A stretch of 36,300 bases of DNA from Candidatus Heimdallarchaeota archaeon (GTDB lineage: Archaea; Asgardarchaeota; Heimdallarchaeia; Heimdallarchaeales; Heimdallarchaeaceae). This document shows, piece by piece, positions 1 through 36,300 of this stretch. The translations under genes were made by a program, and so were the position numbers. A model generated the notes under the pieces. The model worked only from the letters and a program-made list of their open reading frames with translations, was not told the origin of the DNA and made no database searches. Every line of letters starts with the position of its first letter. Positions within the stretch are counted from its first letter, which is position 1. Where the stretch lies: the NCBI GenBank assembly GCA_016839945.1, contig JAEOTE010000009.1, positions 1-36,300 of the forward strand, given 5' to 3'.

Positions 1-690
1 ATTAAAGAAACCTTCAAATCTAAATCCTTCATATTTTTTGTGATTTTTTCATTTATGATGAATGCTGTTACGATTAATCTTCTTGCTGTTATTCCTTTAT
101 ACTATAAGTATGTCTTTCAACTTGATCAGATTCCGATTTTGATTATTACAGTAGCAACTGGTGTCTTCTATATTCCTATCTTATTTATATTTGAAAAAAT
201 TCAGAAAAGATATGGTATTCGTAACTCATTCTTCTTAGCAATAATATTGATGTTTTTAGGTTACATTGGTCTTTATTTTGCACAATCAGTTGTTTTTATG
301 GCAGTTTGTTACAGTGTTTGTTTGTGTATGTCTACTGTCTGGTGGCTTCTTGTAAACCCGATGGTTGGAGATGTTGCTGATGAAGATGAACTTAAAACTA
401 ACAATCGAAGAGAAGGAATGTTTTTTGGGACAAATGCTTTAATCACTAAACCATCTTCATCCCTTATCATCTTCATCTTTACTGCAATTATTGAGTTCTT
501 TGGTTACAATTCCGAATTAACTGTTCAATCTCCCCAAGCTGTCATGGGACTACGATTAGGTGTTGGTATTCTTCCACTTTGTTTTCTAGTTCTAGGTTTC
601 ATAGCATTACTATTCTATCCATTACATGGTAAGAAGTTATATCAAGTTAAAATGGATTTAAACAAATTGCATAAAAAAAGAGGAAAATAG
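1..690 (+). CDS. MFS transporter, GPH/MelB (MFS_2) family, C-terminal half; 5'-truncated by window edge
   Basis: The frame is open from base 1. Multiple TM helices, with GPH motifs 'MVGDVADEDELKTNNRREGMFFG' and C-terminal 'LLFYPL'. Confidence 0.85.
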   Translation: MKETFKSKSFIFFVIFSFMMNAVTINLLAVIPLYYKYVFQLDQIPILIITVATGVFYIPILFIFEKIQKRYGIRNSFFLAIILMFLGYIGLYFAQSVVFMAVCYSVCLCMSTVWWLLVNPMVGDVADEDELKTNNRREGMFFGTNALITKPSSSLIIFIFTAIIEFFGYNSELTVQSPQAVMGLRLGVGILPLCFLVLGFIALLFYPLHGKKLYQVKMDLNKLHKKRGK

Positions 691-748
691 CAGGACATGA
701 AAATATTATTAAAATCAAAATGAGCATAATGATTTTCATGAAGGAAAG

Positions 749-2695
749 TTATAGGAATATGCTTTCTATATATTCTGATAATTGAGAGCGATCTGTTAGA
801 GTTAATTCTTGTTTTTTTGTTATTTTTTCCATTAACTCCTGCCAAAATCCTGAAAAAGCATTCAAATCAGATATAAGTTGTTTGAATTTCTTTATAGCTA
901 TGTATGATTTACCGATAAAAACGTAACCAAATAATAGATTTTCATACACATACAAAGCAATTGTATAATCTTTATATCTCAAACGCTCAATTGTTATTCT
1001 TTCTTGTTCTTTTTTTGCTTGTGATTCGCTAATGATCTCCATTAATCCTTCTATAAAGTCATCATCTAAAGTAGTAGTACTAAAACGATCTGAAAAAATT
1101 ATATGGTTAGATTTATCCATTATAAGAAAAAGACTTGGTATTTCATCTTCTTGTTCGATAGTTGTATATGTAATTTTGTTTTTTACCAGTTGATTTAGCA
1201 TATCTTCAAAATGTGTTAGTTCCATACGTTCTGCAATAGTAGGAAGCTTCATTGAAAATTGATCCCATTGATCAAGTTTATCGAGAAGAAGGTCATGTTC
1301 GTTAGAGATTAAGTTAGCAAGCCTTGTAATGTCTTTTTCATCTGCTATCTGTTGAGCTTTTTCTAGCAGTATCTTTGCTTCTTCAATTTTCAAATTCATT
1401 TGTGCTAAATGAGATTTTAGCAGATAGGTTTCAGAGATCAAAATATGTGATCTCTGAGTTTCAGCCAGTTCATCAAGTTGGTCCAAAGATTGTTTTATAG
1501 GTTTTAGCAATTCTATATCATTTGTTAATTTCAATTTTTGGAGATAAAAATCACATAAATGGAAAAACGCCATTCTGTTCATTTCTACAAAAATTAATTT
1601 CTCTTGAACGACCTCTTTCAACATTGTTTCTATTACATCTTGATTATCATCAAAAGAACATGCTTTGAGGTAGATAGATTGAGCAAGCTTGTAGATATGC
1701 ATTAAAGGATAGTCAATTACATGCTCAGTTTGCATATTTCTAATTGTAGCAACGATTTCCATCTTTTCTAAGTTTTGTTTTATTTCTTCGAATTTTCCTT
1801 GTTCTAGATAAATTAGATTCATTCTAAAAAGCATTACAATATAATGTACATTACCATATAACTTACCTCTTTTAATTTGCTCTAAAGATTTATTGTAGTA
1901 TTGTAATGAAGTTACCAATTCTCCCTTTTGCCAGTAATAGAATCCTAAATCACTGTATATAGCTCCCAAGCTATAAGAAGAATCTATCTCTTCAGCAAAT
2001 GATAATGCTTTCAAAGAGTATTGAAGATACTTTTCTAATTCGCCAATTTGAAGAAAACCTGCTGCTGTATTAACCGTACAAGCAATAATTCCTATAGTAT
2101 TATTAAGTTCTGTAAAAATCATTAAACTTTGATTATAATATTTCTCACTATTAAAAAAATCTCCTTTTAAAGCGAAAGTAAAAGCTTTGATAAATAAACG
2201 CCAAGCTTTTCGATACTTATCCCCTAATTCTTCATATATCTCCAGTGATTGATTCAGTTTATCCATATATTCTTCAGAATGAGTACTAATTCCGTTTGTA
2301 AGAATTTCTGCATATCTCTTGAGGTAATCAGGTGAATTTTTATCCTTGTATTTATTTAGTACTTTTATTGCATAATCTCTTTTTTCTTTAGCTAATTCGC
2401 TAAAACCCAAGTAGCCTAATGATCGTCCATAAAGTATTGCTGAATCAAAAATTAAGAGGGGATTATCAATTTCTATACTTTCTTCATAAGCTTGTTTGGC
2501 ATTAACTAATGCTTCAGAAAACGGTTGTATATCTAAAAATATCCTTGCTTTAAGGATTTTTAACCTTATACACTCTTCTGTTGTTAATTCGTCTCTTTTC
2601 TGAACTGCGTCTATTCTTTTTAGAGCTTCTTTATATTCAGATCCTACAATTAGTTCTTCTACTTCCTTTAGTTCAGTACTAAATATGCTACCCAT
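749..2695 (-). CDS. TPR-repeat protein with C-terminal longin-like alpha/beta domain (paralog 1)
   Basis: Repeated TPR/MalT-like helical units (e.g. 'LGAIYSDLGFYYWQKGELVTSLQYYNKSL'). The last ~130 aa have a b-b-a-b-b-b-a-a pattern. Clear paralog of 6004..7926. Confidence 0.8.
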   Translation of the reverse strand: MGSIFSTELKEVEELIVGSEYKEALKRIDAVQKRDELTTEECIRLKILKARIFLDIQPFSEALVNAKQAYEESIEIDNPLLIFDSAILYGRSLGYLGFSELAKEKRDYAIKVLNKYKDKNSPDYLKRYAEILTNGISTHSEEYMDKLNQSLEIYEELGDKYRKAWRLFIKAFTFALKGDFFNSEKYYNQSLMIFTELNNTIGIIACTVNTAAGFLQIGELEKYLQYSLKALSFAEEIDSSYSLGAIYSDLGFYYWQKGELVTSLQYYNKSLEQIKRGKLYGNVHYIVMLFRMNLIYLEQGKFEEIKQNLEKMEIVATIRNMQTEHVIDYPLMHIYKLAQSIYLKACSFDDNQDVIETMLKEVVQEKLIFVEMNRMAFFHLCDFYLQKLKLTNDIELLKPIKQSLDQLDELAETQRSHILISETYLLKSHLAQMNLKIEEAKILLEKAQQIADEKDITRLANLISNEHDLLLDKLDQWDQFSMKLPTIAERMELTHFEDMLNQLVKNKITYTTIEQEDEIPSLFLIMDKSNHIIFSDRFSTTTLDDDFIEGLMEIISESQAKKEQERITIERLRYKDYTIALYVYENLLFGYVFIGKSYIAIKKFKQLISDLNAFSGFWQELMEKITKKQELTLTDRSQLSEYIESIFL

Positions 2696-2806
2696 TTGTT
2701 CACTTTCAAAGATTTTTGAATCGTTATTACTTTAATATCTTTCTTAATAGATTTTTTGTTAATTTTTTAGGAAAAACATAATATTCAGTAAATCAAATAA
2801 GATTTT

Positions 2807-3499
2807 ATGAAAAAAATTGGTATTATCGGTGGTTTAAGTGCTGAATCAACTATTGAATATTACAAGATTTTAGTTAATGAATACAAGAAGCTGAAAGGAG
2901 GGCTATCTTCACCTCTGTTAATCATTGATAGTTTAGATTTAGAAGAAGTCAAAGATTTGGTAAATGAAGATAAATGGGATGATGTGGTTGAAATTATTAC
3001 TCAATCAGCTCGTAATTTAGAAAAATCAAACGCTGAAGTAATTATCATAGCGACTAATACTATTCATAAAATCTTTGACAGAGTTCAAGAAAATATAGAA
3101 ACACCCATGATTAACTTATTAGTTACTATTGCAGAAGCGATTAAAGAACAAGGAATAAAAAAAGTTGGATTACTAGGAACTATTTACACCATGCAGTTAG
3201 ATTTCTTCCAGAATGCTTTGGATAAATACAATATAGATGTCATAGTTCCTAATCAAGCAGACCAGGAGTATGTAAATCAAGTAATCTTTGAAGAACTAGT
3301 ACATAGCATTCTAAAAGATGAATCTAAAAGAGGGTATCTTGAAGTAATCAAGAGACTACAAGAGAAAGGTGCAGAAGGTGCAATCCTAGGTTGTACCGAA
3401 ATACCTTTGTTAGTAAAACAAGAGGAAAGCCCAATACCTGTTTTTGACACAACAACTATACATGCTTTAGCTGTTTTGAAATATGCACTTAGCGATTAA
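2807..3499 (+). CDS. Aspartate/glutamate racemase family amino-acid racemase (YgeA/RacX-like, Thr/Cys catalytic pair)
   Basis: Motifs 'MKKIGIIGGLSAESTIEYY', 'ATNTIH', 'GLLGT' and 'LGCTEIPLL'. Confidence 0.92.
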   Translation: MKKIGIIGGLSAESTIEYYKILVNEYKKLKGGLSSPLLIIDSLDLEEVKDLVNEDKWDDVVEIITQSARNLEKSNAEVIIIATNTIHKIFDRVQENIETPMINLLVTIAEAIKEQGIKKVGLLGTIYTMQLDFFQNALDKYNIDVIVPNQADQEYVNQVIFEELVHSILKDESKRGYLEVIKRLQEKGAEGAILGCTEIPLLVKQEESPIPVFDTTTIHALAVLKYALSD

Positions 3500-4130
3500 A
3501 ATTAAATTCTTCGATTATTTCTGTTATTTTCTCTCCAACATCTATAATTGATTGAATGCTTTCTCTTATACTATTACTGATTAGGACTTTAGGATCTTCA
3601 ATATCAAATTTATCTTTCTCTTCATCAGAAGGAAATCTAAATTTGGAAATGAAACTGATAACATTTTCACTAGTTTCCATTAAATCTTGCATCTTGTTTA
3701 AGGCTAAATCATAATTCTGGTAAAGTCCTTTTACCATTTCATACATAATTTTGCACAACATAGATACTTCTTTTAGTATTTTAACTAGTTCCTTATATTC
3801 ATCTTCCAAAATCTCATGTCTATTCTCCGTCAATACTAGTCGTACATCTTTCATCGATGAAGTAACAGATATCATTCTTTCATACAACTCAAATTTAGCA
3901 ATCTCTATTTTTGTATCAACAATTCCTTCTTTCAGAAGTTCAATTAGCTCTCCTCTCTTTTCTTTTTCCTCATCTTCATATATCTCAAATTGAGAACTAG
4001 ATATTTCTGTTCTTCTTTCAATATAGAGAGCTTCAAAGTATTTTAAAGGTATGAGAGATAATTCTATTAGATTTTTCTCAATTTTCTTATCAATCATTCT
4101 TCTTCCTAATAATTCTCTAAACATCTTCAA
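3489..4130 (-). CDS. Divergent DUF47/PhoU-like helical protein
   Basis: 213 aa, all-helical, overlapping the PiT stop by 4 nt. Length and helix pattern resemble DUF47, but the canonical ExxAD motifs are eroded. Confidence 0.55.
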   Translation of the reverse strand: MKMFRELLGRRMIDKKIEKNLIELSLIPLKYFEALYIERRTEISSSQFEIYEDEEKEKRGELIELLKEGIVDTKIEIAKFELYERMISVTSSMKDVRLVLTENRHEILEDEYKELVKILKEVSMLCKIMYEMVKGLYQNYDLALNKMQDLMETSENVISFISKFRFPSDEEKDKFDIEDPKVLISNSIRESIQSIIDVGEKITEIIEEFNFNR

Positions 4131-5119
4131 AACACTCCTCTTAATAGATAATAAAATGCAACTGCAAATGAACCACTAATGAGTGGTGTTAAGAATATAA
4201 AAATAACTATAGTTCTGACAGATTTAAGATTAATAGGTTTTTTTGAACCATAACCTGCTCCAATAAAACTTGCTACTAGTATCATTGTTCCTGAGACAGG
4301 AATTCCAAGCATTGTTGCAATAAGCGTAATTAAAGCTGAAGAAGCCTGTGTAACAAAAGCAGATTCAGGTGTTAATTCAACTACATCATTTCCCAGAGAT
4401 TTTAAGACTCTCCATCCAATTATTATTAGCCCTAATCCTAATCCTGCACCACCTAATAGCATAGGTATTCTTTGATAAAAGATGGATGCTTCAGAATTTT
4501 GAAATAAAGGATATATGGGAGCTATTGCATTACTGATATCATTTCCTGCTCTAGAAAAACCTGCAATAACAACCCACACAAGAAGTAATGATCCAGATAT
4601 TGCATTAGAAGTTTCTAAACCACTCAAACCTTTTACTGACTTTGATAATATCTTATTCATTAATTTCATTAGAAGTAGAGCGCCAATGAATCCTAAAAGC
4701 GGAGAAACTGCCCAAGTGAAAAAAATATGTCCCATTCCTTCCCAGCTCCAGATAATCTTTTCTCCTCTTGCGATAGTTAGACCTAAAATAGAACCCACCA
4801 TAGCTTCAGTTGAGGAAATTGGTAGACCAAATATAGAAGCTAAAATTAGACATAAAGCCATTGATATGAATACAGAAATAATAAGAACTATTTCACTTGA
4901 AACCTGGATTGTTGAAATATCATTATTTAGTGTATCACTAACTTTAGGCGCAAGTAAAAATGCTCCAAAAACAGCAACAATTGCACCAATAATTACTGCT
5001 GATCTGACTGATAAACGCTTAACTCCTACAACTGGAGCGAAAGTTTCATCATTTGTTCCAATGGCAAAAGAAAGGATAATTGAAGCAATAACCAGTATTA
5101 TCAGAACAGCATCAACCAT
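4127..5119 (-). CDS. pit: Inorganic phosphate transporter, PiT family
   Basis: Two PiT signature motifs ('AIGTNDETFAP', 'RAGNDISNAIAP'), plus 'GLPISST' and 'GIPVSGT'; many TM helices. Confidence 0.92.
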   Translation of the reverse strand: MVDAVLIILVIASIILSFAIGTNDETFAPVVGVKRLSVRSAVIIGAIVAVFGAFLLAPKVSDTLNNDISTIQVSSEIVLIISVFISMALCLILASIFGLPISSTEAMVGSILGLTIARGEKIIWSWEGMGHIFFTWAVSPLLGFIGALLLMKLMNKILSKSVKGLSGLETSNAISGSLLLVWVVIAGFSRAGNDISNAIAPIYPLFQNSEASIFYQRIPMLLGGAGLGLGLIIIGWRVLKSLGNDVVELTPESAFVTQASSALITLIATMLGIPVSGTMILVASFIGAGYGSKKPINLKSVRTIVIFIFLTPLISGSFAVAFYYLLRGVF

Positions 5120-5182
5120 CAGATTACCTCATTTCTTTTTTTTCTTGATTCATTCATTGTTCATTGTCTATATCTAATCTCA

Positions 5183-5848
5183 CTAAATCTCGCTTATTAT
5201 AATTGATCTTAAAGCATCAGAAGCATCTTCAGCTGAATTAGCTGCTTTTTCTATCTCTCTAATTGCATGATCAAAAATAACTAACGTTGCAAAATTATCA
5301 CTTATTCCTTTGAAATCAAAATAATGGTTCTTCAGTCTCGAGTATAATCCATCTACTTGATGTTCAATGAAACTGATTTCTGTTGTAAGATCTACCGTTC
5401 TTCGAATATCTTCTCTATAAATAGTGAGTGCTTCTTTTAGTTTTTCAATGCATAAATCTACTAGTTCGCAGGATTTCAAAATTTCTTCGAATATATGTTC
5501 AGGCAATTTTACATTGTGTATAATAAGAAAATTGTTACACGCACGTTTTGCACATCCTGCTACTTCATCAGCTCTTTTGATAAAAGTTAATATGTCTGAT
5601 CTTAATTTAGACTTTAAATTTCCTTTTGTTAATTCTAACCAGATATCTGCTAGTATTTTATCAGCAGCATTCTCCTCTGCTGTAATATTTCCAACTTCTA
5701 AATCTAAAGTAGTAGTATCATTTTCTTTCCAAGCTTTGACAGCTCTAATCAGTGTTTGTGTAGCTTGATGAATTTTTGCAAGATGTTGATTCATTTTCTG
5801 ATGTATTTCTTCTTCTGAATCTCTTCGAAGATAATTACTTAATTTCAT
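5183..5848 (-). CDS. DUF47 / PhoU-like phosphate transport regulator
   Basis: Motifs 'EENAADKI', 'RADEVAG', 'IEHQVD' and 'AANSAEDASD'; directly upstream of PiT; GGTGA SD upstream. Confidence 0.88.
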   Translation of the reverse strand: MKLSNYLRRDSEEEIHQKMNQHLAKIHQATQTLIRAVKAWKENDTTTLDLEVGNITAEENAADKILADIWLELTKGNLKSKLRSDILTFIKRADEVAGCAKRACNNFLIIHNVKLPEHIFEEILKSCELVDLCIEKLKEALTIYREDIRRTVDLTTEISFIEHQVDGLYSRLKNHYFDFKGISDNFATLVIFDHAIREIEKAANSAEDASDALRSIIISEI

Positions 5849-6003
5849 GCAGCATCACCTTTGTTTTCAAAGTCTGTCTAAAATTACCATTTAAAAAGAT
5901 GAGTGTTAAAATATATACTCTAACTACATTTAAATTCGTACTTAACTAGAATTTTTAATGTTAGAACCATTATAACAATTTTTCAGGTAGTTGCTAATAA
6001 ATC

Positions 6004-7926
6004 CTATAAGAAAACGCTTTCCATATATTCGGTTAATTTAATTCGCTCCTCTAAAGATAGTTCTATATTATCCTTGATTTTTTCAAAATAAGTGTGCCAC
6101 TCACTTGTAAATGAACGAAACTCCTCAATCAATTGCTTTAATTTCTTTAAAGCGTAATAAGATTTTCCAATAAACGTGTAAATTAACAATAAATCTTTTT
6201 GAGAGTTTATAGCAATCGTATAATTAAGATACTTCAAACGTTTTATTGTTGCATCATTTAGAGCTTCAGAGGTTTTATATTCATTAATAGATGTCAATAT
6301 TCCTTGTAATAGTTCATCTTCCAAAGAAATATCACTAAATGCTTCAGAAAAAACAACTGACCCTTTTTGATTTAGTATAAGGAAGAAATTAGGTGATTCT
6401 TTTTCGTCAACAAGATCAATAAACGTAACATTATTTCTTATCATTTTACTTAACAGTTCTTCTACATGAGTGAATTCAAACCTTTCTTCTAAACTTGGTA
6501 GATAAGTTGACATTCCTTCCCATTTACTTAGTTGGTCAAGAAGAATATCATACTCATTAGAAATAATTTTAGCGAGATTAACAATACCTTTGTCCTCAGC
6601 AATGGATTGTGCTCTATCTAGTAATGATTGTCCTTCTTTCATGTTAAATTCAATGAGTTCTAGTTTTGATTGTAAGAGAAGTGATTGTGCAAGTAAAATA
6701 TAGGACCTTTGCTGCTCTGCCATTTTCTTTAAGAATTTTACACTATTCTTTAATTTTTCATAAACTTCTATATCATTTGTTTTTTGTATCACTTTCAGAT
6801 ATGAATCACATAGATGAAAGATTACTAATCCATTTACTTCCAAGTGAACAGTTTCATCATGTGCTACTTCTTCTAGAAGAGTAATAGCTTCACTCCAACT
6901 AGTTTCTTCTTGTTGTGTTTTAAGAAGAATTGCTTTAGCTAAGTAATAGATTTTTTTGAAAATTGGTTTATCCTTTATTAGAAACAACAATTCGATTTGT
7001 TCTAAATTCTGGAATGCTTCTTCATATCTTTCCATTTCAATTAGAACTAAATTCATTCTAAGGAGTGACCATGGATAGTGCCGTGTACCAACTATTTTTG
7101 CTTCTTTAAAGGATTTTAAGCTTTTTTGGTAGTAGTTTAATGCGGTTTTTAAATCTCGTCTCAACCAATATAGATACCCTAAATCCATGTATGCACTTGC
7201 AAAAGAATAGTGATCACCTGTTTCTTCACAAATTGATATACTCTTAAGAAAATAATCAAGTGCCATATCTAATTCTCCCATGTGTAAATTTATGGCTGCT
7301 AAAATTGATATGGAAAAATTAATTTCATTGTAGTATTCAAGCCTATCAGCAAGCTCTAGAGTTTTCTGTGCATAAATTAGAGCTTTTTTAAGTTCTCCTG
7401 ACCAAACATATGAAGTACTGAGATTACGATAAGAATTAGCAAGTTGAAAATCAAGACCTAATCTTTTCGAGATATCTATACTTTCTTCAATATTTGCCGA
7501 AGAACTAGAAAAAGAGTCTCCTTGCATTAGAAGTAATCTAGCCTTTCTCTTCAGATATTCATCAGAATTTTTATCATCAAAAGAATCTAGTATTTGACTT
7601 GCTAATTTTACTCTTTCTTTTCTTAAATCATATTCGCCAGCACGATAATAAGCAATGGGTAAAACTATAACAGAGTCAAACATCAATTGTTTGTTGTTGA
7701 GTTTCTTACTTTCCTCAAAAGCTTCTTCTCCATATTTTATTACCTCTGAATATGGGAAAGTTTCAAAATGGATTTGAGCTCTGTATATTTTGCATCTTAT
7801 TTTTTCTTCCTTAGTAGCGACTTCTTTACCAATAATGCCATCAATTCTTTCTTGTGCTATATTATATTTTCCTCTAACTATGAGCTGTTCAATTTCTTCC
7901 AATTCTTTAGCAAAGATTCCATTCAT
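6004..7926 (-). CDS. TPR-repeat protein with C-terminal longin-like domain (paralog 2)
   Basis: Collinear with 749..2695: both share 'IF..EL.E.E.LIV', 'ISNE.D.LLD.L..W', 'LP...ER.E.TH.E..L' and 'Y.FIGKSY.A.KK.KQLI', and end in 'EY.ES.FL'. Confidence 0.8.
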   Translation of the reverse strand: MNGIFAKELEEIEQLIVRGKYNIAQERIDGIIGKEVATKEEKIRCKIYRAQIHFETFPYSEVIKYGEEAFEESKKLNNKQLMFDSVIVLPIAYYRAGEYDLRKERVKLASQILDSFDDKNSDEYLKRKARLLLMQGDSFSSSSANIEESIDISKRLGLDFQLANSYRNLSTSYVWSGELKKALIYAQKTLELADRLEYYNEINFSISILAAINLHMGELDMALDYFLKSISICEETGDHYSFASAYMDLGYLYWLRRDLKTALNYYQKSLKSFKEAKIVGTRHYPWSLLRMNLVLIEMERYEEAFQNLEQIELLFLIKDKPIFKKIYYLAKAILLKTQQEETSWSEAITLLEEVAHDETVHLEVNGLVIFHLCDSYLKVIQKTNDIEVYEKLKNSVKFLKKMAEQQRSYILLAQSLLLQSKLELIEFNMKEGQSLLDRAQSIAEDKGIVNLAKIISNEYDILLDQLSKWEGMSTYLPSLEERFEFTHVEELLSKMIRNNVTFIDLVDEKESPNFFLILNQKGSVVFSEAFSDISLEDELLQGILTSINEYKTSEALNDATIKRLKYLNYTIAINSQKDLLLIYTFIGKSYYALKKLKQLIEEFRSFTSEWHTYFEKIKDNIELSLEERIKLTEYMESVFL

Positions 7927-8100
7927 TTTACATTATCTACTGCAAGTTTTCAAAATAATTATGCTTTTAGTTTTTAATAGTTTTTGCTAAGTAATCAGAG
8001 CAATCTGATAAGAAATTAATTTAATCTAAAATATTTTTACGAGCAGAAAGTTTTTTAATATGTATCAGATTCTAGTACACGTAACAATAAAGTGAACGTA

Positions 8101-8514
8101 ATGCCTGACATAACAGATGCAGAAAAATCACAAATAAGGGAGATAGCTAAACAATATGCTACTGCATTATGGAAAATTCCTTTTAATGAAGGATTAGTTC
8201 TTTATGTAAAGTCAAATAATGAATTACACATACATCCTGCAAGATGGAAATACTGTATGAAATGTGGAGAAATAGATAAGAAAGAAAAAATGGATCCACA
8301 CAAGTGTTTAATGAATGTTGAAGAATTTCCAATTTTGATCCAAACTTCATGGTATAAGCTTAAAGAATTCTTCTTAACAGAGAATTACAAAGATTTTATG
8401 AAAGAAGCAGGTATTGATAAGATACCATCTATCTCACTAATCACTGAAATCAATGAAGAAGTAAAGGAAGTAAAAGATACTAAGGTACCTGCTTCAGAGA
8501 AAGAAAGAATATAA
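8101..8514 (+). CDS. Uncharacterised small Cys/His zinc-binding protein, paralog A
   Basis: ATG at 8101 (MPDIT) aligns with paralog B. Motifs ARWKYCMKCG, HKC and TSWYKLKEFFL. TATA-like TTTTAATA near 8053; T-rich terminator after the stop. Confidence 0.75.
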   Translation: MPDITDAEKSQIREIAKQYATALWKIPFNEGLVLYVKSNNELHIHPARWKYCMKCGEIDKKEKMDPHKCLMNVEEFPILIQTSWYKLKEFFLTENYKDFMKEAGIDKIPSISLITEINEEVKEVKDTKVPASEKERI

Positions 8515-8559
8515 TAACAAATTTTTTCTTGTTTTTATTGAAAACTAACCTTTTTTTAC

Positions 8560-8628
8560 GAAAAGTTTTTATATGTGTCGTGTTTTGTCACATATGTGTG
8601 TAACAAAAATCGATGCATATGTGTGTCG
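8560..8628 (+). promoter_or_regulatory. BRE/TATA promoter followed by three ATATGTGT repeats
   Basis: GAAAAGTTTTTATAT at 8560-8574; ATATGTGT at 8571, 8592 and 8617; CACATATGTG palindrome at 8589-8598. Confidence 0.5.
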
Positions 8629-8661
8629 AAAACTGTTTCATATCTCTTTGGAGGTTAAAAA

Positions 8662-9258
8662 ATGAACAAGAAAAAAACTGTAATCTTGATGAGTGCATTT
8701 TGCGTTCTACTCTTTGGATTATTACCTGTTGCTGCTGCTAATGACTATGTAAGTTATGGTGAAGTTGAATCTAGCTTTAATACATACCTAAGTGGTAAGG
8801 ACAGAAAAACAACAACTGGAAGAATTGTACCATGGTACGATGGTATGACTTACCACTATGAGGATGCTCATGGTATTTATGGTGCAATCTACGTGACTGA
8901 ATCTGTACTTCAAATGGCTCAATTTTTGATGTGGTATTATTTTGGTGTAATTTTCACCTACGATAATATCAACGAAGGATGTAAGGAGTATCTCTCTTGG
9001 TTTACCACTACTGCCACTCTAAATGGAGAACCACTGGAAATGACATATACACCAATTAAGAGGAGTCAATGTGTTGATTCCTATGGTGAGTCAATATTGT
9101 GGTGGTTTAACGTGGGAACACTATTCAAGCCAGGGGAACTAGAACCTGGTCAATATCACTTGGTCACATATTATTGGATGAACCCTCTTGGTATGTTCCC
9201 TGAGCCAATTCCCAATTTCATTACTCCACCTGATGACATTTGGTTTACCATAGTATAA
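8662..9258 (+). CDS. Secreted hypothetical protein
   Basis: GGAGG SD at 8650; signal peptide MNKKKTVILMSAFCVLLFGLLPVAAA; aromatic-rich mature region. Confidence 0.7.
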   Translation: MNKKKTVILMSAFCVLLFGLLPVAAANDYVSYGEVESSFNTYLSGKDRKTTTGRIVPWYDGMTYHYEDAHGIYGAIYVTESVLQMAQFLMWYYFGVIFTYDNINEGCKEYLSWFTTTATLNGEPLEMTYTPIKRSQCVDSYGESILWWFNVGTLFKPGELEPGQYHLVTYYWMNPLGMFPEPIPNFITPPDDIWFTIV

Positions 9259-9344
9259 TAGAATGCAAAACCACCTTTTCATTTTTTTTCTACCAATAAC
9301 AAACAGAAATTCAATCAAATAAAAAATTAGGAGGTTTAAAAAAC

Positions 9345-9623
9345 ATGCCAAAATTTCTAGCAATACACCCCTTCCCAGAGCCAGCTCCTGTAGAAGCTGC
9401 TACTCCTATAGGTCAAGGAGTTAAAAACTTCTGTAATGCTGACGCTTACTGGGTTAAAAGTTGGGCAATTCTTAATGAAGAAGGTCATATCAAAAAAATT
9501 CTTTGTCAATGGGATGCTAAAGATGTTGATTCGATAAAATCCATCTTAGAAAAGATCCCTCAATTGCCTACTGAAGGTATTTATCCTTTAGGAATTTTCC
9601 AAGCTGAAGATTTTCGAAAGTAA
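9345..9623 (+). CDS. DUF4242-like (SCO4226-like) small alpha/beta protein
   Basis: GGAGG SD; the 'MPKFLAIH...WVKSW...KILCQWDAKDVDSI...P...I' pattern is typical of this family. Confidence 0.65.
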   Translation: MPKFLAIHPFPEPAPVEAATPIGQGVKNFCNADAYWVKSWAILNEEGHIKKILCQWDAKDVDSIKSILEKIPQLPTEGIYPLGIFQAEDFRK

Positions 9624-9686
9624 TGATGATTACAAAGGGAATCTTCACCTTTTCACCTTTTTTATTACCACTAAGAGTTGCTTGCC

Positions 9687-10028
9687 ATGCCTGACATAAC
9701 AAATGAGAAAAAAAATCAGATTAGAATAATAGCTGAAAAATATAGCATAATTCTATCGAAGATTCCCTTTGAGGAGGGAGTTAGTATTTATTCAAAAACT
9801 TATCAAGCACTCCATATTCAATCAGCTCGATGGAGGTTTTGTCTTCTTTGTGGAAAAATAAAATACCCGGAAGGCTTCAGAAAGAACAATCACAAATGCG
9901 CTTATTTTTCCTCTAATGATTTTCCAATTCTTGTTAAAACTTCTTGGATAAAATTGGAGAATTTCTTTCTTTCTCGGAAATTTCTTGACATTCTTAAAGA
10001 AGGGGGTATTATTATTGAAGAAGGGTAA
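9687..10028 (+). CDS. Uncharacterised small Cys/His zinc-binding protein, paralog B
   Basis: ATG at 9687 (MPDIT). Motifs ARWRFCLLCG, HKC and TSWIKLENFFL. Confidence 0.75.
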   Translation: MPDITNEKKNQIRIIAEKYSIILSKIPFEEGVSIYSKTYQALHIQSARWRFCLLCGKIKYPEGFRKNNHKCAYFSSNDFPILVKTSWIKLENFFLSRKFLDILKEGGIIIEEG

Positions 10029-10105
10029 AAAACTATTAATTAACAAATGTAAGAATTCTTTAATTCTTTAATTGATAGTTTTGAAAAAAAAAGAAAAGGA
10101 AGAGA

Positions 10106-11179
10106 TTATTTCTTCTTTGTTACTATTCTAATTACTAAGACCATTGCTAAAACAGATACAGAACTTATTGTAATGATTTCTAAAGCTCCTAAACCAGCAT
10201 TATCTTCTATTACAGGTCCTTCAAGAGATCCTATGGAGGGATCATAAACAACTTCATCATCAAAATGTTCAAAGCTGAGATAAGTTTGGACTGACCCATC
10301 ACCTAGTGTAGAATATGATGCATTAACAGTCTTGTACTCATATTGATTAGAGATGTTGTATTTAGCTTTATTTGCATAAGCAAAGAATGCTTTATATTGT
10401 TCAGTTCCAATTATAAATTGTTCTTTAACTTGAGCATTATTCTGAACTTTTACTTCATCTCCTGTTGTATTTTGATTTTGATTAACGGTTAATCCATTGG
10501 TATCATTAAGTCTATAGGAATTGGTTGTGGGTATAATATCAAAACGTAAAGCTAAGTTAGTGTCATTTCTTTGCCAAGGCCAATTGTTCATGACAATGTC
10601 GAATTTCATTTCAGCTCCACCGATGATTTCATAACCATCAATTGATTGATCATTAAGATACATATGAACAACTATTTTCATTTCAAAATCAGTATAATGA
10701 GGAACAGTAATACTATCAGATACATATTCGAAATGAACAGCTGATACTTCTTTCTGTTCTTCTGTTATATCAATATATTCTACATCAAAACCAGTGAAAT
10801 TCCATCTAACTGATGAAAGAGAGAGTACATTTGAATAAATTGGCATTGGTGGAGCCATATCTTTCCATATACCTGTTTCATCATATTGGAATACTCCATC
10901 TTCATTATAATCCATATATTCTGTTAACGACTTAAACATTATATTGAATGAAAAAGCACTTTCAAAGGCAAAAGCACTTCCAGTCAAGAATTGGAATTTT
11001 GGAACACTTCCTCCTGCTTTAGCAATAAATTCCAAATCATAATACTTGAAAGTTACTTGGTTGCTATTTTCTTCATAGAAGAAATCTTGGTCATCTGCAT
11101 TTACTTGTGTTAAAACAAGTAGCATCAAGAACATTGATCCTATTGTTAGGTTTAATATTCGTTTGTTCATTTTTATCAA
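10106..11179 (-). CDS. Secreted beta-rich surface protein with C-terminal TM anchor
   Basis: Signal peptide (likely start MNKRIL); N-glycosylation sequons (NFT, NDT, NIS, NAS); 'YDPSIG' precedes a TM helix and KKK tail. Confidence 0.75.
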   Translation of the reverse strand: MIKMNKRILNLTIGSMFLMLLVLTQVNADDQDFFYEENSNQVTFKYYDLEFIAKAGGSVPKFQFLTGSAFAFESAFSFNIMFKSLTEYMDYNEDGVFQYDETGIWKDMAPPMPIYSNVLSLSSVRWNFTGFDVEYIDITEEQKEVSAVHFEYVSDSITVPHYTDFEMKIVVHMYLNDQSIDGYEIIGGAEMKFDIVMNNWPWQRNDTNLALRFDIIPTTNSYRLNDTNGLTVNQNQNTTGDEVKVQNNAQVKEQFIIGTEQYKAFFAYANKAKYNISNQYEYKTVNASYSTLGDGSVQTYLSFEHFDDEVVYDPSIGSLEGPVIEDNAGLGALEIITISSVSVLAMVLVIRIVTKKK

Positions 11180-11309
11180 GTTCTTTTCCTCATCCCTTTT
11201 TGAATACGTTATTATTTATCAAACCAAAGCAACTTTATTTAAAAAATTAAAGAGCTTCCAAAGTAGATGAAAAAAAGCTAAAAATGAGAAAGAAAAATCA
11301 AAAAAAAAA

Positions 11310-12578
11310 TCAACCATAAATGGAAGTATCTGCGATAGTTTCTGGGTAATCCTCATCATCAAGATCCATAGGCTTAGCATTTGATTTGATTCTTTTAGGA
11401 TACCTTTTATGTTTTGACCTATCCTCAGTCCTTTCTTTCTGACTCAAATAGTATCGTCGTATATCTTTCTTCATAAAAAGCTCTATCCTTCGTATCATAT
11501 TCATTTCTTCATCTTCTACCAAAGAAATAGCTTTTCCTGCTCTTTCCATTCTAGAAGTTCTTCCTATTCTATGAACATAATCTTCAGGATTACCTACTGG
11601 GAGATCATAATTGAAAATATGAGAAACATGAGGAATATCAAGTCCTCTAGCTGCCACATCTGTTGCTATCAAACAATCAATTCTCTTTTTTCTAAAATTC
11701 TTCATAGTTATTTCTCTTTGTTTCTGAGACATATCTCCTTGTAACATACCAATTCTTAATTGAATTCTTTTATCATTCACCAATCTTTTCTGGAGATTAG
11801 CTCCCCATCTTTTTGTATTAACAAAAACTATACAAGATTGAGGTTTTTCTCTTTGGAGAAGTTGAATAAAATTATTGTATTTGTATCGGGAATTCTTAAC
11901 TTCATAGTAATATTGTTTACAAGAACCGACTGTTAGATCATCATGACTAACGTCTATTTCTACTAAATCTTCATCCCAGCTATAATCATGAGCTATTTTT
12001 TTTACTTCTTCAATCATAGTAGCTGAAAAAAGTAACAATCTTGGATAAACATTTTTCATTGCTTCAAAAAGGATATAGTCTACATCAGGTATAAAACCCA
12101 TATCTAGCATTCTATCTGCTTCATCTAAAACAACAAATCTCACTTCTTTGAATGAGATAGCTTTACGTTTATACAAATCAATAAGTCTTCCTGGAGTTGC
12201 TATTACTATTTGACTTCCTTTACGGATATTCTCTATTTGTCTATTAATTGAAACTCCACCATAAACTTCTACAGATCTTAACTGTCTGTATTTTGTTATA
12301 TCTCGAAAAACAGTGTAAACTTGTTTACAAAGTTCTCTTGTAGGTACCAAGACAACAGCTTGGACCTTGCTTAAAGAAGGATTAAGTTTTTCTACTATTG
12401 GAATAGCAAAAGCTAATGTTTTACCAGTTCCAGTTTTGGCTTGAGCCATAATGTGAGTATGATCTGCTTCAAAAATCTTAGGAATTGCTTTCTCTTGTAT
12501 ATCAGTTGGTGTATGTATTCGCATATCGTTTAAAGCACGTTTAATTTCGTTTTTTATGTTGTAATCTTCAAATTTCAT
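11310..12578 (-). CDS. DEAD-box ATP-dependent RNA helicase (CshA/DeaD-like)
   Basis: Q motif PTDIQ, AKTGTGKT, PTREL, TPGR, DEAD, SAT, ARGLD and HRIGRTSR. Start placed at ATG 12578 (MKFEDY). Confidence 0.95.
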   Translation of the reverse strand: MKFEDYNIKNEIKRALNDMRIHTPTDIQEKAIPKIFEADHTHIMAQAKTGTGKTLAFAIPIVEKLNPSLSKVQAVVLVPTRELCKQVYTVFRDITKYRQLRSVEVYGGVSINRQIENIRKGSQIVIATPGRLIDLYKRKAISFKEVRFVVLDEADRMLDMGFIPDVDYILFEAMKNVYPRLLLFSATMIEEVKKIAHDYSWDEDLVEIDVSHDDLTVGSCKQYYYEVKNSRYKYNNFIQLLQREKPQSCIVFVNTKRWGANLQKRLVNDKRIQLRIGMLQGDMSQKQREITMKNFRKKRIDCLIATDVAARGLDIPHVSHIFNYDLPVGNPEDYVHRIGRTSRMERAGKAISLVEDEEMNMIRRIELFMKKDIRRYYLSQKERTEDRSKHKRYPKRIKSNAKPMDLDDEDYPETIADTSIYG

Positions 12579-12802
12579 TTGTATCAGTTGTATTTTGTTT
12601 GTATCAAAAACTTGTACTATTGTAACTAAAGTAATTATTAGCAATCAATATCATAGTTTTTAAAGTGTTGAAAAAAATAGAATTATTCGTTTTACTTCTT
12701 TCTAATCTTCCTCAACTCTGAATTAATTTATCTATGAAGTCTTTAAAAGGCTTTGTTATTACAACAGAAAACAAAAAAAAAAAAATAATGAATAAAAACG
12801 GA

Positions 12803-12904
12803 TTATGCAAAAACCCTAATGAAGTATAAAGCTGGAAGTACTGAAATTATGCTTAGGAAGGCTGCATAGGCAAGTACTCCTATTCCTATTCGTAAGAATC
12901 TCAT
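12803..12904 (-). CDS. 33-aa single-pass membrane microprotein (not in ORF track)
   Basis: ATG 12904 to TAA 12803 reads MRFLRIGIGVLAYAAFLSIISVLPALYFIRVFA. It lies 19 nt downstream of the 77-aa ORF and is followed by an oligo-T tract on the minus strand. Confidence 0.6.
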   Translation of the reverse strand: MRFLRIGIGVLAYAAFLSIISVLPALYFIRVFA

Positions 12905-12923
12905 TAGATACACAGATCTAACT

Positions 12924-13157
12924 TCAACGTTTCTCCACAATCTGCGTAGATATGACATATTCATCCTCTATCACCTCCTTTGATTTCTTGGATTTGAACT
13001 TAGACTTGATTTTTGCAATTTTATCATAACGAATTTGAATATAGTCAGGGTTTGATTGATTATTCTTCTTGACCAATTCCTCCTTCAAAAATCGGAAACA
13101 TTCATCCAACATTTTTGAGGAGTTTCGTTGTCTCATCAAGTTGTTCAAATTTTTCAT
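12924..13157 (-). CDS. Small basic hypothetical protein (77 aa)
   Basis: Lys-rich. A minus-strand TTTATATA box at 13181-13188 lies ~24 nt before the ATG, which fits a leaderless transcript. Confidence 0.55.
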   Translation of the reverse strand: MKNLNNLMRQRNSSKMLDECFRFLKEELVKKNNQSNPDYIQIRYDKIAKIKSKFKSKKSKEVIEDEYVISTQIVEKR

Positions 13158-13354
13158 ATGTGTTCATATTGATGACATAGTATATAAACAAATCCATGAT
13201 TACATATATGTCCCCTATTTGATTACATAATAGGCTTATATCAAATGCCCTTAATTTCATTTATTATCAAAAATATTAAAACAAAAGTAATTTTAAATGA
13301 CGATAGAAAACAAACAAAAAAAGAGGTAAATATTGCCTACATATGTAGTTAATT

Positions 13355-13442
13355 TGATTACAAGAACAAACATTAGGTCATTTTTGCCAAAAGGGTCACA
13401 TATAAATAGTATGTCTCATATATGATTACAAGAACAAACATT
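13355..13442 (+). repeat. Perfect 20-bp direct repeat TGATTACAAGAACAAACATT, two copies flanking a TATA box
   Basis: Copies at 13355-13374 and 13423-13442; TATAAATA at 13401-13408 between them. Confidence 0.85.
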
Positions 13443-13449
13443 TGTAGAG

Positions 13450-13920
13450 GTGAATTTTATACCCGATGTAAAGGACTCAGAAAAAACACAGATCCGCTCT
13501 CGTGCAAGACGGTTTGCATTGGACTTACTTGATGCATCTTTAGGGGAAGGTTTGGAGCTATATAATGAAGTAATTGAAGATGCCGTCTTAGACAAAGAAA
13601 AAGGAGAGTACAAAGGGGGATTGTATAAAAGATCTGCACGTTGGAAAATCTGTTTGAAATGTGGAACCATAGCAGAAAAGGACGGATTAAAAGAAGAAAC
13701 ACACAAATGTGCATCAGGTTTTGGTAAATTACCCGTAATCATTCCTACAAGCTGGGTTGTACTGAAAGATTTTTTCCTCACTAATAGATATGTTCAAGCT
13801 CTACAAAAATTAGGAGTTGAGCCCATCCCCGCACGTAAAATTCCTATTAGCGTACCTGTTGAGGAAGAAGCTGAAATAGTTGTTGAAGAACCTGCTGAAG
13901 TACCAGACACAGTTAATTGA
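13450..13920 (+). CDS. Uncharacterised small Cys/His zinc-binding protein, paralog C (acidic/Pro-rich tail)
   Basis: IPDV..EK.QIR; ARWKICLKCG, HKC and TSWVVLKDFFL. Start is GTG 13450 or possibly ATA 13459. Confidence 0.75.
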   Translation: MNFIPDVKDSEKTQIRSRARRFALDLLDASLGEGLELYNEVIEDAVLDKEKGEYKGGLYKRSARWKICLKCGTIAEKDGLKEETHKCASGFGKLPVIIPTSWVVLKDFFLTNRYVQALQKLGVEPIPARKIPISVPVEEEAEIVVEEPAEVPDTVN

Positions 13921-13926
13921 GTCTTG

Positions 13927-14637
13927 TTATAGGTTTATTTCCTCAAACAATAATTCCTTATTATTCTCAATAAACTTCCAACCAAATCCAGGTAGATTAG
14001 AAACAGGTCCGTCTATACCTTTTGGAGTTCCTGTTTTTGTGTAAAGAATGTTAGTATTTCTTATAGCATTAAGAACTTCATATGGGGTCTTGAATTCTTC
14101 AATAAGTATTTTAGCTTTCTTAGGTCCTGCATCTAATAGTCCTTCAACAATGAAGACTCTTCTCTCTTCAATAGACATACCTTTAGGAGCCCTTCTAGAA
14201 AGAACAGGTTTTATGTCTTCAATTTGTTCTCTGTAAGCTATTCTCTCAATGACAATTACAGTGTCATCTATATTTCTTGTCGGAATAACAGCAATCCCCA
14301 ACTTATATGAGACATAAGCAAGAGCTCCATAAATAGAAGAAAGATTCATGCTTGTATTCTCTAAAGCGAGGTAATCAAATCCTTCTAAAATAAGTACTGG
14401 ATTTGGATAAGTATCAATTAAAAGTAGAAGTTGTTCAAACAACCTACCATCAATAATGGAAGAAATAAAATCTGAACCAGTTTTTCTTTCAATAGCAACG
14501 TCTTCTGAGATGATAATATCTGCTACTTCAAGGTTTTTAGTCTCATAACTGATTTTATCAGACTTCTTATCAAGACCTTTAGTTAATTTTCTTTCCCTGT
14601 GATCAATTATTATATGTAATTTAGTATTGGAGTTCAT
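13927..14637 (-). CDS. xpf: Stand-alone XPF/ERCC4-domain structure-specific endonuclease with HhH motifs
   Basis: 'IIIDHRE', 'ADIII' and 'IERKTGSDFISSIIDGRLFEQ' (ERKxxxD); HhH-like 'GLLDAGPKKA' and 'LPGFG'; no helicase domain. Confidence 0.9.
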   Translation of the reverse strand: MNSNTKLHIIIDHRERKLTKGLDKKSDKISYETKNLEVADIIISEDVAIERKTGSDFISSIIDGRLFEQLLLLIDTYPNPVLILEGFDYLALENTSMNLSSIYGALAYVSYKLGIAVIPTRNIDDTVIVIERIAYREQIEDIKPVLSRRAPKGMSIEERRVFIVEGLLDAGPKKAKILIEEFKTPYEVLNAIRNTNILYTKTGTPKGIDGPVSNLPGFGWKFIENNKELLFEEINL

Positions 14638-14717
14638 AACTTACAACTCGAAAGCTAAAATTCTAATTCATCTAACTTTCTTTTTATCATTTTAAATAAT
14701 TATTGTGTGTCAGCTAG

Positions 14718-14972
14718 CTAACCACTATATTCAATTCCTAGCTTATCGGCTAGATCAAAATTAGATGGTTCAACGAGAATAGTTTCGTCATCAAAGATAA
14801 TTGTAGGAACTTTTGTTTTGCCATCATTAAGTTCTTTCGTTTTTTCTTTTGCTTTTTCATCGAAATCAATATCAATCCATGTGTAGGATATGTTATGCAT
14901 ATCTAAGAATTTCTTAGATCTTTTACAATCTCCACACCATTTTGTTCCATAAATAACTTTGATAGAGACCAT
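14718..14972 (-). CDS. Glutaredoxin-like protein (mycoredoxin/NrdH-like)
   Basis: WCGDC active site, 'KVPTIIF' and 'LVEPS'; likely start ATG 14972 (MVSIK). Confidence 0.88.
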   Translation of the reverse strand: MVSIKVIYGTKWCGDCKRSKKFLDMHNISYTWIDIDFDEKAKEKTKELNDGKTKVPTIIFDDETILVEPSNFDLADKLGIEYSG

Positions 14973-15024
14973 TGGTTCATGAAAAACCAACATATATTTA
15001 AAATCTATTGTTTTTCTTGGGACA

Positions 15025-15417
15025 CTATGAAGATAGCACAAACACAGTACTTGCTATTATAAACAATATAGCAACAATGGTTTTTACGATAGGACATATT
15101 TTCATTGGAATTATAGATGTTCTAGCTCCAGTAAATATAGAAACGATTGCCATAACAATGAGAATTCCAGCTGAACTCAAATAAACTATAATTGGTACTA
15201 ATTCTGTAACGTCTCCAAAAGCAGTTACAAAAATCACGAGTACGCCAATAAATATGAAAGCTATTCCTTCAGCTATCCATTCCATTGTGATTATTCTTCT
15301 ATTATCTTCTGAGATCTCACCGAATCCTTTTACAATCGATTTTGTAGGCATTATATGTGCTATACCCCATACAGTAATTATTGAAGCTCCTATATAGATT
15401 AGAATCTCGTTAAACAT
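15025..15417 (-). CDS. Small 4-TM membrane hypothetical protein
   Basis: Four hydrophobic segments; likely start MFNEI at 15417. Confidence 0.7.
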   Translation of the reverse strand: MFNEILIYIGASIITVWGIAHIMPTKSIVKGFGEISEDNRRIITMEWIAEGIAFIFIGVLVIFVTAFGDVTELVPIIVYLSSAGILIVMAIVSIFTGARTSIIPMKICPIVKTIVAILFIIASTVFVLSS

Positions 15418-15577
15418 AGTATAACAGCTTCTATGAGTCAATTAAAAATATTTCGCGAACTGTATCTTGCTTTTTTATTAAATGAAGGAAATTGATTTTT
15501 GACAAAGTAGAATCTTTTTTAATGGAGGAAATTGCACTCAACATAGAACCTTAAGATTGATATTTAGAGGAAGATAA

Positions 15578-17215
15578 ATGCCACAAAATGTTATCATTGC
15601 AGAGAAATTGGAAACAATTCCTATTGAAGAAATTCGTTCAGTTAAAGGGGAGATTATTATTTCAGAATCATATCCTAGTTATCTAGTTGATGAGTCTAAA
15701 ATCAGTGGCGGTCATGCAGAATATTTGTTCTTTCCTAATGATGAAAACGAAATAGTATCCATTGTACAGAAAATCAAGGAAGAAGAGATAATGATAACTG
15801 TTTCTGCAGCAAGAACTGGTATTGTAGGTAGTGCAGTTCCATTTGGAGGAGCTGTTCTTTCATTAGAAAGAATGGATAAAGTTCTTGGTTTAGGATATGA
15901 TGAAGAAAATGAAAAATGGTTTGTTCGCGTTCAACCAAGTATAGCATTAAATGAAATTAATGATATTGTTAAGTTTAAGAAATTTGAGGATAACCAAAGC
16001 ATTCCTCCAGAAAAGAAATGGGTAGAGAAATTTAGAGAAGTACCTACACAATATTATCCAGTAGATCCAACCGAAATGACTGCTTCCATAGGCGGAACAA
16101 TAGCTGCTAACGCATCAGGAGCTCGTTCCTTTAAATATGGTCCAACAAGATCATGGATCAGACGCATAAGAGTAATTTTGGGTTCAGGAGAAGTACTGGA
16201 TATCAAAAGAGGAGAGTATAAAGCTGTTAATAATACATTCGTTATCAAAACAAGCACTGAAGATTTAGAAGTAAAAATACCTGATTATAAAATGCCTCGA
16301 GCAAAAAATGCTGCAGGACTAATTTCAGGACACGATGTAGATTTAATTGATTTATTTATCGGCTCAGAGGGATTGTTTGGAGTTATTTCTGAAGTTGACG
16401 TTTGGTTAAAGGATTATACTTCCCAAATTTCTAATGTTGCTTTCTTTAAAGAAGAATCAGACGCAATTGACTTTGTAATAAAACTAAGAGACAATGATGA
16501 AGCCAAACCTGAATTTATAGAATTTTTTGATAATAATGCTTTAGATTTATTGAGAAACAAACAGAAAGAAGATCCTAAATTTGTTAATATGCCATCTATT
16601 TCCAAATCTATTAAAACAGCTATATCTTTTGATTTACCATATTCTGAGGAAGATTTGGAAAAGAACTTTAATGCAATTAGCAAAATACTTGAGGAATGTA
16701 ATTCAAGTTTAGAAGGAACTTGGAGTGGTTACGAAGAAAGAGAACTTGTACGCTTTAAGCATTTCAGACATGCAGTTCCTGAAATTGTAAACAACACAAT
16801 AGCAGAACGTAAAAAGAATCACCCAGATATTCACAAACTTGGAACAGATATGTCGGTAGAAGACGCACATATTAAGGAGATGATGAGTTTTTATCATCAA
16901 ACACTTGTTGAAGAAGAGCTAGAATACGTGATGTGGGGTCATATTGGAGATAATCATGTTCATGTAAATATCTTGCCTAGAAACATGGAGGAATTACAAA
17001 AAGGCAAAGAAATCTACAAAATATTTGCGGAAAAAGCTGTTTCATTTGGAGGTTCTGTTTCAGCGGAACATGGAATTGGAAAAATAAAACATGAATACCT
17101 AAAGATAATGTATGGCGAAGAAGGGATTCAACAAATGCGTGTTGTAAAAATGAGCATTGATCCTGATTGTGTTTTTAATTGTGGAAATATTTTTGGTAGA
17201 GAGGTGATAAAATGA
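15578..17215 (+). CDS. FAD-binding oxidoreductase, D-lactate dehydrogenase/GlcD (LctD-like) family
   Basis: FAD_binding_4 motifs 'ARTGIVGSAVP', 'ASIGGTIAANASG..SFKYG' and 'FIGSEGLFG'; metal-binding 'HIGDNHVHVN' and 'EHGIG'. Confidence 0.9.
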   Translation: MPQNVIIAEKLETIPIEEIRSVKGEIIISESYPSYLVDESKISGGHAEYLFFPNDENEIVSIVQKIKEEEIMITVSAARTGIVGSAVPFGGAVLSLERMDKVLGLGYDEENEKWFVRVQPSIALNEINDIVKFKKFEDNQSIPPEKKWVEKFREVPTQYYPVDPTEMTASIGGTIAANASGARSFKYGPTRSWIRRIRVILGSGEVLDIKRGEYKAVNNTFVIKTSTEDLEVKIPDYKMPRAKNAAGLISGHDVDLIDLFIGSEGLFGVISEVDVWLKDYTSQISNVAFFKEESDAIDFVIKLRDNDEAKPEFIEFFDNNALDLLRNKQKEDPKFVNMPSISKSIKTAISFDLPYSEEDLEKNFNAISKILEECNSSLEGTWSGYEERELVRFKHFRHAVPEIVNNTIAERKKNHPDIHKLGTDMSVEDAHIKEMMSFYHQTLVEEELEYVMWGHIGDNHVHVNILPRNMEELQKGKEIYKIFAEKAVSFGGSVSAEHGIGKIKHEYLKIMYGEEGIQQMRVVKMSIDPDCVFNCGNIFGREVIK

Positions 17216-18018
17216 AAATAGTTGTCCTTGTTAAACAAGTTCCTGAAGCAGATAAGGTTGCTGTTGATCCTGAAACAGGAACATTAATTCGCGAAGGTGT
17301 AGCATCTATACTTAATCCTTATTGTGAATATGCCCTTGATGAAGCTGTAAGACTTAAAGAAAGTTATACAGAGAAAGACATTGAAGTTGTTGCTATAAGT
17401 ATGGGTCCTCCACAAACAAAGAGCGCATTATTACGATGCTTAGAATTAGGTGCTGACAAAGCTTACTTATTATCTGATAGAAAATTTGCAGGTTCAGATG
17501 TATGGGCAACTTCAACTGCTTTAAAGGAAGGTGTTTCCAAACTTGAACCTGATTTTGATTTGATTTTGACAGGAAAACAAGCTATTGATGGTGATACAGC
17601 TCAAGTTCCTGCAGAAACTGCCGAACAGCTTGGTATTCCACAAATAACATATGGAATAGAAGTCAAAATTGATAATAAAAGAATAGAAGTAAAAAGAGAA
17701 ACTGATGAAGGGTATCAGATTCTTTCAACTCGTCTACCTGCTTTAGTAACAATGAGCAAGGGATCCAATATACGAAGAATACCTTCTATGAAGCAAGTTT
17801 TAGATTCCAGAAGAAAACCTCTGGATGTTGTTTCTGCTGATGATTTAGAATTAGATGAGAATAAAGTTGGATTGAAAGCTTCTCCTACACAAGTATCGAG
17901 AGTTTTTGCTCCACCTACGAAGGTTGGTGGAGATGTTATTGATGGAAGCGATCCCAAAATTGCAGCTCAAAAGCTTCTGGAATACTTAGTGAATAATAAA
18001 TATTTGAAGGATGTGTAA
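17212..18018 (+). CDS. etfB: Electron transfer flavoprotein beta subunit
   Basis: 'VKQVP', 'NPYCEYA', 'SDRKFAGSD' and 'GKQAIDGDTAQV'; GAGGTGA SD; 4-nt overlap with the upstream gene. Confidence 0.95.
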   Translation: MKIVVLVKQVPEADKVAVDPETGTLIREGVASILNPYCEYALDEAVRLKESYTEKDIEVVAISMGPPQTKSALLRCLELGADKAYLLSDRKFAGSDVWATSTALKEGVSKLEPDFDLILTGKQAIDGDTAQVPAETAEQLGIPQITYGIEVKIDNKRIEVKRETDEGYQILSTRLPALVTMSKGSNIRRIPSMKQVLDSRRKPLDVVSADDLELDENKVGLKASPTQVSRVFAPPTKVGGDVIDGSDPKIAAQKLLEYLVNNKYLKDV

Positions 18019-18020
18019 AG

Positions 18021-19232
18021 ATGCTAGAAGTTGACATAGATGCATGTACAGGATGTAAAGTTTGTGAGAGAGTTTGTCCTTTCGCTGCTATTATTGTAGA
18101 TCCTGAAACTAAAAAAGCTAAAGTTTTAGATAATTGTACATTATGTGGGACATGTGTAAATGCATGCAAATTTGATGCATTAAGCATTGAAAGAAAAGCA
18201 GTATCTGAAGAAGAACTATTGTTGTATAAGGATGTATTTGTGTGGGGCGAATGGGAGAGAAAAGAAGATAAAATTACTACAAAAAATGTAGTCTTTGAAC
18301 TCCTAGGGAAAGGAAGAGAACTTGCAGACAAACTTGGTGAATCTTTAGCAGTAGTTCTTGCAGGAAAAGATATAGATCATTTAACAGAAGAATTATTTCA
18401 TTATGGGGCAGATAAGGTTTATTTATGCAAGCATGAACTCCTCGAACAATACTCAACAGATGGTTATGCAACAGTTATTTCAAGCGTCATTGCTGCTGAA
18501 AAACCTTCAGTTGTTCTTTATGGAGCTACTCCAAATGGAAGGGATTTAGCTCCTAGAATCGCTGGTCGTCTTGCTTTGGGACTAACAGCTGATTGTACTG
18601 GTTTAGATATTGATGAATCAAGACAATTAATACAAACTAGACCTGCTTTTGGAGGTAATATTATGGCATCAATTTATTCACCATATACTCGTCCTCAAAT
18701 GTCTTCAGTTAGACCAAATGTTTTTCCTAAACCAAAACCTGACACTGCAAAGCAAGGAGTATTAGAAGAATTTGATGTTAAACTAAGTCCAATTAATATT
18801 AGGACCAAAATCATTGAAGAAATAATATCAAAAGATGAAGGTGTAAAAATAGAAGAAGCTAATATATTGGTTTCAGCTGGTCGAGGGATAGGATTAAAAG
18901 AGAATCTAGGTTTAATTTATGAAATGGCTGAAGAGCTGGATGCAACAGTTGCAGGATCCAGAGCACTCATAGATTTAGGTTGGCTTCCTCATCCGCAACA
19001 AGTTGGACAATCTGGAAAAACAGTAGCACCAAATCTATATTTTGCATTAGGAATATCTGGTGCAATTCAACATCTTGTAGGTATGACTTCTTCTGATACA
19101 ATTATTGCCATAAACAAAGATCCTGATGCACCTATCTTTAAGATTGCAGATTTTGGAATAGTGGGTGATATCTTTGAAATTATCCCAGAATTTATAAAAT
19201 TGTTGAGAATGAGAAAGCAATCTGATTTATGA
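18021..19232 (+). CDS. etfA: Electron transfer flavoprotein alpha subunit with N-terminal 2[4Fe-4S] ferredoxin domain
   Basis: CTGCKVCERVCP and CTLCGTCVNAC; 'GLTADCT', 'RPAFGGN', 'QVGQSGKTV' and 'GISGAIQH'. Confidence 0.95.
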   Translation: MLEVDIDACTGCKVCERVCPFAAIIVDPETKKAKVLDNCTLCGTCVNACKFDALSIERKAVSEEELLLYKDVFVWGEWERKEDKITTKNVVFELLGKGRELADKLGESLAVVLAGKDIDHLTEELFHYGADKVYLCKHELLEQYSTDGYATVISSVIAAEKPSVVLYGATPNGRDLAPRIAGRLALGLTADCTGLDIDESRQLIQTRPAFGGNIMASIYSPYTRPQMSSVRPNVFPKPKPDTAKQGVLEEFDVKLSPINIRTKIIEEIISKDEGVKIEEANILVSAGRGIGLKENLGLIYEMAEELDATVAGSRALIDLGWLPHPQQVGQSGKTVAPNLYFALGISGAIQHLVGMTSSDTIIAINKDPDAPIFKIADFGIVGDIFEIIPEFIKLLRMRKQSDL

Positions 19233-20981
19233 AGTTTTGTTGTGTTTGAAAATACTTGCTCGAGTATCAATTCTGTGCACTATAGTGAAGTTATTCTGAG
19301 TTAAGACATCTAGAAGAATGGGGGTTTCTTCAATTTGATAAGTTGGAAGAACAACATAGTTGTAAACATTGTTAGCTTCCTTAATTAGATTAATGAGAGT
19401 ATTTAATCCACTGCTAGGAAAATCTACATCAGTAAACATAATGAGTGGAATATTCTTGTGAAGGTATGTGATTAAATTGCCTCTCATAAAACGATTAGTA
19501 ACTAATACTCCCGTTGAATCATTCTGTTGTCCAACAAAAGCTAAACTTCGAGATATTTCATCTCCTTCTCTCCAATTAACAATCTTTGAACCTTCTAAAG
19601 TAGCTACTAGAGAACTAACAAATATTAATGAAAAAACCATAAGAGTATATAGAATTTCAAAATTTCTTCTATTTAGATATTTCTTACTTTTAAATTTAAG
19701 TTTCTTAATAAGAATAACAGAATAGGAACTTATTGCTGGAATGAAACGTTCAATAATAATTGCTAAAATTATAGCAATGCTCAAATGAAAATATAGATAA
19801 CCAGCATAAGCGAATCTAAATTCCTTATGTTGTGGAATGGAAAATATAAGGATTACAAAAAATGATGCAAAAATCATACCACCCAAGATTATAATTTTAT
19901 CCAATTGTGTTTTTTTGTGTTTAATGAGTTTCCAGATATATTCGATGCATAAGAACACAAAGAAGAATATAGTGGTGCAAATTATTATTAAAATTGGTAT
20001 AATTTTGAACAATAAATCGAAGTAAAAAGAGAAAGGTTCAGTTCCAAATATCTGAGAGCCCCCTTCTATTATGTTAAATAAGAACCAATTGACTGGAGAT
20101 ATTGTAAACTCCCCGTAATATAGAGAATCAGCGAATAAACCGATTAAAAAGGATAAACTCAGTCCAATTATGTGACTTACAATCACTTTTAATTTCTTAT
20201 AGGGAAACTTAAAGATTAAAATTGCACCAAGTACAATTAAAAAATCGATTCTAATATAGATTATTAATCCCATAAACAGAGTGAGTAAAATAATTTTTAG
20301 ATACCTCTTAAGCTCATCAATATCATTAATTTTTAGTGCTGACAAAAAAGGATGTTTTTCCTCTTTTTGAGATTGGTTTCTTTGAAGATTTTTTATTGTT
20401 TTCAGATATGATGCAAGAATAAAGAACATCCAAGGAATGAGAAAAATATTTGGAACAGATCTAAACGCCATGAAGAATAGAAAAGGAGAAAATGTTACTA
20501 AAATAGCAGAAATAAAAGAATAATTTTGTTTACCATTGGAGTATTGCTTCATGAATAAGTATGTAGAAGAAGTTATGAGAGATCCATTAATTCCCAAAAT
20601 TATACGAATAAGAGGGATAGTAAAACGCCAATAGTTGAGATTTAGTATTTTACTAAAATACATTGGAATAACAAAAAGAACAGACAAGATAGGGGTTCTG
20701 CATTTTGCCAATTGTGGAATAAATGAATATGATGTTTGGAGCTCAGGACAGACATAGCAATAACCAAACACCATTTTGTGAGCTAACTCTATACTTTGAC
20801 AAAGCTCTTCAGGAGTAATCATCCCCCAAGTATTAAGTGAGAAATAGATTTGGATACAAGCTGAAATTAAGGTTAAACCTAAGATTGCTAACAATTCTAG
20901 ATTTTTAGTAATGAAAGTCACAAAAGATTTCTTCTTTTTCCCCTTGTATGACTCATCTCTCATTTGAAGTTCCTTTTTCAT
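19227..20981 (-). CDS. GT-C glycosyltransferase, ALG9/PIG-B (GT22)-like mannosyltransferase
   Basis: PIG-B-like lumenal motif 'PEELCQSIELAHKMVFGY', plus 'DSLYYG..TISPVNWFLFNI...SQIFGTEPFSFYF' and 'SIPQHKEFRF'; about 10-11 TM helices. Confidence 0.8.
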   Translation of the reverse strand: MKKELQMRDESYKGKKKKSFVTFITKNLELLAILGLTLISACIQIYFSLNTWGMITPEELCQSIELAHKMVFGYCYVCPELQTSYSFIPQLAKCRTPILSVLFVIPMYFSKILNLNYWRFTIPLIRIILGINGSLITSSTYLFMKQYSNGKQNYSFISAILVTFSPFLFFMAFRSVPNIFLIPWMFFILASYLKTIKNLQRNQSQKEEKHPFLSALKINDIDELKRYLKIILLTLFMGLIIYIRIDFLIVLGAILIFKFPYKKLKVIVSHIIGLSLSFLIGLFADSLYYGEFTISPVNWFLFNIIEGGSQIFGTEPFSFYFDLLFKIIPILIIICTTIFFFVFLCIEYIWKLIKHKKTQLDKIIILGGMIFASFFVILIFSIPQHKEFRFAYAGYLYFHLSIAIILAIIIERFIPAISSYSVILIKKLKFKSKKYLNRRNFEILYTLMVFSLIFVSSLVATLEGSKIVNWREGDEISRSLAFVGQQNDSTGVLVTNRFMRGNLITYLHKNIPLIMFTDVDFPSSGLNTLINLIKEANNVYNYVVLPTYQIEETPILLDVLTQNNFTIVHRIDTRASIFKHNKTS

Positions 20982-21066
20982 TATTATTCCTCAACCAATA
21001 TCATTAGTTCATAAAGGAATAAATACAAGAAAAAATAGAGAACCTAATTATTATTAGTTTTGGGAT

Positions 21067-21159
21067 AAATTTACAAAGATTTATATGTTGAGATAAGCTC
21101 TTGTTAAGCTCAACCACATTTTACAATATGTAAAAAGAAAAGAATAGAAAGGTGAAAAA
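21067..21159 (+). promoter_or_regulatory. Promoter/leader duplicated with the gene (copy 1)
   Basis: AAAGATTTATAT BRE/TATA, GTTGAG-N16-CTCAAC, TTTTACA-ATA-TGTAAAA and GGTGA SD; near-identical to 22218-22312. Confidence 0.7.
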
Positions 21160-22056
21160 ATGATAAGTTTTAGAAACAAAACAATTATTGTGCTTTTTAG
21201 TACATTGTTTTTGAGTGTTGTTTTTACTAGCCCTCAAATTCAAGGACAAACCTATGAATATCTCCCAACTCTTATGCCAGGAGCTACTTATGAGTGGCAA
21301 GTAACTACTCTAGCAACTACAGGCTCTGTTAGTACATCATTCCTTGATTATGGTAATGAAACTCTAAAACAAGGAGATATATTCTCAGTAAAGATAATTG
21401 ATGATATAAACAATGTAACTGGTGGAAATCCTAGTGAGCTACTTAATCCAGCTAATATCTGGGCTGAATTCTATTTAAACGGGAATTACAAAACAAATGA
21501 TACAAGCGAAATTGGTTTAATTTGGCTTGGTTGGACAGGTTGGGTATTTTATCCTAGTTTATTACCTGTTTCGTACACTAATACAACAGGAAACTACAGC
21601 TATTTAGAAGTTTTACATGAAAATTTCGACAATACGAAATATGAAAATAAAGCTGAAACTAGTTATTATGGATTTTACGAATATTTATATTGGAAAGGAA
21701 AGCAATCCTCTTCAATATCAAAAGATACTTGGACGATTAAGATGCAACATCATTCTGAATATAGAGAAGAGGATTTTGTTGACCCTGAAAATTGGCAAAA
21801 GGAACAAACCAAAATAGACAGAACAATAGAAATGAGATTTAACATCGAAACTGGATTTTTAGTTTACTTATACTATTATGATAATTGGCATAATATCCTT
21901 GAAAGAGAAGGATCCTTAGATGATGATGTTGAAAATATTGAACTACTCATTGAAAGCACTCAACTTCCTACTGCTGCACCATTTAACTATGGTGGTGTTC
22001 TATTAGGAGTATTTGCAATTAGTCTTGCGCTTTATTACAGAAAGAAAAGGAAGTAA
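21160..22056 (+). CDS. Secreted surface glycoprotein with C-terminal TM anchor (tandem paralog 1)
   Basis: GGTGA SD; signal peptide; sequons NET, NVT, NDT, NTT and NYS; 'APFNYG'-TM-RKKRK tail. Confidence 0.8.
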   Translation: MISFRNKTIIVLFSTLFLSVVFTSPQIQGQTYEYLPTLMPGATYEWQVTTLATTGSVSTSFLDYGNETLKQGDIFSVKIIDDINNVTGGNPSELLNPANIWAEFYLNGNYKTNDTSEIGLIWLGWTGWVFYPSLLPVSYTNTTGNYSYLEVLHENFDNTKYENKAETSYYGFYEYLYWKGKQSSSISKDTWTIKMQHHSEYREEDFVDPENWQKEQTKIDRTIEMRFNIETGFLVYLYYYDNWHNILEREGSLDDDVENIELLIESTQLPTAAPFNYGGVLLGVFAISLALYYRKKRK

Positions 22057-22217
22057 TCCTTTTATTTTTTTATTTTTTATAGGATATTTTTTAATTATAA
22101 TTTTACCTAAATTTATAAAATTATTGAGAACGAAATATATCAAGATTTACAGTTTTTTATATTCTTTTTCTCTTTGTGTAAACACTGTTCTTTTGAAGCT
22201 GATTCTATTTTTAGAAA

Positions 22218-22312
22218 AAATTTACAAAGATTTATATGTTTAGAAAAGCTCTTGTTTAGCTAAACCATATTTTTACAATATGTAAATTGAAAAGAATAGA
22301 AAGGTGAAAAAA
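22218..22312 (+). promoter_or_regulatory. Promoter/leader duplicated with the gene (copy 2)
   Basis: AAAGATTTATAT, GTTTAG-N16-CTAAAC, TTTACA-ATA-TGTAAA and GGTGA SD. Confidence 0.7.
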
Positions 22313-23209
22313 ATGATAAGTTTTAGAAATAAAATAATTATTGCACTTTTTAGTGTATTATTTTTGAGTGTTGTTTTTACTAGCCCTCAAATCCAAGGAC
22401 AAACCTATGAATATCTCTCTACTCTAATGCCAGGAGCTACTTATGAATGGCAAGTAACAACTCTAACAACTACAGGTTCTGTTGGTACATCATTCCTTGT
22501 TTATGGAAATGAATCTCTGGAATCAGGAGATCTTTTTTCAGTGAAAATAATCGATGACGTAAATAACATAACAGGCGGAGATCCAAATGAATTACTTAAT
22601 CCTGCCAATGTTTGGGCAGAATTTTACTTAAATGGGAACTACAAAACAAATGATACAAGTGAAATAGGAATACTTGATTTAGGCTGGACAATGTTTTCAT
22701 ACATTGATTTCTTGCAACCTACAATCTATACAAATTCAACTGGAAATTACAGTTATATAGAGGTTTTACACGAGAATTTTGCAAATGTCAAATATGATGA
22801 AAGAACAGAAGTCAAGTACCATGGATATTATGAAAATACATTTTTAAAATATAAACAAACTTCATCACTAAGCGCGAAAACCTGGACAATTAAATTGCAA
22901 ATGCATGAAGAGTATCAAGAAGACGATTTTGTTGACCCAGAAAATTGGCAAAAGGAACAAACCACTACTGATCGAACAGTTGAAATACGCTTTAATGTTG
23001 ATACAGGATTTGTTGTATATCTATCTTATGAGTATCTATGGCATAACATAAGACAAGTAGAGGGTTCTACTGATGATGATACAAATAGCATGAGTTTACT
23101 GATTGAAAGTACTCAACTTCCTACAGAAGCACCATTTAATTATGGTTATGCTTTGATAGGAATACTCACAATTTGTTTTGTTCTTTACGTACGGAGAAAA
23201 AGAAAATAA
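22313..23209 (+). CDS. Secreted surface glycoprotein with C-terminal TM anchor (tandem paralog 2)
   Basis: Collinear with 21160..22056, with identical blocks (WAEFYLNGNYKTNDTSEIG, DFVDPENWQKEQT). ATG at 22313 follows a GGTGA SD. Confidence 0.8.
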   Translation: MISFRNKIIIALFSVLFLSVVFTSPQIQGQTYEYLSTLMPGATYEWQVTTLTTTGSVGTSFLVYGNESLESGDLFSVKIIDDVNNITGGDPNELLNPANVWAEFYLNGNYKTNDTSEIGILDLGWTMFSYIDFLQPTIYTNSTGNYSYIEVLHENFANVKYDERTEVKYHGYYENTFLKYKQTSSLSAKTWTIKLQMHEEYQEDDFVDPENWQKEQTTTDRTVEIRFNVDTGFVVYLSYEYLWHNIRQVEGSTDDDTNSMSLLIESTQLPTEAPFNYGYALIGILTICFVLYVRRKRK

Positions 23210-23219
23210 TCCTCTTTTT

Positions 23220-24212
23220 TTATTTTTTTACATGCACAAATTCTTCATTTTTCTTTTTCTTATTATTATTCTTTGAACTGAATATTGGTAAAAGTATTCC
23301 AGAAATTGCAATAATTGCAAGACCAATCCATTCAAGTACTGTGGGACGTTCACTGAGAAAAATAACTGCTAGAATTGTAATCTGTACTAGCATAGTATTG
23401 TTAATTATCGAAATTTCTACAGCAGCAAGTTTTTGCATAGCATGGTTCCATAGAGTAAACGCAAAAGCTGTATTAACTACGCTCAACCATAAAATGTAAC
23501 CTATTGATAGTAGAGAAAGTCTTGGAATATCCTCTATGCTTAATCCCACAATCAATAGAACGATGGATCCAACTAGCATACTTATTGATGTTACAATCAA
23601 CGGATTGAATTCTTGTGATTTGTTTATTGAACGTCCCATGATAGCTGATAATGCATTAGCTAATACTCCAATTATCACAATAATTAATGCTAAAATCACC
23701 ATAGAAGAAAAATCAAGACTGACTGACTTAAAGAAATATAAAAAAGCACCTAGAAGTGCAATTATAACTATGAAGATTTGGAGCTTTGAGGGTTTTTCTT
23801 TGATCAGAAAAATCGCTAGTATTAGAACAAGAATAGGTGTAAAACTCAACAACATACTTACTGTTATTGCTGGAAGAAAAAGCAAACCAAAGAATTGAGC
23901 ACCTTGAGTTATAGTATAAAAAACAAGACCATACAGAACTAGTTTTAACCACCAGCGACGATTAATGGTTTTTAGTACCTTTCTTTGCTTGGAAGATATT
24001 AATACAGCTGAGAATAATATTAGAGAAGCTGTGATATACCTTAATCCTGCAAAAGTAATTGGTGGTATTTCTTCTAAACCAAATTTAATTATCGGCCAAG
24101 ATGAAGACCATAATATAGTAACAAAAAATGCTTGGAAGATGGCAAATGGACGAGTTTGAATCATTTGACGAATACGACTAATGAACATTCCGTTTTTCAT
24201 CTTAATGGACAA
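23220..24212 (-). CDS. EamA/DMT family transporter
   Basis: 'LWSSSWPIIKFGLEEIPPITFAGLRY', 'FTPI...LAIFLIKEK' and 'AVIFLSERPT'; 10 TM in two EamA repeats. Exact start uncertain. Confidence 0.92.
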   Translation of the reverse strand: MSIKMKNGMFISRIRQMIQTRPFAIFQAFFVTILWSSSWPIIKFGLEEIPPITFAGLRYITASLILFSAVLISSKQRKVLKTINRRWWLKLVLYGLVFYTITQGAQFFGLLFLPAITVSMLLSFTPILVLILAIFLIKEKPSKLQIFIVIIALLGAFLYFFKSVSLDFSSMVILALIIVIIGVLANALSAIMGRSINKSQEFNPLIVTSISMLVGSIVLLIVGLSIEDIPRLSLLSIGYILWLSVVNTAFAFTLWNHAMQKLAAVEISIINNTMLVQITILAVIFLSERPTVLEWIGLAIIAISGILLPIFSSKNNNKKKKNEEFVHVKK

Positions 24213-24384
24213 TTAGAATAATAAGATATTAATTTTTATTCGTCATAAGACGGGTCCATATTAAAAACAAATAAAAATTGATCAGAGATGATGAAGAACC
24301 AGACCCCGGTTCTATTTTCCAAAATTTATAAAGAATCTATAGTCATTCCTTAATTTTTTTAACAATAAATGAGAAACATATATC

Positions 24385-24897
24385 ATGCAAAGTAATTATG
24401 TGGCCAGACATAGTCTTCATAAAATTGGTGTGGGAGGTCTTTGTATTCAAGATGATAGTATTCTTTTTGTTAAACACAATTATGGTGTTAGTAAAGGTAA
24501 ATGGACTCTTCCAGGAGGATATTTAGAGATGGGAGAAACACTCACAAAATCCATTGAAAGAGAGGTATTAGAAGAAACAGGTGTTAATACAAGGGCTAAG
24601 GAATTGATTGTATCTCGGTATATGGTAAACGAGAAAATAGGAAAAGGATTGGTTTCAGATCTATACATCGTGTTTAGTCTCGAATATATAGATGGAAAAC
24701 CTAAAGCAGATATGGTAGAGATTGTTGATGCGCAATTTATTCCTTTTGTTGATTTAGATAAGCAGGATATTTCTGAATTAAGTAAGCATATTGTTAGTAT
24801 GAATTTGGATAAATCTAAGTTTCACTTACTTCCTTATCAACCAAGTACTGAGATAAAAGATGCATTGAATATCAGAGAATATCAGTTATTCGGTTAA
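24385..24897 (+). CDS. Nudix hydrolase
   Basis: Nudix box 'PGGYLEMGETLTKSIEREVLEETGV'. Confidence 0.93.
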   Translation: MQSNYVARHSLHKIGVGGLCIQDDSILFVKHNYGVSKGKWTLPGGYLEMGETLTKSIEREVLEETGVNTRAKELIVSRYMVNEKIGKGLVSDLYIVFSLEYIDGKPKADMVEIVDAQFIPFVDLDKQDISELSKHIVSMNLDKSKFHLLPYQPSTEIKDALNIREYQLFG

Positions 24898-25081
24898 TAA
24901 TCTCAAACTTCCAATTTCTATCACTAGAATTTGTTTGATTCACTTTGACGAATTGATAGAAAATAGACAAAACAAGAATATTCTTTAAGCAAAGTTAGGA
25001 TACTTTAAGTGAAAACAACCCAAACTCTATTTTTTTAAAAGATAAGTCTTTTATTCAAGTGTTTCATTCATTTATTCAATA

Positions 25082-26020
25082 ATGCAAGAAGACATAGAAG
25101 CGGTTCTAGAAAGGCAAACGGTTCTGGGAAAGTTCTTAGATAGAATGAATTACAGGACTTTACGTTATATCTATACCCTAATGAATAATTTATTAAATTT
25201 TATAGATCGCTTTCTTAGTTCAAATGAAGATAGTCTTTATAATTTAAGAACATCGTTGCTTTCTTCAATGTCTTTACTTGCTAGAACATTCTACCAGAGT
25301 TCAATTGTGGATTATTTACGTTCTGGAGGGAGAATAGAGAAAGAGTTCAAAGAAGAGGTTGAAAGAGCTTTCTTAAAAGGAATGAACGAAAGAGAAGTGA
25401 TTATACAGAGAATTGAGAATTTTATAGACAGATCAGTTGAGCTTCTCAGATTAAAGGAAGAAATCAACAACAAATGGCAAGATATTTACTATCGAACCTC
25501 TCCTGAAACTACAACTGAACAAAACATACGTCAAAATCTATCTATGGTTTTGGAAAAGCAAGATGAATATAGTAAACTACACAAATCCACTTTTTCGAAA
25601 TTAGAAAGCTATCAAATTCAAAAAGATTTAATTGGACAGATTACAGATTTGTCTTTTCAAGCAATAGATTTAGCAGACAAAGCGCAAATGACATTACATG
25701 AATTGCTTGATCTTTGTATTAATCCCTTAGTTACTATTTTTGAAGATGAAACATCTAGTGCTGAAAAGATTCTATCCCAAATTCAATTAGGAGATAAAGA
25801 TAAGGAAAATGGATTAAGTGAAGATGAAATTGGGAAGCTTTGTGATGTCCTTTCTTGGGGTTTAGACGACATTAATAATTATGATGAGCTTTCTAATTTA
25901 GGAAAAGAACTAAGAAATGAATTTGCTTCCTTGTTATCTGATTTTCTTGTCTATTTAGTGGATATTGATTTAGGAATTCAAGAACTTGAATCATTCATTC
26001 TAGAATCATCTGAAAAATAA
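25082..26020 (+). CDS. All-helical/coiled-coil hypothetical protein
   Basis: 312-aa ORF rich in L/E/D/K, amphipathic helices, no recognisable motif. Confidence 0.65.
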   Translation: MQEDIEAVLERQTVLGKFLDRMNYRTLRYIYTLMNNLLNFIDRFLSSNEDSLYNLRTSLLSSMSLLARTFYQSSIVDYLRSGGRIEKEFKEEVERAFLKGMNEREVIIQRIENFIDRSVELLRLKEEINNKWQDIYYRTSPETTTEQNIRQNLSMVLEKQDEYSKLHKSTFSKLESYQIQKDLIGQITDLSFQAIDLADKAQMTLHELLDLCINPLVTIFEDETSSAEKILSQIQLGDKDKENGLSEDEIGKLCDVLSWGLDDINNYDELSNLGKELRNEFASLLSDFLVYLVDIDLGIQELESFILESSEK

Positions 26021-26069
26021 GAACAACAAAAAAGAAGAGTTTTTATTGAAAACCAGTATTTCTAGTTTA

Positions 26070-26573
26070 ATGAGCTACGATTTATTTCTAAGTAGAGATT
26101 ACCTAATATTTTCATGTGCTCACTTTGTTATTGGAGAAAACTTCTTTGAACCTCTTCATGGTCATAATTATAAGATTCTTATAAACGTATATGGTGATCA
26201 AGGAAAAGATAATATGATTATTGATTTTAGGCTTATTAAGCGCATACTTGTCCCTATTGTAGATAGCTTAGATCATCACATAATAATTCCCGAAAAAAAC
26301 AAATTTCTAGAACTAGTTGAACAAGGAGAACAACTTATCGTAAACATTCCTCACATTAACAAAGAGTATGAATTTCCTAAAACAGATATAGTTCTTCTTC
26401 CTATTGAAAACACGACTGTAGAAGAATTGAGTCATTATTTTGTTAATGTTCTTACTAATAATGAGGAATTGAAAAGGGAGAATATAGATCAAGTTACAGT
26501 TACAGTTTTCGAGTATGAAGGTCAAGGTGTGACATACGAACTCTTTCCTTGTAAAAACAATCAAAATCAATAA
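26070..26573 (+). CDS. 6-pyruvoyl-tetrahydropterin synthase family, PTPS-III type (ExxHGH)
   Basis: 'FSCAHF', 'FEPLHGHNY', 'IDF', 'LDH', 'NTTVEEL' and 'VFE'. Glu is present and the QueD Cys is absent. ATG 26070 (TTG 26046 is an alternative). Confidence 0.85.
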   Translation: MSYDLFLSRDYLIFSCAHFVIGENFFEPLHGHNYKILINVYGDQGKDNMIIDFRLIKRILVPIVDSLDHHIIIPEKNKFLELVEQGEQLIVNIPHINKEYEFPKTDIVLLPIENTTVEELSHYFVNVLTNNEELKRENIDQVTVTVFEYEGQGVTYELFPCKNNQNQ

Positions 26574-26577
26574 ACAA

Positions 26578-27336
26578 TTATTTCTTAGAGATTTTTTGTT
26601 CTGTATTAGCACACCAATTTATGATAGATTTTGCTATTAGGAATTTTTTCATTTTTCGTTTTTTCATTTCTTCGTTGAGTTGGTATTGTTTGGAATATTT
26701 ACCAATCACAGGACCAAAATCAAAACCAGACAATATTATTTCTTCTACTTTCATCAATGTTGACAAGCAAACTGCTCTATCTCCATCTGTAAACCCATAG
26801 AAATTATAAGATCCAGGAAGAGGTTTTGTTTGAGTTGTTAATATGAAACTGTTTCCCCTTATGTTGCCTATATTATCCTTTATAGTTGAAATGTTGTCAC
26901 CATGAACATGAATTAGAAGTATAGATCCAGCGTTTTGTGCTTCAAATTGATCATTTAAATCACCATCTAAATCAGTCACAATAACATGAGGAATAAAACC
27001 TTGTTCTAACAAAAAGGAAGTTGAGCCATCTGCAGATATCAAAATTGTATCTTTTTTATTAATTATAGAAAGAGATAGTTCAAATTGTTCTTCTAAGCTT
27101 TCACCAGGAGCAACGATAAGAGTCCGATTCCCTCTAGTTATAGTAGTTCTCAGTTCTTCAGAGGACATATTACTTTTCATGATTTCTAGAATTTCTCTTA
27201 GAGCTGATTCATCTTTTTCTGAACTAATATCCAGAAATTTACAGATATGTGGATACCAGAATTCTAACCAAATAGACAAAGAAAAATCCTTATTTTCAAA
27301 TTCCTTAAAGGGAGAATCATTCGTATCATATATCAT
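26578..27336 (-). CDS. mptE: 6-hydroxymethyl-7,8-dihydropterin pyrophosphokinase (DUF115)
   Basis: 'ISADGST', 'IVTDLDG', 'HVHGDN', 'TTQ', 'GFTDGDRAV', 'GFDFG', 'GKYSK' and 'KMKKFLIA'. Confidence 0.9.
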   Translation of the reverse strand: MIYDTNDSPFKEFENKDFSLSIWLEFWYPHICKFLDISSEKDESALREILEIMKSNMSSEELRTTITRGNRTLIVAPGESLEEQFELSLSIINKKDTILISADGSTSFLLEQGFIPHVIVTDLDGDLNDQFEAQNAGSILLIHVHGDNISTIKDNIGNIRGNSFILTTQTKPLPGSYNFYGFTDGDRAVCLSTLMKVEEIILSGFDFGPVIGKYSKQYQLNEEMKKRKMKKFLIAKSIINWCANTEQKISKK

Positions 27337-29113
27337 CTTCTATTTCCTCCATAGTTAATTCTCTTTGGCTTTGGAGTTTGGTTAACGCTGTTTCATACCT
27401 ATTCTCAATATCCCTGAATCTAATAACTCCAACAACCTGCGTTCTTTTCTCTTTATCAACTACAGGCATGCATTCTATCCCATTTTCAGTAAGTCTATCA
27501 AAAGCCTGATTCAATGTTTCATCTGGAAAAGATATAATCACATCTTTAGTCATAACTTCATGGACATACGTTTTACCACTGGCAAAACCAGTTTGAAAAT
27601 CAATAGCACTTATTATTCCTTGGAGTTGATCCTTTTTATCTACTACTATCAAAGCACTGGTTTTGTGCAAGTAAAGCAGAGAAAAACTATCTTGTAATGA
27701 AGCTTCTTCTTTGACAGTAGGATATTCCTCTTCCATAGCTTCTTTAACAGTGAGAGTCGTTAGAAGATCTGTATATTGGATTCTTCTTCTAAGAATAACT
27801 TCTTTACTCTCAATTTGACCACCATATAAGCTGAAATCCATTGAGATAATGAACGCCATTGCATTTGATAAAATAAAAGGAATAACTAAGTTCGGAAAAC
27901 CCACCATCTCTAAAACCAAAATCATAGAAGCAATTGGAGTTTTAGTTGTAGCAGTATGCATAGCTGACATTGATACAACTATAACTGGAACAGCAATTGG
28001 TTCAATTGCAGGAACTATTTTTGCATATAAGGCACCAAGAGCTGCACCAGTAACCAAAGAAGGACCCATTACACCTGCACTATTACCAAAACCTACACAC
28101 GTAGAAGTAACAAGTATTTTACCAATAAATAAAACTAGTAAAACACCTATTGTAATTGAACTAAAATCCGTTACCAAAGAATTAATGGAGAGGAAGCCCG
28201 TTCCTTCCAATGAAACTCCATCACCTAAGTAATTTTTATCCACAAAAAAAACTACTAAGGTTGTTAGTAACATTCCAAAAAAGGGTAGGAGAAAAGATTT
28301 CAGGTATTTTTCGATCCATTTTGCAAATAATTTGAATAGTATGGAGAAACCAATTCCAAAAAATCCTGCAAATATTCCAATGACAATAAAATGTAAAGAA
28401 TTGAGAAAAGTCAAATCTAGGTTAATTGGTCCAAGGTCGAAATATGAAGGAGTTGAATGTAAAGCACGGAGTATAGCATCAGATATTAGCATGGATATTG
28501 CACTAGCTACAAGAGCTGGAAGAAAAACTGTTTCATCAAGATCTCTTTTATATGGCACTTCTGAAGCGAATACTGTTCCACCTAAGGGAGCTCTGAACAC
28601 AGCTGCTGTACATGCTGCTGCACCAATAGTTATTGCATGCATTTCATCTTCTTTAGTCATTCCTAATTTATCGCCTATAACTGAAGAAGTTGTGCTTCCT
28701 AATGTTACTGCAGGACCTTCTCTTCCTGCAGGAGAGTTAACACCAAGTGTTAAAACACTTGTAAAAAATTTGGTTAGAATAACTCTGGGACGAATAGGTG
28801 TTGTTGTATTCTTGTGTTTCAATACAAAAGACATTCCTGCTCCTCGGACTTCTTGAAAACCGAAATAGAGAAATAGAGAGGTTATGCCTCCCACAAGTGG
28901 AAACCTTACATAAATTGGGATAACGTCTAACCACACTTGAAGATTAACAACTAAAGCTGTAAACAAAGACATTAAGACTCCGCTAACTGCTCCGATAAGA
29001 ACTGCAAAAGGAAACCACTTTCTAGTATATTTCCAATATTTAGTTAATTGAATGGAAAAACGTTGTTTAAAGGTCATTTCTTTATCTGAGGAAGAGGTTT
29101 CTTTTTTATTCAC
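27326..29113 (-). CDS. CLC family chloride channel/transporter with tandem CBS domains
   Basis: GREGP, 'FRAPLGG.VFASEV', 'GVMGP', 'EMVG' and 'SLY'; C-terminal CBS pair. Confidence 0.92.
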   Translation of the reverse strand: MNKKETSSSDKEMTFKQRFSIQLTKYWKYTRKWFPFAVLIGAVSGVLMSLFTALVVNLQVWLDVIPIYVRFPLVGGITSLFLYFGFQEVRGAGMSFVLKHKNTTTPIRPRVILTKFFTSVLTLGVNSPAGREGPAVTLGSTTSSVIGDKLGMTKEDEMHAITIGAAACTAAVFRAPLGGTVFASEVPYKRDLDETVFLPALVASAISMLISDAILRALHSTPSYFDLGPINLDLTFLNSLHFIVIGIFAGFFGIGFSILFKLFAKWIEKYLKSFLLPFFGMLLTTLVVFFVDKNYLGDGVSLEGTGFLSINSLVTDFSSITIGVLLVLFIGKILVTSTCVGFGNSAGVMGPSLVTGAALGALYAKIVPAIEPIAVPVIVVSMSAMHTATTKTPIASMILVLEMVGFPNLVIPFILSNAMAFIISMDFSLYGGQIESKEVILRRRIQYTDLLTTLTVKEAMEEEYPTVKEEASLQDSFSLLYLHKTSALIVVDKKDQLQGIISAIDFQTGFASGKTYVHEVMTKDVIISFPDETLNQAFDRLTENGIECMPVVDKEKRTQVVGVIRFRDIENRYETALTKLQSQRELTMEEIEDDI

Positions 29114-29302
29114 ATTATATCAATATCTTTTAGAATTTTAACTTTATTTGTTTTAAAATGGGAATAATAGATTTAGTTTTTGATAAAGAATTTAAGTTAT
29201 TTTAAACAAAAATTGATAAGTATTTTAACAAATAGTCAAATATAAGAAGACATTGAAAGATTTATATTAAAAGAAGAATCAAAGCCGAATGATGGAATCT
29301 AA

Positions 29303-31477
29303 ATGAAACATAGTAGATTAGTAAAAAAGAAAGTATCAATGGTGTTATATGGGTCTGTTATAGTAGCGATAATTCTATTCTCTCCGATATCCGTACATTC
29401 CCAAAATTTGAATGTAGTTGAAGATAGTTTATCAAACACAATACATCAATCTTTACAAGATGATTTTAGCAGAGAGATGATGTTTCCATATACTTACGAT
29501 TATGTCACAGAACCTTATGTTCTTGATTTCGGGAAAGACATGATTCTGGAAACTGTAATAGTTGCAACTTCAGTATCTGGATCAAGCCGAGTCTATCTAG
29601 TTAGTAATGAACAAATTGTTAGTGGATGGCCTGTTGAATTACCAGTGGAGATGAATGATGTTGAGATTGTTGGTGAAATTGGTTTAAATGGAGGAATTGA
29701 TCCTGCTATAGTTTTTAGCTGGGAGAATGCAACAGAAGAAAATACAGTTTTTACTTATTTCTTTGCTATCAAAGCTGATGGCACAATTGATCCAACTTAT
29801 GGTTTTCAGCTTAATGGCTCATTTATTGATGATATTATATTTGAAGATATAAATAATGATAATGAAAAAGAATATGTTCTAATAAGAAACGATAGGTATG
29901 TTTTTCATTTAGATCAAAATGGAAACAATATAACAAATTGGCCAATTCATATAAGCGAATCAATTACTTTTAACAAACCTGTAGTGGAAGACATTTCAGG
30001 TGATGATGAAGGAGACATTATTGTAATCTCTGATAAAGGTCTGGTTTTTGCATGGCATCAAAATGGTACAATAATTAATGGTTTTCCTTTTAGAATGCCA
30101 ATGAATGATTATAATCCTATAGAACACGGTGAGCAATTTAGAGATAAACCAATTATTGCAGATTTAAATGAGGATGGAAAAAAAGAGCTAGCTATTGCAT
30201 CAACTCTAAATTATTTATATGTAGCGACTTTGGAACCGCCTAATAATCAAACGTGGGAAATCGAATTACCACAAAATTCCTATTATTTTGATGGTACTGC
30301 GTATGATATTAACAATGATGGTCGTAAAGAAATAGTGCATGTCTTAAATGCGGGAGTGCTAGCATTTAGATTAGAAGAAGATTTAGAACAAATATTCTTT
30401 TATCCAGGGGGTGGAGGGATATTTAGATCTCAAGCAATAGCTGATCTTGATAGGGATAACAGAGCTGAAATTGTTGTTTCTCCCTACTTAAACACCTACG
30501 CCGTAAATGATGATGGAAGTTTCCTCAAAGAGTTTCAGAGATATTCCACTGCTTACGATACATCTCCTCTAATCTATGATTTCGATAATGATAAAGAAAT
30601 CGAAATTATACAATTAACTTTCAAAGGAGCGCTTTACATATTTGAAACGAACGACTATGGATTTGCACCATGGATTTATAGACTAGGTTCAACAACGAAC
30701 TCTGTCAACAAAGATTCTGATAATGATGGTCTTTGGGATTTTGAAGAGGAGATTATTGGGACAGATGTAAACCTCAATGATACAGATGGGGATACTGCAT
30801 TAGATGGATTAGAAGTTAATCAATATGCCTTAGATCCCTTAACTCCAGATATCGATTCAGATAGTGACTCTGACGGACTTTCTAATGTTGATGAAGTAGA
30901 AATACATGGTTCGGACCCTCTAGATCCAGACACTGACGGAGACACTTTAAATGATGGAGAAGAGGTTTCTGTTTATTTCACTAACCCTAATATGCAAGAT
31001 TCTGATAACGATGGTTTACCAGATAATTATGAAGTTTTGTACAGTGTATTAGACCCAAATGATCCAACAGATGCAACAGAAGACCCTGATGAAGACAATC
31101 TTATTAACAGAGACGAAAGAAGCTGGGCTACTAATCCTGAAGATCCTGATAGCGACGACGATGGGCTTTTAGACGGCGATGAGGCTTTTAAGTACTTTAC
31201 CGATCCGAACAATCCTCACGACGCAGAAACGGATCACGATGGTGATGGTCTTACCACTGTAGAAGAGGTTGACATCTACTTAACTGACCCTACGATGCCA
31301 GATAGCGATTCCGACGGTTATGATGATGGTGAGGAAGTAAGAAGAGGTTCAGATCCACTTGATCCAGATAGTATTCCAACTGGCAGGACATCTTTCACCC
31401 ATTTGAGTATAGTATCTCTTTCTTTAGTTTTCATCTTAGGTATTTACAAGGTATTGAATAGAAGGAGAAAGAAGTAG
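29303..31477 (+). CDS. Cell-surface protein: FG-GAP/VCBS-like propeller repeats + Ca-binding TSP3-like (DxDxDG) repeats + C-terminal TM anchor
   Basis: Signal peptide; repeated 'DINNDxx[26 protein letters not shown]'; repeated 'DxDxDGL.D..E....TDP'; TM + RRRKK tail. Confidence 0.85.
30713..31372 (+). repeat. Coding tandem repeats (~22-25 aa) of TSP3-like DxDxDGLxDxxE units, about nine copies
   Basis: DSDNDGL, DTDGDTA, DSDSDGL, DTDGDTL, DSDNDGL, DPDEDNL, DSDDDGL, DHDGDGL and DSDSDGY. Confidence 0.85.
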
Positions 31478-31489
31478 GAGTAACATTCA

Positions 31490-31924
31490 ATGAAATGCCC
31501 TTATTGTGGTTATACAAAGACTAAGAACACTGGAGAAAATTTTCGTTCTTATTCATGTCCAAGATGTGACTATCCCTTTCAAGCATCTCTTGGTGATGTG
31601 ATTGTTAAAAAGACATTATCCATTCCTTTCTCTACATTTATTTACACACCCATAATATTCACAATAGATTATTTTATTGCAAAGTATTCTTTTCAAGGTG
31701 CTATTGTTGAGTTTGGCTTAGCTCTCTCTTTTCATCTCGTGATGAGTTCTTTAGTTCTTCTTTTCATTTTATTCATTACCACAGAACAAAAATCTCGAAT
31801 ATTCTTGTTCAAAAAACAAAGTGATAAGAGTTTTTTTGCTAAAGTTAATGAGTTTTCCCCCCTTCTAAAAATAGCTATTTTACTGATACTAATTGCTTTA
31901 ATTACTCCTTTTGCTTTTCAGTAG
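31490..31924 (+). CDS. Zinc-ribbon membrane protein
   Basis: CPYC...CPRC N-terminus followed by about 3 TM helices; GGAG SD; 12 nt after the adhesin gene. Confidence 0.7.
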   Translation: MKCPYCGYTKTKNTGENFRSYSCPRCDYPFQASLGDVIVKKTLSIPFSTFIYTPIIFTIDYFIAKYSFQGAIVEFGLALSFHLVMSSLVLLFILFITTEQKSRIFLFKKQSDKSFFAKVNEFSPLLKIAILLILIALITPFAFQ

Positions 31925-31980
31925 TCTTTGGCTTATTGTAACATTGGTAGTTAACAAATAAAGAATCATTAAGTCCTTGA

Positions 31981-32028
31981 AAACAGAAAAACAAGAAAAG
32001 AAAAAAGAAAAAAAGAAAGGTATTTTAT
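31981..32028 (-). terminator. Oligo-T terminator downstream of the SBP operon
   Basis: The minus strand reads TTTCTTTTTTTCTTTTTTCTTTTCTTGTTTTTCTG shortly after the stop. Similar tracts follow the stops at 8514, 9258 and 22056 (+) and 10106 and 11310 (-). Confidence 0.55.
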
Positions 32029-33972
32029 TTATTTCCTTTTGCGGTAGAATACTAAGAAAGCTGCTGCGCCTATTGCTGCTATTATACCAATTATTGGAAT
32101 TGGTACTTCTATAGTAATAGTATATCCAGCTGCTGCTAACCATTCTTGTGCTGCTTCGAGATTATAGTCGTACTTAACAATATCATTGTAATAGTAGAAT
32201 GAGTGATATGGATAAGTTACACTGTGAGCGATAACTGCTTCACCATCTAACATGACTTCATTAATCTCGTTTCTATCGATTGCGTAGTTCATTGCTTTAC
32301 GAACGGCTACACCTTTAGTATATTCTTCTTTTCCAGGTTCAGTTAGGAAGACATAGTTATCTTCTCCACCAACGAATGGACGTTGTAGATTATAGAAGAA
32401 GAAGTCGTAAGATGCAGGCATAAGTGAGTATACTGTAAACCTTGGATCGGCTTGCATTTGCTTTCTCTCAGTTGGGAAGCTTGTTACACCAACAGTATCG
32501 AGTTTTCCTGCTTTGAATTCTGCGAGTTCTGCAGTAGAATCAGGAATAACACGCATATTGTATTGGTCAACCATTTGAGTCTTTCCACCAACACCATCAA
32601 TTAATCCTACACCATGCCAGAATGGACTTGCTTGTAAGACTGTTACAGAGTGGGGTACATAATAATCTAACATGTATTGACCGGTACCAAATGAGGATGA
32701 ACCGAAAAAGGTCCATGGAGCTTCAAGAGTAATATCATGAGTTACGTTGTCATACAATCCAGTAACTGTCCAACCACTTGGTGTGGTTTCAGTCCATGTT
32801 GTGTCTGTAGAATTCAAGAAGAATTCTGGAAGAATTTCTGAATAGACTATTTGTTCATAGTAGAATACATTCTGTTCAAGTTCAGGTGTATTGTGATCAC
32901 CATCAATGTGAACATGGAATTTCATCTCATCAACAGGATCGACATAACAGTTTTCTAACCAATACCAATTGTAAGTTCTTGCACTTACTGTTGCCCAAGC
33001 ACCATATGTAAATACAAAATCTTTTGCTGTCATTTGTTGATTTGTTCCGTCACTGTATTCACCTTTCATACCTACTTCCAAATCTCCTGTTGTAAGAGTG
33101 CTTAATGCTGGAGATGAAGCGTCTCTTCCAATCACATCATAAGATGGGTTGAAATAAACATCGTCTCTAACAGTGTATACGTAGTGGTTTGCGTCAATCA
33201 TTTCCCAATCTACAATGAGACCATTCTTGATAGGAATCATTTCGGGATTGACTGATAATCCAGGCCTCAAATAGAGTCGGAATATGTTACTACTTGATGT
33301 ATCTCTATTAAACAGTGGATTTAATGTGGTCCACATGGCGTCAGCTTCATTCCATTCATCAACAGTTACTTGTCCATCGTGTAATCCATCAAAATCCATG
33401 TAAGGATTAGATGCATACCAGCCCCAATCATAGTCATAACCGAGTGTGTTTGACCACATAGCTCTGTAAGATCTACGAGTGAACAATGGGCAAATTGGAA
33501 CGATCTTATCCATTGTAAGTTGCTGCCATTCATAATAGAGTTGTTGTTGTTCAGCTAGATCAGTTACTGTTGTAGCTTCTAACTGCATGTTTTCACTTTG
33601 GTTTTGATAAGGCATAACCTTTTCTAAACCAAATAGGTTCAATGTACCATCTTCTGAATAAGCAGATCTAAAGTCTGGAGAAATTGCTCCACCAGATATT
33701 CCTACTATTCCACAGTCATAATCGTGTGATAATGTTAATTCACCCACGAATACTGACCATTCTTCAAGTTTGACTTCAAGTTCAATACCTATATCTCTAA
33801 GATATTGTGCAATGAACAAACCATAGTCTCCTCTTACAGGATTCCCGGAATTTGTTTTGAAAACCAAGTTCGCAATAGGTTCCTGTACGGCATTAATTGT
33901 TTGTGCGTTATAAGCGCTCATTATTGCAAAGCTAGCAATAATAAAAAGAGCTATAAATGCTTTTTTCTTCAT
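32029..33972 (-). CDS. ABC transporter substrate-binding protein, family 5 (OppA/DppA-like), circularly permuted, C-terminally anchored
   Basis: 'TAKDFVFTY', 'GTGQYML', 'AEFKAGKLD', 'VRKAMNYAIDR' and 'YDYNLEAAQEWLAAAGY'; the 'IAQYLRDIGI' block is at the N-terminus. Confidence 0.88.
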   Translation of the reverse strand: MKKKAFIALFIIASFAIMSAYNAQTINAVQEPIANLVFKTNSGNPVRGDYGLFIAQYLRDIGIELEVKLEEWSVFVGELTLSHDYDCGIVGISGGAISPDFRSAYSEDGTLNLFGLEKVMPYQNQSENMQLEATTVTDLAEQQQLYYEWQQLTMDKIVPICPLFTRRSYRAMWSNTLGYDYDWGWYASNPYMDFDGLHDGQVTVDEWNEADAMWTTLNPLFNRDTSSSNIFRLYLRPGLSVNPEMIPIKNGLIVDWEMIDANHYVYTVRDDVYFNPSYDVIGRDASSPALSTLTTGDLEVGMKGEYSDGTNQQMTAKDFVFTYGAWATVSARTYNWYWLENCYVDPVDEMKFHVHIDGDHNTPELEQNVFYYEQIVYSEILPEFFLNSTDTTWTETTPSGWTVTGLYDNVTHDITLEAPWTFFGSSSFGTGQYMLDYYVPHSVTVLQASPFWHGVGLIDGVGGKTQMVDQYNMRVIPDSTAELAEFKAGKLDTVGVTSFPTERKQMQADPRFTVYSLMPASYDFFFYNLQRPFVGGEDNYVFLTEPGKEEYTKGVAVRKAMNYAIDRNEINEVMLDGEAVIAHSVTYPYHSFYYYNDIVKYDYNLEAAQEWLAAAGYTITIEVPIPIIGIIAAIGAAAFLVFYRKRK

Positions 33973-33990
33973 TTAAGATCACCTTTTATA

Positions 33991-35253
33991 TTATCTTTTA
34001 CGACGCATTAAGTATAATGCGGTTACTAGCCCGAGCATTGAGACACTTATAAATATGCCGAAGGAAATTCCTGTTGCGGCTACGGGGCCTACTTGTATTC
34101 TGAATACTGCTGTGTCCATCGCATGTGTGGGTATTGTCATCCATTCTAAAGGCCAACCATAATAGTCTGCTAAATACATTGCAAAACCATCACCTATTGG
34201 TCCTATCAGTACAAAGAATACAACATTCAAACCTTCATATAGTGAGAATTCTGTTTCTGCTGGATCTACGGCATAGTTATTAACTACCCAGTAATATGCT
34301 GATGGTCCCATGTGTGCAGGATCCAACCAAGTTGGTTCTCCTGTAATTGGACTTGTTGGAAAGTCAATAATACCTGTTACTCCTTGTGAATCATAGGTCA
34401 TACCTGTATCACTCATTGATGAGTTCCATATTGCTTTTACTGAAACAGTTTCTGGTGCTGCTGCTGTACCAATATCCATACTTTGGTATACATCACCTGT
34501 TTGAGCTACAGCTATTGGACGTGGGGTGCAGTTATCCCAATCATTTACTAAGTTATATCCAGTTACTGGAACGTCTAAGGCTGCTACAGCTTCTTGTTCA
34601 ACTGTGACTGTGTTATATGGTGCATAAAATGGGAACAATGTCTCAGGAACATCATCCCTTGTTTCACCAACATAGAATAGTTTGCTGTCATGTGCATATT
34701 CATAATCCCAGGAGGTGTGATTTGCATCAGAAACTAGCTCTGCTGCAAGTATAGTTAGATAGTGCCATCCAACTTCCAAAGGAATGTTCTTTACTTTGTA
34801 TAGGTCTTGAAGTGTTCCTTCATTTTCTGCTAATTCTACATTACTTCCACCAAGGCTTATATCATCTAGCATTACATTGTACCATCCACTGAAACGGGTT
34901 TCATTGAATAGATAGCCAACTTCAGTAACATTATTTTCAGCTGTATAATACCAATCAGTACATCCATCTCCACCATTATAAAATGCAGGTGTAGGATAAG
35001 CGTACCATGAGTTAATACATATATCATAGAAGAAAGCAAATCTTAGTAAGTCACCCTGACCGAGTACCATACTAGTATCTACAAACCTTTTATCGAACTC
35101 GACATAGACTTCTCCCACATCTCTGTAGGTAGAGGGAGCCCATTCAAGTGTTATATCAACCATTTTTTTTGCAGGTTCAGCGTTATTTAATGCAACAACG
35201 CCAAACATTGATACCACAAAAAGGAAGATTAAAATTAGTCCTTTTTTATTCAT
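33991..35253 (-). CDS. Secreted surface protein with C-terminal TM anchor
   Basis: GGTGA SD; signal peptide; sequons NVT, NET, NHT and NSS; TM + RRKR tail; 18 nt upstream of the SBP gene. Confidence 0.78.
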   Translation of the reverse strand: MNKKGLILIFLFVVSMFGVVALNNAEPAKKMVDITLEWAPSTYRDVGEVYVEFDKRFVDTSMVLGQGDLLRFAFFYDICINSWYAYPTPAFYNGGDGCTDWYYTAENNVTEVGYLFNETRFSGWYNVMLDDISLGGSNVELAENEGTLQDLYKVKNIPLEVGWHYLTILAAELVSDANHTSWDYEYAHDSKLFYVGETRDDVPETLFPFYAPYNTVTVEQEAVAALDVPVTGYNLVNDWDNCTPRPIAVAQTGDVYQSMDIGTAAAPETVSVKAIWNSSMSDTGMTYDSQGVTGIIDFPTSPITGEPTWLDPAHMGPSAYYWVVNNYAVDPAETEFSLYEGLNVVFFVLIGPIGDGFAMYLADYYGWPLEWMTIPTHAMDTAVFRIQVGPVAATGISFGIFISVSMLGLVTALYLMRRKR

Positions 35254-35497
35254 TATTTTTTCACCTTTGCTTACATAAAGTAAGCATGTCAGTTTATTGA
35301 TATGTAATATAAAAACATTATGTAGTAAATATTAGCTTTATATAATATAGAGGAGGTTTAATTATAAATAAATCTAAATTCAAAGCCTAATAATATTATT
35401 ATACATTCTGCAGTTTTGAGAAGCAATCTTCTGGTATTTGAAAATCGTTAAACACATGAATTCTCAATCTACAATAACTTCATAAAATTAAAAAGAT

Positions 35498-36235
35498 TTA
35501 TTCTATCTCGCTGAGCATTCTTTTAACGTTTTTAATATCTTTATTGATTTCATCTACTCTATTTTCTAAATTTTCAACTAGTTTAAGTATTTCAACAATG
35601 TTCTCTGACTTACTTTCATAATTTGTTATAATTTCTTGCAAAGGTTTGGTTTTTTGGTGTTGAGCATCAACGGCCATTTTCTCTTCTTTGGGGATATCAC
35701 CCACAATGAGTCTCCTACTCATATGCTCAAATAATTCGTTGATATTTTCTCCTGTTAAAGCTGAGGTTTCATAGATTTTTGCAGGAAAATTGAAAGATTC
35801 TTGGAATTTTTTAGCTATTTCCTCCATATCCTCTGTATGAACTTCTCTATCGTCTACTAAATCTATTTTATTACCAATAAGATACAACTCTTGAAGTGAG
35901 TTTTTTGCATAGTTAGTCGCTTCTTCAGCCCATTTTAAACTGTTCTTTAATGTTTGAGGATTTGTTACATCAAAGACAACAAGAGCGCATTTACAACCAT
36001 GATAGAAAGAAGACCGCATACCATGGAAGATTGTTTGTCCTGCTAAATCCCAAATAGTTAGTAGAACTAGTTCTCCCTCAATATTCACTTTTTGAGCTGC
36101 AAAATCTGCCCCTAAGGTTTTCAAATAATCAGCTCTGAATGATTTTCCCATGTATTTTCTTCGAATCGAAGTTTTTCCCACTTCAGGATCACCAATAAGA
36201 ACTATTTTATAAGCTCTTTTAGGTTCAATTGACAT
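35498..36235 (-). CDS. Rab-like Ras-superfamily small GTPase with C-terminal coiled coil
   Basis: G1 GDPEVGKT, G2 YLKTLGADF, G3 WDLAGQ, G4 NKID and G5 ETSAL; heptad-rich last ~45 aa. Confidence 0.93.
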   Translation of the reverse strand: MSIEPKRAYKIVLIGDPEVGKTSIRRKYMGKSFRADYLKTLGADFAAQKVNIEGELVLLTIWDLAGQTIFHGMRSSFYHGCKCALVVFDVTNPQTLKNSLKWAEEATNYAKNSLQELYLIGNKIDLVDDREVHTEDMEEIAKKFQESFNFPAKIYETSALTGENINELFEHMSRRLIVGDIPKEEKMAVDAQHQKTKPLQEIITNYESKSENIVEILKLVENLENRVDEINKDIKNVKRMLSEIE

Positions 36236-36300
36236 AATTCTTTCCCTATCTTATGTTTTTGTTAATCAATTTAATTCTTTTGCCAAATACATTTAAGGAA

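Follow-up and report, generated by a model that had tools for sequence, protein, structure and literature searches.

In Halobacterium salinarum, the small zinc-finger protein Brz is encoded directly upstream of bop and regulates its transcription (PMC2253796). Many copies of the Heimdallarchaeal family presented here are placed likewise relative to a surface-protein gene, an arrangement that parallels the one described for Brz (PMC2253796), and this analogy, among other grounds, suggests that the family may have a regulatory role. However, no sequence similarity between the two was detected, and Brz is much smaller, single-copy and haloarchaeal, whereas the Heimdallarchaeal proteins have a C2HC site (CxxCG...HxC) set in a helical scaffold of 100 residues, as well as a disordered tail, and form clusters of up to nine paralogs.

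The C(P)XCG micro-proteins of Haloferax volcanii are also small archaeal zinc fingers with many copies per genome (PMC6562870, PMC11241148, PMC10716476), and the Heimdallarchaeal family shares with them one invariant CxxCG knuckle (C52-x2-C55-G56). The Haloferax proteins, however, are shorter than 70 aa, possess a pair of C(P)XCG motifs with four Cys in total and do not constitute a single homologous clustered family (PMC6562870, PMC11241148, PMC10716476), whereas the proteins reported here have 110-160 aa, a single CxxCG and H-x-C as the second ligand pair, with the knuckle inserted in a helical bundle, and hence fall outside the C(P)XCG type. Treble-clef and zinc-ribbon modules (zf-tcix PF14952, SBP PF03110, and the HypA, MCM and rubredoxin-like knuckles) likewise present a CxxC knuckle on a beta-hairpin and a second ligand pair near a helix N-terminus. 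Nevertheless, all matches to these modules are sub-threshold (13-14 bits where 27-31 would be required; Foldseek E > 3; VIA Z < 4), and neither the H-x-C spacing nor the helical scaffold of the family has a counterpart among them.

Three paralogs of a previously unnamed family

The window, that is, the whole stretch of DNA analyzed, comprises the first 36,300 nucleotides of contig JAEOTE010000009.1 of a Candidatus Heimdallarchaeota archaeon assembly (GCA_016839945.1). An earlier note on this DNA had pointed out three plus-strand ORFs at 8101, 9687 and 13450 that align from end to end, and had described them as dispersed paralogs with differing tails. All three are indeed present at these positions and are paralogous; they and their neighbors are arranged as follows:

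6004..7926, minus strand: TPR protein (cluster c1), divergent from paralog A; recurrent partner with 16 copies in 14 loci
8101..8514, plus strand: paralog A, 137 aa, orthogroup C1; helical scaffold, CxxC...HxC insert and 32-aa charged tail
8662..9258, plus strand: secreted 198-aa protein (cluster c19), 3' of paralog A; order also found in G013 and G014
9345..9623, plus strand: SCO4226-like 92-aa protein (cluster c10), directly 5' of paralog B; recurrent neighbor
9687..10028, plus strand: paralog B, 113 aa, orthogroup A1; short form, nearly tail-less
10106..11179, minus strand: surface protein with signal peptide and C-terminal anchor (cluster c9), convergent with paralog B
11310..12644, minus strand: DEAD-box helicase (cluster c3), 11 copies in 14 loci; in relatives it adjoins subgroup A2 and the tandem partner of A2, group B
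12803..13157, minus strand: micro-ORF pair (77-aa basic protein and 53-aa TM microprotein), divergent from paralog C across a palindrome-bearing region
13450..13920, plus strand: paralog C, 156 aa from GTG, orthogroup D; acidic/Pro-rich tail

The three paralogs share 43-50% identity, the other two showing 50% and 43% with paralog A over an end-to-end alignment, and the alignment of the trio contains 33 invariant columns, among them PD, K..QIR..A, EG...Y, ARW..C..CG.I, HKC, P....TSW..L..FFL and G104. Their matches to the family HMM (E = 1e-47 to 1e-70) are far beyond chance, and a fourth paralog lies on another contig (G000:C33:7539-7955, minus strand). As the earlier note had it, the copies are scattered among unrelated genes, paralogs A and B being split by the secreted 198-aa protein and the SCO4226-like protein, and paralog C being preceded by the anchored surface protein, the DEAD-box helicase and the micro-ORFs. 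Their tails differ as well (32 charged residues in A, five residues in B and 33 acidic/Pro-rich residues in C). In paralog C, an insertion of 13 residues separates helix 2 from the zinc hairpin; its GTG start is at 13450, yet the conserved N-terminus (IPDV) begins at 13459. The 53-aa TM peptide encoded on the other side of its promoter region resembles the micro-ORFs that flank F-group genes in relatives.

The family was previously unnamed and has no detectable relative in the databases searched, its members being annotated merely as 'hypothetical protein'. Scans of curated families, queried with the window paralogs, the fourth copy and a divergent copy, yielded nothing above cut-off in Pfam-A (the best rows being SBP, at 14.3 bits for a cut-off of 27, and zf-tcix, at 13 bits for one of 31.2), nothing significant in NCBIfam (E of at least 0.04), only E > 0.1 in PHROGs and a sole, non-significant row in PADLOC (typeIV_Cas10, 14.2 bits, E 0.0031), which involves the acidic tail of one member. 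The best E in a profile search of PDB sequences was 0.46, and a profile search of 1.84 billion representative proteins matched 23 clusters, all of them the family itself. Used as a bridge query, the divergent paralog (G001:C16, G042:C336) retrieved its own two clusters only, and these searches found neither fused or longer forms (weak evidence in itself) nor similarity to known RNA-binding zinc knuckles. The recognition score in the ESM Atlas, 1680, is below the 2300 reached by 91 in 100 proteins of known families. Two leads from the Atlas, DUF3684 and DUF8348, were discarded, their scores (0.89-0.90) and shared features (120-140) being in the chance range and neither being listed by a Pfam scan at E <= 10. 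With no significant Pfam, NCBIfam, PDB or fold match, the family is as unrecognized as had been thought.

A conserved putative zinc site in a helical scaffold

Across 63 members, Y35, R48, C52, C55, G56, I58, H67, T82, W84, F91 and L92 are invariant, and C69 is conserved in at least 90%. The family amounts to 87 clusters at 90% identity and is real and constrained, with dN/dS values of 0.08-0.42 in all orthogroups that reveal purifying selection; one degenerate copy (L045:1487-1849) has lost the H and C ligands. The 'final G' listed in the earlier note is common among the 38 context members, but it is not invariant.

AlphaFold2 is confident over residues 1-110 (block pLDDT 75-95), where it models a helical hairpin, a three-stranded CxxC...HxC insert and two further helices, followed by a disordered tail. 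Between residues 41 and 70, where block pLDDT rises to 92-95, C52 ends strand 49-52, C55 lies in a turn, and H67 and C69 flank the start of helix 68-72, a secondary structure consistent with a knuckle and a helix N-terminus. Conservation and model thus point to a single C2HC zinc site per protein, with C-x2-C-G placed at the turn of the hairpin and H-x-C where a short helix begins. This is in line with the earlier proposal of C/C/H/C ligands in a helical domain, as the ligands are conserved and sit in a confidently modeled hairpin and helix N-terminus of the zinc-knuckle type. The suggestion that R, W and TSW make up a binding surface fared less well: most invariant residues are hydrophobic or located at secondary-structure ends and look structural, and W49 is not family-wide. 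Among the 38 context members, some of those in groups D, E and F have L or I in its place, and some in group D have N instead of S83. The positions that separate the groups map to one face of helix 1, to helix 2 and to the zinc loop, on a scaffold that is otherwise conserved. A tautomerase-like catalytic role of the conserved N-terminal Pro was considered and dismissed, given that the fold is unrelated and that P2/D3 look like a helix cap.

Searches with the model returned no significant match from the PDB (Foldseek best E = 1) or BFVD. In a wide VIA-align search the highest Z was 4.7, from 64 residues aligned at rmsd 3.9 with a designed helical protein, and a second look gave Z 2.1; no HTH, RHH or winged helix is recognizable in the model. 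Folded alone, the zinc insert has low confidence (pLDDT 64), and searches with the isolated insert (Foldseek E > 3, VIA Z 3.7, the weak rows being mostly zinc modules) are therefore unreliable. Family proteins, presumably cytoplasmic, lack signal peptides and TM segments, and have a mildly basic core (median pI 8.9; the core of paralog A is neutral); in most members the C-terminus is a disordered tail that tends to be acidic or rich in Pro/Ser/Thr. The starts of their genes are preceded by TATA-like boxes and by SD-like AGTGAT or GGAGG.

Local expansion within one chromosomal region

The family is present in 26 of the 30 genomes of one Heimdallarchaeal family, which comprise two genera, and in none of the 53 other genomes of the class; in the sister genus, one 95%-complete genome holds a single copy. 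Copy number varies from one to nine per genome, with the copies clustered in one region that is syntenic across 24 species and the second genus, and in which genes of a housekeeping type are interspersed (FAD oxidase, glutaredoxin, racemase and phosphate-transport genes). At least seven orthogroups can be distinguished, and these follow species. The family has multiplied through local duplication within this conserved chromosomal region, and both range and copy number bear out the view of a lineage-restricted, expanded family.

Family genes usually head a unit or diverge from their neighbor, with intergenic gaps of 50-180 nt that have their own TATA-like boxes and terminator-like T tracts. Across 14 loci, the recurrent partner families are TPR proteins (16 copies), beta-helix surface proteins (12) and DEAD-box helicases (11), and the partner genes also include an MFS transporter and micro-ORFs. 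Proximity to a DEAD-box helicase and an XPF nuclease had been read as a hint at nucleic-acid binding or regulation. The ERCC4 gene, however, is absent from 13 related loci, and hence the proximity to XPF is not conserved. DEAD-box genes do recur in the region, but it is subgroup A2 and its tandem partner, group B, in other genomes, that have them as direct neighbors, and paralog C is only loosely associated with them. The surface-protein genes, the TPR genes and the clade-specific promoter motifs described below are stronger contextual signals than either proximity.

Operator-like motifs at family promoters

The promoters of the family carry operator-like motifs that differ by clade and are newly reported here: GGCAA-N3-TTGCC in groups D, E and F, and CTAGTACAC/ATATGTGT in group C. 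Those in the window are:

8051..8080, plus strand: paralog A promoter, with TATA-like TTTTTTAATATGT (8051-8063) and then CTAGTACAC (8072-8080), 21-29 nt before the ATG
8571..8624, plus strand: three ATATGTGT motifs (at 8571, 8592 and 8617) in the leader of the secreted-protein gene, after an oligo-T tract 3' of paralog A
13325..13337, unstranded: distal palindrome GGTAAATATTGCC, one mismatch to GGCAA-N3-TTGCC, about 128 nt upstream of paralog C
13376..13388, unstranded: proximal degenerate copy GGTCATTTTTGCC, two mismatches, about 77 nt upstream of paralog C

The proximal copy sits just 5' of the TATA-like ATATAAATA in the paralog C promoter, and the middle ATATGTGT (8592) falls within a palindrome of its own, CACATATGTG.

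Five whole genomes, 16.7 Mb in total, contain four exact GGCAA-N3-TTGCC sites, all of them beside a family gene. With up to one mismatch, 11 sites were found in 245 kb, ten of them intergenic, and all ten of the latter adjoin genes of group D, E or F, at fixed distances. Seven of the sites lie upstream of groups D, E and F, at offsets of about -60 to -78 and -114 to -129, and four upstream of the micro-ORF operon adjoining group F. The half-sites are kept while the spacer varies, even though synonymous sites are almost saturated between these genomes (dS 0.9-2). Over the whole genome to which the window belongs, the palindrome shows no enrichment (5 GGYAA-N3-TTRCC sites, where about 8 would be expected), and it is by position that it is specific. 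As orthologous promoters do not count as independent, the sites represent about five independent positions for the palindrome and three for CTAGTACAC. A palindromic motif at fixed positions, specific to the family's own promoters, is what an autoregulating dimeric transcription factor would be expected to display.

In group C, the exact CTAGTACAC sites in 245 kb (6/6) are found at -22 to -27 of the starts, between TATA box and start codon, and may therefore be transcribed; one copy is found in genus g10 too. ATATGTGT is common to group C and the leader of the downstream secreted-protein gene. On its own, CTAGTACAC is not specific genome-wide (44 matches in five genomes against 71 for the control), and the composite TATATGT-N10-CTAGTACAC, with its fixed spacer, gave no matches because the spacer varies. 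For groups A and B no shared promoter motif was established. A further candidate, TGATTACA, was set aside, since its five occurrences in the window, all upstream of paralogs B and C, do not differ significantly from the 2.8 expected.

Proposed function and alternatives

Given the clade-specific operator-like motifs at their own promoters, the members of the family are most likely local transcription regulators. We postulate, at slightly less than an even chance, that they are dimeric, autoregulating, sequence-specific transcription factors. Each protein would bind an operator at its own promoter and also the promoter of the adjacent gene, whether that of a surface protein, a TPR protein, a micro-ORF operon or a DEAD-box helicase, and protein and operator would diverge together after duplication. 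The family proteins would bind zinc and DNA, dimerize and read the motifs themselves, rather than leave them to another factor. The traits counted as regulator-like are the lack of signal peptide and TM segment, the mildly basic core, the acidic disordered tails and the unit-heading or divergent genes. Against the postulated regulators stand the lack of a recognizable DNA-binding fold or significant structural match, a core charge that is only mildly positive, the lack of an established shared motif for groups A and B, and the possibility that the motifs were copied along with the genes and are recognized by a different factor.

Alternatively, with some other factor reading the motifs, the family might consist of zinc-stabilized protein-binding adaptors or regulatory subunits, in which each paralog binds its neighbor's product (a TPR protein, a DEAD-box helicase or the cytoplasmic side of surface-protein export) and the helix-1 face and the tail set the partner. 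The repeated pairing of paralogous family genes with paralogous partner families in 14 loci (TPR, beta-helix surface, DEAD-box) fits such a role, as do the variable surface positions on a conserved scaffold and the disordered tails, which are typical of interaction motifs; TPR domains, moreover, are peptide-binding modules. Nonetheless, we deem adaptors unlikely: cytoplasmic TPR proteins, secreted beta-helix proteins, an MFS transporter, a helicase and micro-ORFs are too varied for one binding mode, the 50-180 nt gaps, in which separate TATA-like boxes and terminator-like T tracts are found, speak against tight co-translation, fused forms were not found (a weak argument), and the clade-specific palindromes at the family's own promoters would be left unexplained. 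The proteins could instead bind RNA and act post-transcriptionally with the neighboring DEAD-box helicases, for instance on 5' leaders bearing CTAGTACAC or ATATGTGT. Zinc knuckles often bind RNA, several DEAD-box paralogs are found in the region, directly adjoining subgroup A2, and CTAGTACAC lies between TATA box and start codon. This appears quite improbable, however, as GGCAA-N3-TTGCC, the motif with the best support, is a palindrome of the DNA type whose position upstream of the TATA box would keep it out of the transcript, most family copies have no adjoining helicase, and the search for similarity to known RNA-binding zinc knuckles was negative. Finally, a small, orphan, multi-copy family (one to nine copies per genome) in a paralog-rich region could be cargo of mobile elements, viruses or defense islands spread by horizontal transfer. 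This we reject as exceedingly improbable on the basis of synteny across 24 species and a second genus and of gene content, with interleaved housekeeping-type genes; no integrase or transposase was seen among the scanned neighbors, PADLOC, PHROGs and BFVD gave no significant match, and the orthogroups follow species.

Implications for the Heimdallarchaeal family

It is conceivable, albeit doubtful, that one Heimdallarchaeal family gave rise to a DNA-binding fold lacking any solved relative, in which a zinc knuckle is inserted into a scaffold of four helices, and that this fold radiated by local duplication into seven or more orthogroups, reading surface and operator diverging together in each (GGCAA-N3-TTGCC for D/E/F; CTAGTACAC and ATATGTGT for C), to yield a private regulatory network for variable surface proteins, TPR proteins and membrane micro-proteins. 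The narrow taxonomic range and the uncultured host limit the wider importance of the family. Since no solved structure significantly resembles its model, a structure determined by experiment would probably reveal a zinc-finger scaffold that is new, and the family model and motifs would allow annotators to name the family and to predict its targets. Heimdallarchaeia are the archaea nearest to eukaryotes, and in them the family adjoins TPR proteins and variable surface proteins. If its members are regulators, they would form a young transcription-factor family that apparently went from one copy to nine clustered paralogs, each with its own operator, and would provide a compact natural case of co-divergence between regulator and operator.

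The family and its distribution

The earlier note had described three zinc-protein paralogs in the window, set apart by unrelated genes and differing in their tails. Alignment over the whole core confirms their kinship, the other two paralogs sharing 50% and 43% identity with paralog A, and the 33 invariant columns take in every block that the note had listed. Gene content agrees with the intervening genes being unrelated (a secreted 198-aa protein, an SCO4226-like 92-aa protein, an anchored 357-aa surface protein, a DEAD-box helicase and two micro-ORFs), and the tails do indeed differ. When the window's own genome was searched with a profile of the three, all were recovered with E-values of 1e-56 to 1e-70, together with a fourth copy on another contig.

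Family genes in the window's genome, with the orthogroup to which the tree assigns each
8101-8514, + strand: paralog A, 137 aa; group C
9687-10028, + strand: paralog B, 113 aa; group A (short forms)
13450-13920, + strand: paralog C, 156 aa from a GTG start, the conserved N-terminus starting at 13459; group D
G000:C33:7539-7955, - strand: fourth copy; group E

A word-indexed search of 5.8 billion proteins returned 87 clusters, all unnamed or annotated as 'hypothetical protein', from metagenome bins labelled Heimdallarchaeota, Heimdallarchaeaceae or Asgard and, in one case, Thorarchaeota. When 1.84 billion representatives were searched exhaustively with an HMMER profile, 23 clusters and no distant relatives came back. 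In whole-genome searches, members were present in all 24 genomes of the window's genus and in both from a second genus within its taxonomic family; none was found in the four genomes that represent three further genera of that family, two of these genomes being single-contig and 92-93% complete, or in 53 genomes elsewhere in the class, all the genomes used being metagenome bins, 63-99% complete. Genomes carry one to nine copies, together on one contig (G013:C41, for instance, has nine in 83 kb), and one 95%-complete genome of the second genus has a single copy. A search for longer, fused forms, weak evidence in itself, found none. A divergent, more basic paralog, which retains CLRCGEI and H-x-C and lacks RW and TSW, lies outside the main cluster in both genera (L048:3613-4014, on G001:C16, and L049:1020-1340, on G042:C336; 84-94% identity), and no wider kin of it were found.

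In the maximum-likelihood tree the family divides into about seven well-supported orthogroups. Each occupies a conserved position, and the duplications are thereby placed before the divergence of the species of the genus. Ratios of dN/dS between ortholog pairs (0.08-0.42) point to purifying selection on all orthogroups.

Conserved residues and predicted structure

Eleven residues are invariant in 63 members (Y35, R48, C52, C55, G56, I58, H67, T82, W84, F91 and L92) and thirteen more are conserved in at least 90% of them (P2, D3, K9, I12, G31, A47, W49, L53, C69, P77, S83, L87 and F90). The putative zinc ligands form a set conserved in sequence, C-x2-C-G followed after 11 to about 35 residues by H-x-C. 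The remaining invariants are mostly hydrophobic or lie at the ends of secondary structures (DxxD before helix 1, TS before helix 3), from which we infer that they are mostly structural. Columns that are constant within orthogroups and different between them occupy one face of helix 1 (10, 11, 14, 18, 21, 22 and 25), interleaved with conserved positions (K9, I12, R13, A16 and L23), and recur in helix 2 (33, 36 and 39) and in the zinc loop (59-61, 64 and 70-75), as would be expected if a recognition surface had diversified on a common scaffold. With a median pI of 8.9 and a net charge of 0 to +8, the cores are mildly basic; the tails are disordered and mostly acidic or rich in Pro, Ser or Thr.

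Group B members carry a charged insertion, the stretch from CxxC to HxC spanning 30-32 residues versus 11-13.

Group B members with the charged insertion
L038:10818-11300
L041:2446-2925
L042:10136-10612
L045:1877-2353
L036:4915-5556

Because each always adjoins a short group A2 member, in tandem or convergently, the arrangement suggests a heteromeric pair. One A2 copy (L045:1487-1849, from G014) has lost the H-x-C pair (...HKDQNYPQVSCHK...) with its reading frame still open, and may be a decaying or a zinc-free member.

An AlphaFold2 model built on the 63-sequence alignment has a mean pLDDT of 79, ten-residue blocks ranging from 75 to 95 over residues 1-110 and the tail falling below 50. It comprises helices at 6-25, 28-42, 84-92 and 95-102, short helices at 61-64 and 68-72, and strands at 49-52, 58-60 and 79-82. 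In the model the first strand ends at C52, C55 lies in a turn, and H67 and C69 flank the start of a short helix, a predicted arrangement that fits the usual geometry of a zinc knuckle combined with a helix N-terminus. Foldseek found no solved relative of the model in the PDB (best E = 1); the best match of VIA-align among 48,161 chains was a designed helical protein (Z 4.7, rmsd 3.9 over 64 aligned residues), with generic helix bundles next in rank, and a second look gave Z 2.1. The best hit in BFVD had an E-value of 0.46, and leads from the ESM Atlas were at chance level only. Folded alone, the zinc insert yielded a low-confidence model (pLDDT 64) with weak matches mostly to generic zinc modules (best VIA Z 3.7). 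No known DNA-binding fold was recognised, sequence libraries and PDB sequences gave no match, and the family fell outside curated protein families in every membership test run. The Haloferax-type C(P)XCG micro-proteins (PMC6562870, PMC11241148) were considered and ruled out, the present proteins being longer, with one CxxCG and HxC as second ligand pair. The family belongs to the broad kind of small archaeal zinc-finger proteins, on a scaffold without a solved relative.

Genomic neighbourhood

ORFs were called and clustered in 245 kb cut from the window, the contig of the fourth copy and six relatives. Synteny is conserved, and many other multi-copy families occur in the region, interleaved with single-copy genes such as those for an FAD oxidase, a glutaredoxin and a racemase; the neighbourhood is the same in the second genus.

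Recurrent neighbours of the family genes
TPR proteins: 640-816 aa, 16 copies in 14 loci, the region's largest partner family; window copies at 749-2695 and 6004-7926, - strand
Right-handed beta-helix (NosD-like) proteins: 12 copies in the 245 kb
DEAD-box helicases: about 420-455 aa, 11 copies in 14 loci; window copy at 11310-12644, - strand
MFS transporters: 6 copies in the 245 kb

Several paralogous DEAD-box helicases share the region, with up to two per locus, which is unusual for a compact archaeal genome. An ERCC4/XPF-type nuclease adjoins paralog C (13927-14637, - strand); none of the 13 related loci examined has an equivalent gene, which makes this position specific to the window's genome.

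Family genes usually come first in their unit, the same-strand downstream gene encoding a beta-helix protein (7 cases), a secreted protein of cluster c19, that of the 198-aa protein (3), or a TPR, DEAD-box or SCO4226-like protein (2 each). Others are transcribed divergently from a TPR, MFS or DEAD-box gene, or form tandem or convergent pairs with each other. TPR genes are often divergent from a family gene or directly downstream of it. Signal-like N-termini mark the beta-helix, c9 (anchored surface) and c19 proteins, most of which also have C-terminal anchors.

Promoter elements

TATA-like boxes and SD-like AGTGAT or GGAGG sequences precede the family genes, and the clade-specific elements found in addition are new in this analysis. 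The motif statistics for all of them come from related genomes. In groups D, E and F the shared element is a palindrome of 13 bp, GGCAA-N3-TTGCC. When one mismatch is allowed it has 11 sites in 245 kb, 10 of them intergenic, which amount to about five independent positions since orthologous promoters are not independent. Seven of these sites precede D, E or F genes. They keep to two fixed offsets, one at about -114 to -129 and the other at about -60 to -78, immediately 5' of the TATA box. The remaining four are found past the stop of F-group genes, at a distance of 78-100 nt. In groups A, B and C, the 250 nt upstream of the genes contain no site, even with up to two mismatches allowed. An exact match to the palindrome is found only four times in the genomes of five relatives, 16.7 Mb in all (G023:C148 at 40142, 40724 and 41545; G001:C7 at 86569), each time within about 150 nt of a family gene, and a reversed control pattern has three matches, in the other three genomes. 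The window counterparts, GGTAAATATTGCC at 13325 and GGTCATTTTTGCC at 13376, sit between paralog C and the divergently oriented micro-ORF pair. Because the half-sites persist while the spacers vary, and dS between several of these genomes is near saturation (about 0.9-2), the palindrome is read as a footprint and not as leftover similarity.

The four sites past F-group genes precede a conserved operon, in stretches of 1.2-1.46 kb without a called ORF, which encodes a basic coiled-coil protein of ~50 aa and then one or two TM microproteins of ~48 aa.

Micro-ORF stretches
12803-13157, - strand: micro-ORF pair of the window
L038:8412-9658
L041:2926-4241
L042:8484-9773
L045:2829-4031
L036:5557-7018

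The 53-aa TM ORF of the window resembles the second peptide of the operon (34% over 50 aa); between its 77-aa ORF and the coiled-coil protein the similarity is marginal.

The TATA-like box of paralog C is flanked on both sides by a perfect 20-bp direct repeat that begins TGATTACAAGAAC (13355-13374 and 13423-13442). TGATTACA occurs five times in the window, always on the + strand and upstream of paralogs B and C (other positions 13197, 13220 and 9627), a count that is not a significant window-wide enrichment (5 vs 2.8 expected); two more precede the orthologous gene in a relative (G001).

Group C promoters have CTAGTACAC on the stretch from the TATA box to the start codon. The 245 kb contain six exact sites, every one at -22 to -27 of a group C start in sense orientation; they represent about three independent positions because orthologous promoters are not independent. 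The element also precedes one group C-like copy in the second genus. The 9-mer alone has no specificity across five whole genomes (44 matches, six at family genes, vs 71 for the control). Downstream of paralog A, the leader of the secreted-protein gene contains three more copies of the TATA-proximal core of these promoters, ATATGTGT (8571, 8592 and 8617), the middle one inside the palindrome CACATATGTG; an oligo-T tract lies ahead of this leader. The dependence among orthologous promoters applies to this core as well. This 8-mer is rarer than expected in the genome (106 vs about 237), and is concentrated in family loci and upstream of c19, group C and SCO4226-like genes.

Proposed function

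Among rival readings, the family might provide zinc-stabilised adaptors for neighbouring TPR, helicase or export proteins, which we regard as unlikely. That its members are RNA-binding partners of the DEAD-box helicases seems less probable still, and a role as mobile-element or defence cargo is highly improbable, conserved synteny and housekeeping neighbours speaking against it.

We tentatively favour transcription factors that act as dimers and regulate both their own genes and the adjacent one, with DNA binding and dimerisation as predictions. Against this counts that the searches showed no known DNA-binding fold. The reading draws on the small size and cytoplasmic nature of these putative zinc proteins, in which neither a signal-like N-terminus nor a C-terminal anchor was found, on genes that head their unit or diverge from a neighbour, on clade-specific palindromic motifs at fixed offsets in their own and neighbouring promoters, and on a surface that diversifies between paralogs. 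The archaeal precedent is Brz: this small zinc-finger protein, whose gene lies directly upstream of bop, regulates bop transcription (PMC2253796). On the favoured reading, each family protein would bind the putative operator at its own promoter and may also control the gene next door.
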